Source: Rickettsiales bacterium (lineage in GTDB: Bacteria > Pseudomonadota > Alphaproteobacteria > Rickettsiales > UBA3002). From it: a stretch of DNA of 64,000 nucleotides. The translations under genes and the position numbers were made by a program. The first letter of the stretch is position 1. Each line of letters starts with the position of its first letter. The stretch lies in contig JBIIEL010000006.1 in assembly GCA_044237845.1 (NCBI GenBank), forward strand, positions 4,124 through 68,123, in the 5' to 3' direction. Under the pieces are notes generated by a model, which saw only the letters and a list, made by a program, of their open reading frames with translations, made no database searches and was not told the DNA's origin. Positions 1 to 64,000 of the stretch are shown here, piece after piece.

Positions 1-459
1 TGCCGATGCGCCCTGCGTCTGCAAACTCTCTGGCAGCAGGTCGAATTTTTTTTCTTCTGTGAAATCGAGCTTGGTGATGCTCTGGCGCGTACGCTCCGTC
101 TCGGCAATCAAATCCGGCAGGGTATGATAGCTCTGCGGCCCCACCACCATATCTACATACGGCATGCGAGCGATGATTTCCTCGCCCTCTGCCTGCGCCA
201 CACAGCCTGCAACCGCAATCAGCATGCGCTTGCCTTCGGCAGCTTGTGCATTTTTCTCAATGCGCAAACGGCCAAGGTCGGAATACATTTTCTCCGCCGC
301 TTTCTCGCGGATATGACAGGTGTTGAGGATCACCAGATCCGCGCCCTCGGGCGTATCGCTCTCCACATAGCCAAACGGCGCCAGCACATCGTTCATGCGC
401 GTGCTGTCATAGACATTCATTTGACAGCCATAGGTTTTGATGTGGAGTTTTTTGTTCAT
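1..459 (-). CDS. miaB: tRNA-2-methylthio-N6-dimethylallyladenosine synthase MiaB, N-terminal fragment (gene continues beyond the left edge)
   Basis: My minus-strand translation from the ATG at 457-459 reads [65 protein letters not shown]. This is a typical MiaB/UPF0004 N-terminus. The frame stays open to position 1, so it is missing from the ORF track. Confidence 0.85.
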
Positions 460-866
460 TCTTGTTGGCTTCCTAATAAACAGGCCGTCGCTTTGAGAGC
501 GTGAACACGGACAAATGCTCCCTTCTTCTCAGACAAGCGAAAAAGCAGATGATCTTCTTTATTACATGATGTTTCTGACCAACATTCATGATCAAAATCC
601 GTTGGATCCTTATAACCCAACTCCATTATATCGCACGGTAGCTGCGGTGAATCATGACTCCAATGATCAACTTCCTCGAACAGAATCTCAATTTCGTGGT
701 TAGGCATTTTGCCCGATGCATCATTCAGATATGTAAAAATCAGTCGAGCGTGTTTTTTTGAGGCATCAAATGCTAAAACTGTGAGATCATAGCAATTATG
801 CAGATCGAAATATTGTCCATTAAACTGTATGGCAACAGATTCCAGAAGTACGAAATTCATTTGCAT
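456..866 (-). CDS. hypothetical protein (136 aa), no recognisable family, visibly AT-richer than its neighbours
   Basis: ORF track 456..866. Its TGA stop overlaps the miaB ATG (ATGA at 456-459). Its ATG lies 5 nt after the stop of the upstream dehydratase gene. Confidence 0.55.
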
Positions 867-871
867 CGGAT

Positions 872-1168
872 TTATCCTAATTCATCAATCTTCGCTGCCA
901 TCGCTACGTCATTAGCGGTGATGCCACCGGCATCATGCGTGGTGAGCAGAATCGTCACATAGCCCCAGCCAAACTGAATATCCGGATGGTGGTTCGCCGC
1001 TTCCGCCAAGGTGCCAAGGCGGTTCACATAGGCCAGCGCATCCACGAAGTTCACATATTTCATGCGTTTGGTGAGATTGATTCCCTCCACCGCCCAGCCT
1101 TTAAGCGTGGGTAGTGCAGCGGCAATCGCATCGGGTGATAGCAAACGGGTTTGGGCAACAGCGCTCAT
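872..1168 (-). CDS. 4a-hydroxytetrahydrobiopterin (pterin-4-alpha-carbinolamine) dehydratase
   Basis: The last 98 aa of ORF 872..1579 (MSAVAQTRLLSPDAIAAALPTLKGWAVEG...ANHHPDIQFGWGYVTILLTTHDAGGIT) show the PCD/DCoH signature. The longer N-terminal extension is Arg/Ala-rich and antisense to tsaB, so I placed the start at ATG 1166-1168. Confidence 0.8.
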   Translation of the reverse strand: MSAVAQTRLLSPDAIAAALPTLKGWAVEGINLTKRMKYVNFVDALAYVNRLGTLAEAANHHPDIQFGWGYVTILLTTHDAGGITANDVAMAAKIDELG

Positions 1169-1214
1169 TGGGTTCTCCTTTACATTCGGGCAGCGGCTGA
1201 TTAGCACAGTCCCC

Positions 1215-1859
1215 ATGAACAATAAACCCGTTTTAGCATTCGATTGCGCCTGTTTCGGTGCCAGCATCTCGCTACGCGCGGGCGGGACGACGCATTCGCG
1301 CCAATTAACCTTGCAAAACCAAGCCAAAGAGCTAGTCAGCGCCATCGACAGCCTTCTGCGCGAAGCCGGGGTAGAGTACGCGGATTTAGGCACCATTCTC
1401 ACCACCATCGGCCCCGGCAGCTTCACCGGCCTGCGTATTGGCCTTGCCGCGCTGCACGGGTTTGTGCTGGTAAAAGCCACGCCCATCAAAACCCTGAGCA
1501 CGCTCGAGGCAATGGCTTGGCATATCGCGCGTGGAGCGAATGCGCCGGCGGCTTTCATCCTCGCCATCCGCGCAGGCAAAGGCGAAGCCTATGCGCAGGA
1601 TTTCGAGCAAAAAGACGGCATACCCACGACACGGGGAGAGATTTACGTCACCGCTGAAACCAAGACCGATTGGGCACTGCCCTGCTATGGCAACCTTGTA
1701 GCGGCGGAGTCGCACTACTACCTTGCCTCCCCCAATACCGAAACGCTGTGCGACATTGCGGATGTATTGCCGACCAGTACACTGGCCGATGCATTACCGC
1801 TCTATATCCGCTCGCCGGATGCGATTATTCCTGCCACTCCGGCGTGGTTGAAAGCTTAG
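1215..1859 (+). CDS. tsaB: tRNA threonylcarbamoyladenosine biosynthesis protein TsaB (YeaZ family)
   Basis: MNNKPVLAFDCACFGASISL...TTIGPGSFTGLRIGLAALHG is typical of TsaB. Start moved to ATG 1215 inside ORF 1062..1859. Confidence 0.8.
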   Translation: MNNKPVLAFDCACFGASISLRAGGTTHSRQLTLQNQAKELVSAIDSLLREAGVEYADLGTILTTIGPGSFTGLRIGLAALHGFVLVKATPIKTLSTLEAMAWHIARGANAPAAFILAIRAGKGEAYAQDFEQKDGIPTTRGEIYVTAETKTDWALPCYGNLVAAESHYYLASPNTETLCDIADVLPTSTLADALPLYIRSPDAIIPATPAWLKA

Positions 1860-1885
1860 CCACTCGTTTTTAGAGGAAGAGAACT

Positions 1886-2461
1886 ATGAAAAAACTTCTG
1901 ATGCTCATTACCATTGGTTTGTTATCAGCCTGCGAAACTGCTCCGGCAGCTTATACACCAACGCCGCTTGATTTCTCGGGTGTGCCTGTGCGTCTGAATG
2001 TTGCGCAGATTCGGGTAGTCGAAAATTACCGCGCACCAATGGCACGCCCGAATGTGGAGCAGGAATTCCCTACCCCACCCGCTGCCGCAGTTAAAAAATG
2101 GGTCGCACAACGCCTCACCGCCGTTGGCAGTAGCGGCGTGTTGGAGGTGGCGATCGACGACGCCTCCGTAAGAGAAGTGTCACTGCCGAAAACTGGTGGT
2201 ATTAAAGGGATTTTCACAGATGATCAGGATGCGCGCTACGATGGCACTTTGCGCGTCACCTTAAGGCTGTACGATGGCATGCAGGCGGGGTCTGTCGCTT
2301 CGGGCGATGTGAAAATCACACGCTCGCGTAGTATCAACGAAAAAGCGACCATCAACGAACGCACACGCCTCTATGAAATAATGACCAAAGAAATGATGGC
2401 GAGCTTTGACACCGAGACCAACGCAAGGCTGCGCCAGTATTTCTCGGCGTATATTCGCTAG
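1886..2461 (+). CDS. lipoprotein of unknown function
   Basis: The N-terminus MKKLLMLITIGLLSAC has a signal peptide and lipobox (L-S-A-C). GGAAGAG lies upstream of the ATG. Confidence 0.7.
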   Translation: MKKLLMLITIGLLSACETAPAAYTPTPLDFSGVPVRLNVAQIRVVENYRAPMARPNVEQEFPTPPAAAVKKWVAQRLTAVGSSGVLEVAIDDASVREVSLPKTGGIKGIFTDDQDARYDGTLRVTLRLYDGMQAGSVASGDVKITRSRSINEKATINERTRLYEIMTKEMMASFDTETNARLRQYFSAYIR

Positions 2462-3075
2462 TCGGCGCTTACGTCTTTTTTGAGCACATAGGTGCGCCAG
2501 AGGCGTTTTACTTGCTCCCAATACCAGCCCTCCGGCTTGGTGTGGATGACCACGGTGCCCGCGATATAATCATGCCAGCCGCGCCGTTGCTTGTTGAAGC
2601 TCGCCCAGAAAATGCCGAGCATCAACGGCAATGTGGCCGGAATATACGCTAAAAAACGCAATACATAACGCCAACGCGCGATCGGCTCCAGCGTCTCTGC
2701 CCTGACGATTTTGATACCAAGCAGGCGCTTGCCGGGCGTGGTATGCCAGATGCACTGCGAGGAAATAATCAGCACCGCAAGAAAAAGAGACTGAATGCTA
2801 AAATTAATCACTGCCAAACGAAACGGCTCAGACTGAATAAACATCGGCAGCATCACACTGAACTTATCTACACCCTGAATTTCCCGATAGATCGACATAT
2901 CGGCGCCTTCATAGATTTTTTGGGTGATCTTATTGAACAACCCAGCGAGAAGGAAAAATGCCAGCCCACAATCCACCGCAGCAGCCAATGCGCGGGCGTA
3001 AATATCCGCATAATGCACGCCGCCATAGGATTTGGGCTTAGGTGTCAGGCCGAAGGGAAGCCACATCAGTGCCAT
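2458..3075 (-). CDS. RDD family membrane protein
   Basis: Polytopic membrane protein ending in ...NKQRRGWHDYIAGTVVI, which is RDD-domain-like. Convergent with the lipoprotein gene, 4-nt overlap. Confidence 0.65.
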   Translation of the reverse strand: MALMWLPFGLTPKPKSYGGVHYADIYARALAAAVDCGLAFFLLAGLFNKITQKIYEGADMSIYREIQGVDKFSVMLPMFIQSEPFRLAVINFSIQSLFLAVLIISSQCIWHTTPGKRLLGIKIVRAETLEPIARWRYVLRFLAYIPATLPLMLGIFWASFNKQRRGWHDYIAGTVVIHTKPEGWYWEQVKRLWRTYVLKKDVSAD

Positions 3076-3082
3076 TTGAGTC

Positions 3083-3742
3083 CTACAGGTGGGTTAGAAG
3101 TTCTGCGATTTTCTCTGCGTTCTGCCACGAAGATACGCGAGGCTGAAAAATCCGCAACGGGATATTTGTAATGAGGGGGGTAAGCCCCGCCTGCGCTTCG
3201 GCGAAATCGACCGTGGAATCCGCCGTTTCATTCATCACCAGCGCAGCAACGCGCAGCCCCGCATCTTCGAGCACCTTGAGCGCCGTCAGCGTATGACTGA
3301 TGGAACCGAGATAACTGCCCGTCGTGAGAATCACCGGCAACCCCAGCGCCCTCATCCAGTCGAGTGTGGTATGGCTATCCGTCAGCGGCACCATCACCCC
3401 ACCCACGCCTTCGATGAGCGTGAAGCCAGGCTGCACAGCGCGCGTACGCGACCATTCCACCAGCGCGCCAATATCAATCGTTTTATTCTCATGCGCTGCT
3501 GCGCGATGGGGCGACAATGGCGCCACAAAACGCCATGGCGATACCGCCTCTTCCGACATCTTCTCGCCCGAAGCCTCGATAATCTGCGCTGTGTCGGTTG
3601 CATCTGATCCGTCCCAGCCAGAGATAACGGGTTTATAGCCGCGCGCCGTAATACCCGCACGCTGCGCGCCATACAGCAAGGCGCAAGTGGTGAATGTTTT
3701 TCCCACTTCGGTGCCGGTCGCCGTAATGAAATAGGCGCTCAT
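3083..3742 (-). CDS. bioD: dethiobiotin synthetase
   Basis: MSAYFITATGTEVGKTFTTCALL carries the P-loop GTxxGKT typical of BioD. Last gene of the bioF-H-C-D operon. Confidence 0.85.
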   Translation of the reverse strand: MSAYFITATGTEVGKTFTTCALLYGAQRAGITARGYKPVISGWDGSDATDTAQIIEASGEKMSEEAVSPWRFVAPLSPHRAAAHENKTIDIGALVEWSRTRAVQPGFTLIEGVGGVMVPLTDSHTTLDWMRALGLPVILTTGSYLGSISHTLTALKVLEDAGLRVAALVMNETADSTVDFAEAQAGLTPLITNIPLRIFQPRVSSWQNAEKIAELLTHL

Positions 3743-4512
3743 AAGGGCTTACACAGAATCATGAATAAGTGATTCCATGTCGCAGGCAGGCCTTCTGGCG
3801 TACGCAGCAATTCATATGCTTCGGCCATTATTCTCCAGCGTTTTGCGCCCATCAACCCCTGTGAAGAGCGTGTAAAATTATTTCCCGCGCCAATATCACG
3901 CATCGAATCCATCAACACACGAAGCGTGGCGTAATGACGTATTTCACAGGAGGACGTTGCCATGGTAATCTCAAGCCCTACTTTCCTCGCCGCAGTTTTA
4001 TATTCCTCGACGTCACGCATTGCGAGCAATCCCAGCGGCAATGCAGCTACATCCGCAGCCTGGTGCAATTCCGATAATGTTCCTTGCGCAAGCGTGGCCA
4101 AAATCACACGCCCTCCCGGCCTCAGCACGCGGTTGATTTCACTCATTCCAGTATCAAGCTGCGCTACCCATTGCAGACAGAGCGAGGACACCACCGCATC
4201 ATATGAGGCATCCGCGAGCGGCAACGCCTCCGCATCCGCCTGAATTGTAGTGCAGCGCGCGCGTGCAACTTTACACATCCCCTCTGCGATATCGACCCCG
4301 GTGATCTGCCAATTGGGCTGTGTGGCCGCACTCATCTCTGCGAATTGGCCCGTACCACAGCCTACATCCAGAATATTCGCCTGTGCAGAAACCAACATAT
4401 GCGCAGCATCCACCACCCGTGCGGTTTGTGTGTGCTGAAAGTTGGCACGCACATCGTAATCAGCCGCGTTACGACCAAAATTCTCTATCAGACGGGCGCG
4501 GGCAATGGTCAT
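3739..4512 (-). CDS. bioC: malonyl-ACP O-methyltransferase (BioC type SAM methyltransferase)
   Basis: SAM motif ILDVGCGTGQF, about 257 aa. It has 4-nt overlaps with both bioH and bioD. Confidence 0.75.
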   Translation of the reverse strand: MTIARARLIENFGRNAADYDVRANFQHTQTARVVDAAHMLVSAQANILDVGCGTGQFAEMSAATQPNWQITGVDIAEGMCKVARARCTTIQADAEALPLADASYDAVVSSLCLQWVAQLDTGMSEINRVLRPGGRVILATLAQGTLSELHQAADVAALPLGLLAMRDVEEYKTAARKVGLEITMATSSCEIRHYATLRVLMDSMRDIGAGNNFTRSSQGLMGAKRWRIMAEAYELLRTPEGLPATWNHLFMILCKPL

Positions 4513-5198
4513 ATATTCACCCCGTGATGTGCACGATGCGCAGCAATTTCAGCGCGAAGCCGCGCCGCATCATGCAGATGCGGCGCATGCGAAACATCCT
4601 GCCAAGAATGCAACGTGGCATGCGGCATTTTTTTTGCCCAGATTTCGGATTGAGTATGCGGCACAATAGCATCGTTTGTACCATGAACCAGTAACGTGGG
4701 TGGTAGCTCTACGCCGCTCATATCGCCAATCAACTCATGCGCCAACGTATCTAGCCAGGGCAGCCAGCGCGCGGTATTTTCAACCTCCGGATGGTGCCCC
4801 AACATCTCATGTACCCGCGTAAAATCGCGATCACCCTTAGCAACAAGTCCATGAAAACGCGCTTTAGTGCGCGTCGGTTGCGTGGCATAATTTTCACGAA
4901 ACTGCTTGAACACCAGCGGATCCATCCCCTTCACCGCTTCGCTGCTGATAAATTGGTAAGGCGCCGCAATCAGCGTGAGATGCTTGGGTTTCAAAACCCC
5001 AGCGGCGATGGCTTTTATCGCCAATTGTCCTCCAAGCGACCACGCCACAACACAATTCGTGCGCTCAAATTTTTCAAGCGCCGAGAAGCTCTCCTCAGGT
5101 GATGCATAGGCGCTGTAATCGAACATTGCCGCTTCCGGTTCGATGCAATGAAGTGCATCTACCGGCTGCGTCCATCCGCTAAGCACTAGGCTGCGCAT
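4509..5198 (-). CDS. bioH: pimeloyl-ACP methyl ester esterase (BioH-type alpha/beta hydrolase)
   Basis: Short alpha/beta hydrolase with nucleophile elbow AWSLGG and a C-terminal His (SHAPHLH). It sits between bioF and bioC. Confidence 0.7.
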   Translation of the reverse strand: MRSLVLSGWTQPVDALHCIEPEAAMFDYSAYASPEESFSALEKFERTNCVVAWSLGGQLAIKAIAAGVLKPKHLTLIAAPYQFISSEAVKGMDPLVFKQFRENYATQPTRTKARFHGLVAKGDRDFTRVHEMLGHHPEVENTARWLPWLDTLAHELIGDMSGVELPPTLLVHGTNDAIVPHTQSEIWAKKMPHATLHSWQDVSHAPHLHDAARLRAEIAAHRAHHGVNI

Positions 5199-6322
5199 GG
5201 CACCTCCGCGATGCGTAGCTGTTTCAGCACCACGATCAGCCTCTCCACCTGCGCATCCGTATGTGCGGCGGAGAAGGTAAGCCGCAGACGCGCCGTGCCC
5301 GGAGGCACCGTGGGAGGACGAATCGCCACCGCCAGAATGCCCTGCGCCTTCAGCGCCTCACCTGCAGCCAATGCCGCAGTTTCCTTGCCCAACATCAGCG
5401 GCACAATCGCACTCCCCATGAAGGGAATAGCAAGCGCATCACAGACACGCTTTGCCAGCATCAGAGACCGTGTACCACGCTCTGGCTCACGCGTCATCAC
5501 CTGCAACGACGCTAATGCTGCTGCACAAGCGGAGGGCGGCAATCCGGTCGAAAACAATATGCTGCGCGCGCGCGTCACAAGCATATCCAACACTGCGCGT
5601 TTGGCGACGACATAGCCACCATAACTACCTGCGGATTTGGAAAGTGTGCCCATCCAGACATCCACCTCCGCATGCGATTCCACCATGCCAAGCCCGTGGG
5701 CATCATCCACCATCAGCCAACTATCCCGGGCCTTCGCGAGCGCCGAGAGTTCCGCAAGCGGCGCAACATCACCATCCATGCTATAGACATGATCAACTAG
5801 AATCAGCGCATTGGTGTATTGCCCGCGATGCTCCGCCAGCAATGTGTTGAGATGCGCGGCATCGTTATGACGAAAGCGCTTGAGTGTCGCACCGGAAAGC
5901 TGCGCACCATCCAGCAAACAAGCATGCACCAGCTTATCCGCAAAAATAATGTCGCCACGCCCTACGAGCGCCGGAATCACACCGATATTCGTGAGATAGC
6001 CACTACCGAACACCAGCGCCGCTTCTGCCTGCTTACTGCGTGCCAAAGCGTCCTCAAGCGCGGCGTAAAGGGGGTGATTACCTGTGACAAGGCGCGACGC
6101 CCCCGCCCCCGCACCATAGCGCTTGAGTGCCGCTTCGGCCGCTGCCAACACTTCCGGATGATTCGCAAGGCCGAGATAATCATTGCCAGAAAAAGAGAGA
6201 TATTCCGTGCCATTCTGCACCACGCACACACCATCCACCGCCGTTTCCCTGAGGATACGCCGCTGATTAGTCTCGCTAAGCGCGCGCAATTGCTGCTGGC
6301 AATAATCTTCGAGCTTCGTCAT
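5186..6322 (-). CDS. bioF: 8-amino-7-oxononanoate synthase
   Basis: PLP-dependent alpha-oxoamine synthase pattern (NDYLGL..., GTLSKSAGSYGG with the PLP lysine). First gene of the minus-strand bio operon. Confidence 0.85.
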   Translation of the reverse strand: MTKLEDYCQQQLRALSETNQRRILRETAVDGVCVVQNGTEYLSFSGNDYLGLANHPEVLAAAEAALKRYGAGAGASRLVTGNHPLYAALEDALARSKQAEAALVFGSGYLTNIGVIPALVGRGDIIFADKLVHACLLDGAQLSGATLKRFRHNDAAHLNTLLAEHRGQYTNALILVDHVYSMDGDVAPLAELSALAKARDSWLMVDDAHGLGMVESHAEVDVWMGTLSKSAGSYGGYVVAKRAVLDMLVTRARSILFSTGLPPSACAAALASLQVMTREPERGTRSLMLAKRVCDALAIPFMGSAIVPLMLGKETAALAAGEALKAQGILAVAIRPPTVPPGTARLRLTFSAAHTDAQVERLIVVLKQLRIAEVPCAA

Positions 6323-6412
6323 GAGGTGTTATTTTTCCTTTGCGAGCCTTGGTCTGGTCAAGTATGAAGAGAGCCGTTTTTGCCATAAATCACCTCACGA
6401 GGCGAGTAATAA
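6323..6412. promoter_or_regulatory. divergent promoter region between bioFHCD and bioBA
   Basis: A 90-bp intergenic region between divergently oriented bio operons, so both promoters must lie here. I could not identify an operator sequence. Confidence 0.4.
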
Positions 6413-7387
6413 ATGACCACAACACGCCATAATTGGAGCAAGAGCGAGGTTGAAGCCCTCTTCGCCTTGCCGATCAACGAGCTGCTGTTTCAGGCCGCCA
6501 CTGTTCACCGCGCACATTTTGACCCGTCGGAAGTGCAAGTGTCGCAGCTTTGCTCGATCAAAACCGGCGGCTGCCCAGAGGATTGTAATTATTGCTCGCA
6601 AAGCGCCAAGTTCGACACGCCCGTCAAGGCAACAAAGCTAATGGAAGTAGAAAAGGTTCTGGCGGATGCACGAAAAGCGAAAGAAGCTGGTGCGAGCCGC
6701 TTCTGCATGGGCGCGGCGTGGCGCAACCCCAAAGAACGCGACATGCCCGCAGTGACGGAGATGATCCGCGAAGTGAAAGCCATGGGGCTTGAGACCTGTG
6801 CCACGCTTGGCATGCTGACGCCTTCGCAAGCCGCAGCGCTGAAAGAAGCCGGGCTTGATTATTACAACCACAACCTCGACACCTCGGAAGAATTTTACTC
6901 CGAGATCATCACCACCCGCACCTATCAGGATCGCCTCGATACCCTCGCCAACGTGCGCGACGCGGGGATGAAAACCTGCTGCGGCGGCATCATGGGCATG
7001 GGCGAGACCCGTGCTGACCGCGCTTCACTGCTGGTGACGCTCGCCAACCTCCCCATCCACCCGGACAGCGTGCCGATTAACCTGCTCATCCCGGCAGATG
7101 GTACACCGCTCGCGGGGAATCCGCGCATCGACGGTATCGAATTCGTTCGCACGATTGCGGTGGCACGCATCATGATGCCCAAATCCATGGTACGCCTCTC
7201 CGCCGGGCGCGAGGGCATGAGCGACGAATTACAAGCCATGTGCTTCTTTGCGGGCGCAAACTCCATTTTCGTTGGCGAAAAACTGCTGACGGCAGCGAAT
7301 CCCGACCATAATGAGGATGCGGCACTGTTCACCAAGCTTGGCCTGCGCCCCATGCCGCTCACCACCGCGAGCGCTAAAGCGGCCTGA
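6413..7387 (+). CDS. bioB: biotin synthase (radical SAM)
   Basis: [11 protein letters not shown] radical-SAM cluster motif plus overall BioB-like sequence. Confidence 0.9.
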
Positions 7388-8652
7388 TGAGCGATCAACC
7401 ATCATGGTTCACCGAAGGCTGGCCGCATATATGGCTGCCCTATGCGCAGATGAAAACCGTGCTGCCGCCCCTGCCCGTCATCGGTGCGGAGGGATGTAAA
7501 ATCAAACTCGCCGATGGGCGCGAACTGGTCGATGGCATCGCAAGTTGGTGGAGCATGTGCCACGGCTATCAGCACCCGCATATCGTCAAAGCAATTCAGG
7601 AACAGGCGGGCATGCTCAGCCATGTGATGTTCGCCGGGCTGGCGCACGAACCTGCTTACACCCTCGCCGCACGGCTGTGCAAAACGGTGGGCATGGGCAT
7701 GGAGCGCGTGTTTTTTGCCGAATCCGGCTCGGTCGCGGTGGAGGTGGCACTCAAAATGGCGCTGCAATACTGGCGCAACAAGGGTGAAACAAAACGCACC
7801 AAATTCATCACCTTCAACCATGGCTATCACGGCGACACGCTGGGCGCGATGTCGGTCTCCGCGCGCAGCCATTTCAACGCCGCCTATGACACGATTACGC
7901 TACGCAACTACGCGCTCGATATTCCGCACGACGAATACAGCTTCGCCGAATTCGCCGATACGCTGGCTGCGATTCGCGGGCAAGTCGCTGCACTCATTAT
8001 TGAACCGCTGGTGCAGGGCGCGGGCGGCTTGCGCTTTTACTCCGCCGATATCCTCTCCGAAATTCGTCGCGTCTGCCGCGAGCAGGATATTCTGTTTATT
8101 GCGGATGAAATCGCTACCGGCTTCGCGCGCACGGGCAGCCTATTCGCCTGCCATGAAGCGGCGATTGAACCAGATATTCTCTGCCTCGGCAAAGCGCTGA
8201 CGGGTGGTCATATGCCACTCGCCGCCACGCTCACCAACGCCAGAATTTTTGATGCGTTTTTGAGCGACGATGCCGACAAAGCCCTCATGCACGGCCCCAC
8301 CTTCATGGCACACCCGCTGGGCTGTGCGGCAGCAAATGCCTCGCTCGACCTGTTCGCGCGCGAGCCACGCATCGCGCAGGTGGAAACAATAGAGGCTGCA
8401 CTATGGGAGGGGCTTCGCGCATTCAAATCGCATGACGATGTCGCAGACGTGCGTGTCAAAGGCGCGATTGGGGTGATTGAATTCAAAGAAGGCGCCGTGA
8501 ACGCCGAGCGCATCCGCAGCATGTGCGCCGAGAGCGTGAAGCACGGCGCATGGCTCCGCCCGTTCGATAATGTGCTTTACCTCATGCCCCCACTCACGAT
8601 CAGCGAGGCTGAGCTTGACGTACTGTTTGGGGCAATTCGGATAACTAGTTAA
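7387..8652 (+). CDS. bioA: adenosylmethionine-8-amino-7-oxononanoate aminotransferase
   Basis: Class III aminotransferase (WWSMCHGYQHP, ADEIATGFARTG). Its start overlaps the bioB stop (TGATG). Confidence 0.9.
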   Translation: MSDQPSWFTEGWPHIWLPYAQMKTVLPPLPVIGAEGCKIKLADGRELVDGIASWWSMCHGYQHPHIVKAIQEQAGMLSHVMFAGLAHEPAYTLAARLCKTVGMGMERVFFAESGSVAVEVALKMALQYWRNKGETKRTKFITFNHGYHGDTLGAMSVSARSHFNAAYDTITLRNYALDIPHDEYSFAEFADTLAAIRGQVAALIIEPLVQGAGGLRFYSADILSEIRRVCREQDILFIADEIATGFARTGSLFACHEAAIEPDILCLGKALTGGHMPLAATLTNARIFDAFLSDDADKALMHGPTFMAHPLGCAAANASLDLFAREPRIAQVETIEAALWEGLRAFKSHDDVADVRVKGAIGVIEFKEGAVNAERIRSMCAESVKHGAWLRPFDNVLYLMPPLTISEAELDVLFGAIRITS

Positions 8653-9268
8653 AATTCGGATGTGGCCAATGAGATTGTTCGCTCCGAGGAGTTCCATTCC
8701 GGTAGTGCCAAATTAAATAATCTCTGAACAGGCATAAATTCATTCCAAATCTTTTTCCGCGGTGAGTCGACTCATAACTATCTTCTGCATATTCATCGAA
8801 TTCTTCGACGGTCAAGCCATTAGCCAACATGTGCGATTTTTTCCATTTGCCTCTACTCATCGGTGAAAGCTTGCGATTACGCTGATACTCACCAAATTCT
8901 TCGTGAGTTAACTCAGCATCAGTGAATAATTCGCGCTTCGGATGATTGCGTCGTTGACGTTGTGTCGAAACAATTGATGTATTGGCAAGCTGTAAGTCGC
9001 CAACACGATAATGCTGAAGCAGCTCATCTTTAAAATCACACATGGCCTTATTATAAGACTCACCATAACTGGGATAGCGCTTCTCAAATTCTTCAAACTC
9101 AGCAATTGTAACACCGACAGGAAGCATTATTTTATCTTTGGTTAAATCCTCCGGCTTGGCCACTTCCATGCCGTCGAAGAATTCTTCCAGATTTGACGAT
9201 CCAGCCGATGCATTTTCTGAGATTACCAACAAACCCAGACACAATAACAGGGTCAGAAAGCGTAGCAT
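8645..9268 (-). CDS. secreted hypothetical protein with internal EEF-x-EY repeats; AT-rich gene
   Basis: Signal peptide MLRFLTLLLCLGLLVISENASA. An internally duplicated module is visible (GVTIAEFEEFEKRY...LLQHYRVG versus GLTVEEFDEYAEDS...LIWHYRNG). The start lies 3 nt after the rpoZ stop, and the 3' end overlaps the bioA 3' end by 8 nt. Confidence 0.6.
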   Translation of the reverse strand: MLRFLTLLLCLGLLVISENASAGSSNLEEFFDGMEVAKPEDLTKDKIMLPVGVTIAEFEEFEKRYPSYGESYNKAMCDFKDELLQHYRVGDLQLANTSIVSTQRQRRNHPKRELFTDAELTHEEFGEYQRNRKLSPMSRGKWKKSHMLANGLTVEEFDEYAEDSYESTHRGKRFGMNLCLFRDYLIWHYRNGTPRSEQSHWPHPNFN

Positions 9269-9271
9269 ACG

Positions 9272-9658
9272 CTAGTCTTCAACTTCGATATTCTCTTCCA
9301 CGAAGCTCATGCCCGCTTGGCCTTGCTCGACATAGGACTGCGTTTCGGCAATCGCGTGGTGCATTTCGTCGTGGCCGAGGCTGTAGCTCGCGTGATTCTC
9401 TTCTTCCTCGATACGATCGTTCGGATCGAAGCCCGCTTTTTTCTGGAAATTGCTGATGATTTCTTCGTTCACCAGTTTCACATCGATGGTTTTGTCAGCG
9501 ATTTCGCGCAGGGAAACAACCGCGTCCTTGTCGTTATCACGGTCGATTGTCAGCGGCATACCTGAGGAAATCTGCTTCGCACGCTGCGCGGCAGTGACCA
9601 CCAAATCAAAGCGGTTTGGAACGATTTGGATGCAATCTTCAACGGTGACGCGTGCCAT
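9272..9658 (-). CDS. rpoZ: DNA-directed RNA polymerase subunit omega
   Basis: [33 protein letters not shown] is the canonical RpoZ N-terminus. Confidence 0.9.
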
Positions 9659-9755
9659 GGAGGCTCCTGATAAAGCGAGGTTAAGGACTAAGGATAGGGG
9701 CTATTAGAAGAAAACATTGCGGTTTGCAAGCAAAACTCTTAAGGAGTTTACCCCT

Positions 9756-10709
9756 ATGGCCGAGCATTTGAACATCCCCCAACCTGCTGACAAAAAACTG
9801 CCGAAACCCGACTGGATCCGCGTGAGAGCGCCGCAATCGCAGGGGTTTATGGATACGCACGCGCTGATGCGTAAAAACAAGCTGAACACCGTGTGCGAGG
9901 AAGCCGCCTGCCCCAATATCGGCGAATGCTGGAGCAAAGGCCACGCCACGGTGATGATTCTCGGCTCCACCTGCACCCGCGCCTGCGCCTTTTGTAACAT
10001 CGCGACCGGCGTGCCGGATAAGCTCGACCCGCATGAGCCGCATAACCTCGCAGAAGCCGTTGGCAAACTCGGTCTCAAACATGTAGTGATTACGAGTGTC
10101 GACCGCGACGATCTTGATGATGGTGGCGCCGCGCATTTCGCACAATGCATCGAATATATCCGTACCACCGCGCCGGATACGACGGTTGAGGTGCTAACGC
10201 CGGATTTTCTGCGCAAGGAGCACGCGATCCCCGTCATCGCCCATGCGCGGCCGGATGTGTTTAACCACAACATCGAAACCGTGCCCTCGCTCTATAAGCG
10301 TGTGCGGCCGGGCGCGCGTTATTTCAACTCGCTGCACCTGCTCAAGAAGGTGAAGGAGCTGGAGCCGGGTGTGTTCACTAAATCCGGCATCATGGTCGGC
10401 CTTGGCGAGACGGACGACGAAGTGCTGCAGGTGATGGATGATCTACGCGCGGCGGATGTCGATTTCATGACCATCGGCCAATATTTACAACCAACGCCAA
10501 ACCACGCACCGATCGACCGCTACGTCACGCCCGACCAGTTCCGCTATTACGAACGCGTGGCCTATACCAAGGGTTTCCTGATGGTTTCAAGCTCGCCGCT
10601 CACCCGCTCCAGCTACCATGCGGATGCCGATTTCGTGCGCATGCGCGACGCGCGGAATGCCAAACTCGCTGAACAGGCTGCGCCTGAAGCAGCGAATGAT
10701 AATCGGTAA
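9756..10709 (+). CDS. lipA: lipoyl synthase
   Basis: Motifs [13 protein letters not shown] and [11 protein letters not shown] chose ATG 9756 because AAGGAG (9741-9746) precedes it. The ORF track start at 9717 remains possible. Confidence 0.9.
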
Positions 10710-11167
10710 TGCCCTCCTTCTCCGAAACCCGCGTTCTCCCTTACTCCCCACAGCAGCTATTTGCGCTGGTGGTGGATATTGAAAAATACCCGGAGTTTCT
10801 GCCCTGGTGCCGCGCCGCGCGGGTGGTCTCGCGTGAGGCGGATGGTAGCTTTCTGGGTGAGCTGATAATCAGCTTCAATCACCTCACCGAACGCTATACC
10901 TCGCGCGTGACCGGCGTGCCGCCGGAAGCGAATAAAGCAGGAATTATTGAAGTAGCGCTCGTGAGTGGCCCCTTCTCTCACCTCAGTAACCACTGGCGAT
11001 TTGTACCACATACGAATGGCACCGAGCTGCATTTTGCCGTAGACTTCGCCTTCAAATCGAAGTTACTCAACAGCCTGATGGGCGGCGTATTCACCCGCGC
11101 GAGCGAAAAAATGGTCGCCGCCTTCACCACCCGCGCCGAGGCGCTTTATGGAAAGCCAACCGCATGA
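10709..11167 (+). CDS. SRPBCC/START-fold protein (RatA / COQ10 family)
   Basis: [34 protein letters not shown]... is typical of this family. It follows lipA directly, as is usual in alphaproteobacteria. Confidence 0.75.
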   Translation: MPSFSETRVLPYSPQQLFALVVDIEKYPEFLPWCRAARVVSREADGSFLGELIISFNHLTERYTSRVTGVPPEANKAGIIEVALVSGPFSHLSNHWRFVPHTNGTELHFAVDFAFKSKLLNSLMGGVFTRASEKMVAAFTTRAEALYGKPTA

Positions 11168-11517
11168 ATAGCCCCCATCCACGCTGGTTTACCGATGTGC
11201 GCCGCGCGATTGCTCTTGCGGCACTCATCATCGCCCTGTCGTTGGCCATGGGCACCGTTGGCTACCATCTGCTCGGTCATTTACTGTGGGTCGATGCGCT
11301 GCTCGAAGCATCCATGATCCTGGGCGGAATGGGTCCCGTGGCGCCGATGACGAATGACGCGGTGAAGATGTTTGCCTCGTTCTACGCGCTCTATAGCGGG
11401 CTGGTGATTCTCTCGACCACAGGCATGTTGCTCGCACCGTGGCTGCATAAGCTGGTGTACCACACCCATCGTCAGGCTCGCCGAGACGCGGAAGATGAAG
11501 AAAAAACGAAGTTATAG
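11164..11517 (+). CDS. small integral membrane protein, unknown function
   Basis: ORF with 3 hydrophobic segments. ATGA overlap with the preceding gene. Confidence 0.5.
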   Translation: MNSPHPRWFTDVRRAIALAALIIALSLAMGTVGYHLLGHLLWVDALLEASMILGGMGPVAPMTNDAVKMFASFYALYSGLVILSTTGMLLAPWLHKLVYHTHRQARRDAEDEEKTKL

Positions 11518-12489
11518 CAATTTGCGCTGGCGCAGATAAGCCATCGGTAAAATCGCAGCGATGAGCATAATTCCAAGCGCGATCGGGTAGCCCCATTGCC
11601 ACTCTAATTCCGGCATCAACTTAAAATTCATTCCATAAACCCCCGCGACCAAGGTCGGCGGCATAAAGATAAGCGATGCCACCGAAAGCACTCGGAAGAA
11701 GCCGTTCTGCTCGATACTGATCATTCCCAGCGTGGCATCCAGCAGAAAATTCACCCGCCCTGCGAGATGATTGCCATGGTCGCTCAAACCCGCGATGTCG
11801 CGGACAATAGAAGTCGCATGAGGCTCATGCACCACCCCCGAAAATTGGGCATGATGCCCGGCAAACACCACCGCCCGGCTGAAGGTCGTCAGACTCTCGT
11901 GAATTTTTGCGGTGATGTCGCCACAGCGGCCAATCCATTCCAGAATGGCCTAATAATCCGTTGCCGGCGCACGCTCACCCTGCTCACGATGCCTGAAAAT
12001 AGTACGCGTGATGCGGTCAATATCGCGCTCTACACGCTCCAAAATATCCGCTTGGCGGTTGATGATCGACTCAATCATCATCAGGAATATTGAAGGCCCA
12101 TCAAGATTCATCGGCGCTATTTTCTGGAAATGGGTGCTGAAACGGCGGAACGAAGTGGTATCGAGATAGCGTACAGTAAAGAGCATCTTTTCAGTCACGA
12201 TGAAGGTCACCGCGTGGGTCTGAGGCTCGCCACTATCGACCTTGGTTAGCATAGTTGACGTCATGAACAGTGCGCCCTTTTCCTCGTAGAGGCGGTTCGA
12301 GACCTCAATCTCGTTCATTTCCTCGCGGGTGGGGATGGGAATACCGAGCAGCTTTTCCGCTGCACGCTCTTCCTCCGACGTCGGCTTCAGCAAATCTATC
12401 CACAAAATTGCCGATGGTAGCGTCATTTCCGGCGACCATGGCAAACTAAGGATATGACCGTTCTCTTCAAAATAAATTTGCATCGGCAT
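11512..12489 (-). pseudogene. corA: magnesium/cobalt transporter CorA interrupted by a single in-frame TAG (11950-11952)
   Basis: ORFs 11950..12489 (CorA N-domain) and 11512..11871 (C-terminal TM domain with the GVYGMNF motif) are in the same frame. I translated the 26 codons between them (AILEWIGRCGDITAKIHESLTTFSRA) and found no further stop. Total length is about 325 codons, normal for CorA. Confidence 0.8.
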
Positions 12490-12566
12490 TCTCCTCGCGG
12501 CATCGCGTATGAAATAGCTATCCTTGAAGCGCGAAATACTGTCACTATTTATCTGAGGGAGCCCCT

Positions 12567-12992
12567 ATGTCAGACGATAAAAAACAATTACCCGCAGAAC
12601 AATGGCAACAGAAACTATCGCCAGAGCAGTTTTGTGTGTTGCGCGAAGCGGGAACCGAGCGCCCCTTCAGTAGCCCGCTCAACGATATCAAAGAAGCCGG
12701 CACTTTTGTGTGCGCAGGATGCGATGCGCCCCTGTTCCCCTCGAGCGTAAAATTCGACAGTGGCACCGGCTGGCCAAGCTTTTACGACGCGCTCCCCGGC
12801 AGCATCGAAACGCGTGTGGATAACGCACACGGAATGACGCACACCGAATATCACTGCGCACGATGTGGCGGGCATCAAGGCCATGTCTTCCGCGACAGCC
12901 CTACTCCCACCGGACTGCGTTACTGCAATAATGGTATTGCACTACGCTTTGAACCCGCGAGGATGGTGCCTCACAGCAACAGTTGTGAATAG
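12567..12992 (+). CDS. msrB: peptide-methionine (R)-S-oxide reductase
   Basis: CAGCDAPLF...GTGWPSF...CARCGGHQGHVF...RYCNN are the MsrB zinc and catalytic motifs. Confidence 0.9.
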   Translation: MSDDKKQLPAEQWQQKLSPEQFCVLREAGTERPFSSPLNDIKEAGTFVCAGCDAPLFPSSVKFDSGTGWPSFYDALPGSIETRVDNAHGMTHTEYHCARCGGHQGHVFRDSPTPTGLRYCNNGIALRFEPARMVPHSNSCE

Positions 12993-13061
12993 GATAAAAC
13001 AAAATACATAGATTCAACGGCTTGCCAGACAAGACTGCTGTATATGCAGGTGTAGAAATGC

Positions 13062-13077
13062 TAGACTTATAAGTCTA
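13062..13077. promoter_or_regulatory. perfect 16-bp palindrome TAGACTTATAAGTCTA upstream of ftsB
   Basis: Read directly from the sequence. It lies about 40 nt upstream of the ftsB-like start and is AT-rich with no loop, so it looks like an operator rather than a terminator. Confidence 0.4.
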
Positions 13078-13113
13078 AATAACAGGATTGGGGGCTCTGA
13101 CCCTCGACGTTAC

Positions 13114-13449
13114 GTGATGGAGTGGCGCGCCATGCTGGTGCGAATAACAAAACAGTCCAAGTCTCCCACCCGTGTGATTCAGCCGCTGATGTGGCTGTTA
13201 CTGACGTTCTATATCGGCTATCACGCTCTGCATGGCGAGCGCGGACTTTACGCATTGATGCGTGAACGTCATGAGTTAGCGGCCCTCAAAACAGAATATC
13301 AATCAACCAAAACAGATCGAGAAAAAACCGAGATCCGTGTCACTCATCTACGTGATGAATCGCTTGACCGGGACTTGCTAGACGAGCAAATGCGCCGTAT
13401 GATGGGCATGATGAAGAAAAATGAAGTGATGCTGCTCGACGAAGAATAG
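13114..13449 (+). CDS. ftsB: cell division protein FtsB/DivIC (septum formation initiator) family
   Basis: One N-terminal TM helix followed by a coiled coil (GERGLYALMRERHELAALKTEYQSTKTDREKTEIRVTHLRDESLDRDLLDE). The exact start is uncertain (GTG 13114 or ATG 13117/13135). Confidence 0.7.
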   Translation: MMEWRAMLVRITKQSKSPTRVIQPLMWLLLTFYIGYHALHGERGLYALMRERHELAALKTEYQSTKTDREKTEIRVTHLRDESLDRDLLDEQMRRMMGMMKKNEVMLLDEE

Positions 13450-13455
13450 TCGTAA

Positions 13456-14430
13456 CTATTTCATCAACCCCACTTCTTTGTAATACCGCAAAGCGCCAGG
13501 ATGAATCGGGGCAAGCAATCCCTCAGATACGGCATGTTGACGATTGAGCGTTGCGAATACAAAATGTAGGGTTTTAAACGCCTCAAAGTTATCGAACACC
13601 GCTTTAGTAAGTTGGTAGACCGCCTCTTCATCCATCGATGCCGAGGTAGTTAAGGTGGCGCGCACACCAAATGTCGCGATGTTTTGTTTATTACCGAGAT
13701 ACATTCCAGCAGGAATTAAGGCCCGCGTATAGTACGGATTATTGGCGAGCAAACCATCCACCTCTTTACCGTCGACCGCAATCAACTTTGCACCGCAGCT
13801 ACTGGTTGCTTCCTGAATCAATCCATTAGGATGTCCAATTGGTACCACCATCGCATCGATTTCACCCGCACATAGTGCACGTACCGCCTCGGCAGGTTTT
13901 AGTTCCGAGGTTTTTGAAAAATGATCAGGGATGGCGCCATGCGCCCCTGCCAAGGTTGCCACAACTTCGTGCATACCTGAAGCAGCATCACCGATATTTA
14001 CGCGTTTGCCTTTTAAATCCGAGAATTTGGTAATGCCACTATTCTTGGCTGCTGCCACCGTCAACATCTCACTATGCAGCGAGAGAATTGAACGTATATC
14101 ATTATACGGCCCCGCATCAGCAAACACACCTTCGCCTCGGTAAGCCTTGTATTGCCAATCCGATTGCGCGATAGCAAAATCAACATCCCCGTTGCGCAAA
14201 GCATAAATATTCGCGATAGAACCGCCGGTTGACTCAGCATAACAATGATAGCCATGCTCTTTGCCAGAGCGGTTCACCAACCGACAAATCGCACCACCCG
14301 CCGGGTAATAGACGCCATTCACGCCACCAGTGGCGATGGTCATCACTTTTCTATCCTTGGCATAGGATACAGCCGACAGGCTCACCAAAGATACGAAAGA
14401 AAAAAGCGCAACTATAACGGAACGACGCAT
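13456..14430 (-). CDS. TAXI-family TRAP transporter solute-binding protein
   Basis: Signal peptide, then MTIATGGVNGVYYPAGGAICRLVN...ESTGGSIANIYALRNGDVDFAIAQSD, which is the TAXI signature. No adjacent permease gene. Confidence 0.75.
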   Translation of the reverse strand: MRRSVIVALFSFVSLVSLSAVSYAKDRKVMTIATGGVNGVYYPAGGAICRLVNRSGKEHGYHCYAESTGGSIANIYALRNGDVDFAIAQSDWQYKAYRGEGVFADAGPYNDIRSILSLHSEMLTVAAAKNSGITKFSDLKGKRVNIGDAASGMHEVVATLAGAHGAIPDHFSKTSELKPAEAVRALCAGEIDAMVVPIGHPNGLIQEATSSCGAKLIAVDGKEVDGLLANNPYYTRALIPAGMYLGNKQNIATFGVRATLTTSASMDEEAVYQLTKAVFDNFEAFKTLHFVFATLNRQHAVSEGLLAPIHPGALRYYKEVGLMK

Positions 14431-14456
14431 CCAACCACCCTCATATAAGAAAGGGA

Positions 14457-14909
14457 CTAGTATAACCGATTCATATACTCAGTCCAGAACCGTTCGAGAT
14501 TGTGCATGGATTTGTTAGCTTCCATCAAGAACGCTAGGCCTGGGCTACGCTTATCGAGATCTGCTACATTTCGCTCAATCAACGCATCCATTTTTTCAAC
14601 GAGACTTAGACCTTTTTCCGACAGTTTTACGCGCGTCGAACGCTTGTCATGCGGCGCTTTTTCCTGCACCAAATAGCCTGTACCCACGAGATGTTTCACG
14701 TTATAGGATACGTTTGTACCGAGATAGTAGCCACGGTTAATCAACTCGCCCACCGTGAGTTGATCGACCCCGATATTATAGAGAATCAGCGTTTGTACGT
14801 TGTTGATATCCTCAACCTTGAGGCGATCAAGCTCGCTTTTTACCACGTCGAGAAAACGGCGGTGCAAGCGTTCGATCAGCAAAATGGTCTCAAGATAGGT
14901 TTTTTTCAC
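14457..14909 (-). CDS. MarR-family winged-helix transcriptional regulator
   Basis: 150 aa. The wHTH region LTVGELINRGYYLGTNVSYNVKHLVGTGYLVQEKAPHDKRSTRVKLSEKG matches the MarR pattern. Confidence 0.7.
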   Translation of the reverse strand: MKKTYLETILLIERLHRRFLDVVKSELDRLKVEDINNVQTLILYNIGVDQLTVGELINRGYYLGTNVSYNVKHLVGTGYLVQEKAPHDKRSTRVKLSEKGLSLVEKMDALIERNVADLDKRSPGLAFLMEANKSMHNLERFWTEYMNRLY

Positions 14910-15034
14910 AGGTCTCTCCGTTTAGGTAACACTAGCTGTCATTAGTTGCGTACAGGTTCAAAAAGTCAAGTAGTCCAAGCGAGTTAGCCCCAACCGCATG
15001 AAGATGGTCCTTAGTGTTGCCATAAATTGCGCGC

Positions 15035-16525
15035 TTATTCAAGCAATGCTGGGTCAGAAGTCAACCGTACTGTGACGAGCGTTCCTTTACCAAGCTCGCT
15101 TTCCACTTTGATTTTGCCGTGATGTAATTCTACCAGCCTCTTAGTCAGCGGCAAGCCAAGACCTGCGCCTTCGTATTTACGATTGAGTCCCGAGTCTGAT
15201 TGATTGAACGTCAGGAAGGCCTTCGCCACATCTTCTTGCGACATACCGATGCCAGTGTCTTGGATTTCGATGACAAAATAATGGACACCATTTTTCGCGG
15301 CTTCAGCGCTCGCGCGTATCACCACTTTGCTACCCTCATTGCTGAACTTAATCGCATTCGACAGCAAGTTGAGTAAAATTTGTACCAGTCGCACACGGTC
15401 GGCGTAAATCTTTGGTAGTTTTTCAGGAAGATCCGTATAAATATCGATTTTACGCTCCAGCGCCTGCCCGCTAATAATATTCAGCGTTTTTTCAATAATT
15501 TTCGACAAATTCAGCTGCTCAAATTTTATACTGAGCGTACCTGTTTCCGCCTTCGAGAGGTCGAGAATATCATTAATTACATCAAGTAAATGACGACCTG
15601 ATTCATGAATATCGTGCGCATATTCCGTATATTTAGGATGCCCCATGGGACCAAACTGCTCTGACTCAAGCATCGTTGAGAACCCAATGATAGCATTGAG
15701 CGGTGTACGGAGTTCGTGGCTGACATTGGCCAAGAATTGTGATTTAGCTTGGCTTGCTACCACAGCAGCGTGACGTGATTTCTCAAGCTCAGCGCTTTTG
15801 CGTGTGAGCCTTGTGTCACGGTCTTCAATTTCATGCAGCATCGCGTTGAACGACTCCGTCAGCGCATCAATTTCTTTTGGCACAACAGAAAGTGTCCCAA
15901 TCACCACCCGTAGCGAATAATCCTTATATAGCGAAACACGTTGCGCAGTCGTTGCGATTTGGCGAATGGGGGTCAGCAATATGCGCTCTAACTCCAACCC
16001 AAGCATCCAGTTCAGCAACCCCACCACAATACAAGCCGCAACAGCAAATAAGAGGCAACGCACAAGGGCGGCCATGACGTTTGGCTCCATCACGACAAGC
16101 ACTACATCTCCACTTGATTGTGGCAATGAAGGGTTGGTGATCGGCACGCGTACCAGTATATTGCTTTTTTCTATCTGTGCGAGCGAGGTTGCCTCACAGT
16201 TGGCAACCTCCTTATCGACCGTTTCAAGTGCATTGCCGTAGACACTGGCCCGCACTGCGCCTTCTGCACTCACAATGCATGCTAATTTTAGCGATGGATT
16301 GACCGTTGCCGGCTTGAGTAATGCATTTAATTCCGCCGTCGATGCCACACCTTTGTCCCATAGGCCTACCGCGATCATGGTCGCTTGCGTCTGCAGCTCA
16401 TGTGCGACCGCCGCTTTGCGCTCCGCCGCCGTAGCAAAGAGCAGACTACCCGTCAACAACGGCACAAGAATCGCGCATAGTAGCACGATATGATTACGGT
16501 AAAGCTGCTGAATCGAAAATCCCAT
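15035..16525 (-). CDS. membrane sensor histidine kinase (TM-HAMP-HisKA-HATPase)
   Basis: H-box [16 protein letters not shown]-box [10 protein letters not shown]-boxes DTGIGM and GAGLGL. No cognate response regulator is adjacent. Confidence 0.85.
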
Positions 16526-16654
16526 CGTGCGAGGCTACACCATGAAAAACGGGAAATCACCCGTTTCTGCTCAGTTATTCACTCTCTGTTACAAATTATA
16601 TCATTTGCGAGGTTCCAAGCCACATGTTACCTGCCTCCTCAGTGAGGTAAAACT

Positions 16655-18478
16655 ATGTGTGGCATCATTGGTGTTATTGGCAATCAACCTGCAGCAGCGC
16701 TGGCGCTCGGTGCATTGAAACGTCTGGAATACCGCGGCTATGATTCCGCTGGCATCGCCACGCTGGTAGATGGACGCATCGAGCGTCGCCGCGCGCAAGG
16801 CAAACTAGCTGCGCTGGAGGCAGCACTGACTGCATCCCCCCTTGGTGGCACATTGGGCATCGGCCACACGCGCTGGGCGACGCACGGACTGCCGAATGAG
16901 ACCAACGCCCACCCGCACGCGACGGATAAAGTGGCGGTGGTGCATAATGGCATTATCGAAAATTTTCAGGAGTTACGGGCGGAGCTGGAGGCACTGGGGC
17001 ATCGCTTCACCAGCCAGACGGATACCGAGGTGGTGCCACAGCTCATTACCCTTTACCTGGCACAGGGCAAATCACCGCGCGAAGCAGTGAGTGCCACCTT
17101 AAAGCGTCTGCATGGCGCTTTTGCGCTCGGCATTATTTTTGCCGATGCGCCGGATGTGATTTATGCCGCGCGCCTTGGGTCACCGCTCGCCATCGGTCTT
17201 GGTGAGGGCGAAAACTATCTCGGTTCCGACGCGGTGGCGCTCGCCCCCCTCACCCGCAAGATTTGTTACCTCGCGGAAGGCGACTGGGCCGAAATTCGGC
17301 GGGAAAGCGTAACGATTTATGACAAAAACGATGTCGTGGTTGAACGTCCTTATAAAATCAGCGCCCTCACCGGCGCCTCGACGGGCAAAGGCGACTACCG
17401 CCATTTCATGCAGAAAGAAATTTACGAGCAGCCCTCCGTCATCGGCCAAACGCTCAACGTCTATTATAATCCCACCACCGCGCGCGTAGCGATGCCTGCA
17501 CTGCCGTTTGACCTTAAAGATATTACCAATATCACCATCGTCGCCTGCGGCACGTCCTACTATGCGGGCCTCACCGCACGTTACTGGATTGAGGCGCTCG
17601 CCCGAATCGCCGTCGATATCGATGTGGCGTCGGAGTTCCGCTACCGCGAACCGGTGATGCAAAAGAATGGCCTCACCATTGTTATCTCGCAATCTGGCGA
17701 AACGGCAGATACCCTCGCCGCGCTGCGTTATGCCAAAGCGCAAGGGCAACATACGCTGGCCATCGTCAACGCGCCGGAATCCAGCATGTCGCACGAGGCA
17801 GAGGCCACGCTCTACACCCATGCGGGGCCTGAAATCGGCGTCGCGAGCACCAAAGCCTTCACCACGCAACTCACCGTGCTCGCCTGCTTCGCGCTGGCGC
17901 TTGCCGATGCACGCGGCACACTGAATGCTCCTGAAATGGCGCGCCTCACCCATGCGCTGGCAGAAGTGCCTGCCCGCGTGGCCGAGGTGCTGCATAACGG
18001 CGAGGAACTGGAAAAACTCGCGCAGAAAATTCAGCACGCCAAAGACATGCTCTATATCGGCCGTGGGACAAGCTTTGCCATCGCCCACGAAGCCGCGCTC
18101 AAGATGAAAGAAATTTCCTACATTCATGCCGAGGCTTATGCGGCGGGCGAAATGAAGCACGGCCCTATCGCGCTGATTGACAAATCCGTGCCAATTATTG
18201 CCATTGCACCCAAGGATCACCTGTTCGAAAAAACCGCGAGCAACATCCAGGAAGCCGCCGCACGCGGTGGCCGCATTATTGTGATGTCAGATGCCGAGGG
18301 TATCGCCGCGCTAGGCAATATCGTCAGCGAATCGATGACGCTGCCGACGGTTCATCCCTTCGTAACGCCGATTCTCTATGCGATTCCGGCACAACTCCTC
18401 GCCTATTATACAGCAGTGCTGAAGGGTACGGATGTTGATCAACCGCGCAACCTCGCGAAATCAGTGACCGTTGAATAG
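16655..18478 (+). CDS. glmS: glutamine--fructose-6-phosphate aminotransferase
   Basis: MCGIIGVIG N-terminal nucleophile, two SIS domains, and the C-terminal LAKSVTVE. Confidence 0.95.
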   Translation: MCGIIGVIGNQPAAALALGALKRLEYRGYDSAGIATLVDGRIERRRAQGKLAALEAALTASPLGGTLGIGHTRWATHGLPNETNAHPHATDKVAVVHNGIIENFQELRAELEALGHRFTSQTDTEVVPQLITLYLAQGKSPREAVSATLKRLHGAFALGIIFADAPDVIYAARLGSPLAIGLGEGENYLGSDAVALAPLTRKICYLAEGDWAEIRRESVTIYDKNDVVVERPYKISALTGASTGKGDYRHFMQKEIYEQPSVIGQTLNVYYNPTTARVAMPALPFDLKDITNITIVACGTSYYAGLTARYWIEALARIAVDIDVASEFRYREPVMQKNGLTIVISQSGETADTLAALRYAKAQGQHTLAIVNAPESSMSHEAEATLYTHAGPEIGVASTKAFTTQLTVLACFALALADARGTLNAPEMARLTHALAEVPARVAEVLHNGEELEKLAQKIQHAKDMLYIGRGTSFAIAHEAALKMKEISYIHAEAYAAGEMKHGPIALIDKSVPIIAIAPKDHLFEKTASNIQEAAARGGRIIVMSDAEGIAALGNIVSESMTLPTVHPFVTPILYAIPAQLLAYYTAVLKGTDVDQPRNLAKSVTVE

Positions 18479-18479
18479 T

Positions 18480-19178
18480 CTAGAGCGCGATCAGAGGCAG
18501 CAATAACGCACCAGCCGCATAGATAACCACGCGCTTTGTCTTGGGCACGAGTAATTTTAGTACATAAATGGGCAGAATAAACTTCCACAGCGCAAAAGGA
18601 AGCAGCGCCCCCATCAAGGTGAACCACCATATCCACGGCTTGGTGAAGGGCGATGCTTTATTGCCTGCCGCACGATACATAAGCAACGCGATGACAAGCA
18701 TCACGAAGCCGGTTTGAATGAATCCGTAAATGGTTCCCTCGGCCAGCGTGCGCGCGAGCGCCACCGCCATGAGTGCGTAGGAATAAATGCTCGAGGAAAT
18801 CCAGCCCTGCTGCCAGTGAATTGCGGCGAGAATGAGTACCATCGTGCCATAGAATGTGTAGAGAACGAACGGCTCGCTGATACCGAAATGCAGGAAATAA
18901 GCGATAAACATGACGCCGCATACTGCCTCGATCACTGTATAGAGCGCCGGGATTTCACCCGTACAATAACGGCATTTACCGCGTGTCATCAGCCACGAAA
19001 GGATAGGAAAAAGGTCAATCGGGTTCAAATCTGCATTGCAATGCCCGCAGAACGGATGACGCTCGAACGGTGTTTTCCCAAGCGGAAGACGATACACCAC
19101 TGAACAGGCGTAATTCCCAACTGCCGGGCCAATCACCAGCATCATAATGATGCCGATAAGGGTAAATTCCCCGATCAA
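18480..19178 (-). CDS. prepilin peptidase (A24) homologue lacking both catalytic aspartates
   Basis: The N-terminal Cys4 domain is clear (VVYRLP...CGHCNADLNPIDLFPILSWLMTRGKCRYCTGEIPALYTVIE). The polytopic C-terminal region contains no Asp at all. Confidence 0.7.
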   Translation of the reverse strand: MIGEFTLIGIIMMLVIGPAVGNYACSVVYRLPLGKTPFERHPFCGHCNADLNPIDLFPILSWLMTRGKCRYCTGEIPALYTVIEAVCGVMFIAYFLHFGISEPFVLYTFYGTMVLILAAIHWQQGWISSSIYSYALMAVALARTLAEGTIYGFIQTGFVMLVIALLMYRAAGNKASPFTKPWIWWFTLMGALLPFALWKFILPIYVLKLLVPKTKRVVIYAAGALLLPLIAL

Positions 19179-20413
19179 TTCATGACCGTGGCTTTGGGAT
19201 TGATAACGCTGTCAAGGTAACGCCCCTGAAAGAGGGTAAGCCCCATCGCCTGACCGAATTCTACCGCCTTTTGGGTATCACAGCGGGTAAGAATCACCCG
19301 ATTACTGCCACATTGTCGAATTGCCTCGCGCAAAGTGCGGTTTTTCTCGGAATCCAAGTCGGTTTCATTATCCGCATTCCACATCAATTTAATAAAATCA
19401 AACCCTAAGCGATGACGGTCGATCTGCGGGAAGCTTAGCTCCGTCACTCCGTCGAGACAAACGCGATAACCTAACTTTTGCACCGCTTCTTTCGCGACTA
19501 AGAATGCCGACATGTCTGCAAACACATCTGCAATCTGCAGCTCCATGACAATCGATACTTTCATACCAGGTTTAATTGCCGCATCAAATTCTGTAAAGCG
19601 CGAGGAAAGTAATGTCGGTATGTTCAAATTAAGGCTAACCGGACTAATCAGATACCGGGAAGGGCTCCGCTGAATTGCATCAAACATCCGCTCATCAAGA
19701 ATTTCCGTGAGATATCTGAATAGCCAACGATTTGAAAGGATGTCGACTTCAATCCCCATACTTTGACGCAGATGGTTAATGTTGATATACATTTCATCGA
19801 ACACCGTGCGCATGGTAGTATTCGGAATTGCTGCACATACCGGCTGGCGACGAATCGTCGGCGAAATATCGATATTACGCATGTCACGCTCAATCGCAGC
19901 AAGGCTTGCTGCGGTGAAGAGTTTCATATTCTTCGGTGTGGCTTCGCGGCGTGATTCTTTACCAATTTTGGCGGGCTCAAAGATACCCCCTCTTGCGTCA
20001 CGCAAACGAAGAACAAGACGCCGCTTGCAGATATCCATAAAATCATGCCACTGGGTCTCCATGTCGTAGAGCGTTGAGAACTCTTTATTCTCATCTCCCT
20101 CCACTGTGTAGGCCAAAGGATCATCCATGAATAAATAACGGAGCTGGAAAATCATTTTTTCCATTGTCATTTTCTGCAAATGCCTGACCACAACGTAAAT
20201 CGTACAGTCATCACAAATATAAATCGCACCATCAAGATCGCCTATCAGGTCGTTCATGAGGTTAGTTGAAATCTTGATCTGGTATTCACTGCGATAATGC
20301 TCGAGCAGTTTAGAGAACGAGAAGCACAGCACCTGCCAACCATCTCGACTTCCCTCAATCAAGTTGAGAAGCTCAATTAGCCGTGCCTCTGCCTCTCTAT
20401 TTACTATACGCAT
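19175..20413 (-). CDS. degenerate EAL-domain-like protein with unknown N-terminal domain
   Basis: The C-terminal about 220 aa align by eye with EAL landmarks, but most catalytic residues are replaced: RRQPV, LNLN, VMELQIAD, CLDGVTE instead of DDFGTG, IKLM instead of LKID, TRCD instead of EGVE, and LFQGRY. AGGGGA lies 5 nt upstream of the ATG. 4-nt overlap with the peptidase-like gene. Confidence 0.55.
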   Translation of the reverse strand: MRIVNREAEARLIELLNLIEGSRDGWQVLCFSFSKLLEHYRSEYQIKISTNLMNDLIGDLDGAIYICDDCTIYVVVRHLQKMTMEKMIFQLRYLFMDDPLAYTVEGDENKEFSTLYDMETQWHDFMDICKRRLVLRLRDARGGIFEPAKIGKESRREATPKNMKLFTAASLAAIERDMRNIDISPTIRRQPVCAAIPNTTMRTVFDEMYININHLRQSMGIEVDILSNRWLFRYLTEILDERMFDAIQRSPSRYLISPVSLNLNIPTLLSSRFTEFDAAIKPGMKVSIVMELQIADVFADMSAFLVAKEAVQKLGYRVCLDGVTELSFPQIDRHRLGFDFIKLMWNADNETDLDSEKNRTLREAIRQCGSNRVILTRCDTQKAVEFGQAMGLTLFQGRYLDSVINPKATVMN

Positions 20414-20424
20414 GGAATCCCCTG

Positions 20425-20925
20425 CTAGCGGCGGCGTTTCTTCTTCGGACGATCATCGTCGTCATCATCCTCATTATCTTCATCCTCTTCCTCGTCGTCC
20501 TCGTCTTCCATATGGTCTTCAAGGTCATCCACGAGTTTATCGTCTCCTACCATTTCGGCGAACATTTCGTCGTCCGCATCATCGGAATTGGGGTCTTTCT
20601 CGTCGTCTTCGTCGTGCTCTTCTACTTCTTCAAGCGAGGTGAGCTCGACGCTATCGTCATCCATCGGCTCAAGATCCATGCTGTCATCACCATCCTCGAC
20701 CTCAGGCAGATCCACATCCTCGCCGAGCATTTCTTCGTCTTTTGGTTTACGCACGGGCTTGGCAACGGGCTTCACCTCTTTCTTAGGCTTCGCCACTTTT
20801 TTTGCCGCATCACGCCAGCTATGCGCACATTTCGGGCATTTCACCGGATCGGTGGCTCCGAAATCATAAAATTTGGCGTCGCACTTTGGACAAATACGTT
20901 TTGTGCCTAAGTTCTGAGACGTCAT
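20425..20925 (-). CDS. TIGR02300 (FYDLN_acid) family zinc-ribbon protein with acidic tail
   Basis: LGTKRICPKCDAKFYDFGATDPVKCPKCAHSW followed by a long Asp/Glu-rich C-terminus. Confidence 0.75.
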   Translation of the reverse strand: MTSQNLGTKRICPKCDAKFYDFGATDPVKCPKCAHSWRDAAKKVAKPKKEVKPVAKPVRKPKDEEMLGEDVDLPEVEDGDDSMDLEPMDDDSVELTSLEEVEEHDEDDEKDPNSDDADDEMFAEMVGDDKLVDDLEDHMEDEDDEEEDEDNEDDDDDDRPKKKRRR

Positions 20926-21021
20926 GCTTCCTCCGACTAACCTTGCCCCTTAACATAACATACGCTAGGAGCGTGTGATAGTTCTACCTAACGTATGTTT
21001 TTTGGAAAACGCAATAGCGCG

Positions 21022-22365
21022 ATGCATTCTTTGAACGATATTCTTACACCTGTGACATCTCGGCAGAGCACACGCCTCTCAGGGGCAGTGACTGTACCTG
21101 GCGATAAGTCTATTTCCCACCGCGCACTTATGCTCGCCAGTCAGGCGCTGGGGATAACTACCATCCACGGCCTGCTGGCGGGGGAAGATGTACTCGCAAC
21201 TTCCGCGGCGTTAAAACAATGTGGCGCACCTATTACGCGTGATGAAAACGGTGTGTGGACAGTCAACGGACGTGGCATCGGCGGGCTACATGCCCCTACC
21301 GACGTGCTGGATATGGGCAACGCAGGTACCGCCGCACGGCTGATGATGGGGCTACTCGCCCCCTACCTTTACACCACTCATTTCACCGGCGATGAATCGT
21401 TACGCAAGCGCCCTATGAAACGGGTGATGACGCCGCTCGAACAAATGGGCATCCGCTTCGAAGCGCGCGAAGGTGGCCGTCTGCCGCTGATGATGACAGG
21501 CACGGAAACCACAATACCGATTCATTACACTTTGCCGGTTGCTTCGGCACAGGTGAAGTCGGCAATCTTGCTCGCGGGACTAAACACTGCTGGCACCACG
21601 ACTGTTATCGAACGCGAGGCAACGCGCGACCACACCGAGCGCATGCTGCGTTTCTTCGGCATTGCGGTGGAAACAGCCCCCGCAGCCGAAGGTGGTATTT
21701 CGATTAGCATCGCCGGACAGCAGCCTCAAACAGCACAGGCACGAACCTTCCATGTGCCGGGCGACCCCTCCTCTGCCGCTTTCCCGATTGTTGCGGCGCT
21801 GATTGTGCCAGATTCTGAGGTGACCATCACCAATGTCTGCCTTAACCCGCTGCGCACCGGGCTGTTCGATGTGCTCAAAGCAATGGGTGCGAATCTTACG
21901 ATTGCCAATGCCCGCGAAGTCGGCGGCGAGCCAGTCGGCGACATCACAGTGAAACACTCGCCCCTCAAAGGGGTTGAAGTCGCTGCACATATCGCTCCGT
22001 CAATGATTGATGAATACCCCATCCTTGCCGTTGCAGCGAGCTTTGCACAGGGCAAAACGATTATGCGTGGCCTTTCCGAATTGCGCGTCAAAGAGAGTGA
22101 CCGTCTCGCTGCCATCATCGCTGGGCTTGTCGCCAATGGCGTGAATGCCTATGCCGAAGGGGACGACCTCATCGTCGAAGGACAGGCTGCGCCTGTAGGC
22201 GGAGGGAAGGTTGTCACACACTTTGATCACCGTATCGCCATGAGCTTTTGTGTGATGGGGTTAGCAACAAAGCAGCCTATCACCGTGGATGACACACGCC
22301 CCATTGCCACCAGCTTCCCCGGCTTTATGGGGTTGATGCAGAAATTAGGAGCACCCCATGACTAA
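21022..22365 (+). CDS. aroA: 3-phosphoshikimate 1-carboxyvinyltransferase (EPSP synthase)
   Basis: VPGDKSISHRALMLAS, LDMGNAGTAARL and KESDRLAA motifs. The ORF track start at 20995 is an alternative. Confidence 0.9.
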   Translation: MHSLNDILTPVTSRQSTRLSGAVTVPGDKSISHRALMLASQALGITTIHGLLAGEDVLATSAALKQCGAPITRDENGVWTVNGRGIGGLHAPTDVLDMGNAGTAARLMMGLLAPYLYTTHFTGDESLRKRPMKRVMTPLEQMGIRFEAREGGRLPLMMTGTETTIPIHYTLPVASAQVKSAILLAGLNTAGTTTVIEREATRDHTERMLRFFGIAVETAPAAEGGISISIAGQQPQTAQARTFHVPGDPSSAAFPIVAALIVPDSEVTITNVCLNPLRTGLFDVLKAMGANLTIANAREVGGEPVGDITVKHSPLKGVEVAAHIAPSMIDEYPILAVAASFAQGKTIMRGLSELRVKESDRLAAIIAGLVANGVNAYAEGDDLIVEGQAAPVGGGKVVTHFDHRIAMSFCVMGLATKQPITVDDTRPIATSFPGFMGLMQKLGAPHD

Positions 22366-23014
22366 CATCTCAAAACGCAGCCTCGTTATCGCGGTGGATG
22401 GCCCCGCCGCCTCAGGAAAAGGAACGCTGGCGCGCAAACTGGCGGCACATTATGGCTTGCCGCATCTCGATACCGGGCTGCTTTACCGCGCTGTAGGGAA
22501 AAAACTACTGGAAGCGCGCCAACAAGGCTCACGGGATTCCGACAAGCTCATCGCTATCCATGCCGCGCAGAATCTCAGCGTAACCGACCTCGCCCGCAAC
22601 GACCTGGGCACCGAAGGCGTTGGCCGCGCTGCCTCTATTATCTCTGCCATCCCCGAAGTGCGCGACGCCCTGCTGCAATACCAGTTTGATTTTGCCGATC
22701 AGGAAGGCGGTGCCGTACTCGATGGCCGCGATATCGGCACCGTCATCTGCCCGGATGCAGATGTAAAACTTTTCATCACAGCAAGCGCCGAAGTGCGCGC
22801 GAAACGGCGCTATGAACAACAGAAACAGACGGATGCCTCGGCGGATTACCAATCTATTCTTACCGCCATTCTGGAGCGCGACGAACGGGATAGTACTCGC
22901 ACCGCCGCCCCACTCACCGTGGCGGAGGACGCCGTAAGTATCGATAGCAGTGACATGAGCATCGACGCCGTTTTCGCGGCTGCGATTGAGGTGGTTGAGC
23001 GCATTCCGGCCTAA
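22358..23014 (+). CDS. cmk: cytidylate kinase
   Basis: IAVDGPAASGKGTLARKLA P-loop. Overlaps the aroA end, with the usual aroA-cmk-rpsA order. Confidence 0.9.
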   Translation: MTNISKRSLVIAVDGPAASGKGTLARKLAAHYGLPHLDTGLLYRAVGKKLLEARQQGSRDSDKLIAIHAAQNLSVTDLARNDLGTEGVGRAASIISAIPEVRDALLQYQFDFADQEGGAVLDGRDIGTVICPDADVKLFITASAEVRAKRRYEQQKQTDASADYQSILTAILERDERDSTRTAAPLTVAEDAVSIDSSDMSIDAVFAAAIEVVERIPA

Positions 23015-23162
23015 AATGGGCTTTTTGCAAGGAAATCGCTTGATTTTTCCTATTTCCGGCGTATGAAACCCACTCCCTCGCGCAAGGTGTGTGGGGGCGC
23101 GTGGGCACTGGTGCACTCGTGATCAAGCAACCTCAACCATTACTTAGACTGGATTTATTTAC

Positions 23163-24920
23163 ATGGCACAATCTGCAACCGTCCGTAAGGAAGACTTTAA
23201 AGACCAGAATTTCACCACCGGCGAAAGCTTCGCCGACCTTTTCGAAAACAGCGCCGCGGGCAAACTGTCTGAAGGCAGCGTCGTAAAAGGCACCATCGTC
23301 GGCATCGAGAAAGACCTCGCCATCATCGACGTAGGTTTGAAATCCGAAGGACGCATTCCACTGCGCGAATTCTCTGTCGGCGGCCAAGCTGCTGAAGTGC
23401 GCATCGGCGACGTGTTCGACATCTATATCGAGCGCATTGAAGACCGTCATGGCGAAGCACAGCTCAGCCGCGAGAAAGCACTCCGTGAAGAAGCATGGGT
23501 GAAGCTCGAAGAAATCCACAAAAACCAGACCAAAATTGAAGGCGTCATCTTCGGTCGCGTAAAAGGTGGTTTCACCGTGGACATCAAAGGTGCTGTGGCG
23601 TTCCTGCCTGGCTCGCAAGTTGATATCCGTCCGATCAAAGACGTGACCCCACTGATGAACGTGCCGCAACCGTTCCTCATCCTGAAAATGGATCGCAAGC
23701 GTGGCAACATCGTGGTTTCGCGCCGCGCGATCATGGAAGAAAGCCGTGCAGAAGCGCGTGGCCAGCTCCTCGATAAAATCGCAGAAGGTCAGATCCTCGA
23801 CGGTATTGTGAAAAACATCACCGATTACGGTGCGTTCATCGATATGGGCGGCGTAGACGGCCTCCTCCACGTCACCGATATTTCGTGGAAGCGTATCAAT
23901 CACCCATCCGAAGTGTTCGCGATTGGCGACGCAGTACGCGTGATCGTGACCAAGTTCGATGCCGACAGCAAGCGTATCAGCCTTGGCATGAAGCAGCTCG
24001 ACAGCAACCCATGGGAAGGCGTCAGCAGCAAGTTCCAGCCGGGCGCACGCCTCAAGGGCAAAATCACCAACATCACCGACTACGGTGCGTTTGTGGAGCT
24101 TGATTCGGGCATTGAAGGCCTTGTTCACGTCTCGGAAATGAGCTGGACGAAGAAAAACATCCATCCGTCGAAGCTCGTTCAGACTGGCCAGGAAGTTGAA
24201 GTGCAGGTGATCGATATCGACACCAACAAGCACCGCATCAGCCTCGGTATGAAACAGTGCATCGACAATCCGTGGAACAATTTTGCCGCCAACTTCCATG
24301 AAGGCGACATCATTGAAGGTGAAGTACGCAACATCACCGATTTCGGTCTGTTCGTTGGCCTCCAGGGTGAGATTGACGGCCTCGTGCACCATTCTGACAT
24401 CAGCTGGGATCAGCCGGGCGAAGAAGCCATCAAAGCCTTCAAAAAAGGTGACAAGGTTTCCGCACGCATCCTCGTGGTTGATATTGAGAAAGAGCGCATC
24501 AGCCTTGGCATCAAGCAGCTGACGGAAAACCCAGCGGGCGACACCCTCGCCGCCTTCAAAAAAGGCGATGTGGTCACCTGTACGGTCACCGCGGTTGATA
24601 AAGACGGCATCGAAGTCGAACTTTCTGAGGGCACCAAGTCCTACATCAAGAAAGGCGACCTCTCGCGTGAGCGTCAGGACCAGCGTCCGGAGCGTTTTGC
24701 CGTGGGTGACCGCGTCGATGCAAAAGTCTTCAGCGTTGATAAGAAAACGATGAAAGTCGGCGTTTCGATCAAAGTACTTGAGCAAGATGAGCACAAGCGC
24801 GCGATCGACGAGTACGGCTCGTCGGATTCGGGCGCGAGCCTCGGCGACATCCTCGGTGCAGCAATTCAGGAAGCCGCTGCTCCGAAGAAAAAAGCCGCTG
24901 CTAAGAAAAAAGCAGAGTAA
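23163..24920 (+). CDS. rpsA: 30S ribosomal protein S1
   Basis: Six S1 (OB) repeats with the recurrent GxV..I.dfGaFV.l..g.eGLvH.Se pattern. Confidence 0.95.
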   Translation: MAQSATVRKEDFKDQNFTTGESFADLFENSAAGKLSEGSVVKGTIVGIEKDLAIIDVGLKSEGRIPLREFSVGGQAAEVRIGDVFDIYIERIEDRHGEAQLSREKALREEAWVKLEEIHKNQTKIEGVIFGRVKGGFTVDIKGAVAFLPGSQVDIRPIKDVTPLMNVPQPFLILKMDRKRGNIVVSRRAIMEESRAEARGQLLDKIAEGQILDGIVKNITDYGAFIDMGGVDGLLHVTDISWKRINHPSEVFAIGDAVRVIVTKFDADSKRISLGMKQLDSNPWEGVSSKFQPGARLKGKITNITDYGAFVELDSGIEGLVHVSEMSWTKKNIHPSKLVQTGQEVEVQVIDIDTNKHRISLGMKQCIDNPWNNFAANFHEGDIIEGEVRNITDFGLFVGLQGEIDGLVHHSDISWDQPGEEAIKAFKKGDKVSARILVVDIEKERISLGIKQLTENPAGDTLAAFKKGDVVTCTVTAVDKDGIEVELSEGTKSYIKKGDLSRERQDQRPERFAVGDRVDAKVFSVDKKTMKVGVSIKVLEQDEHKRAIDEYGSSDSGASLGDILGAAIQEAAAPKKKAAAKKKAE

Positions 24921-24933
24921 TCGCAATCTGTGT

Positions 24934-24973
24934 ACCGTTAACCGTTGGCCAGAATTGGCTGACGGTTAACGGT
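24934..24973 (+). terminator. long stem-loop downstream of rpsA (12-bp perfect stem ACCGTTAACCGT / ACGGTTAACGGT)
   Basis: Arms at 24934-24945 and 24962-24973 are perfect reverse complements. No U-tract follows, so intrinsic terminator activity is uncertain. Confidence 0.45.
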
Positions 24974-25001
24974 CACCGAATAACGATCAACGGAGCTCTC
25001 C

Positions 25002-25931
25002 ATGCAGCCACAAAGCGACCTCCTTATCGACCGTAAACGCCTCAAGGGGCAGTTGGTGGGATGGCGTACTGCGGCACTTATGCTGCTATTTCTGTTTTTT
25101 ATTTCCCAGCTAGACGGCAGCAAAACAAATGTAGGTGGTCGTGTGGTTGGCGGTGATTACATCGCCCGCATCACCATCGAAGGCGTGATGGTAGACGACC
25201 TCAAACGCGATGAACTCATGAAAAAAATTCGTGATGATGTGCATGTAAAAGCCGTCATCGTGAGGATGGATTCTCCCGGCGGCACCACCGTTGGTGGCGA
25301 AGAAGTTTTTCTACAACTGCGTGAGATTGCTAAAAAGAAACCCGTCGTCGGTACAATGCGCACTGTCTGTGCCTCCGCATGTTATATGGCCTCACTCGCG
25401 GCAGACCATGTGCTCGCACGTGAGGGCACCCTCACCGGCTCCATCGGCGTGTTGATGCAAAGCTTTGAAGTCAGCCGACTGGCAGACAAGCTTGGTGTCA
25501 CCTCTATCACCGTTAAGTCCGGTGCCTATAAAGATGTTCCTAGTATGGCGGAGCCATTTACCGATGAACAACGCGGAGTTGTTAACCAGCTCATTGCAGA
25601 TGCATATGACCGCTTCGTCAGCATGATTGTCGAGCGCCGCAAAATGGAAGATGCTACCGTGCGTCAATTGGCGGATGGGCGAGTTTATACTGGTCATCAG
25701 GCGTTTAATTTAAAGCTCATTGATGCGATTGGTGGCGAGGAAGAAGCCCTCGTTTGGCTTACCGAAAAACGTAGCATCGACAAGAAGCTAGAGATTGTAG
25801 ATGTAAAACAAGAAGAAGAATTTCAAAGCCTTGTTGACCAACTTGCACAATCGAGCGGCATAAAAATATTCGAAAAATCTTCCATTGGGCTTGACGGGCT
25901 GGTGAGTATCTGGCATCCTTCCGCTATATAA
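25002..25931 (+). CDS. sppA: signal peptide peptidase SppA (36K type)
   Basis: N-terminal TM helix, then DSPGGT...ASACYMA (Ser protease S49 pattern). Confidence 0.8.
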   Translation: MQPQSDLLIDRKRLKGQLVGWRTAALMLLFLFFISQLDGSKTNVGGRVVGGDYIARITIEGVMVDDLKRDELMKKIRDDVHVKAVIVRMDSPGGTTVGGEEVFLQLREIAKKKPVVGTMRTVCASACYMASLAADHVLAREGTLTGSIGVLMQSFEVSRLADKLGVTSITVKSGAYKDVPSMAEPFTDEQRGVVNQLIADAYDRFVSMIVERRKMEDATVRQLADGRVYTGHQAFNLKLIDAIGGEEEALVWLTEKRSIDKKLEIVDVKQEEEFQSLVDQLAQSSGIKIFEKSSIGLDGLVSIWHPSAI

Positions 25932-25954
25932 CCCACTCATTTGGCGAGGGAATT

Positions 25955-26248
25955 ATGACAAAATCCGAACTGATCGCACGGCTCGCTAAACGCTATCCCC
26001 ACCTCTATCAGCGTGACATTGAAGTGCTGGTGAACACCATGTTCGACGAAATTGCCGGTGCGCTCAGCAATGGCAACCGCGTTGAACTACGCGGCTTCGG
26101 TGCTTTCTCGGTTCGCCAGCGCGAGGCGCGTGCCGCCCGCAACCCCAAAAATGGCGAAATGGTCAATGTGGGTCAGCGCCACGCCATTTACTTCCGCACC
26201 GGCAAAGAACTGCGTGAGCGCATTATCAATGTAGTGCCAAAGGACTAG
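25955..26248 (+). CDS. ihfB: integration host factor subunit beta
   Basis: MTKSELIARLAKRYPHLYQRDIE...ELRGFGAFSVRQREARAARNPKNGE is the canonical IHF-beta sequence. Confidence 0.9.
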   Translation: MTKSELIARLAKRYPHLYQRDIEVLVNTMFDEIAGALSNGNRVELRGFGAFSVRQREARAARNPKNGEMVNVGQRHAIYFRTGKELRERIINVVPKD

Positions 26249-26871
26249 TGCCGCCTCGCATTAAAAACTGCGGCCTCACCACACCATCCGCCATTGCCTG
26301 CGCTGTTTCTACGAGCGCTAATTTCGTTGGCTTTGTGCATCATACAGCATCCCCGCGTCACCTCACCGCCGAACAAATTGCCGCACTCTACGCCCATGTT
26401 CCGCCGGGTGTCGCATGCGTCATCGTGCTGGTTGACCCAAGCGACGACATGCTCGCATCCCTTCCCAAGCCAGACTTTTGGCAAATCACCGGTGTGAGCG
26501 ACCCTGCCCGCATCGCCGCCATTCATGCCGCCACAGGCGTCCCTGTCATCACGGCCATCCGCGTACGCTCGGCGGAGGATATTGCTCCAGCCTCTGCGCT
26601 TGAAGCTGTAAGCGCGCATCTCTTATTCGATACCTATCATCCACAAGAAGCGGGCGGCACCGGGCACGCGTTCGACTGGTCGCTGCTCAAGAATCTCTCA
26701 CTCAGCAAACCATGGTTCCTCGCGGGTGGCCTGAATGCAGACAACGTCGCAGATGCCATCCGCCGCACGCATGCGCCGATGGTGGATGTAAGCAGTGGCC
26801 TCGAGGATGCCCCGGGTATCAAATCGCTCGAAAAAATTGCGGCATTTAATAAAGCCGTGCTAGAAGCGTAA
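26248..26871 (+). CDS. trpF: phosphoribosylanthranilate isomerase
   Basis: IKNCGLTTP start, C-terminal GGLNADNV...DVSSGLE. GTG start overlaps the ihfB stop (TAGTG). Precedes trpB and trpA. Confidence 0.85.
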
Positions 26872-26872
26872 G

Positions 26873-28075
26873 ATGCAAATCCTCCCTGAACAGCCCGATT
26901 CGCACGGCCATTTCGGCCCTTATGGTGGCCGCTATGTCGCCGAAACGCTGATGCCCCTCATCCGCGAGGTGGAAGAAGCGTATGAGGACATGCGCGAAGA
27001 CCCGGCCTTCCACGCGCAGTTCGATGATTTGATGAAGCATTATGTCGGCCGCCCATCACCACTCTATTTCGCGGAGCGGCTGACGGAAAAACTCGGCGGC
27101 GCGCAAATCTATTTCAAACGCGACGAGCTGAATCACACCGGCGCGCATAAAATCAACAACTGCATCGGCCAGGTGCTGCTCGCCATGCGCATGGGCAAAA
27201 AACGCATCATCGCTGAGACAGGTGCAGGCCAGCACGGCGTCGCCACCGCTACTGTGTGTGCGCGTTTTGGGCTGAAATGCGTCGTCTATATGGGCGCGAA
27301 GGATATCGAACGTCAGAAGCCGAACGTCTTCCGCATGAAGCTGCTCGGCGCTGAAATCGTGCCGGTTACCAGTGGCAGCCAAAGCCTCAAAGACGCGATG
27401 AACGAAGCCATGCGCGACTGGGTGACCAACGTCGCCGACACCTACTACCTCATCGGCACTGCGAGCGGCCCGCACCCCTTCCCCATGATGGTGCGTGATT
27501 TTCAGTCTGTCATCGGCACCGAGGTGCGCGCCGAATGCCTCACGCGCCTTGGGCAGCTACCAGACATGCTCGTCGCCGCAATTGGTGGTGGTAGCAACGC
27601 GATTGGCTTGTTTCACCCCATGCTGAAAGATAGCAGCGTGCGCATGGTGGGCGTAGAAGCGGCAGGGCGCGGGCTCGACACCGATGCCCATGCAGCCTCG
27701 CTCACCAAGGGTTCGCCGGGTGTGCTACACGGCACGCGCACTTATTTGCTGCAGAATGCAGATGGGCAAATCACCGAAGCGCACTCCATTTCCGCGGGGC
27801 TGGATTACCCCGGCATCGGCCCCGAACATGCATGGCTGAAGGACGCAGGCCGCGCCGAATATGTCAGTGTGACGGATGATGAGGCGCTCGCTGCCTTTCA
27901 AACATTGGCTCAGACAGAGGGCATTTTGCCCGCGCTAGAACCTGCCCACGCGCTTGCCCATGTCATACGGATTGCACCAACCATGCCTCAACACGCTGTG
28001 TTGGTGATGAACCTCTGCGGGCGCGGCGATAAGGATATTTTCACTGTCGCCGATGCGCTGGGGGTGACACTATGA
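26873..28075 (+). CDS. trpB: tryptophan synthase beta chain
   Basis: [12 protein letters not shown]-lysine motif and GGGSNAIG. Confidence 0.95.
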
Positions 28076-28866
28076 GCCGTATCGCCACTGCCTTCGCCCA
28101 CTGCCGTGCCGAGAACCGCGCGGCGTTTATTCCTTTCATCATGGGCGGTGAGCCATCGGCGATGGCGTGCGAAAATTTGCTAAATGCGCTGCCCGAAGCA
28201 GGTGCGGATATTATCGAGCTTGGCATCCCCTTTTCCGACCCGATGGCGGATGGCCCTGTCATTCAAGCGGCTGGCCTGCGCGCGCTCACGGCTGGGGCGA
28301 CGCTTTCCTCTATCCTCACCCTCGCCCGCGATTTTCGCGCGAAGCACGCGGATACGCCGCTGGTGCTGATGGGTTACCTCAACCCGGTTTATGTGTATGG
28401 CTACGAGAAATTCGCGCGCGATGCCGCCGCCGCAGGGTTGGATGGCATCATCCTCGTCGACCTGCCGCCGGAGGAAGCGCCGGAGCTGGAGCCGCTGCTC
28501 ACCCGCCACGGCATTGCGCTGGTGCGGCTCATCGCCCCCACCTCGGTACCGGATCGTGTGCCGCTGCTGGTGGATGGCGCGTCGGGCTATCTCTATTACA
28601 TCAGCATGACAGGCATCACCGGCGCGAAGGCTGCTGCATCGACGGCGGAGATTGGGCGCAGCCTTGCTGCCATCCGCGCGGTGACGCATCTGCCCGTTTG
28701 CGTTGGCTTCGGCATTAAAACCCCGGCGGATGTAGCTGCCAATGCCCAACTCGCCGATGGTGTGGTGGTCGGCTCTGCCATCGTCCGCTATATTCATGAA
28801 ACCAAGGCAGACATCCCAAAATTCAGCGCCTTTGTGCGTGCACTGGCGGATGGATGTAAGCGATAG
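28072..28866 (+). CDS. trpA: tryptophan synthase alpha chain
   Basis: [17 protein letters not shown] motif. ATGA overlap with trpB. Confidence 0.95.
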
Positions 28867-28873
28867 TCTTGTC

Positions 28874-28945
28874 ACCCCGACGAATGCCGGGGTCTGCGCC
28901 AAAAAGAAAAAATCGTTTGGGCGCGGATGCCGGGATAAACCCGGC
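28874..28945. terminator. hairpin cluster between convergent trpA and the orphan gene at 28980
   Basis: Two stems are visible: ACCCCG/CGGGGT (28874-28879 / 28888-28893) and GCCGGG/CCCGGC (28929-28934 / 28940-28945). No clean U-tracts follow either one. Confidence 0.4.
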
Positions 28946-28979
28946 ATAACAATTCCTTACAAACCCACCGCAGCAACGC

Positions 28980-29555
28980 TTAGCGAATCACGCCGGATTG
29001 CTTCAAGTTAGTGACCATTGCCGTCTGCACGGTGTTGAACACTTGTTCTTCGGTCAGCGTATTTCCGGCAGTGAGCTTGGTTTTTAAGTCCGCCACAGCT
29101 TTCAGCCCTGCTGCGTAAGCCGTTTCAACCTTAGCCGCCGTGTCTTTAACCAACGGAATATGGTAGCTGGTTTTATCAAACGATAGCACCAGTTCGGCTT
29201 CTTTTTTTCCGGAGAAATCGTTATACGCATCGTGCCATGGATTAAGATCCGTTGCCAACGAATCTATATTGCCAATATTGAGTGATTTTAATGCGTTATC
29301 TAGCTTCGCTGTCGGACTTTTCGGCGCAAGATTAAAACCGCCATAGCGACCATCTTCAAAGAGCGATTGTATTTTTTTTGCTTCCCCAGCATCCGTACCT
29401 TCGGGATAGTCAAAATGAGGACTCGCTATCCCCAATTTTGGCTGAGCATCACGAAAATCACGATCCGGTTTAGCGACAGTGGATTCAATCGATAGCTTGA
29501 TTCTATGTGTCATAAAAAACTCCGTGTTAGTTAAAGGGTTGAGCAACAAGGTCAT
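28980..29555 (-). CDS. hypothetical soluble protein (orphan)
   Basis: ORF track. Two candidate starts: ATG 29553-29555, preceded by G8-TAAA, and ATG 29511-29513, preceded by GGAG plus 7 nt. A Pho-box-like repeat lies upstream. Confidence 0.6.
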   Translation of the reverse strand: MTLLLNPLTNTEFFMTHRIKLSIESTVAKPDRDFRDAQPKLGIASPHFDYPEGTDAGEAKKIQSLFEDGRYGGFNLAPKSPTAKLDNALKSLNIGNIDSLATDLNPWHDAYNDFSGKKEAELVLSFDKTSYHIPLVKDTAAKVETAYAAGLKAVADLKTKLTAGNTLTEEQVFNTVQTAMVTNLKQSGVIR

Positions 29556-29559
29556 TTTA

Positions 29560-29567
29560 CCCCCCCC
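29560..29567 (-). repeat. homopolymeric G8 tract (C8 on the plus strand) in the leader/RBS of the orphan gene
   Basis: Read directly: tttaCCCCCCCCacat, 4 nt upstream of ATG 29555. Confidence 0.9.
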
Positions 29568-29588
29568 ACATTAACACAAGTTAATTTA

Positions 29589-29607
29589 TGTGAAGTTTTT
29601 GTGACAA
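29589..29607 (-). promoter_or_regulatory. Pho-box-like direct repeat TTGTCACaaaaaCTTCACA
   Basis: Minus-strand reading. The hexamers are 11 bp apart. It shares the 13-nt core CAAAAMCTTCACA with three other loci. Confidence 0.55.
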
Positions 29608-29635
29608 TGGAGAATTTTTATTATTCTACAGTGAT

Positions 29636-30382
29636 TTATACCGTCTTCCCATAACTCTGCATCGGCGGTTCCAGCTGCTCGCGCAGCCCCTTCAACACAC
29701 CTGAGAGTATCGCCTCGATGACGCGCGCAGGGTCGGCATTTGCGCAGGGCACACGGTGCTCGATGCGTTTGTCATACGGGTCCGGCGTCATGGGAATGCG
29801 CAGCGCGCAGTAGCGGTTATTGGCCCCCCACCCGGCGATTTTTGGCACATGGTCGGCGTCACCGAGCCGCGCATAATCTTCCTCATGCGGAAAGAAAATC
29901 GGCATGTTCTCCGTAAGCGTCGCCAGCAACCCGCCGAGGCTGAAGCGCAGCGCGTCGCTCATCCATTCGTCGGTTTTGTGATAGGCGTTGATGCCCTCAG
30001 CATCCGCGAGGTGGAGATGGATATGCATGCCGCTTGAAGGCTGATCGGCAAAGGGTTTCGCGGTGAAATGCGCCTCCACGCCCATCGCGGCTGCCTGCGC
30101 CTCAATAATCTCACGGATGCGCGTGAGCATCTGCGCCAGCCGCACAGGTGTCGTCACCTGCGTCACCACTTCATACTGATGTTTTCCGCGCTCTTTCTCG
30201 ATACGCAAAATCGGCAGCGCTTCGGCCTTAAACGCCTTATCCACCGGCTCCCAGAACGCATCCATCGCTTCTGTGCTTTGCTCGGCGAGCAGCACGTAGC
30301 ACTCGATCTCCGCCGCCATCACAGGCGTGAGTGCGCATTCCGCAATCAGGGTAGTGCTTAATTCGTCGATGCTAGGCGACAA
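29636..30382 (-). CDS. glutamine synthetase catalytic-domain protein (short, lacks the N-terminal beta-grasp domain)
   Basis: [44 protein letters not shown] are Gln-synt_C landmarks. Only 248 aa. The start overlaps the trxA 3' end by 11 nt. Confidence 0.65.
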
Positions 30383-30695
30383 CGCTGTTCAGCCACTCAA
30401 CCAGCTGGCTTTTGGGCAGCGAGCCGACTTTGGTCGCCACCGCTTTGCCGTCCTTGAACAGAATCATCGTCGGGATGCCGCGCACACCAAAGCGTTGCGG
30501 CGATTCCGGGTTGTTGTCGATATTCACTTTCGCCACCGTCAACTTGCCTTCCATTTCGTTGGCAATTTCGTCGAGGATGGGGCCGATTTGTTTGCATGGG
30601 CCGCACCATTCCGCCCAGAAATCGACCAGAATCGGCGTGCTGCTGTTCGCAATGACGCCTTCAAATTCGTCGTCGGTGATGTGCTTCGTACCCAT
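30372..30695 (-). CDS. trxA: thioredoxin
   Basis: WAEWCGPCK active site, 107 aa. Confidence 0.95.
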
Positions 30696-30750
30696 GGAAC
30701 GCCTCCGTTGTTAGCTACCCCATGATAGATAGGACTGGCCGTGAATCGCG

Positions 30751-33700
30751 TCAAGCAACAAGCGGTATTTCTACCGGAAAAGGCGTTGCTGCCACCACGT
30801 CGTCGCACCATATGAGCTGTGCGGCAGCCGTCCACAGCATGGCACAACGTACGGATATATGCGGGTAAAGCTGCTGCACCAGCGCGTGGTATGCCTTCAT
30901 TTGTAGCCTATAATTCTGTGGGATTTCTGTTGCCGATGCAGGCACATGCGCACCGGTTTTATAATCCAGAATCACCACTGCATCCGCCGTTTTCACCAAT
31001 CGGTCAATCTGTCCATAGAGTTCAACCGATTTTCCAGCGACAGTGATACGCCCACTCACCGCCAGCTCTGCGTGCGAAGGGTGGCTCCATATCCATGACT
31101 CTTGCCGCAGCAAGGCCATCACCTCAGAAACAGCGTGTGCGCGGTCCTTCTCCGTCCATTCTGGCGCGAGGAGGGAAAATAGGTCGCGAACCGCAAGCGC
31201 ATCGCTTTTAGCGCTAAGCAATTCGAGTACACGGTGAATAATCACCCCGCGCGTACGGGCATTTCCTGAAGCGGATTGAGCGTATGCCGATGCTTCTTCC
31301 TCTGCCATCAGCGCGGATGGCGAAATACGCGTCACCCCACGCGCGACTGCGGGTGGCGATGTGTTGAGCCATGTCGGCAGCGGCACAGCGGGCGTTGCGG
31401 ATGGCTGCTCTTTCCTAGGCTGCGGCGCACGTGCATCCTGCAACACGAGCGCGCCATTTTCTTCCACTGCGCCAAGCTGCTTCAACGACGATTCCGCCAA
31501 CATATACCAGCTTGCAGAGTTGATATTTCCCTTCTTATTCGCCACACCCCAGAGATGCAGCTCATCCCGCGCGCGGGTCAGTGCCACGTAAAACAGCCGA
31601 TAATATTCCTCCATCAGCGCCTGTTTTTTTTCTGCTTTTAGTTCCTCAAGCAATGGTGCGTCACCTGCTTCTTTAGAAATGGAAAGCACCGGGAAACGTT
31701 GACCACAGTCATTTTCGTGGAAGTAGATTTTTTCATATTGCGTGGTCGGCGGCGTTACCATATCCGCCAGAAGCACTACAGGCGCTTCCAACCCCTTCGC
31801 GCCATGCACTGTCATCACGCGCACATGGTTACCACCGCCCATTTCCTGCTCACGCTTGATTTCACGGCGGCTACCCTCCATCCAATCATGAAAATAGGCG
31901 AGCGTGCGTGGCAGATCCGCAGGCATGGCGGCTGCCTGCTGTTTCAATTCGTCGAGCACTTCATGCACTTCTTCGCCAAAGCGGGCGGCGAAATGCGTGC
32001 GCGCCGCATCTACCTCCAACACATGGGTAAGGAAATTATATGGCGATTCCTCACGTGCGGTGAGATAGCACACAAGCGGTGCAGCAACCGCCTGCCCATC
32101 CAGCTGTGCCCATAGACTGCCGCTGCGATTCACACAGAATGCCCGCAATTCCTCGTCGCTCATGCCAATAATGGGCGAACGCAGCACATGCGCGAGTGCA
32201 AGATCGTCCGACGGATTCAGTACAAAACGCATAAGCGCGAGCAGATCACGCACCGCCAGATGGGAGGAAAGCGTCAGCCTATCAAGCCCGGCGACGGGGA
32301 CATTCCGCCGCTCCAACGCACGAATCAGCGAAAGCACCAGCGTGGTGCGGGTGCGCACGAGAATCAGAATATCACCCGCCGCAATCGGCCTTCCCTCGCT
32401 TTCGAGTAGTCGCCCCTCTTCCAGCCAGCCAGCAATCGTCGCTGCAATGTTATCTGCAAGCTGTGTGGTGGCGCGTTGTGCCTCGCTATATTCCATCGGC
32501 AAGGTAAGCGGCGCACTGGCTTCTTTCTCTGGTGTAAGCACGGGTGGATAAAGCACCACGCGCCCTGCCGCCTCTTCCCGCTTCAGGTGGTGTGGGTGCA
32601 TGATACCCGAGGCGTGGAGCGCCGCCGTCATTTCCTCACGCGCAGCCAAATGGTCTACCAACCGCAACACCACCTCCGCCGAGCGATAGGAAGTGGTGAG
32701 ATGCTCCTCATTGAGCGGCGCTGCACTGCATGAAAGCATGCCCCCGAACTGCGATTTCATCTGCGCAAAGATCTTCGGTGCTGCGCCCTGAAAGCTATAA
32801 ATAGATTGCTTCTCATCGCCCACCACCAGCAGGCTTCGCGGCAGATTGCCACTGCCTACACCGTCATTGCTGGCGATGAGTTCTTCGACTAGCGCACGGG
32901 CGAGCTGCCACTGCGCATCGCTCGTATCCTGCGCTTCGTCGATGAGCAGATGGTCAATGCGGTGATCCAGCTTACTCATTACCCAACCGAGCATGGCCGG
33001 ATTTGCGAGTAGGGATTGCGTTTTACCGATAAGGTCGTCGTAATCGAGCGCATACGCCGAGTCTTTCGCCTGCGCATAGAGCGTGAGCAGCGCCCGCGCG
33101 AGCAATGCAACAGCGAATGATTCTTCGGCGCAGGAAAGTGCCGCTAATGTTGCCTGATAGTGCGCCACCTCGGCAGTGAGATCATTCATCACTGGCCGCA
33201 ACGGCGAATTCTCTGGATATTCCTTTTTCTTGAGCAGGTTTTTACGAATGCCGCCTTGCTGGGTGAGGAACACCAGACAAAAATCTGGAATCAGCGGCTG
33301 GCGAATCGCTGCATCCATCTCGAGCCAGGCAGCAAGCGTGCGCGCTATATGCTGCTCATGCGCGCCCTCACTCGCCATGAATTGCGGCAGATGCGCACGA
33401 ATCACTGCCGCCTGATCCGGCCTTACAACCTCGCACAGCGCCTGAGAAAGCGCAGCCTCGCTTACCCCTTCCTCGAGCCCATGCGCAGCATAGATTCCCG
33501 CGCGCAGCGTATCCGGCGTCTGGCCGCACCAGATATCCTCCCACGCACGGCGTTTCTGAATAATGGTTGTCAGATAATCATCAAACCGCCCCTCGCTGCT
33601 CCGGCTGCCAATGAGATCAAACGCCGCATCGAGCGATGGGTCGCCCGCACTATATTCGCGCAGCAACTGCTGCTTCACACGCCGCAGCAGGCGGGTTGCC

Positions 33701-34113
33701 GCCTCGTCTTCAAGCACCGTGAAATGCGGCGCGATACCTGCTTCAAGCGGAAAGCGTTTGAGAATATTCTGACAGAATCCGTGGATGGTGGTGAGCTGTA
33801 CCCCGCCGCTTGCGCTATCCAGCACCCGGCCAAACAAGGTGCGTGCGCGCGCCATTTGCTCTGCCGAGGGGGCATGACCCAGCAATTCCTCAACTCGGGC
33901 GCGGCATTTCATTTCATCCATCAGCAGCAATTGACGCAACTGGCCGAGCACACGCTCGCGCATCTCGCTCGCCGCCGCTTTGGTATAGGTGATGCAGCAA
34001 ATTCGCTCCGGCAGCACCCCGGCAAGCAACAACGTCACCACGCGCCGTGTCAGGAAGGTGGTTTTACCACTCCCCGCATTCGCCGTAATCCAGATGGAAC
34101 CGTGATATGACAT
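30751..34113 (-). CDS. addA: double-strand break repair helicase-nuclease AddA (UvrD-like helicase plus C-terminal PD-(D/E)XK nuclease)
   Basis: Walker A ANAGSGKTT, UvrD helicase motifs, 1120 aa, C-terminal nuclease motif (GQIDRLV...ILDYKTG). The addA-trxA arrangement is typical of alphaproteobacteria. Confidence 0.85.
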   Translation of the reverse strand: MSYHGSIWITANAGSGKTTFLTRRVVTLLLAGVLPERICCITYTKAAASEMRERVLGQLRQLLLMDEMKCRARVEELLGHAPSAEQMARARTLFGRVLDSASGGVQLTTIHGFCQNILKRFPLEAGIAPHFTVLEDEAATRLLRRVKQQLLREYSAGDPSLDAAFDLIGSRSSEGRFDDYLTTIIQKRRAWEDIWCGQTPDTLRAGIYAAHGLEEGVSEAALSQALCEVVRPDQAAVIRAHLPQFMASEGAHEQHIARTLAAWLEMDAAIRQPLIPDFCLVFLTQQGGIRKNLLKKKEYPENSPLRPVMNDLTAEVAHYQATLAALSCAEESFAVALLARALLTLYAQAKDSAYALDYDDLIGKTQSLLANPAMLGWVMSKLDHRIDHLLIDEAQDTSDAQWQLARALVEELIASNDGVGSGNLPRSLLVVGDEKQSIYSFQGAAPKIFAQMKSQFGGMLSCSAAPLNEEHLTTSYRSAEVVLRLVDHLAAREEMTAALHASGIMHPHHLKREEAAGRVVLYPPVLTPEKEASAPLTLPMEYSEAQRATTQLADNIAATIAGWLEEGRLLESEGRPIAAGDILILVRTRTTLVLSLIRALERRNVPVAGLDRLTLSSHLAVRDLLALMRFVLNPSDDLALAHVLRSPIIGMSDEELRAFCVNRSGSLWAQLDGQAVAAPLVCYLTAREESPYNFLTHVLEVDAARTHFAARFGEEVHEVLDELKQQAAAMPADLPRTLAYFHDWMEGSRREIKREQEMGGGNHVRVMTVHGAKGLEAPVVLLADMVTPPTTQYEKIYFHENDCGQRFPVLSISKEAGDAPLLEELKAEKKQALMEEYYRLFYVALTRARDELHLWGVANKKGNINSASWYMLAESSLKQLGAVEENGALVLQDARAPQPRKEQPSATPAVPLPTWLNTSPPAVARGVTRISPSALMAEEEASAYAQSASGNARTRGVIIHRVLELLSAKSDALAVRDLFSLLAPEWTEKDRAHAVSEVMALLRQESWIWSHPSHAELAVSGRITVAGKSVELYGQIDRLVKTADAVVILDYKTGAHVPASATEIPQNYRLQMKAYHALVQQLYPHISVRCAMLWTAAAQLIWCDDVVAATPFPVEIPLVA

Positions 34114-34159
34114 TAAAAACGCCTTTTTTCCTCAAAATGACGCAAAAAACGTCCATTTG

Positions 34160-34174
34160 TTAACCATTTGTTTA
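34160..34174 (+). promoter_or_regulatory. CtrA-type motif TTAACCAT (also TTAA-N7-TTTA) within an 11-bp-spaced direct repeat CCATTTGTT
   Basis: gtCCATTTGTTAACCATTTGTTTAc read directly. Lies in the addA/rcdA divergent intergenic region. Confidence 0.4.
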
Positions 34175-34242
34175 CTACTACTCCAGTATACTGGTGATAA
34201 GAAGCGAATCGATCGCTCTCAATCATCGCCAGGGGAGCAGGT

Positions 34243-34662
34243 ATGCGCCAAAACGCTCAGCACAACAACGCCGAAAATAACCAGTTACTCTTTTTACCGG
34301 GAGTATTCAACGAAACGCTGGGGCTGTTGTTCGATGCCCATCAGTATTTCCACTCGCGCGGGGCGGAAGACCAGGCCACGATAGAGCCCTCCAAACGCCT
34401 CTATTATGCCAATGAAATGAGCCGAATCACCCTGCGCCTCACCAGTGCGATGGCGTGGTTGATGGTGCGCCGGGCGGTCAATGCCGGGCGCATCGGCGAG
34501 GCCAAAGCCAACGAGGAATATCGCCTGAGCGGGAAAGAGGCCGCCACGGCCATCTATCCGGAGATCATGGAAACCATGCCTACCTACTTGAATTATCTAT
34601 CAGAACGGTCACTGAACCTCTATGCCCGTGTCGAGCGGCTAGAAAGCATGATGGACGGCTAA
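34243..34662 (+). CDS. rcdA: DUF1465 family protein (RcdA-like regulator of CtrA degradation)
   Basis: FNETLGLLFDAHQYF...ANEMSRITLRLTSAMAWLMVRRAVNAGRI matches my memory of the DUF1465/RcdA pattern. Confidence 0.65.
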   Translation: MRQNAQHNNAENNQLLFLPGVFNETLGLLFDAHQYFHSRGAEDQATIEPSKRLYYANEMSRITLRLTSAMAWLMVRRAVNAGRIGEAKANEEYRLSGKEAATAIYPEIMETMPTYLNYLSERSLNLYARVERLESMMDG

Positions 34663-34684
34663 GAAGGTTACCAAATTAACCTTT

Positions 34685-34717
34685 TTGACCAAAAACTTCA
34701 CAAAACTGTCACAAAAC
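34685..34717 (+). promoter_or_regulatory. Pho-box-like phased repeats TTGACCaaaaaCTTCACaaaacTGTCACaaaac
   Basis: Hexamers start at 34696 and 34707 (11 bp apart), with a weaker one at 34686. Contains the core CAAAAACTTCACA (34690-34702). Confidence 0.55.
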
Positions 34718-34764
34718 TCTGCGATGACCTGTGTTATTCTGATGATGAATAAATACGGGAATCG

Positions 34765-35400
34765 ATGGTTCAACCGATACAGTCTGGCCTGAATATGCCG
34801 CGCGGCGCAAGCTTTGCTGCGGCTGATGGCGTGGATGCAGATACCATCATCAACATCAATCATCAGGAAACGCCGCAGACCACCGCGCCGATTATTGTTC
34901 AGCAGCCGCAACCGACTTATACACCCGCTGTGCCGCAGCCGACCTATGCTCCCGCCCCGCGCATCGGTGGTAACATTGCGGGTGTACCCAGACAAACCAT
35001 CGAGATGAAGCCGGTCACCAAACACAGCGTCAACTGGGGCAGCGTGGTCAAAGGCGCACTCATCGTCACCGGCATTGTCGTCGCCGGTGTGGTTGGGTAT
35101 TGGGCGCTCAGCGCCGCTGCGGGTTGGGCGGTTACTACAGAGCTAGGCATCGCTACCGTCAATGCTCTGGCGCCCGCAGTCACCGCAGCAGGGAACGGGC
35201 TTGCCTATCTCGGCGGATTTTTAAGTAACGTTCCCGCCATTATCGGCGGATTCTTCTCCGGCGCCGCACAGGCGCTTGGGCTGACCACTGCACTAAGTAG
35301 CGCAACAACAGGAGCCATCGCAAGTGGTGCGGGCGCACTTGGTGCTGGCGGAAGCCGCAGGTGCCACAGTTGCATTGGCACCGCATCTCAGCGGCATTGA
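34765..35400 (+). CDS. orphan membrane protein, 5' part (Pro-rich N-terminus, Gly/Ala-rich TM segments); probably fused with the next ORF
   Basis: ORF track. The last about 17 aa of this frame (SRRCHSCIGTASQRH) look out of frame. Confidence 0.55.
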   Translation: MVQPIQSGLNMPRGASFAAADGVDADTIININHQETPQTTAPIIVQQPQPTYTPAVPQPTYAPAPRIGGNIAGVPRQTIEMKPVTKHSVNWGSVVKGALIVTGIVVAGVVGYWALSAAAGWAVTTELGIATVNALAPAVTAAGNGLAYLGGFLSNVPAIIGGFFSGAAQALGLTTALSSATTGAIASGAGALGAGGSRRCHSCIGTASQRH

Positions 35401-36034
35401 TCTGACACACCAGACTACAACGCAAGTTGCTACTACCAACCTTCATGATCACGCCGTTAGCGCAACCACGCCGGTTGTGCCGCACCATGATGGTGGCATG
35501 TTCTCCGGTCTCAAATCGATGTTCACCAGCAACGCGACAGATCATGCTGCGGCGACGGATATGGTCGATGTGCCGGAATCAGGCTCCGCGAACCTTGCGA
35601 ATGCCGCTGCGGCACAGCGCTCGATTGAACATGCCAACCATGCCGCCGCACACGCGAACCAAACAGCAGCAGAACTTGGGCATCACTCGCTGGAGCATCA
35701 CGATGCGCATGGCGCTTTCCACCTTCCGCATTTGGGTCGTCACGAGAATGCAGGTAGCCATCACGAACCATCGGCAGATCATCAGGATAGTGCATCCCCG
35801 GATGTAGATATTCCAGACGAAGCTCCCGGAAGCCGTCGCCGCAACTGGCGTGACCGCCTGACGGGCGCGAATAACTATCAGCAAGCGTTCCAATCGACCG
35901 GCAGCCATGGCGCTGCCATTCGCGCAATGCAGCCGCAAGGCAGCAGCATCACCCCGCGGGCGAGTGAATTCTCGCAAGCGCTGAACGATGACCGTGCGAA
36001 ACTCGACGCTGCCCTCGGCGACAATATTCGCTAA
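35324..36034 (+). CDS. orphan protein, 3' part (His-rich, low complexity); +1 frame relative to the previous ORF
   Basis: ORF track. The Gly/Ala theme continues across the frame change near 35345-35352 (...GAGALGAGG / EAAGATVALAP...). Confidence 0.5.
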   Translation: MVRAHLVLAEAAGATVALAPHLSGIDLTHQTTTQVATTNLHDHAVSATTPVVPHHDGGMFSGLKSMFTSNATDHAAATDMVDVPESGSANLANAAAAQRSIEHANHAAAHANQTAAELGHHSLEHHDAHGAFHLPHLGRHENAGSHHEPSADHQDSASPDVDIPDEAPGSRRRNWRDRLTGANNYQQAFQSTGSHGAAIRAMQPQGSSITPRASEFSQALNDDRAKLDAALGDNIR

Positions 36035-36060
36035 AGTTTTAGCGAATTATCAGCGCGTTT

Positions 36061-36110
36061 TGTTACAAAACCTTCACATAAAATCGTCTGCGTTGTCATC
36101 AAACTGTAAC
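36061..36110 (+). promoter_or_regulatory. four Pho-box-like hexamers in 11-bp register (TGTTAC, CTTCAC, TGTCAT, TGTAAC)
   Basis: Hexamers start at 36061, 36072, 36094 and 36105. Contains both shared cores: CAAAACCTTCACA (36066-36078) and TTGTCATCAAACTGT (36093-36107). Confidence 0.6.
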
Positions 36111-36161
36111 AATCATCTGTTAGGGTGAGAGTAAGGAAAAAACCTAACAAGGATTCTCGCC

Positions 36162-36497
36162 ATGACAGAGTTCGAAAACATCATCGCTAATAAAGACCTT
36201 GGCTGCTTCAGTGCGAAGAGTCCGATTGAGTTGACTCAAGTGGGCGTAACGAGTGTTATCAATCCTAAGCATACAAAAGAGGATATTTTTCGCGCGACGC
36301 AGTTTATCTGGGACTCTGCACCTGCGATAATCGCAAAGGACATGGTCATCGGGGCAGGTATGATGGCTTTACCAGTTGTAGCGGCGGGTATCTCAGATAA
36401 TTTTACTGCAGGTTTGCTGGTTGGTGGCGCTGCAATTAAAAAAGGAATCGACAGCCTTGCTTCGAACAAACCTCGCGGCGGCAACAGCATCACCTAA
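36162..36497 (+). CDS. small orphan protein with C-terminal Gly/Ala-rich membrane segment
   Basis: ORF track. AAGGA lies 10 nt upstream of the ATG, and a strong terminator follows the gene. Confidence 0.6.
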   Translation: MTEFENIIANKDLGCFSAKSPIELTQVGVTSVINPKHTKEDIFRATQFIWDSAPAIIAKDMVIGAGMMALPVVAAGISDNFTAGLLVGGAAIKKGIDSLASNKPRGGNSIT

Positions 36498-36519
36498 CAA
36501 ACAAATCATCCTCCAACGA

Positions 36520-36547
36520 AAAACCCCGCCAGTGGCGGGGTTTTTTA
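36520..36547. terminator. bidirectional rho-independent terminator
   Basis: gaaaaaCCCCGCCagtGGCGGGGtttttta: a 7-bp GC stem with an A-run upstream and a T-run downstream. It sits between the convergent genes 36162..36497 and phaR. Confidence 0.85.
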
Positions 36548-36558
36548 TTGGATAAAAT

Positions 36559-36612
36559 GTCATCCTGAGCAACGCGAAGGATCTGGATTCTTCGGCTTTG
36601 CCTCAGAATGAC
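36559..36612. repeat. 54-bp imperfect palindromic (REP/MITE-like) element GTCATCCTGAGCAACGCGAAGGATC...GATTCTTCGGCTTTGCCTCAGAATGAC
   Basis: The arms are near reverse complements of each other, read directly from the sequence. Confidence 0.6.
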
Positions 36613-36617
36613 AAAAA

Positions 36618-37109
36618 CTACTTCTTCTTCGCCTCAGCAGAAAACGACGTAAACATCGAGAAGGCCTTGGTGAACATTTCCATGTTCTGTTTGCCGATTT
36701 CCTCGAGCTGCGCGGCGACTTGGCCGAAGCTGCCCATGTTGCCCATACCGAGCATCTCGTGCATTTTGCCCTGATTGCCCTGGAATGCCTGCATGGTGGA
36801 TTCAAGGTAATGCGGAACAAAGCCTTTCAGCGAGTTGTCGTAATAGCCAATGAGCGAGCGCAGGAAATTGATCGGCATCAGATGTTCGCCGTTGGCCTGT
36901 GATTCCTGCTCGAAAATAATCTGGGTGAGGATCTGGCGGGTGAGGTCTTCGCCGGATTTTGCGTCATACACGATAAAATCCGCGCCCTCTTTCACCATCG
37001 TGCAGAGGTCGTCGAGCGTGACATAGGTCGACGTATCCGTGTTATATAACCGGCGGTTCGCGTATTTTTTGATAACGATTGGCTCGGCGTTTTGCGGTTT
37101 CTTGCTCAT
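36618..37109 (-). CDS. phaR: polyhydroxyalkanoate synthesis repressor PhaR
   Basis: IVIKKYANRRLYNTDTSTYVTLDDLCTMVKEG...LTQIIFEQE is the canonical PhaR N-terminus. Start set at ATG 37107-37109 inside the longer ORF 36618..37655. Confidence 0.9.
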   Translation of the reverse strand: MSKKPQNAEPIVIKKYANRRLYNTDTSTYVTLDDLCTMVKEGADFIVYDAKSGEDLTRQILTQIIFEQESQANGEHLMPINFLRSLIGYYDNSLKGFVPHYLESTMQAFQGNQGKMHEMLGMGNMGSFGQVAAQLEEIGKQNMEMFTKAFSMFTSFSAEAKKK

Positions 37110-37196
37110 AGACTCCTCACAAGGGTGCTGTTTTTGTTTACGATAGGCGCTAGTTAGCATTATGTTAGCGCAATTAGCAAGCGTTGAGGAAAATCC

Positions 37197-37586
37197 GTGA
37201 AAAAAACCGATGCGTACAGCGAGAAAGCCGGCGATTTCCTCAAGCAATGGCAGGATCAGATGAGCCGCCAGATGCGCGACCCGGATGTCATCCGCACCCT
37301 GCTCGCCGCCATGCAATCCTTTGGAGTGCCACCCCATGATGAAAATGCCCGACAGCCTGCCGCTGCACCTGATGCTCGCGATGATGCAATCCGGGCAATG
37401 GCCAAACGGCTCGACGCCGTGGAGCGCCAACTTGCACAACTTCTTTCCGTGGCTGCCAAAGCCAAAAAGCCCGCTCGAACAGCTCAGCGACGCAGCGCTA
37501 AGCCAGTGGCAACAGTTAAGCGAACCGTGGCTAAACGCAAACCAGGAGTGGCTAAAAAACCTAAGCCCGCCCCCAAGCGTCGCTGA
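37197..37586 (+). CDS. possible small coiled-coil protein with Lys/Pro/Ala-rich basic tail (PHA-granule-associated?); overlaps the phaC-like gene out of frame
   Basis: GTG start preceded by GAGGA plus 6 nt. The N-terminal 45 aa look coding. The C-terminal part overlaps the phaC-like frame by about 250 nt, so it is uncertain. Confidence 0.4.
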   Translation: MKKTDAYSEKAGDFLKQWQDQMSRQMRDPDVIRTLLAAMQSFGVPPHDENARQPAAAPDARDDAIRAMAKRLDAVERQLAQLLSVAAKAKKPARTAQRRSAKPVATVKRTVAKRKPGVAKKPKPAPKRR

Positions 37587-38640
37587 AAATAACACCGAGT
37601 TCTTTGACCCCGCTTTCGTGAGCGCGCTTGGTACAGAGGTCTTCAACCAGACCACCGGTTTCTGGCAGGGGTTGCAGGCCTATCTCGCCAGCGACTACCA
37701 GCGCCCGGAAAAAGAATATGACGTGCTCTGGCAGCGCGGCAGCGCGCAACTGCTCGACCTCTCCCCCACGCGACGCGACGCAGTGGCGGTGCTCTGCATC
37801 CCCTCCCTCATCAACAAATCTACCATTCTCGATTTGTACCCCGAGGCCAGTTTTGTGGAATATCTAAAGAGCCAAGGGCTACGCCCGCTCATTCTCGATT
37901 GGGGCACACCGGGCGAGGACGAACGCGATTTCAGCACGGCGGATTACATCACCGTCTATGCCCTGAACGCCCTACAAACCCTGCGTGAGGAGCATGACGG
38001 CCCCATCGTGCTGCTGGGCTATTGCATGGGCGGTATTTTCAGCGTGGCCATGGCGCAGCTCGCCGGGTTGTTTGTGGATGCGATGGTGCTACTCGCCACC
38101 CCGTGGGATTTCGCGGCGAAAGACACCCCTCGCCCGCTGCTCGATCCCGCCACGCAGTTGCTGATGCGGCAATGGATCACCACCACCAACCCGGTGCCGC
38201 CGATGGTGACGCAGACCTTGTTCCACCTTATCGACCCGTGGCGGATTCAGGAAAAATACCAGCGCTACCCCAGCCTCAACGAGGCGGAGCGACGCCATTT
38301 CCTCGCCGTGGAGCAATGGGTGAACGACGGTGTGCCACTCACACAAGCCGTGGCGGGCGAGTGTTTTGTTGATTGGCCGCAGGGAAATATCCTTAGCCAG
38401 CATCAATGGAAAATCGGCCGCAAATGGATCGATCCGGAGAGCATTAAAACCCCCACCCTCGCCGTCATCCCCACGCGCGACCTGATTGTGCCGCAAGGCT
38501 GCGCACTGCCGCTGGCCGAGCAGCTCCCCCGCTGCGACGTCATCACTCCCGACACCGGCCATGTCAGCATGGTCATCGGCCGCCGCGCCAAAGCACTGAT
38601 GTGGGAACCGGTGGTGCAGTGGATTACGCAACGCTTCTAA
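37336..38640 (+). CDS. phaC: PHA synthase-like alpha/beta hydrolase (class III/IV PhaC type, lipase box GYCMGG)
   Basis: Lipase-box Cys (LLGYCMGGIF), a C-terminal His (PDTGHVSMV), and position next to phaR, phaA and phaB. ATG 37336 is preceded by GGAG. Confidence 0.65.
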   Translation: MMKMPDSLPLHLMLAMMQSGQWPNGSTPWSANLHNFFPWLPKPKSPLEQLSDAALSQWQQLSEPWLNANQEWLKNLSPPPSVAENNTEFFDPAFVSALGTEVFNQTTGFWQGLQAYLASDYQRPEKEYDVLWQRGSAQLLDLSPTRRDAVAVLCIPSLINKSTILDLYPEASFVEYLKSQGLRPLILDWGTPGEDERDFSTADYITVYALNALQTLREEHDGPIVLLGYCMGGIFSVAMAQLAGLFVDAMVLLATPWDFAAKDTPRPLLDPATQLLMRQWITTTNPVPPMVTQTLFHLIDPWRIQEKYQRYPSLNEAERRHFLAVEQWVNDGVPLTQAVAGECFVDWPQGNILSQHQWKIGRKWIDPESIKTPTLAVIPTRDLIVPQGCALPLAEQLPRCDVITPDTGHVSMVIGRRAKALMWEPVVQWITQRF

Positions 38641-38712
38641 ACACACTAGACAACCGCCGCACGAAAATTTACAACACATGCCTAATGCGATTAACCCCAA
38701 GGAGAACTCACA

Positions 38713-39897
38713 ATGGCCGACAAAAATGATATCGTGATTGTGGATGCCGTACGTACCGCGATTGGTAACTTCAGCGGCGGGTTGTCGTCGTTCAGCGGGG
38801 CGCAGCTGGGCGCGGAGGTGATTAAATCGCTCCTCACCCGCAACCACATTCAGGCGGGCGACGTGGATGAGGTGATTCTCGGCCAAGTGCTCACCGCCAC
38901 GGTCGGCCAGAACCCGGCACGCCAGGCGGCGATTCATGGCGGCCTCGCGGTTGATTCTACCGCGATGACCATCAATCAGGTCTGCGGCTCCGGCCTTCGC
39001 GCGGTGGCGGAGGGGATGAAATCCATCCGCAATGGTGACGCGACGATTGTGATCGCGGGCGGGCAGGAATCCATGACCCAAGCGCCACACGCGATGCAGC
39101 TGCGCGCAGGCGTGAAAATGGGCAATGGCAGCATGATCGACACGATGATCACCGACGGGCTGTGGGAGTCGTTCAACCACTACCATATGGGCATCACCGC
39201 GGAAAACGTGGCGCAACAATTCCAAATCACGCGCGAAGACCAAGATAAATTCGCCGCGAACAGCCAAGCCAAAGCCGTGAAAGCCATGGCCGACGGTAAG
39301 TTCAGTGCCGAGATTATTCCGCTCACCATCAAAAGCAAAAAGGGCGATACGGTGGTAGAAAAAGACGAATTCCCCCGCGCGGATACCACCGCAGAATCCC
39401 TCAGCAAACTGCGCCCGGCATTCAAGTCGGATGGCTCGGTCACCGCGGGCAATGCGTCCGGCATCAATGACGGCGCAGCCGCCGTGCTGCTGATGACGCG
39501 CGGCGAAGCCGAGAAGCGGGGACTTCGTCCCTTGGCAGTTATTAAGTCTTGGGCAACGGCGGGTGTTGACCCCACCATCATGGGCACCGGCCCCATCCCC
39601 GCCTCGAAAAAGGCGCTCGCCAAAGCGGGTTGGAGCGTGGGCGACCTCGACCTCATCGAAGCGAACGAAGCCTTTGCTGCGCAAGCCATCGCCGTCAACC
39701 GCGAGATGGGTTGGGACGTAAGCAAAGTGAACGTCAACGGCGGCGCGATTGCGCTGGGCCACCCCATTGGCGCCTCGGGCGCGCGGGTGCTCACCACGCT
39801 GCTGCACGAAATGAAACGCAGCAATGCGAAAAAAGGCCTCGCCACCCTGTGTATCGGCGGCGGCATGGGCATCGCAATGTGTGTAGAAGCAGCATAA
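38713..39897 (+). CDS. phaA: acetyl-CoA C-acetyltransferase (beta-ketothiolase)
   Basis: Thiolase motifs INQVCGSGLRAV, NVNGGAIALGHPIGASG, CIGGGMG. Confidence 0.95.
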   Translation: MADKNDIVIVDAVRTAIGNFSGGLSSFSGAQLGAEVIKSLLTRNHIQAGDVDEVILGQVLTATVGQNPARQAAIHGGLAVDSTAMTINQVCGSGLRAVAEGMKSIRNGDATIVIAGGQESMTQAPHAMQLRAGVKMGNGSMIDTMITDGLWESFNHYHMGITAENVAQQFQITREDQDKFAANSQAKAVKAMADGKFSAEIIPLTIKSKKGDTVVEKDEFPRADTTAESLSKLRPAFKSDGSVTAGNASGINDGAAAVLLMTRGEAEKRGLRPLAVIKSWATAGVDPTIMGTGPIPASKKALAKAGWSVGDLDLIEANEAFAAQAIAVNREMGWDVSKVNVNGGAIALGHPIGASGARVLTTLLHEMKRSNAKKGLATLCIGGGMGIAMCVEAA

Positions 39898-39909
39898 AGG
39901 GAGAGCATC

Positions 39910-40641
39910 ATGGCTATGAAGAATCGTATTGCACTGGTTACCGGCGGCACCCGTGGCATTGGCCGCGCGATTGCGACCGACCTCAAAAAAGCAGGCTGCA
40001 AAGTGGTGGCTAGCTATCACGGGAATGAGGAAGCGGCTCAGGCTTTCAAAAAAGAAACCGGCATCGAAGTCATGCGCTTCGACGTGGCGGATTTTGAGCA
40101 GTGCCAGCACGCTGTGCGCCGCATCGAGAGCGAGATCGGGCCGGTTGATATTCTCATCAACAACGCAGGGATCACGCGCGACGGGTTCATGCATAAAATG
40201 GGTGAAGAGAGCTGGGACGCCGTGCTCGATACCAACCTCAAATCCTGCTTCAACATGTGCCGCGCGGTGATCGAGAGCATGCGCAGCCGCGCCTATGGCC
40301 GCATTGTCAGCATCAGCTCCATCAACGGCCAGACGGGGCAAATGGGGCAGACCAACTACGCCGCAGCGAAAGCAGGTGTGTTTGGCTTCACTAAATCCCT
40401 CGCGCGGGAATGTGCGAATAAAGGCATCACCGTGAATGCAGTCGCGCCCGGTTACATCAACACAGAAATGGTGGCCGCAGTGAACCCAGAAGTGCTGAAG
40501 GGTATCGTGTCGAAAATCCCGGTTGGGCGCTTAGGCGAAGCGTCTGAAATCGCGCGTGCCGTATGCTTTTTGGCGGACGACTCTGCTGGATTCATCACCG
40601 GCGAGACGCTTTCCATCAACGGCGGCCAGCATATGGAGTAG
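39910..40641 (+). CDS. phaB: acetoacetyl-CoA reductase
   Basis: SDR motifs VTGGTRGIG and YAAAKAG. Immediately downstream of phaA. Confidence 0.9.
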   Translation: MAMKNRIALVTGGTRGIGRAIATDLKKAGCKVVASYHGNEEAAQAFKKETGIEVMRFDVADFEQCQHAVRRIESEIGPVDILINNAGITRDGFMHKMGEESWDAVLDTNLKSCFNMCRAVIESMRSRAYGRIVSISSINGQTGQMGQTNYAAAKAGVFGFTKSLARECANKGITVNAVAPGYINTEMVAAVNPEVLKGIVSKIPVGRLGEASEIARAVCFLADDSAGFITGETLSINGGQHME

Positions 40642-40646
40642 TGCTG

Positions 40647-41132
40647 CTAGCGCATAATCGCCTGTTGTCTACTCGCGATATGGTTTAGCATCGCGCTTGC
40701 AAATTGGAGATTGGCGCTTTCAGGCTCATTTTCGAGCGCTTTCTGAACACGTTTTTTGAGCAAGTTAAAATCCTCCTCAGAGATAGTGTTTGCTGAGCCC
40801 ACAGCTTTCGCGCAAGTCGCTGCATGGCCTAGCGCAGAGTTGCGGACGTACAGCTTCTGTGCACTCTGCAGAAAATCAGTGAGTATCTGAAGTTCTGTTC
40901 TATTATCTTTGGGATCCCAAGCCTTACCTTTTACCGTGAGCAATTGCGCTCTTAGCACCCCAAACTCCGGAGCCTGGATAGTCTCACGAAAAGGCCCAGG
41001 CATAAACTGCACGTGCGGTTGTAGTTTACCTTCGGGTGTAGAGGGGCCCTGAACCTTGGTATTCATGGGCGTCATGCCCAAAAGGGTCGGGTTCATTTCA
41101 GTATTCACGCCGCGCTGATGTAGCTTTCCCAT
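40647..41132 (-). CDS. hypothetical soluble protein (orphan, 161 aa)
   Basis: ORF track. AGGTAGGAG lies upstream of the ATG, and a near-canonical Pho box lies 50 nt upstream. Confidence 0.6.
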   Translation of the reverse strand: MGKLHQRGVNTEMNPTLLGMTPMNTKVQGPSTPEGKLQPHVQFMPGPFRETIQAPEFGVLRAQLLTVKGKAWDPKDNRTELQILTDFLQSAQKLYVRNSALGHAATCAKAVGSANTISEEDFNLLKKRVQKALENEPESANLQFASAMLNHIASRQQAIMR

Positions 41133-41181
41133 CCAAGACTCCTACCTTCTTTGTGTGAGGTAATAGCCCTGTTCTATCATC

Positions 41182-41204
41182 GAATGATGACAGTTTGATG
41201 ACAA
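41182..41204 (-). promoter_or_regulatory. near-canonical Pho box TTGTCATcaaaCTGTCATcattc
   Basis: Minus-strand reading. Two TGTCAT hexamers lie 11 bp apart, to be compared with the E. coli consensus CTGTCATA(A/T)A(A/T)CTGTCA(C/T). Confidence 0.6.
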
Positions 41205-41215
41205 TCAGAGAGAAA

Positions 41216-41404
41216 CTAGGCGTCGTGATGCTGAAGCACCAAGGTGTTGGGCTTTGCCATGGTCATTTTGATGTGGTTGGTACGCTTTTGCAGGGGCGTG
41301 CTCTCATCATCATACCACACATGGCTGATGGTGCCGGTCGAAAGAGCGGCATATTTCACGGCTTGCGGGCGGTTGCCGGTATTCTTATTTACACGAATCA
41401 ACAT
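41216..41404 (-). CDS. small hypothetical protein (62 aa)
   Basis: ORF track. Strong RBS AAGGAAAGGA 8 nt upstream of the ATG. A CtrA box lies about 45 nt upstream. Confidence 0.5.
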   Translation of the reverse strand: MLIRVNKNTGNRPQAVKYAALSTGTISHVWYDDESTPLQKRTNHIKMTMAKPNTLVLQHHDA

Positions 41405-41446
41405 AGTAAAATCCTTTCCTTGTTGGTTTTACCGTACCACACAAGG

Positions 41447-41463
41447 GTTAATACTTGATTAAC
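41447..41463. promoter_or_regulatory. full CtrA-type box GTTAA-N7-TTAAC
   Basis: gTTAAtacttgaTTAAc read directly. It is symmetric, so it matches TTAA-N7-TTAAC on both strands. Confidence 0.5.
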
Positions 41464-41647
41464 GGCCAAAAGATTTTAGCCGTTCGGTTCAATAGGGGTT
41501 AAAAATTGGGGTTTTGGAACGCCGGGCGTTATCGCCTCTGCGTTGGCCTATGAGGCATTTTCAGTCCACCAACAAGCATTTTAGCCACAAGAAGTGGCGC
41601 TATTGCCACAAATTATTCGTACAGTTGTATTTTTAACACATTTCTTG

Positions 41648-43222
41648 CTAAAAATGAAGGAGAATAGCCTTTTTGACACCGGGCAGCTTGGCAATCTTCG
41701 TCAGAAGCGCAGCATCCACCGCCTCATCCACCTCAATCAGTGCGACTGCGTGAGTAGCATCCTTATTCCGCCCGAGATGGAAGTTGGCGATATTCACTTT
41801 CGCCTCGCCAAGGATTTGCCCCACACCGCCAATGAGGCCGGGCTTATCTTCGTTCGCCACATAGAGCATACGGCTGCCGAGCGATGCTTCGAGCAGCACA
41901 TCACCAAGCGCCACAACGCGTGGCTTGTCACCAAACAGCGTACCGCTGATGGCAAAGCTGCCACCGTCGAACGCCAGCACCACCCGCATCAGCGTTTTGT
42001 AGTGCGCGGTGCGATCGTGGCTGATTTCGCTGACATCGATATTGCGCTCCTTCGCCACCACCGGTGCATTCACCATGTTCACGCCTTCCATCAGCGGCGC
42101 GAGGATGCCGTTGAGCACCGCCGCCGTCAGCGGCTTGGTGTTGAGCTCGGTAACCTTGCCTTCATATTCAATCGTCACCTTGGTAATGCCGCCCGTCGTC
42201 ATTTGCCCGGCGAAGCCGCCGAGGCGCGAAGCAAGGTTGAAATAGGGTTTTAAGCGCGCTGCGTCCTCCGCCGATACGCTCGGCATGTTGAGTGCGTTGG
42301 TCACAGTGCCGACGGTGAGATATTCCGCCATTTGCTCAGCCACCTGAATGGCCACGTTTTCCTGCGCCTCGCCGGTGGATGCACCGAGATGCGGCGTTGC
42401 TACCACCTGCTCCATACCGAACAGCGGATTATTCGTCGCTGGCTCTTCTTCAAACACATCGAGCGCGGCACCCGCCACTTGGCCGGATTCAATCGCGGCC
42501 TTGAGATCCGCCTCCACAATCAGACCGCCACGCGCGCAGTTGATAATCCGCACGCCCTTCTTGGTTTTGGCGAGGCTGTCTTTGTTGAGCAGGTTGCGCG
42601 TCGCGTCGGTCAGCGGCGTATGCATTGAGATAAAATCCGCGCGGGCGAGCAGTGCATCAAGCTCCATCTTTTCTACGTTCAGCGCCACAGCGCGCTCGGC
42701 CGAAAGGAATGGGTCGAACGCAACCACTTTCATTTTTAGCCCCTGCGCACGATCCGCCACGATGGAGCCAATATTGCCACAGCCGATGAGGCCGAGCGTT
42801 TTTCCTGCCAGCTCCACGCCCATGAATTTATTTTTTTCCCACTTACCCGCATGGGTGCTCGCACTCGCTGCCGGAATCTGCCGCGCCAGCGCCATCATCA
42901 ACGAAATAGCGTGCTCCGCAGTCGTGACCGAGTTACCAAACGGCGTATTCATCACCACCACGCCGTGGCTGGTGGCGGCCTTCACGTCGACGTTATCAAC
43001 CCCGATACCGGCGCGCCCTACTACCCTCAACTTCTTCGCTGCAGCAAGCACCGTCGCAGTGACTTTTGTCGCCGAACGGATCGCCAGCCCGTCATACTCG
43101 CCAATAATCTCGAGCAGTTGCTCTTCGGAGAGCCCGGTTTTTTGGTCGACCTCGATCCCGCGCGATTTAAAAATCTCAACCGCTTGTGGGCTGAGTTTAT
43201 CGGATATCAGAACTTTTGGCAT
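41648..43222 (-). CDS. serA: D-3-phosphoglycerate dehydrogenase (long form with ASB and ACT domains)
   Basis: GLIGCGNIGS NAD motif, 524 aa with a C-terminal ACT domain. Confidence 0.9.
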   Translation of the reverse strand: MPKVLISDKLSPQAVEIFKSRGIEVDQKTGLSEEQLLEIIGEYDGLAIRSATKVTATVLAAAKKLRVVGRAGIGVDNVDVKAATSHGVVVMNTPFGNSVTTAEHAISLMMALARQIPAASASTHAGKWEKNKFMGVELAGKTLGLIGCGNIGSIVADRAQGLKMKVVAFDPFLSAERAVALNVEKMELDALLARADFISMHTPLTDATRNLLNKDSLAKTKKGVRIINCARGGLIVEADLKAAIESGQVAGAALDVFEEEPATNNPLFGMEQVVATPHLGASTGEAQENVAIQVAEQMAEYLTVGTVTNALNMPSVSAEDAARLKPYFNLASRLGGFAGQMTTGGITKVTIEYEGKVTELNTKPLTAAVLNGILAPLMEGVNMVNAPVVAKERNIDVSEISHDRTAHYKTLMRVVLAFDGGSFAISGTLFGDKPRVVALGDVLLEASLGSRMLYVANEDKPGLIGGVGQILGEAKVNIANFHLGRNKDATHAVALIEVDEAVDAALLTKIAKLPGVKKAILLHF

Positions 43223-43263
43223 AGGAACCCCATAATGCGGGACGAAGAGTTAACAGATCAGCG

Positions 43264-43794
43264 CTAGTGCTTGTTTGGCACAACCACCATCATCACCTGA
43301 CGGCCTTCCATTTTGGGCTCGTGCTCGACCTTAATTTTGTTGGCCAGCGTTTCACGCACCTTGTTCAGCACGGCCATGCCGAGCTCCTGGTGTGCCATTT
43401 CACGGCCACGGAAGCGCAACGTAATTTTCACCTTGTCACCATCCGCCAGAAACTTCTCGACCTGACGCAGTTTGATGTCGAGGTCATGCTGGCCGATGCC
43501 GGGACGCAGCTTAATTTCTTTGATTTGGATGACTTTTTGTTTTTTCCGTGCTTCCTGAAATTTTTTCTGCTCCGCGAAACGGAACTTCCCGTAATCGAGC
43601 AGTTTACAAACCGGCGGTTCCGCATCCGGCGAGATTTCGACGAGGTCAAGCCCCGCTGCTTCCGCTGCTTTCAGCCCCTCAGCCACGCTGGTAACGCCGA
43701 TCATTTCCGAGTTAGCCCCAATGAGGCGGATTTTATCCGCAACAATTTCGCGATTCACGCGTGGCTCTTTGCCGCGCTTTTCCTTAAGACTCAT
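43264..43794 (-). CDS. infC: translation initiation factor IF-3
   Basis: RVNREIVADKIRLIG...VEISPDAEPPVCKLLDYGKFRF. Directly downstream of thrS. Confidence 0.9.
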   Translation of the reverse strand: MSLKEKRGKEPRVNREIVADKIRLIGANSEMIGVTSVAEGLKAAEAAGLDLVEISPDAEPPVCKLLDYGKFRFAEQKKFQEARKKQKVIQIKEIKLRPGIGQHDLDIKLRQVEKFLADGDKVKITLRFRGREMAHQELGMAVLNKVRETLANKIKVEHEPKMEGRQVMMVVVPNKH

Positions 43795-43827
43795 AGGGTG
43801 CCGTCATCGGTAGTTATCTCCAGTAGG

Positions 43828-45858
43828 TTATGCCGCCGACATCGTCGGGGTCGCACATTCCTTTACAAGGGTTGCGAGTGCGGCGTCAAGCGCCAGTGTT
43901 TGCTGCCCCTCGCTGCCGAGCGTGCGCAGCGCCACCGTACGCTGCTCCGACTCACGGCCACCGACAGCGATAATGAACGGCACTTTTTGCAGCGAATGAT
44001 CACGCACCTTAAAGTTGATTTTCTCCGCCCGCGTGTCCGTTTCAACACGGATTCCCGAGGCTTTTAGCAGGTTTGCCACTTCCTGCGCATAGGCGTCATG
44101 GTCGTTGGTGATGCTGCAGACGACCACTTGGCGGGGTGACAACCAATGCGGAAGTTTGCCCGCATAATGCTCGATGAGGGTGCCTATAAACCGTTCATAT
44201 GAGCCAAAAATCGCGCGGTGAAGCATGACGGGGCGGTGTTTTTCACCGTCCTCGCCCACATAACTGGCATCGAGCCGCTCCGGAAGCACGCGGTCAGATT
44301 GAATTGTGCCCACCTGCCAAGTGCGGCCGATTGCATCCGTCAGATGCCATTCGAGTTTAGGGGCGTAGAACGCGCCCTCACCTGGCAGCTCCTCAAAGCC
44401 ATGCGCTTTATCAAGCCCTGCCTGTAGCACCGCAGAGCGCAGTTCATTTTCGGCCTTCTCCCACATTTCATCCGTGCCGAAGCGCTTTTTAGGGCGTAAG
44501 GCGAGCTTAATCGTATAATTGGTAAAGCCGAGGTCTTTATAAACACGGTCGGCCAGCTCACAGAAACTACGCACTTCATCAACAACCTGATCTTCACGGC
44601 AGAAAATATGGGCGTCGTCTTGCGTAAACTGGCGCACACGCATGAGGCCGTGCAGCGCGCCATGCGGCTCGTTACGATGGCAGCAGCCGTTTTCGTAAAT
44701 GCGCAGCGGCAAATCACGATAACTCTTGATGCCTTGCTTAAAAATGAGGATATGCGCCGGGCAATTCATGGGTTTCAGCGCCATCCACTCGGCTTTGTCT
44801 GAAACAATTGGCCCCTCGTCGGTCGTGTTGGGTGCTTCGTCGGGGATAACAAACATATTCTCGCGGTATTTTCCCCAGTGGCCAGATTGCTCCCATTGCT
44901 TCGCATCGATCACCTGCGGCGTTTTCACTTCGCGATAGTCCGCGGCATCAATCGCGCGGCGCATATAGGCTTCCAGCTCGCGCCAAATAATATAGCCGTT
45001 CGGATGCCAGAATACACTGCCATGCGCTTCCTGCTGCAAATGAAATAAATCCAGTTCGCGTGCCAGCTTGCGGTGGTCGCGCTTTTCGGCTTCTTCCAGC
45101 ATCGTCAGGTGCGCTTTCAGCTCCTTCTCGTTCGCGAAAGCGAGGCCGTAAATACGCTGGAGCATTTTATTTTTCGCATCACCACGCCAGTAAGCGCCGG
45201 AGATACGCGTGAGCGTGAACGCCGCCGTAATCTTGCTAAAATGTGGCACATGCGGACCACGACAGAGATCGACAAATGCGTCGTCCCCCTCGCCCTGACG
45301 ATAAAGCGAAATCTTGCCGCGCTCAGTGGTGTCATCCTCCGGCGCGCTGCGGATCAGCTCGGCCTTATACCCCTCCCCGCGCTTCTCGAACATCGCGATG
45401 GCATCGGCTCGGTTCCACATTTCCCGCAGCACAGGCTGCGCCTGCTGTAAAATTTCTCTCATGACTTTTTCGATTTTCGGCAAATCGTCTGGCGTCAGCG
45501 GAGTTTCCAGCTCCACATCATAATAGAAGCCGTGCTCGATGGTGGGACCAATGGCGAGCTTGGCGCTGGGGTAGAGCGTTTTCACCGCCCGTGCGAGCAA
45601 CTGCGCGGTGATAGTGTGGCGCATGATATCCAGCCCCTCAGTGTCCTTCGCGGTGAGAATCTGGAAACGGCAATTCTCCGTCAACGGCAGGTAAAGATCA
45701 CGCTGCACACCATCCACCTTCATGGCGAGTGCGGCCTTGGCCAGCCCCGCACCGATGCTGGCCGCCACCTGTTCGCCCGTGGTGCCGGCGGGGTATTCCC
45801 GCGTGGTGCCATCGGGCAAGGTCAGGGTGATCAGTTTTTCAGCCGGTTGCGCAGACAT
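43828..45858 (-). CDS. thrS: threonine--tRNA ligase
   Basis: TGS domain, second additional domain, class II core (HRNEPHGALHGLMRVRQFTQDDAH) and anticodon-binding domain. Confidence 0.95.
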   Translation of the reverse strand: MSAQPAEKLITLTLPDGTTREYPAGTTGEQVAASIGAGLAKAALAMKVDGVQRDLYLPLTENCRFQILTAKDTEGLDIMRHTITAQLLARAVKTLYPSAKLAIGPTIEHGFYYDVELETPLTPDDLPKIEKVMREILQQAQPVLREMWNRADAIAMFEKRGEGYKAELIRSAPEDDTTERGKISLYRQGEGDDAFVDLCRGPHVPHFSKITAAFTLTRISGAYWRGDAKNKMLQRIYGLAFANEKELKAHLTMLEEAEKRDHRKLARELDLFHLQQEAHGSVFWHPNGYIIWRELEAYMRRAIDAADYREVKTPQVIDAKQWEQSGHWGKYRENMFVIPDEAPNTTDEGPIVSDKAEWMALKPMNCPAHILIFKQGIKSYRDLPLRIYENGCCHRNEPHGALHGLMRVRQFTQDDAHIFCREDQVVDEVRSFCELADRVYKDLGFTNYTIKLALRPKKRFGTDEMWEKAENELRSAVLQAGLDKAHGFEELPGEGAFYAPKLEWHLTDAIGRTWQVGTIQSDRVLPERLDASYVGEDGEKHRPVMLHRAIFGSYERFIGTLIEHYAGKLPHWLSPRQVVVCSITNDHDAYAQEVANLLKASGIRVETDTRAEKINFKVRDHSLQKVPFIIAVGGRESEQRTVALRTLGSEGQQTLALDAALATLVKECATPTMSAA

Positions 45859-45925
45859 AGAGACTCCAAAAATGAGGGCTGAACTTTACGCGTTGGCAGC
45901 GCGCTGTCAAGCAATGCGCGTGGAT

Positions 45926-46858
45926 TTATGCCTGCGCCTGCAACGTTACCAGCACACGATCGACCGATAAATCACGCAGGTCTTTCTCGCGCAGCACGCG
46001 CACCGCTTGCCCGATTGGCGCAGAATAGGCCGGGTTGCTGGCATGGCTGAACAGCACGAAGCTGGGGCAATTGCTGGCGGCGATTATATGCATCGGCCCC
46101 GTATCGTTCCCCACCGCGAGGGTTGCGCCCCGCGCTAACGTCGCCAGCGCCGCGAAGCTGGTTCTGCCGCAGAGATTGAGCACATCGGGCACCCGCGCCT
46201 CAATCGACTCCAGCGCTTCGTGCTCCGCCCGCGTGCCGATCAAGACCGGCGTAATCTTCTGTGCCACCAGCTCTTGCGCCAGCGACGCGTATTGCTCCGC
46301 CGGCCAGCGTTTCTCCAGCCGATGTGCCGCCCCGCCCGGCACCAGCAACGCATAATCACCGATAAGCCCATAGGCCGATATATCCGCCGTGAGCCACGAA
46401 ATATTCGGCATACCCACGCCCTCAATTCCCGCCCGCGCAAGTTGATGGGCGAGGTTCGGCAGAGCATGTAGCTGATGCCGCCCGGGATTGGTGTAGCCAT
46501 GGCTTGAAAAACGGCTGACATTGGAAATCTTCGGCCATGGGCGCTTAAGCAGCCATTGATAGCTGCTGGTGCGTGTCGAAGTTTGCACATCATAGACCCA
46601 TGCCCAGCGCTTACTGTTCAGCATCGTGCGCAGACGGCCAAGCCCCTTGCGGTCAAGCCAGCGTGGTTTGGAATCCACCCAGATTTCGTTGAAATACGGG
46701 CTCGCCGCCAGCAACTCGGCATAGGGTTTGGTGGTCAGGCAGACAATCCATGCATGCGGATGATGATCGCGGATCGCCGCAAACCCAGCCGTCGCCAACA
46801 CAATATCGCCCAGCGCGCCGTGCTTGATGACGAGAATATTTTGCTTCGTTTCGTTCAC
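45926..46858 (-). CDS. glycosyltransferase family 9 (LPS heptosyltransferase-like)
   Basis: ILVIKHGALGDIVLATAGFAAI N-terminus and C-terminal GNDTGPMHI. Confidence 0.75.
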   Translation of the reverse strand: MNETKQNILVIKHGALGDIVLATAGFAAIRDHHPHAWIVCLTTKPYAELLAASPYFNEIWVDSKPRWLDRKGLGRLRTMLNSKRWAWVYDVQTSTRTSSYQWLLKRPWPKISNVSRFSSHGYTNPGRHQLHALPNLAHQLARAGIEGVGMPNISWLTADISAYGLIGDYALLVPGGAAHRLEKRWPAEQYASLAQELVAQKITPVLIGTRAEHEALESIEARVPDVLNLCGRTSFAALATLARGATLAVGNDTGPMHIIAASNCPSFVLFSHASNPAYSAPIGQAVRVLREKDLRDLSVDRVLVTLQAQA

Positions 46859-46987
46859 AACGCTCCTTTGTCATGCCCAGACAGGCGGGCATTCGGTGCA
46901 GCGGATGATGCGTCGGATCCGCATGCAACGCATGCTGGCGAAGATATTATGTAATTCAATGATTTGATTAGAAAATTCTGTAATTTA

Positions 46988-47017
46988 TGTTGCATAATGT
47001 TGCATTCTGTTGCGTGG
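46988..47017 (+). repeat. three tandem 10-bp direct repeats TGTTGCAT(A/T)(A/C) / TGTTGCGTGG
   Basis: tgttgcataa tgttgcattc tgttgcgtgg read directly. An inverted copy of GTTGCAT (ATGCAAC, 46922-46928) lies about 60 bp away. Confidence 0.6.
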
Positions 47018-47094
47018 GGTAATGGGCTTGATTCACCCATCGTAACCGACAACCTCTCTACCGGGAAGGGGGGTACCTAAAGAAAATTTACAGA

Positions 47095-47883
47095 CTATGC
47101 GTTTTGGCTGGATGTAGCCTTGCTGAACAGTCGAAAGAAATTCTCCGTCGTCACTTGCGCCAATTCGTCGAAACTCACGCCCTTCACCTCCGCAAGCTTT
47201 TGGGCAACGAGCACGGTATAGGCTGGCTCGCAGGGCTTGCCGCGATGCGGCTCCGGCGCGAGGTAGGGCGAGTCGGTTTCGACCAGCAACCGCTCCAGCG
47301 GCACGCTCGCGAACGCATCGCGCAGCGCTTGCGATTTCTTGAAGGTAATGATGCCAGAGGCCGAAATATAACCACCAAGTTCTAGTGATTTATCAGATAG
47401 ATATTTTGAAGAGCTAAAGCAATGGATTAAGAAACGAAATGGCGCTTGCTGATGGCATTCGGCGAGGATCGCCACCGTGTCTTCATCCGCGTCGCGGCTA
47501 TGAACGATGACGGGTAAATCCAACTGCCGAGCCACGGCGATATGCCGCCTAAACAGCGCTTGCTGCGCCGCGCGTGGGCTGTGCTCATAGTAATAATCGA
47601 GCCCCGTTTCGCCGATGGCGATCACGCGCGGATGATTCGCCTCCGCCAGCAGCTCCGCCTCCGAAATATCCTCGTGTGGCTCGGCCTCGTGCGGGTGAAT
47701 GCCGATGGAGCAATAAATTTCCGCATGCGCCTCGGCCAACGCCTTCACGGCGGCAAAATCACTCCGCCGGGTGGCAATCGTCTGCATCAGCCCCACCCCC
47801 GCCGCCTTCGCCCGCGCAATCACCCCCGCCGTATCGGCCAGGTCTGGGTAGTTCAGGTGGCAATGTGAGTCGATGAGCATCAC
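47095..47883 (-). CDS. tatD: TatD family metal-dependent hydrolase/DNase
   Basis: MLIDSHCHLNYP start, plus VIVHSRDA and ETDSPYLAP motifs. Confidence 0.85.
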   Translation of the reverse strand: MMLIDSHCHLNYPDLADTAGVIARAKAAGVGLMQTIATRRSDFAAVKALAEAHAEIYCSIGIHPHEAEPHEDISEAELLAEANHPRVIAIGETGLDYYYEHSPRAAQQALFRRHIAVARQLDLPVIVHSRDADEDTVAILAECHQQAPFRFLIHCFSSSKYLSDKSLELGGYISASGIITFKKSQALRDAFASVPLERLLVETDSPYLAPEPHRGKPCEPAYTVLVAQKLAEVKGVSFDELAQVTTENFFRLFSKATSSQNA

Positions 47884-48160
47884 CTGCTACTAAACGATTC
47901 TGTTTTTAGACGGAAACGATAATTACATTTTGACTTACTTTATATAGCCTGTTACGCGAGGTTCATGAGGCGGAAATCCGTCTCTGGGGTGTGAAGACCT
48001 CTCAAGTACCGGCACTTGTGCAGCCGTCAATTGCACTCCCTAGCGTTTGGCTGGGGAGGTTTTGGCGTATGTCCAGGCTTAACAGCTAAAGGCCAAAACA
48101 AACCTGTACTTGGGTTTCTTCAACTCCCCTGCCACCATCACCTTGCTTAGGGAGTTCTAT

Positions 48161-48778
48161 ATGTTTTCTAAATTTACTGTTTTTGTATCCGTGTTGGCAA
48201 TAGGCGCTGCCTCTGCCAATGCTGCCAGCACCAAACCTGTCGTTTCGGCAGATTTCTTTTTCAAGCCGTATGTAGGCGCTGACTATCAATTCAACAAATA
48301 TGGCAATAAAGATCAGCCACTATTCGGCGCTGGCGTACAAAGTGACGATATTAGCGATATCAGCCTCAATGGTGGCAACATCCATGTTGGCGCTCGTATC
48401 CACAAAAACATGGGGGTTGAACTTGGCTATTTCCAAACGGAAACAGCAAAAAAGACGAATTCTGCTCTCTTCGTTGGTGAAACTGAGACAGATGCGAAAG
48501 GCGCAACCCTTGATTTACTTGGCTACTACCCAGTCAGCAAAGAACTTGAACTCATAGGCACCGTCGGCGTTTCCTACGCTAAAATGACTTTGGGTGGAAG
48601 CGCTGTCACTGCCGTTAGTGATGAAGAAGAAATCAAGCCTCGTATCGGTGCCGGAGCTCAATACTGGCTTACCGACAACATAAACACCCGCGGCCTTGTT
48701 CGTTATCAAGGCGCAGATTTTGATGATAACGTCAGCGATGCTGTCTTTGCGACAGTTGGTTTGAATTACCAATTCTAA
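48161..48778 (+). CDS. small outer-membrane beta-barrel protein (OMP_b-brl / OmpA-like porin family)
   Basis: Signal peptide MFSKFTVFVSVLAIGAASANA, alternating beta-strand pattern, C-terminal GLNYQF. ATG 48161 is preceded by AGGGAG. The ORF track start (TTG 48110) is rejected. Confidence 0.75.
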   Translation: MFSKFTVFVSVLAIGAASANAASTKPVVSADFFFKPYVGADYQFNKYGNKDQPLFGAGVQSDDISDISLNGGNIHVGARIHKNMGVELGYFQTETAKKTNSALFVGETETDAKGATLDLLGYYPVSKELELIGTVGVSYAKMTLGGSAVTAVSDEEEIKPRIGAGAQYWLTDNINTRGLVRYQGADFDDNVSDAVFATVGLNYQF

Positions 48779-48802
48779 TTGTTTGATTTGCGTTCGACGA
48801 AA

Positions 48803-48832
48803 ATGGCCATCTCACAAAGATGGCCTTTTTTT
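48803..48832. terminator. bidirectional rho-independent terminator between the omp gene and metG
   Basis: aaatGGCCATCTcacaaAGATGGCCttttttt read directly. Confidence 0.8.
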
Positions 48833-48834
48833 AT

Positions 48835-50352
48835 TTACGCCGCATCCGCCATCAGTCTTGGGAACACGCCTTCCGGCTTCGGCAGTGGCGTACCGGGCTT
48901 CAGCGCGAATTCGGGCGTGAGGTGCTTGAACATCCGCTGATCCTGCGGCAAGGCGAGCTGGTCGAGCAGCTTAGCGGCCGCATCCGGCGTGAAGGGTTGC
49001 AGCATTACCGCGATACAGCGAATAGCCTCCGCGAGGTGGTAGAGCACCGTATGCATTCGCGCAGGGTCGGTCTTTTTCAGCGTCCACGGCGCTTCGCGGT
49101 CGATATACTCATTCGCGGCGGAGGCCATGGTGAGAATCGCGCCCATCACCTCGTTGAATTTGCACCGCTCCATCTGGTCACGCGCTTTGGCCGCGCCGTT
49201 GGGGTCGGTCACCTGCACCAATTCCATCAGCAGTTTGTCTTGCTCCGCAAGCTTTGAATCATTACGCAGCGGCACGGCTTCGCCGCAGTTTTTGGCGATC
49301 ATACTCAGTGTGCGTTGGGCGAGGTTGCCGATATTATTGGCCAGATCCGCATTGATGCGGTCGAACATCGCTCGGCGGCTGAAATTGCCATCCGAACCGA
49401 ACGGCACTTCACGCAGGAGGAAGTAACGGGTTTGGTCGAGCCCGTATTTCTCAACCAAATGCGCGGGCGCCACCACATTGCCCAGCGATTTACTCATTTT
49501 CTCGCCCTCGATCGTCCACCAGCCATGAGCGAACACGCGCTTGGGCAATTCAATTTTCGCCGACATCAGAAATGCGGGCCAATAGACGGTGTGAAAACGA
49601 AGAATATCCTTACCCACCATGTGCAAATCCGCTGGCCATTGGTCGCCCGCGGCCGTCCAGTAATTCGTCAGCGCGTCGAGCCAGACATACATGATATGCT
49701 TGTCGTCGCCGGGAACCGGCACGCCCCATTTGAACGTGGTGCGCGAAATGGAGAGGTCTTTGAGGCCACCCTTCACGAAGCTGATGACCTCGTTCCGCCG
49801 CGATTCTGGCAGAATGAAATCCGGGTTCTTTTCATAGAGGTCGAGCAGCGGCTGCGTGTATTTACTGAGGCGGAAGAAATAGCTCGGCTCCTCCACCCAC
49901 TCGACTTCTGCGCCGGTTGGGGCTTTGCCATCCACCAGCTCGCTTTCGGTGTAGAACGCTTCGTCGCGCGTCGCATACCAGCCTGCATAGCCGCCAAGAT
50001 AGATATCGCCCGCGGCCTCCAGCCGCTTCCACATTTCCTGCGCGGCGGCGATGTGGCGTGGTTCGGTCGTGCGGATGAAATCGTCATTCGTGAGGTTGAG
50101 CGTCTCGCCCATTTCGCGGAAATGCACCGAGACTTCATCGACAAAAGCCTGCGGCGGCATACCCGCATTCGCGGCGGATTTTTCGACCTTTTGGCCATGC
50201 TCGTCCGTCCCTGTCAGGAACCGCACCTTACGCCCGTCGAGCCGCATGTAACGCGCAATCGCATCGCATGCGACGGAGGTATAGGCATGACCCAGATGCG
50301 GCTTGTCGTTGACGTAATAAATCGGCGTGGTGATGTAGTATGTGTCGGTCAT
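48835..50352 (-). CDS. metG: methionine--tRNA ligase (short form)
   Basis: PIYYVNDKPHLGHAY (HIGH motif) and KMSKSLGN (KMSKS motif). Confidence 0.95.
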   Translation of the reverse strand: MTDTYYITTPIYYVNDKPHLGHAYTSVACDAIARYMRLDGRKVRFLTGTDEHGQKVEKSAANAGMPPQAFVDEVSVHFREMGETLNLTNDDFIRTTEPRHIAAAQEMWKRLEAAGDIYLGGYAGWYATRDEAFYTESELVDGKAPTGAEVEWVEEPSYFFRLSKYTQPLLDLYEKNPDFILPESRRNEVISFVKGGLKDLSISRTTFKWGVPVPGDDKHIMYVWLDALTNYWTAAGDQWPADLHMVGKDILRFHTVYWPAFLMSAKIELPKRVFAHGWWTIEGEKMSKSLGNVVAPAHLVEKYGLDQTRYFLLREVPFGSDGNFSRRAMFDRINADLANNIGNLAQRTLSMIAKNCGEAVPLRNDSKLAEQDKLLMELVQVTDPNGAAKARDQMERCKFNEVMGAILTMASAANEYIDREAPWTLKKTDPARMHTVLYHLAEAIRCIAVMLQPFTPDAAAKLLDQLALPQDQRMFKHLTPEFALKPGTPLPKPEGVFPRLMADAA

Positions 50353-50421
50353 GAGCCATATCCTTGGTCGGTTAGGGGAGCGTTTCTATACCAAAAACGC
50401 GCGGATGTCGATAACGACTGA

Positions 50422-51558
50422 CTAAGCCGCCATTCGCTCCAGTTCCGAGGGGTCGGCCAGCATGCGAAGGCTATAGCGTTTATCGAGATTATAGGTCTCT
50501 GTTTCGTGAATCAGGCGGTTGCCCTGCTCCATCCATGCGCGCATGAGCGGCGCAGGGGTTGCTGCTGAAATCGCAGCGAGCATCTCCGCTTCACGTCGGA
50601 AAATGGGGGTTGCATCCCCATGCGGATGAAGCGTGAGGCGCTGCATGGCGAGCTGCCAGCAATACATCAGCGTGTTCCACGCCTCCGGCGATTTGCGCTG
50701 TGCCGCGGCATCCGCAAATTGCTGGCGCGTGGCGACGGAGGCATCCGGCATCATCGCCCCGAGCCAGCCTTCGTAACAAGCGAGCGCATTCTCCTGATGC
50801 AGCGTGATGGCATGCCCAGGGGCGCCGTGGCTGAGCGCATAAAGCGCGGAATAGTCATAATCCGGAATGCTCGGCGCAATATGGTTGAGGATATTGCCAA
50901 AGGCCGTGCGATCCGGCGCGCAGAGCTTGAAGTTGCGGCAGCGCGATTTAATCGTCGGCAAAATACCGCCGGAGGAATGGCAGACGAGTAACAGAATGGC
51001 CCGCTCTGGCGGTTCTTCCAGAATTTTCAGCAGCGCATTCGCGGCGTTGACGTTGAGCTGATCGACCGCGTCCACAATCACCACGCGCCATTCCCCCTCA
51101 GCAGGGGTGAGGCTTAGAAACTCAGGCACCTTACGGGCTTCATCTACCGTGATCGTCGATTTCTCGACATGTTTCTTAGCGTCATAGGCGGGCGAAATCG
51201 TCAGCAGATCGGTGTGCGAACCGGCAGCTACGCGACGAAAAAGCGGCTCGTCTGCTGACATCTCAAGTGAGTTTTGCGCAGTGTCCAGCGCTTTAGGTGC
51301 AGGCTCCGGCTCACCGAAAAGCGACATGGTAGGCGCTTCTACCACCGCTGCTTTCTGCGCCCCATTCGCGAGCAGAAACCGCGCCATGCGGTACGCCAGC
51401 GTGGCTTTGCCGATGCCCTTATGCCCCACCATCAGGTAGGCGTGATGCACCAACCCACGCTCAAACTCATGGATAAACCGCGCCTCGGCGGCCTCGTGCC
51501 CATAGAGAAACGGGTTCTCCCGCGGGGCGGGAATATCGAGCTGTTTGTCTTTCGCCAT
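50422..51558 (-). CDS. holB: DNA polymerase III subunit delta prime
   Basis: HAYLMVGHKGIGKATLA clamp-loader P-loop-like motif and LKILEEPP. Lies between tmk and metG. Confidence 0.8.
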   Translation of the reverse strand: MAKDKQLDIPAPRENPFLYGHEAAEARFIHEFERGLVHHAYLMVGHKGIGKATLAYRMARFLLANGAQKAAVVEAPTMSLFGEPEPAPKALDTAQNSLEMSADEPLFRRVAAGSHTDLLTISPAYDAKKHVEKSTITVDEARKVPEFLSLTPAEGEWRVVIVDAVDQLNVNAANALLKILEEPPERAILLLVCHSSGGILPTIKSRCRNFKLCAPDRTAFGNILNHIAPSIPDYDYSALYALSHGAPGHAITLHQENALACYEGWLGAMMPDASVATRQQFADAAAQRKSPEAWNTLMYCWQLAMQRLTLHPHGDATPIFRREAEMLAAISAATPAPLMRAWMEQGNRLIHETETYNLDKRYSLRMLADPSELERMAA

Positions 51559-51564
51559 GCGCTT

Positions 51565-52221
51565 TTATGCGCCTGAAACCAGGGCAAGAGCAAGGTTAAA
51601 TCGCGTATTAACCACCTTGATAATCGCGCGGTGCACGTCCTGCTCCGCGGCGGATGCATCCACGGTGCGGATGCGCTCGGGATGCGCTTTCGCAAGCGCA
51701 TAAAAGCCCGCACGTAGCTGTTCGTGATAAGCAATATCCATCCCCTCAAAGCGTGACTCCACAACGTTTCCACGCTTATCCGTGCGGGCGAGGCCAACGC
51801 TTGGCGGCAGGTCGAGCAGCAAGGTTAAATCCGGTGCGAGGTTACCAAACAGCATGGCATAAAGCTGGTCGAGCCATGCTGTGCCCACGCCTTTAGCGAT
51901 CCCCTGATAGACATAGGTCGAGTCGTAAAAACGGTCGCACAACACCCACTGGCCGTGGGCCAGAGCAGGACGTATTTTTGTCTCGATATGGTCGTAACGC
52001 GCAGTCATGAACAGCAACGATTCGGTCGTCGGATGCCAACGATCCACCGCGCCACTCACTACCAGCCCACGAATCGCTTCACCCCCAGCAGAACCGCCCG
52101 GCTCGCGCGTAACACAGGTCGCAACGCCCGCATTGGCGAACGCCTGCGCGAGCAACTTGATTTGTGTCGATTTTCCTGCCCCCTCACCACCTTCCAGCGT
52201 GATGAATTTGGGCGCGGCCAT
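51565..52221 (-). CDS. tmk: thymidylate kinase
   Basis: FITLEGGEGAGKSTQ P-loop and DRFYDST. Confidence 0.9.
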   Translation of the reverse strand: MAAPKFITLEGGEGAGKSTQIKLLAQAFANAGVATCVTREPGGSAGGEAIRGLVVSGAVDRWHPTTESLLFMTARYDHIETKIRPALAHGQWVLCDRFYDSTYVYQGIAKGVGTAWLDQLYAMLFGNLAPDLTLLLDLPPSVGLARTDKRGNVVESRFEGMDIAYHEQLRAGFYALAKAHPERIRTVDASAAEQDVHRAIIKVVNTRFNLALALVSGA

Positions 52222-52223
52222 GG

Positions 52224-53462
52224 CTAGAGACCCACCGTCCGCAGCAGGCGGCCAAAGAAGGAGAGTTTAGCCACCGGCGCAGCAGCGACGAGCGGGAACT
52301 CTTTCTTCGCGCCATCCGGCATGGTTACCGTCAGGGTTCCATAAGCCTGATCTGTCGTTAGCGGTGCGGCGATAGGCGAATTATGCGTCGCACTCACTTT
52401 CACCTTGTCGCGACCGACTTTTGGGAGGCTCATCACGATGTCGTTCTGCGCCACGAGATCGATCTCGTGCTCTTTCCCCATCCAGATTTTGGTGCTGGTG
52501 ACTTTTTGCCCTGCTTTAAACAGCACCAAATTATCAAAATTATGAAAGCCCCAGCTGAGCAGTCGCTCCCCTTCTGCAGCACGGTCCGCCTCTGAATTCA
52601 GGCCGTTAATCACAAGCACCTGACGACGCCCCGTCGCTGGGTCTTTCGCCGAAAGGGTAATGCCATAGCCGGCCGCTTCCGTATGACCGGTCTTCAACCC
52701 ATCCACCTGCATGCTGGTGCTGCCGAGCAGCAGATTACGGTTGAATTGGCGAATGCCGTGATAGGTAAACTCACGCTCGCTGAGATAGCGGTAATACTGT
52801 GGGAAGTCACGGATCAGCGCCGTCGCTAGCGTCGCTAGATCATGCGCCGTGGTCGTATGCTCCGCATTCGGCCAGCCGCTTGCATCCATAAAATGGCTAT
52901 TGGTCATGCCAATGGTTTTGGCTACTTCGTTCATCTGAGTGGCGAAGGATTCTTCTGACCCCGCAAGGCCTTCCGCCACCACCATGCAGGCATCGTTACC
53001 CGACTGAATGGCGATGCCACGAATTAAATCCTCAAGCCCGATCTGCTGGCCAAGCGGCACAAACATTTTCGAGCCCTGCATGCGCCATGCTTTTTCACTC
53101 ACCGTGAACTGGCTATCCATGCTCAATGTGCCTTGCTTCAGCTTGTCAAAAATCATGTAGAGCGTCATCATTTTCGTCATCGAGGACGGGTACATTTTCT
53201 CGTCCGCCGCTTTGCGGGCGAGCACGGTGCCGGTATCATAATCAAGCAGCATCATGTGACTGGCAGGGGTTTCGAGCGCCGAACCATCTGCCGTAGTTGC
53301 CGGCATCGCCGCTGCTTTGGTGCGCAGTGTGAGGTCGAGTCCAGATTCACTGCTGGTTTCCTCTGTTGCTGGAGCAGCAGGCGCCTGTGCGAACGCTGCA
53401 GATGACGATACGATAACAGTTGTTGCCAGCCAACCCGCGACAAGCCACGAAAAACGCTTCAT
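52224..53462 (-). CDS. D-alanyl-D-alanine carboxypeptidase (PBP5/6 type)
   Basis: Signal peptide, then SMTK (SxxK), SGN and KTG motifs. Confidence 0.85.
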   Translation of the reverse strand: MKRFSWLVAGWLATTVIVSSSAAFAQAPAAPATEETSSESGLDLTLRTKAAAMPATTADGSALETPASHMMLLDYDTGTVLARKAADEKMYPSSMTKMMTLYMIFDKLKQGTLSMDSQFTVSEKAWRMQGSKMFVPLGQQIGLEDLIRGIAIQSGNDACMVVAEGLAGSEESFATQMNEVAKTIGMTNSHFMDASGWPNAEHTTTAHDLATLATALIRDFPQYYRYLSEREFTYHGIRQFNRNLLLGSTSMQVDGLKTGHTEAAGYGITLSAKDPATGRRQVLVINGLNSEADRAAEGERLLSWGFHNFDNLVLFKAGQKVTSTKIWMGKEHEIDLVAQNDIVMSLPKVGRDKVKVSATHNSPIAAPLTTDQAYGTLTVTMPDGAKKEFPLVAAAPVAKLSFFGRLLRTVGL

Positions 53463-53474
53463 TTCCTTACTCCC

Positions 53475-54512
53475 TTATTCTTGCGATATCCGTTTCGGTG
53501 TAATCCCCAAACCCGCCAGTTGATCCATCACTTTTGCAGATTCATTTGCATCCACATAGGGGCCCATACGCACCACATACATCAGCGGCGCATCGTCCCC
53601 CGCCTTCGATTCAATACGCACGGGGCCAAGCTTTGCCGCCTTAATGCGTAAGCGATCCGCGTTCGATTGTTGCAAAAACGCGCCAAGCTGCAGGAAATGC
53701 TTTCCCATTTCCTCACCCACCGTATCCGAAGAAGCCGTTGTGAACTCCTCTAGCACTGAAAAGGGCGAGCCTGTTTTTGGTTCCTCTGCCGAAGCTATCT
53801 CTACCCCCACAGGCTTAACATTTGGCGACGGCAAGTCACTCGCGATGACACTGTCTACCGCAGCATCAGTTGTTGTGGGGAGGGTTTTCCATTCTGGCGT
53901 TGATTCTGTTTTTGCATAGTGTTTTGATGACTGATTGAGCACTTCTTCCGCAAGGTCAATCGAGGTTGGATCGCGTCCTTCTACCAATAAATTTGCAAAA
54001 CGCTCGGACTCCTCTTTCATGTATTCCACGCGCACCCTTGCTGTTCCTTTAGCAATCAAGCCGATTTCCTTGGCAGCAGCATAGCTGAGGTCAATAATGC
54101 GCCCTTTGGAGAAAGGGCCCCGGTCGTTCACGCGGACAATTGCTTCTTTACCCGTTTCAAGCATGGTGACTTTCACAATCGATGGCAGAGGAAGTGTTTT
54201 ATGCGCAGCTGTCATAGCGTGCTTGTCGAATTCTTCACCGTTTGCAGTTTTTCCACCATGAAATCCAGGGCCGTACCACGAGGCCATCCCCTCTTCGGAA
54301 TAATCCGGCTGATAGCGTGGCACATAGGTTTTACCGCCCACTCGGTAAGATTGCCCCAGTTTGGCGTAGGGTGTTTTTTTCTTGCCCGTTTTCGAAAAGC
54401 CAGGAACCCCGGCAGTTGATTCTTCATGGCCTGAATAGACAGGACGATCAGAGCCAGAACAGGCACTCAACGCCAGCGCCAGAAGCACAGCAATCACGTG
54501 TGATAGCTTCAT
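53475..54512 (-). CDS. rlpA: RlpA-family septal lytic transglycosylase lipoprotein with C-terminal SPOR domain
   Basis: Lipobox LALSAC after [16 protein letters not shown] core [10 protein letters not shown]...[15 protein letters not shown]...[13 protein letters not shown]-like C-terminus. Start moved to ATG 54510-54512, 1 nt after the upstream stop. Confidence 0.8.
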
Positions 54513-54513
54513 T

Positions 54514-55482
54514 CTACTCTCCAATTGCATCCGCAAGTGTGCCCACCGCTGTCGCGAAATAACGCGAGCGGTTCCACTGCAAAATAGCTTTATAATTGCT
54601 GGTGACAACATACAGGCCCTCATGCGGCTTACCAGCATGGATGGCATAAAGCGGTGTGTTGTCGCTATTAATCGATCCATTCTCTTCCCAGCTTAAGCCG
54701 TGCTGTTTCCATTCTGCCGCTGTTTTTGCATGAGTGATGCTGGTACGATTGGCACCAAAATCCGCCGAGGCCTCAGCTTTAGCGCCCCAGCCACGGTCAT
54801 TCTTCCAGCCAAGAGAGTGCAGGTAATTGGCAATCGAGGCGAGCGTATCTGGCGTTGAATTCCAGATGTCGCGATCACCATCCCCATCCCCATCTGCCGC
54901 ATGGGCGAGATAGGTCGAAGGCATAAACTGGCAATTACCCATTGCTCCAGCCCATGATCCGGTGAGCTCGCTCGATGCCAGATTCTCTTTATCGAGAATT
55001 TTTAGTGCCGCAACCAGCTCCTTGGTAAACAGCTCTTTCCGCCGTCCCTCATAAGCCAGCGTTGCCAATGAGCGCACCACCGAAAAATCCCCCTGATAGG
55101 AACCATAGTCCGACTCAATGCCCCAGAGCGCAACAATATATTGCGGCTGCACACCATATTTCGCGCTGATTTTCTCGAGCATATCGCGGTGCTCTTCCAT
55201 CATCGCACGACCAGTATTAATACGACGCTCACTAATTGTGTTGCTGAGATATTTGGTAAGAGTGATTTTATTTTCCGGCTGTTTTTGATCGAGCGCCACC
55301 ACCCGCGCATTTTCCTCAAGGCCACTGAGCGCATCTCGGGCGACGGATGCAGAAACGCCAGCATTCACCGCCTGCGCCTCGATATCCACCAGCCAGTCTT
55401 CAAAACTCCGCGCATACGCGGTCGAAGCCAGAATAACGCTTCCCGCGAACGACAGCCATAATGAACGTAATTGCATCTTCAC
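54514..55482 (-). CDS. lytic murein transglycosylase (MltB/SLT_2 family)
   Basis: [10 protein letters not shown] and [14 protein letters not shown] motifs, plus a signal peptide. Confidence 0.8.
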
Positions 55483-55610
55483 CTCTCAGGCTTCGTTATG
55501 GCGCGCAGTGATTTTTACAGCAAGTTTTTATCACTTTCGTGGATAGTTGTGTGTTTTTTATCGTCAAAGCAGAAACTAAATGCCACAGTTTCTATGAAAC
55601 CAAGCTGCGA

Positions 55611-55630
55611 GCTAACCCGTGCTAACCCGT
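55611..55630 (+). repeat. perfect 10-bp tandem duplication GCTAACCCGT x2 at the 5' end of the dehydrogenase gene
   Basis: Read directly: 55611-55620 equals 55621-55630. Confidence 0.95.

Positions 55631-64000: not shown

Follow-up and report, generated by a model that had tools for sequence, protein, structure and literature searches.

What can two proteins do together when each resembles a familiar enzyme, and each has parted with the residues that define that enzyme's activity? The question is raised by two overlapping genes of a Rickettsiales bacterium, which lie within the stretch of 64,000 nucleotides that we analysed (hereafter the window). One encodes a degenerate EAL-domain protein, here called EAL*, and the other a paralogue of the prepilin peptidase PilD, here called PilD*. 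A preliminary description, made from the DNA sequence alone, had presented them as a translationally coupled pair of pseudo-enzymes that might form a signalling or scaffold module. The locus contains the following features.

20425..20925, minus strand: TIGR02300/FYDLN_acid gene, a zinc ribbon followed by an acidic tail (PF09538, 45.9 bits)
19175..20413, minus strand: EAL* (412 amino acids), soluble, with two domains, neither of which carries a catalytic signature
19175..19178, minus strand: TTGA junction, the TTG start of PilD* lying over the TGA stop of EAL*
18480..19178, minus strand: PilD* (232 amino acids), a polytopic membrane paralogue of the prepilin peptidase PilD

On the minus strand the genes run in the order TIGR02300, EAL*, PilD*. 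We confirmed the coordinates of both open reading frames and their overlap of 4 nucleotides, an arrangement expected to give translational coupling. The spacing of 11 nucleotides to the TIGR02300 gene was likewise reproduced, and since this gene lies directly upstream of EAL* on the same strand, the two are probably co-transcribed; no promoter-like site was found between them. The TIGR02300 gene keeps this order with the pair in genera g1 and g2 only. The dip in GC content that had been ascribed to the pair is real (0.462 for EAL* and 0.516 for PilD*, versus 0.546 for the window and 0.58 for glmS), but it does not mark an insertion, because the arrangement of EAL*, PilD* and the convergent glmS gene is kept across families. 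With synteny this old, the locus is not an island; recent horizontal acquisition, the idea suggested by low GC, was rejected on these grounds and because other native genes are similar in GC.

Each of the two proteins has hundreds of homologues at 60–97% identity, and dN/dS is low, 0.018 for EAL* and 0.072 for PilD*, so the reading frames are not chance occurrences. The rate of change of EAL* is extremely low. Both genes are under strong purifying selection, and pseudogene decay is excluded by these ratios together with intact reading frames in dozens of genomes. NCBIfam has no family for either EAL* or PilD*.

A survey of gene neighbourhoods found the two genes side by side in about 50 distinct loci belonging to at least seven families (f1, f9, f11, f18, f20, f29 and f34), bearing out the expectation that the coupled pair would recur in other genomes. 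Of 67 related loci, 53 have a gap of at most 30 nucleotides between the genes, and in 26 of those 53 the genes overlap; the pair shows strong conservation among uncultured alphaproteobacteria. In a class-level search of 301 genomes EAL* was present in 105, about one third of the sampled alphaproteobacteria, including cultured Rhodospirillales-type organisms, and PilD* was not found outside the host's order. One homologue of EAL* is AUP43_14525 of Oceanibaculum pacificum; PilD* has no known cultured host. Many genomes that carry EAL* are without PilD*, and all 7 of the 7 genomes of family f22 have PilD* without EAL*. The view of two pseudo-enzymes kept together thus stands as regards the loss of family-defining residues, the purifying selection and the many paired loci, but the pair is not obligate and each member occurs alone.

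This distribution bears on the possibility that the two proteins have independent functions and are neighbours through operon organisation, their coupling serving no complex. It would explain why both families are widespread without each other, and why one genome of an otherwise paired genus (G018) has the genes on different contigs. We regard it as very doubtful, because the same order is kept, with stop–start overlaps or gaps of a few nucleotides, in at least seven families while the flanking genes change. One such flank, an AsmA-like gene of about 900 amino acids, is missing in genera g1 and g2, and a complete genome is among those without it; we therefore also discarded the idea that the pair depends on it. 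More distant EAL* orthologues adjoin a PAS-degenerate-GGDEF gene, which places EAL* in another c-di-GMP-type gene context. The PAS–GGDEF-like gene neighbours recG, and paralogues that combine the N-domain with REC also occur.

We examined PilD* for the elements of a prepilin peptidase, which lie as follows.

18885..19136, minus strand: A24_N domain, PilD* residues 15–98 (PF06750, 76 bits, 84 of 84 profile positions)
18816..18818, minus strand: codon of His121, where canonical PilD has its first catalytic Asp (xDLEHxIIPD)
18735..18752, minus strand: R143-T-L-x-(D/E)-G motif, followed by TIYGF, between TM4 and TM5
18633..18635, minus strand: codon of Trp182, within KPWIWW, where canonical PilD has its second catalytic Asp (GxGDVK)

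The PF06750 match substantiates the prepilin peptidase Cys4 domain recognised earlier at the N terminus. It is the most conserved part of PilD* and runs from the end of TM1 through a cytoplasmic zinc ribbon (C44-x2-C47-x21-C69-x2-C72, the third Cys preceded by G67-K68) to TM2. The claim that both catalytic aspartates of A24 peptidases are missing also held: PilD* has no aspartate other than D50 and D55, hence none beyond the zinc domain, and H121 and W182 occupy the catalytic columns in global hhalign alignment (probability 100), in alignment of the transmembrane part only (probability 88) and in a MAFFT alignment with 21 canonical PilDs. Across the family the residues at these columns vary (H, Q, E, N, L or Y at the first; W, D, Y, P or K at the second), and any GxGD is missing in at least 104 of the best 133 full-length representatives. 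One member (P0150) has a low-complexity insert of about 50 amino acids in the GxGD loop. With both catalytic aspartates replaced, PilD* would be unable to cut prepilins. Each complete genome with the pair also has a canonical PilD bearing DLEH and GxGDVK.

A search with PF01478 gave no match for the PilD* of the window or for two orthologues; the true A24 genes of the host genome score 59 and 44 bits. Nevertheless, the transmembrane part of PilD* aligned with canonical PilD in the expected register (hhalign probability 88%, E 3e-6), and since a profile of this part retrieves canonical PilDs at 27–50 bits, the membrane core of PilD* is homologous to that of PilD. The AlphaFold2 (AF2) model of PilD* (pLDDT 95.3, pTM 0.91) had no significant Foldseek match in the PDB; the homology of the core therefore rests on the profile comparisons. 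Thus, PilD* shares with the bifunctional PilD/XcpA (peptidase family A24A) a full A24_N zinc domain of identical Cys spacing and a polytopic core aligned in the same register, and differs from it in the absence of the catalytic aspartates, of GxGD and of a PF01478 match, and in the presence of an RTLx(D/E)GxIYGF motif. This motif, absent from canonical PilD, is common to PilD* proteins encoded next to EAL* and elsewhere, and its R143 is nearly invariant in the family. Judging from the order of the helices and the cytoplasmic location of the zinc domain of PilD (PMC3584216), the motif is predicted to face the periplasm.

Loss of peptidase function need not make PilD* inert. In PMC3584216, which cites Pepe and Lory (1998), the Cys4 spacing and the Gly and basic residue before the third Cys are linked to zinc-dependent methylation and not to cleavage. 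All known methyltransferase determinants are kept in PilD*, so that the term pseudo-enzyme applies to its peptidase function only, and PilD* may be an enzyme of another kind. It could be a methyltransferase-only paralogue that N-methylates pilins cut by the canonical PilD, or some other membrane substrate, with EAL* regulating or targeting it. The pre-eminent conservation of A24_N, with its CxxC-X21-CxxC pattern, is in keeping with this, as is the position of PilD* directly upstream of the gene for S-adenosylhomocysteine hydrolase (ahcY) in three genomes of family f22. We nonetheless consider it unlikely. The canonical bifunctional PilD of each complete genome with the pair brings its own zinc domain, and the adjacency to ahcY, limited to one family, may be inherited synteny. 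Moreover, in PilD the methyl-acceptor and peptidase sites are believed to be near neighbours, and the peptidase site has been remodelled in PilD* into the aromatic PWIWW.

EAL* is built of two domains joined by a linker.

19988..20413, minus strand: alpha/beta N-domain, EAL* residues 1–142, with a predicted GGDEF-like fold (AF2, Foldseek)
19913..19987, minus strand: flexible interdomain linker, EAL* residues 143 to about 167 (AF2 pLDDT)
19178..19912, minus strand: degenerate EAL domain, EAL* residues 168–412 (hhalign, AF2, Foldseek)

The AF2 model of EAL* has a mean pLDDT of 90.7, falling below 50 at linker residues 143–159; the linker differs in length between homologues, with a long insert in P0106, for example. 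Similarity to EAL domains, proposed from landmarks that include LDGVTE, KLM and TRCD, was reproduced by profile–profile alignment to canonical EALs from the same family. In PF00563 searches it was supported at the border of significance (31.2 bits for residues 234–400 and 31.8 bits in a six-frame search, against a cut-off of 31.3). Searches of PDB sequences with the individual proteins P0001 and P0002 and with the full EAL* alignment returned nothing usable. The EAL fold itself is clear from Foldseek, which matched the model to many EAL structures (probability 1.00, E about 1e-7 to 1e-8), among them FimX and LapD bound to c-di-GMP.

Alignment with 28 canonical EALs by hhalign revealed which parts of the active site are left. 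Retained are Q190, E207 (in EMY, which replaces EAL), N264, E291, D321, K342, D379 and Q396, each at the C-terminal end of a barrel strand in the AF2 model; E207, N264, E291 and D321 make up the complete, four-membered ligand set of the first metal site. Other signature residues are lost: N211 stands for the ExLxR Arg, I294 for the second Glu in ExxE, M344 for the KxD Asp and T376 for the general-base Glu of EGVE; the second Asp and the Phe of DDFG are deleted, and loop 6 is absent. EAL* thus lacks the full catalytic signature of active EAL phosphodiesterases. Since an EAL domain without the catalytic base of EGVE is expected to be inactive (PMC12900916), the same is predicted for EAL*.

The same rule weighs against the idea that both proteins are still hydrolases acting through non-canonical residues, PilD* by way of His121 or Glu and EAL* by a one-metal mechanism. 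Three PilD* orthologues (L125, L110 and L085) do have Glu or Asp near both catalytic columns, and the first metal site and K342 of EAL* are intact. Yet the free variation at both PilD* columns and the insert tolerated in the GxGD loop of P0150 make this highly improbable.

The residues that EAL* retains are instead suggestive of a binding pocket. Q190, E207, N264, E291, D321, K342 and Q396 are invariant in 74 EAL* sequences of 36–94% identity, which is hard to explain without a metal and a ligand. We accordingly think it unlikely that EAL* binds no nucleotide and is purely a protein–protein adaptor of the YdiV type, its pocket residues serving structure or partner binding; LapD and FimX, moreover, bind c-di-GMP with fewer of these residues. 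An adaptor would accord with the loss of the ExLxR Arg, loop 6 and several signature residues, with the borderline PF00563 score, and with family-invariant residues outside the canonical pocket (R92, Y93, D98, D296, R333, W345 and R372). The Arg that N211 replaces is the phosphate-binding one, so c-di-GMP binding is not assured, and this counts against a receptor. The host genome encodes two strong GGDEF matches, and so should be able to make c-di-GMP, as well as one canonical EAL.

The N-domain of EAL* had been called unfamiliar, and at the level of sequence it is: it has no Pfam match to GGDEF (PF00990), hhalign against 28 canonical GGDEF domains gave no signal (probability 0.7%), and a profile search with the N-domain alignment against PDB sequences yielded nothing usable. 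In place of the GG(D/E)EF hairpin it has CDDCT (residues 67–71), and its invariant motif is FQLRYLFMDDPLAY (EAL* residues 89–102). In predicted fold, by contrast, the domain may be recognisable. The best PDB matches of the whole EAL* model in Foldseek are the GGDEF–EAL tandems of LapD, MorA, PA0861 and DosP, which cover about 440–470 columns, with E of 5e-13 over about 440 versus about 1e-7 over 260 for EAL-only chains, and the order of strands and helices in the AF2 model fits a GGDEF-type fold. The N-domain is therefore predicted to be GGDEF-like.

Two observations on related proteins proved uninformative about a complex. A 712-amino-acid relative (P0325) is not a Rosetta-stone fusion of EAL* and PilD*, since it consists of the N-domain and two EAL* copies without PilD*. 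The C-terminal tail of EAL* (NPxxxVxN) was rejected as a PilD*-specific dock, because it is also present in orthologues that do not adjoin PilD*, some of them from genomes where PilD* was not found.

Degenerate GGDEF–EAL receptors are already known. LapD of Pseudomonas fluorescens and Vibrio cholerae, a c-di-GMP receptor for inside-out signalling, gave the closest structural match for the EAL* model as a whole (6pwj, 6pwk and 3pjw); it is a non-catalytic tandem of GGDEF-like and EAL domains, as predicted for EAL*, and acts at the inner membrane, as we propose for EAL*. LapD is, however, one polypeptide with transmembrane helices, a periplasmic domain and HAMP, whereas EAL* is soluble, opens directly with the alpha/beta domain without any transmembrane or HAMP segment, and has its membrane part in a separate, PilD-derived protein. 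EAL* differs further in its N-domain, which is without sequence similarity to GGDEF, and in having kept the first metal site and lost the ExLxR Arg. FimX of Pseudomonas aeruginosa and Xanthomonas, the receptor that controls type IV pilus assembly, has EAL domains among the structural matches of EAL* (3hv9, 4fok and 4j40). Like EAL*, it is a non-catalytic protein of the c-di-GMP type with a link to a member of the type IV pilus lineage (PMC5595344). FimX has REC and PAS domains and acts via PilB or PilZ; the putative partner of EAL* is a PilD paralogue, and no pilus genes were found near the pair in the neighbourhoods examined.

Taken as a whole, the pair is most likely a non-enzymatic, membrane-tethered second-messenger receptor module. 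The two conserved proteins would work together in signalling or as a scaffold, without the catalytic activities after which their families are named, a reading that we hold tentatively, at a little short of even. In such a module EAL*, with its one-metal and nucleotide-contact core but without the catalytic base, the second-metal Asp and loop 6, would most likely bind c-di-GMP or a related nucleotide without hydrolysing it. PilD* would have arisen within the host's order by duplication of the prepilin peptidase, keeping TM1, the zinc ribbon in the cytoplasm and the polytopic core while H121 and W182 took the place of the catalytic aspartates. As the two genes appear to be translationally coupled, the proteins would be made in step, and EAL* would dock on PilD* from the cytoplasmic side, probably at the zinc domain. 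The outcome would be a receptor tethered to the membrane, much as if LapD had been divided between two polypeptides. Ligand binding, the contact between EAL* and PilD* and the output of the module are the parts that we infer; against a receptor also count the PF00563 score at threshold, the separability of the families and the lack of pilus genes found nearby.

A bolder and quite unlikely version makes PilD* an intramembrane pseudoprotease of bacteria, the first in the GxGD clan, which binds prepilin-like or other single-pass membrane clients without cutting them, EAL* gating capture or release by cyclic dinucleotide. iRhoms and Derlins offer an analogy, being polytopic intramembrane protease folds selected after catalytic loss; they belong to the rhomboid clan, which is unrelated to the GxGD aspartyl clan of PilD*. 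If this were true, PilD* and EAL* would be a second-messenger-gated counterpart of the eukaryotic iRhoms.

In the literature searched we found no description of the pair, or of a prepilin peptidase with a degenerate EAL protein, and nothing linking prepilin peptidases with pseudoproteases. New to that literature is a PilD paralogue strongly selected after losing both catalytic aspartates. PilD* (95 representatives at E ≤1e-30 among 50%-identity clusters) and EAL* are sizeable, unnamed families. Should the methyltransferase-only reading be true, the two activities of PilD would have been separated in nature. Solving the function of the pair would give a role to a widespread family of "hypothetical" or "EAL domain-containing" proteins, and could reveal a new route by which second-messenger sensing is coupled to the inner membrane.

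In gene order, the locus reads as follows:

20425-20925, minus strand, TIGR02300/FYDLN_acid gene (PF09538), first in gene order
19175-20413, minus strand, degenerate EAL-like protein of 412 aa
18480-19178, minus strand, paralogue of the prepilin peptidase PilD, 232 aa, downstream of the EAL-like gene

The preliminary description had read the last two genes as translationally coupled and placed the first 11 nt away from them. Both points were confirmed: the TTG start of the PilD paralogue overlaps the TGA stop of the EAL-like gene by 4 nt, and the gap between the EAL-like and TIGR02300/FYDLN_acid genes is 11 nt. We assign the TTG as the start because alignments with orthologues begin at residue 4-6; the 11 open codons upstream of it contain no ATG, GTG or TTG. 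The stop of the PilD paralogue (18480, minus strand) lies 1 nt from that of the convergent glmS (18478, plus strand; window 18476-18482). No terminator-like hairpin was found between these stops, and the two transcripts must therefore overlap or end inside the opposite gene.

The PilD paralogue has lost the A24 peptidase site. Pfam matched its N-terminal zinc domain, PF06750, over 84/84 profile positions (76 bits) and found no match to the peptidase domain PF01478; orthologues from two other families gave the same result. D50 and D55 are its sole Asp residues, none following the Cys4 domain, as had been noted from the sequence. The catalytic aspartates are indeed missing: in alignments of 72 paralogues with 21 canonical PilDs, the latter from genomes that also carry the paralogue, H121 and W182 (within KPWIWW) fall in the first and second catalytic columns by both hhalign and MAFFT. 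The global hhalign alignment had a probability of 100%, and one restricted to the membrane part had 88% (E 3e-6) with the register unchanged. A profile of the membrane part scores members of the paralogue family at 56 bits or more and finds canonical PilDs at 27-50 bits, which, at the level of profile similarity, is an independent sign of homology. Both catalytic columns vary freely across the family (H/Q/E/N/L/Y and W/D/Y/P/K), and one homologue of 295 aa, P0150, carries a low-complexity Pro/Ser/Gly-rich insert of ~50 aa in the cytoplasmic GxGD loop, directly ahead of the SPFDKPWIWW motif. This makes an early loss of catalysis in the clade probable. A global representative library holds 95 clusters (50% identity) at E <=1e-30, and among the 133 best representatives of full length, at least 104 have no GxGD. 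The window's own genome encodes two true A24 genes besides the paralogue, one of canonical PilD type with TDLEHTIILD and GLGMGDVKF.

The AlphaFold2 (AF2) model of the paralogue (pLDDT 95.3, pTM 0.91) comprises TM1, a zinc ribbon and about six more helices; Foldseek found no similar fold in the PDB. The zinc domain retains the CxxC-X21-CxxC spacing and G67-K68 ahead of the third Cys, features tied to zinc-dependent N-methylation, not to cleavage (PMC3584216). All known methylation determinants are thus retained, which favours the main rival explanation, a methyltransferase-only PilD paralogue; we consider it unlikely. The motif R143-TLx(D/E)GxIYGF, between TM4 and TM5, is conserved in the paralogue family and missing from PilD.

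Mapping of the EAL-like protein by hhalign against 28 canonical EALs from the same bacterial family, with inspection of the first two strands, reproduced the substituted metal and catalytic positions described earlier. Retained are Q190 (YQP), E207 (the Glu of EAL, here EMY), N264 (metal-binding Asn), E291 (first Glu of ExxE), D321 (first Asp of DDFG), K342 (Lys of KxD), D379 (last Glu of EGVE, here Asp) and Q396 (Gln of QG). Lost are the Arg of ExLxR (N211), the second Glu of ExxE (I294), the Asp of KxD (M344), the general-base Glu (T376) and, by a deletion that removes loop 6, the second Asp and Phe of DDFG. The retained residues each lie at the C-terminal end of a barrel strand in the AF2 model and are invariant in 74 sequences of 36-94% identity, except D379, which is at least 90% conserved. 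Read from these alignments, the pattern is that of an intact first metal site with the catalytic machinery gone, which suggests that the protein binds a ligand but does not turn it over. Lacking the EGVE base, it is predicted to be inactive as a phosphodiesterase (PMC12900916). That both proteins of the pair retain residual, non-canonical catalysis appears highly improbable. The retained pocket residues speak against another alternative, a nucleotide-free adaptor role for the EAL-like protein, which we judge unlikely. Since the genome contains two strong GGDEF matches and one canonical EAL, c-di-GMP is probably made in this organism.

The EAL family assignment sits at threshold: PF00563 covers residues 234-400 with a score of 31.2 bits, or 31.8 bits in a six-frame search, against a cut-off of 31.3. 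The AF2 model (74 sequences; pLDDT 90.7; linker 143-159 disordered) has as its best PDB match by Foldseek the V. cholerae LapD 6pwj (E 5e-13), followed by the tandem GGDEF-EAL proteins MorA, PA0861, P. fluorescens LapD and DosP. These tandem alignments span ~440-470 columns, the whole query, whereas EAL-only chains (FimX, YahA, PA3825, LapD-EAL) align over ~260 columns with E about 1e-7. Structure prediction thus gives the N-domain (residues 1-142), which had been called unfamiliar, a GGDEF-like fold; its modelled strand and helix order fits GGDEF, with 'CDDCT' at the hairpin position. Since Pfam, an N-domain profile search and hhalign gave no sequence-level GGDEF signal, we take this as fold resemblance, not family membership. 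Its invariant motif is FQLRYLFMDDPLAY. The N-domain also occurs stand-alone at ~156 aa (loci L205:1656-2126(-), L206:1762-2235(-)) and, in proteins of ~290-318 aa, joined to a CheY-like receiver at the C terminus that was recognised by eye rather than by Pfam (L200:1661-2608, L201:1687-2643, L202:1322-2200(-), L203:1588-2490, L204:1537-2397, L207:1621-2535), a domain order opposite to the usual REC-GGDEF. This arrangement suggests an independent signalling module.

Close homologues of both proteins all come from uncultured alphaproteobacterial MAGs of 1.5-2.5 Mb, labelled Rickettsiales, Alphaproteobacteria or 'Azospirillum'. Among 151 sampled genomes of the order, 84 carry the EAL-like protein and about 60 the PilD paralogue (at least 56 bits). 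The genes are adjacent, with constant order and strand, in seven families of this sample (f1, f9, f11, f18, f20, f29, f34), and on public contigs with an EAL-like protein of at least 44% identity and enough downstream sequence, the paralogue is present at nearly every locus (exceptions L087, L092, L100 and L116). Of the 67 listed loci, some of them duplicates, 53 have at most 30 nt between the two genes, and 26 overlap. The two families are nevertheless separable. Full-length EAL-like proteins of 30-36% identity occur in 105/301 genomes of the class, including genomes of 4-6 Mb; cultured carriers include Oceanibaculum pacificum, where the protein is annotated 'hypothetical'. The paralogue gave no strong match outside the order in this 301-genome sample, one borderline match being a canonical PilD. 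It occurs without the EAL-like protein in family f22 (7/7 genomes), where the gene order is prs, cytochrome c, paralogue, ahcY (S-adenosylhomocysteine hydrolase). The paralogue copies of this family (L179:3342-4094, L180:3472-4209(-), L193:3553-4311) keep an Asp close to the first catalytic column but not to the second. Separability speaks for, and the constant arrangement against, a reading of adjacency without functional meaning, which we judge quite unlikely. Outside the order, many alphaproteobacteria have two tandem EAL-like paralogues (e.g. genomic positions G175:C17:603-3087, G391:C17:55334-57871, G218:C2:4670-7271), and in P0325 (712 aa) an N-domain precedes two EAL-like domains in a single chain.

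Many families have a convergent glmS after the pair, an old synteny and not an island. The GC content of the pair is indeed lower (0.46 for the EAL-like gene and 0.52 for the paralogue, against 0.546 for the window), but other native genes are similarly low, and neither this nor the wedged position marks an insertion. With dN/dS of 0.018 (EAL-like protein) and 0.072 (paralogue) against the closest relative, at a dS close to saturation, neither gene is decaying, as judged from these rates. In most families an AsmA-like gene (~900 aa, PF05170) precedes the EAL-like gene (e.g. L024:5184-7874(-), L026:386-3166). Genera g1 and g2, one complete single-contig genome included, showed no such gene; in the window's genus and in g2 the AsmA present is at most a distant one (685-734 aa). 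The pair is therefore independent of this neighbour. Downstream of distant EAL-like orthologues (<=45% identity), a gene of ~300 aa takes the place of the PilD paralogue; it encodes PAS and degenerate GGDEF domains in both cases checked, and recG is next in several. Such a protein (SDYT, GANKV and similar for GGDEF) lies directly upstream of recG at L007:1009-1989 (own genome, contig C29, apart from the pair), L042:4755-5726 and L049:2385-3287(-), and elsewhere in the order several families have the EAL-like gene directly ahead of this unit.

The pair could plausibly be linked to type IV pili. Besides the canonical PilD, the window's genome contains a short A24 peptidase resembling CpaA, paired PilB and PilC genes with copies of PilT, and a Tad-type locus (G000 C45:2100-2741(-), C23:11661-11963(-), C33:15705-18073, C52:34157-37090), so both type IVa and Tad systems appear to be present; the gene neighbourhood of the pair does not support the link. 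In the literature we found neither a catalytically dead prepilin peptidase nor this pairing described. Alongside the observed residue losses, folds, selection and coupling, we tentatively favour a two-protein receptor. The EAL-like protein would bind c-di-GMP, or a nucleotide related to it, as a receptor without catalytic activity, synthesised in step with the PilD paralogue and docking on it; the paralogue, a PilD duplicate confined to the order, would act as membrane anchor or pseudo-protease scaffold. The pair may thus resemble LapD functionally, but divided into two chains.

Follow-up and report, generated by a model that had tools for sequence, protein, structure and literature searches.

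Five orphan genes or operons in the stretch of DNA analysed here, 64,000 nucleotides from a Rickettsiales bacterium (the window), share one cis-element, which is conserved across the whole clade and in orthologous promoters. This box of two directly repeated hexamers is a promoter element, and from its sequence and surroundings it marks a conserved regulon of lineage-specific proteins. We infer the protein that binds it, the activation of transcription by the site and phosphate limitation as the signal: with a probability of about 0.5, the repeats are operator sites of a PhoB-type response regulator, a member of the OmpR/PhoB family and in all likelihood PhoB.

A sequence-only reading of the window had proposed a common element upstream of the five orphan genes, numbered (i) to (v) here, and the strings and coordinates that it quoted are correct, with all sites lying in intergenic DNA. 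Its counts are right as well: the 13-mer CAAAAMCTTCACA occurs four times (34690 and 36066 on the plus strand, 29589 and 63423 on the minus strand) and the 15-mer TTGTCATCAAACTGT twice (36093, plus; 41190, minus), with 0 copies of either expected from dinucleotide-preserving shuffles. The full 19-mer TTGTCACAAAAMCTTCACA is present in the window in two exact copies and one copy with a single mismatch. A position weight matrix (PWM) built from seven hexamer-N5-hexamer dimers matched only those seven in 2 x 64 kb, each with a score of at least 22.5 bits against 11.9 for the next best site in the window. All seven keep the 11-bp register, with spacers of AAAA(A/C) or CAAA, and so have the two 11-bp direct repeats of a Pho box.

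The degenerate pattern YKTCAY-N5-YKTCAY gives the same picture. Its four perfect matches are all intergenic, in a window of which intergenic DNA makes up 6.5%. When one mismatch is allowed, the six intergenic matches all fall within the five promoters, and the 17 coding matches, which lack the A-rich spacer, are roughly at chance level (10.7 in shuffles). A stricter pattern, TGTCAY-N5-YTKTCAY, has no match in the window. The heptamer CTTCACA alone is not enriched in the window, so the signal resides in the dimer; one CTTCACA at 47990 stands isolated, without a partner hexamer.

Near-identical 13- to 19-mers in several intergenic regions could also be remnants of a dispersed mobile or repetitive element of the MITE or REP type, or chance matches, but we regard this as next to impossible. 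Chance is opposed by the expectation of 0 in shuffles. When the five promoter regions are aligned, only the box is identical; the regions have neither terminal repeats nor flanks in common. A dispersed repeat or MITE, which would form a unit longer than the motif, is rejected on this ground. Because only the box is shared, the sites are not copies of a mobile repeat with conserved flanks, the possibility that the sequence-only reading had itself named as fatal to its proposal. All five promoter sites are oriented toward the downstream start codon at a distance of 34-60 nt, the distance to the −10 element is likewise fixed, and the box is kept in orthologous promoters while the bases around it vary. 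Rfam and tRNA scans of the window returned no matches.

The rest of the window is ordinary alphaproteobacterial chromosome, with bioBFDA-type genes, lipA, rpoZ, glmS, aroA, cmk, rpsA, trpFBA, addA and a thioredoxin gene alongside phaR/C/A/B, serA, infC, thrS, metG, holB, tmk, dacC, queCEF, pdxJ, acpS and spoT. About 50 of the roughly 60 other ORFs encode ordinary housekeeping domains. None of the five genes directly downstream of a box belongs to a Pfam or NCBIfam family, and of the 56 remaining ORFs only about 6 lack one. The 64 kb contain no pst or pho genes and no response-regulator genes, and the gene lists of long contigs past the right end of the window add spoT, groES/EL and more orphans but no regulator. 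A generic histidine kinase (15035-16525), with an LdtR-like MarR protein as its neighbour, is the only kinase in the window; we rejected it as a PhoR candidate, since neither its type nor its neighbour indicates PhoR. The closest relative, CAZGXX01, is 77-89% identical to the window at the nucleotide level over syntenic stretches.

Table 1. Boxes, candidate −10 elements and target genes of the five promoters in the window.
Feature	Position	Strand	Description
Promoter (i), distal dimer	36060..36078	+	TTGTTAC-AAAA-CCTTCAC-A; auxiliary site that precedes the proximal dimer by 33 bp (3 turns)
Promoter (i), proximal dimer	36093..36111	+	TTGTCAT-CAAA-CTGTAAC; class B, resembling a canonical Pho box; TAGGGT follows at a gap of 10 nt
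Promoter (i), candidate −10	36121..36126	+	TAGGGT; the 10-nt gap recurs in orthologous promoters, before TAGGGT, TAGTTT or TATAAA
Target gene (i)	36162..36497	+	111-aa orphan with an internal Gly/Ala-rich hydrophobic segment
Promoter (ii)	34684..34713	+	In-phase hexamers TTGACC / CTTCAC / TGTCAC; the last two form the class A dimer
Promoter (ii), candidate extended −10	34735..34740	+	tgtgtTATTCT, 21 nt after the 19-mer
Target gene (ii)	34765..36034	+	423-aa orphan in contig L001 and a JGI contig; window copy split by a 2-nt deletion near 35353
Promoter (iii)	29589..29607	-	Class A box TTGTCACAAAAACTTCACA
Promoter (iii), downstream module	29554..29584	-	TTAA-N6-TTAA (29584-29571), G8 tract (29567-29560), TAAAAT (29559-29554)
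Target gene (iii)	28980..29513	-	Orphan of about 177 aa
Promoter (iv)	63423..63441	-	Class A box TTGTCACAAAACCTTCACA
Promoter (iv), candidate −10	63396..63401	-	TATAAA, exactly 21 nt after the box
Target operon (iv)	60844..63363	-	Three orphans between spoT and pdxJ: 425 aa (62086-63363), 87-99 aa (61790-62053), 307 aa (60844-61767)
Promoter (v)	41186..41204	-	TTGTCAT-CAAA-CTGTCAT-C; class B, canonical Pho-box-like
Promoter (v), two candidate −10s	41160..41176	-	TAGAAC (41176-41171, 10-nt gap); TATTAC (41165-41160, 20-nt gap)
Target gene (v)	40647..41132	-	161-aa orphan

Promoters (i) and (ii) have no canonical −35/−10 promoter by consensus scan. The four hexamers of (i), at 36061, 36072, 36094 and 36105, were described as sharing a single 11-bp register, and they do, at offsets of 11, 33 and 44 nt; in the proximal dimer one repeat reads TGTCAT and the other TGTAAC, with one mismatch. 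Compared with the closest relative, the promoter and flanks of gene (i) align at 84-89% and its coding sequence is not alignable. A GC-rich stem-loop followed by a T-run lies after the gene, at about 36521-36547. For (ii), the site stands where the sequence-only reading placed it, with the amendment that its first hexamer, TTGACC, is weak and that the functional pair is CTTCAC-N5-TGTCAC. This pair with its following A is kept in the orthologous loci L040, L057 and L020, and the −10 sequence tgtgtTATTCT, or tgcTATTCT, recurs in L040 and L057. The gene beginning at 34765 is indeed the target, with orthologues in L057 and L020, but it is broken in the window; on the L001 contig, which is 99.96% identical to the window, it is intact as one gene. 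A word-indexed homology search with the product of gene (v) matched only itself.

Promoter (iii) combines the box with further elements. CtrA recognises TTAA-N7-TTAA(C), overlapping the −35 region, and downstream of the box the window has TTAA-N6-TTAA; related promoters have the exact TTAA-N7-TTAAC. Box, TTAA-N7-TTAAC, a poly-G tract of G6 to G14 and TAAAC(T) occur together before unrelated genes in L067, L072/L031, L081, L085 and L058. Elsewhere in the window there is one exact palindromic CtrA-type site (41447-41463). Gene (iii) had been started at 29555; it probably begins instead at the second ATG, at 29513, which has a GGAG Shine-Dalgarno sequence upstream.

Promoter (iv) allowed a phylogenetic footprint. 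A word-indexed homology search with the 425-aa product of the first gene found no matches, and an exhaustive profile search recovered only 12 homologues among 1.84e9 representatives. An AlphaFold (AF2) model of this protein is helical with a C-terminal hydrophobic helix (pLDDT 78) and has no significant PDB neighbours. The loci of five homologues, with 25-34% identity, were fetched by protein identity alone, and all five have the box at the same spacing: a box of the TTGTCAC-N4-YCTTCACA type, then 21 nt, then the −10. In four it reads TTGTCAC-A(C/T)AAT-CTTCACA, and in L124 it is TCTTCAC-AAAAC-CTTCACA. The −10 of L124, L125, L127, L128 and L129, located exactly 21 nt past the box, is TATAAA, TATAAC or TATGTT. 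Hexamers and spacing are thus invariant in these promoters, whereas the spacer and the 21-nt interval are free to vary in sequence. The gene order spoT-x-x-(x)-pdxJ-acpS is kept in three of the five loci.

Scans for the exact 19-mer gave 59 loci in a set with one genome for each species and 61 in JGI metagenome contigs, where chance would supply only about 10-15 matches per scan. Roughly two thirds of the matches fall in uncultured alphaproteobacterial MAGs, labelled 'Rickettsiales bacterium', 'uncultured Azospirillum sp.' or 'Alphaproteobacteria bacterium', and several of them share a genome. Across MAGs of 39-60% G+C the motif is strongly conserved, and it stands before about 100 unannotatable genes in these related uncultured alphaproteobacteria. 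No gene that could be interpreted follows the motif in L053, a locus labelled Sphingomonas, or in the Pseudomonas loci L034/35/38.

The flanks of the 19-mer sites are independent of selection by the query string, and they contain a second fixed element. Among 111 unique sites from public genomes and metagenomes, TAnnnT follows the 19-mer at exactly 21 nt in 37 and at 20 nt in 7, versus an average of about 2.5 at other offsets. TG is present at −15/−14 in 32 of the 48 sites that have TAnnnT at offsets 19-23, and no conserved hexamer is found at the −35 position across the unique sites. Judged by the fixed TAnnnT offset and the TG, the box spans about −52 to −34 of extended −10 promoters. Read differently, TTCACA and TTGTCA could themselves be a −35 element used by sigma-70 or an alternative sigma factor, with no activator involved: each agrees with TTGACA in 5 of 6 bases, and the interval to the −10 is constant. 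This is very improbable. The spacer from TTCACA to the −10 is 21 nt, versus the 16-18 nt usable by sigma-70, and the consensus scan found no promoter; the −10 is of the typical TG-extended housekeeping type, not of the ECF type. Two to five repeats in 11-bp phase, an interchangeable order of half-sites and dimers 33 bp upstream are not expected of a −35 element. We rejected the sigma-factor reading on the 21-nt spacer, the housekeeping −10 and the phased repeats.

A dimer scan that did not depend on the query string covered about 615 kb of clade DNA and yielded 54 further perfect dimers. In 21 of the 54, TAnnnT lies 22 nt after the second hexamer, and in 7 it lies 10 nt after. Heterotypic pairs outnumber homotypic ones at these sites by 34 to 9, and only 2 of the 54 are homotypic TTCAC pairs. 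Two classes of site can be distinguished. Class A, with a gap of 21-22 nt, joins TGTCAC and CTTCAC in either order (58 and 12 sites), versus a single TGTCAY/TGTCAY pair. Most class B sites, with a gap of 10 nt, read xGTCAY-N5-xGTCAY, have CAAAC or GAAAC as the spacer and are followed by a TAGnnT −10; they match the canonical Pho box of E. coli in sequence as well as in position. The two classes meet in one promoter, as two plus two hexamers 33 bp or three helical turns apart, in window promoter (i) and in L040, L020, L057 and L053, and L052 has four contiguous repeats. These in-phase arrays point to one protein or protein family that would bind cooperatively along one face of the helix at sites of both classes.

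In the mechanism that we propose, a phosphorylated regulator would bind head-to-tail to at least two 11-bp direct repeats, the repeat core (T/C)(G/T)TCA(C/T) with its A-rich spacer being the unit contacted. The bound regulator would then recruit sigma-70 RNA polymerase to promoters that lack a −35 but possess a good, often TG-extended −10. It would act in class A from sites ending 21-22 nt before the −10 and in class B from sites ending 10 nt before it, with extra dimers 33 bp upstream, and would have under its control dozens of small genes that are restricted to the lineage, evolve fast and lie scattered among housekeeping genes.

As had been proposed from the window, the sites, judged from sequence, are built like those of the OmpR/PhoB family. 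The 11-bp direct repeats all run in one orientation, have A-rich spacers and keep a fixed distance to the −10, and tandem half-sites, fixed orientation and fixed core-promoter distance also characterise generic activator sites of this family. In the Pho box, each of two 11-bp repeats comprises 7 conserved bases and a 4-nt A/T-rich spacer, with major-groove contacts to a TGTCA tract, AT-rich minor-groove contacts and the consensus CTGTCAT (PMC4447250, PMC4415409); the same consensus holds in rhizobia (PMC3131613). In the window, TGTCA occupies both repeats of (v), and in (ii), (iii), (iv) and the distal dimer of (i) one repeat is CTTCA. At the E. coli pstS and phoA promoters the Pho box takes the place of the −35, and 10 bp separate its end from the −10. 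This 10-nt gap is shared by class B, including the proximal dimer of (i) and possibly (v), versus 21-22 nt in the majority class.

PhoB is favoured by the TGTCA(C/T) half-site, by the agreement of class B with the Pho box in both sequence and gap, by the single geometry common to both half-site orders, and by arrays in helical phase (11 and 33 bp), as would be expected for cooperative binding of a PhoB-type protein. Further support comes from outside the clade. An identical 19-mer lies 128 nt upstream of ugpBAEC in L071/L064 (UgpB equivalog, 513 bits), related contigs with differing upstream flanks, and in the gammaproteobacterial loci L088/L105 it precedes an arsR-arsC-arsC-aquaporin operon directly beside pstCAB-pstS. 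Both the ugp genes and the pst-adjacent ars operon are typical Pho contexts and support PhoB. Naming PhoB appears reasonable on these grounds. Against it stand several features of the clade sites: none of the about 95 downstream proteins examined serves in phosphate acquisition; heterotypic half-site pairs are preferred; class A has only one TGTCA half-site, the other, TTCAC, being the half-site of CreB; class A lies about 12 bp upstream of the E. coli position, so that the known PhoB-sigma4 contact geometry would not apply unchanged; and the density is high for a Pho regulon, with 5 promoters per 64 kb and 10 exact 19-mers in CAZGXX01, the closest representative genome. When the window and all loci were searched by tblastn with E. 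coli PhoB, PhoU, PstS and PstB, the clade gave matches only to receiver domains of the NtrC/NtrX type, and pst matches came only from a gammaproteobacterial contig. No OmpR-family response-regulator gene is present in the window or in the 129 fetched loci.

Other regulators of known specificity fit less well. Among the conserved alphaproteobacterial members of the OmpR family, CenR has the motif TGA-N8-TGA (PMC9275681) and that of ChvI is GCC-N8-GCC or TTGC-N3-GCAA (PMC9731502), and we rejected both, together with CtrA, as regulators of the site, as their motifs differ from that of the window. The operator of CreB is the cre tag TTCAC-N6-TTCAC (PMC13214185). The 19-mer matches this tag at 9 of 10 positions and the core TGTCA-N6-TGTCA at 8 of 10. 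The window sites, however, read GTCAC-N6-TTCAC, TTCAC-N6-GTCAC or GTCAT-N6-GTCAT, and the exact tag, at 10 of 10 positions, occurs only in the L124 promoter. Intermediate between the Pho box and the cre tag, the motif is neither a proven member of the PhoB regulon nor a strict cre tag.

The proteins encoded downstream of the boxes were examined in about 95 cases, the five of the window and three further batches. More than 90% match no Pfam family; the few that do are a curlin-repeat protein, an RTX/serralysin protease, a protein with a DnaJ domain, a nuclease/phosphatase of the EEP family and some more. The 95 or so include neither a phosphate-acquisition protein nor an OmpR-family regulator. 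An N-terminal signal-like segment is found in 2 of 86 clade proteins, and internal hydrophobic stretches, mostly Gly/Ala-rich, in 30. Most of the proteins are singletons by BLASTP, with few recurring families, one of which has eight members of about 180 aa. Their distribution is patchy: CAZGXX01 has a box and an orphan between glmS and a prepilin peptidase gene, where the window has none, and a box with an orphan lies beside lipA in L003 and beside ftsB in L029.

Such a gene content would also suit a dedicated regulator, that is, a lineage-specific paralogue of the PhoB/CreB subfamily, or another OmpR-family protein, devoted to interaction or 'effector-like' proteins and responding to a signal other than phosphate (cf. 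PmrA). Nearly all members of the regulon are orphans that lack Sec signals, and many of them contain Gly/Ala-rich hydrophobic domains; its genes are patchily inserted among housekeeping genes and diverge much faster than their own promoters. Class A, moreover, lies off the position of canonical Pho boxes, favours heterotypic half-site pairs and comes close to the cre tag, at 9 of 10 positions generally and at all 10 in L124 (PMC13214185). This is a serious possibility, but we think it somewhat doubtful. Exact Pho-box sites of class B drive the same kind of gene, in phase with class A dimers, and the identical 19-mer is found before Pho-type genes in other phyla. Extreme conservation over 39-60% G+C would suit a universal regulator better than a young paralogue. 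CreBC is, to our knowledge, not a typical alphaproteobacterial system, and no candidate regulator gene was seen in the window or the loci.

The operator is of a familiar type, and what is unusual is its hybrid half-site rule, a second position one helical turn upstream and a regulon that is nearly all lineage-specific and Sec-less. A bolder interpretation, which we offer only speculatively and consider rather unlikely in its entirety, is that this uncultured clade has placed dozens of fast-evolving, Sec-less, often membrane-inserting products under a single hybrid of Pho box and cre tag, read non-canonically by PhoB or a paralogue. The motif would then be the tag of an arsenal for interaction with hosts, prey or surfaces, one subclass of which would also be under the control of a CtrA-like site and of a poly-G tract subject to phase variation. 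If the regulator were plain PhoB and the products ordinary starvation proteins, this would be a routine, though unusually clean, regulon. The motif provides a handle, from sequence alone, on co-regulated proteins that are invisible to annotation, and makes the regulon enumerable in any MAG of a clade that is widespread in lakes, activated sludge and soils and known only from metagenomes. It lets phosphate starvation be weighed against other signals and ranks orphan families for structural and functional work. The two classes one helical turn apart, together with the heterotypic preference, also bear on how a PhoB-type dimer may contact RNA polymerase from about −43.

Among known systems, the Pho boxes of E. 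coli, Sinorhizobium/Rhizobium and Caulobacter are similar in that a TGTCA(C/T) core and an A/T-rich spacer of 4-5 nt recur in at least two direct repeats of 11 bp, in promoters without a −35 and with in-phase multi-box arrays, and the class B sites of (i) proximal and (v) reproduce CTGTCAT-N4-CTGTCA(C/T) with the 10-nt gap. Class A differs from them in pairing TGTCAC with CTTCAC about 12 bp further upstream (−52 to −34), and the genes behind window-type boxes are nearly all orphans and not the pst, pho, ugp or phn genes of a Pho regulon. The cre/blr tag of CreB/BlrA, the closest PhoB paralogue in gammaproteobacteria, is likewise an 11-bp direct repeat, with a half-site identical to that contained in CTTCAC. 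Each window site, however, has at least one GTCA-type half-site, and the CreB regulon of metabolic genes and creD is unrelated.

In the arrangement of promoter (iii) there is a parallel with Bordetella fim2/fim3, where phase variation arises from a poly-C tract that separates the activator site from the −10; promoter (iii) and five similar promoters in relatives have a G6-G14 tract between the box and the putative −10. The length of this tract varies here between genomes and was not seen to vary within a population, BvgA, the activator in Bordetella, is from a different family, and a CtrA-like TTAA-N6/7-TTAA element is also present in our case. The closest parallel in gene content is PmrA of Legionella pneumophila and Coxiella burnetii, whose tandem repeat cTTAATatT-N2-cTTAATatT stands before many Dot/Icm effector genes, at a constant spacing from their −10. 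As in those regulons, one tandem site at a fixed −10 distance precedes dozens of unrelated lineage-specific genes without Sec signals, but the half-site sequence differs, the hosts of the motif are uncultured alphaproteobacteria and no secretion system was identified. In composition the system resembles the PmrA-box effector regulons, and in function it would be like a Pho box regulon.

Members of the candidate regulon, the mostly orphan genes that lie downstream of the tandem 11-bp Pho-box-like motif (here, the box), appear from sequence comparison to come and go at many chromosomal sites. CAZGXX01, the closest relative of the window, carries a box and an orphan between glmS and the prepilin peptidase gene (locus L039), where the window has none (18478-18500). 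A box and orphan cassette likewise lies between rpoZ and lipA in L003 and near ftsB in L029, with none at the corresponding window positions (9658-9717 and ~13100).

Around gene (i), the promoter and flanking DNA match a second CAZGXX01 locus, L040, at 84-89%, while the 111-aa coding sequence shows no alignment (36170-36481), which indicates either that the gene has been replaced or that it is diverging very fast under a conserved promoter. The GC-rich stem-loop beyond this gene looks like a bidirectional intrinsic terminator and is absent from the output of a simple terminator scan. Comparison with contig L001, identical in other respects, shows that gene (ii), a 423-aa orphan (34765-36034), is missing 2 nt (TT) at ~35353 and is broken into two overlapping ORFs. 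The missing bases represent either a real frameshift or pseudogene in the window strain or an assembly error.

Features of the window discussed here
Feature	Position	Strand	Details
HAMP-HisKA-HATPase sensor kinase region	14457-16525	-	kinase at 15035-16525, followed by LdtR-like MarR regulator and TAXI/NMT1-type solute-binding protein
CtrA-like TTAA-N6-TTAA, G8 homopolymer, TAAAAT	29554-29584	-	between box (iii) and start codon
GC-rich stem-loop CCCCGCC-AGT-GGCGGGG	36521-36547		flanked by A-run and T-run; between convergent gene (i) and phaR
Small orphan ORF	41216-41404		62 aa; terminates just short of box (v)
Perfect palindromic CtrA-type box GTTAATCAAGTATTAAC	41447-41463	both	TTAA-N7-TTAAC on each strand

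CtrA-like elements lie near boxes (iii) and (v). The palindrome near box (v), of which 0.23 are expected, sits in a long intergenic region near serA, upstream of the small orphan ORF. Promoter (iii) combines a TTAA element with a G tract, and the same module, a box followed by TTAA-N7-TTAAC, poly-G and TAAAC(T), recurs before unrelated genes of several other genomes, in L067, L072/L031, L081, L085 and L058. The poly-G tract of this module ranges from 6 to at least 14 nt across loci, and two close relatives have G6 versus G14, the G14 copy lying at a contig end; the tract may be a phase-variable spacer or else homopolymer assembly noise.

Only 12 representatives make up the family of the 425-aa product of gene (iv), which heads an operon of three orphans (60844-63363); homologs of this product are encoded in loci L124-L129. 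The predicted structure of the product is helical, with a hydrophobic anchor at the C-terminus, and lacks any structural neighbor in the PDB. The divergent neighbor of the L124 homolog is a phasin gene; in the window, the phaRCAB cluster lies ~22 kb from gene (iv).

No response regulator adjoins the sensor kinase listed in the table. In a gammaproteobacterial metagenome contig (L088/L105, 3059-5117), a 19-mer identical to the class A box string precedes an arsR-arsC-arsC-aquaporin operon adjoining pstCAB-pstS, an arrangement that may represent Pho-linked arsenic resistance.
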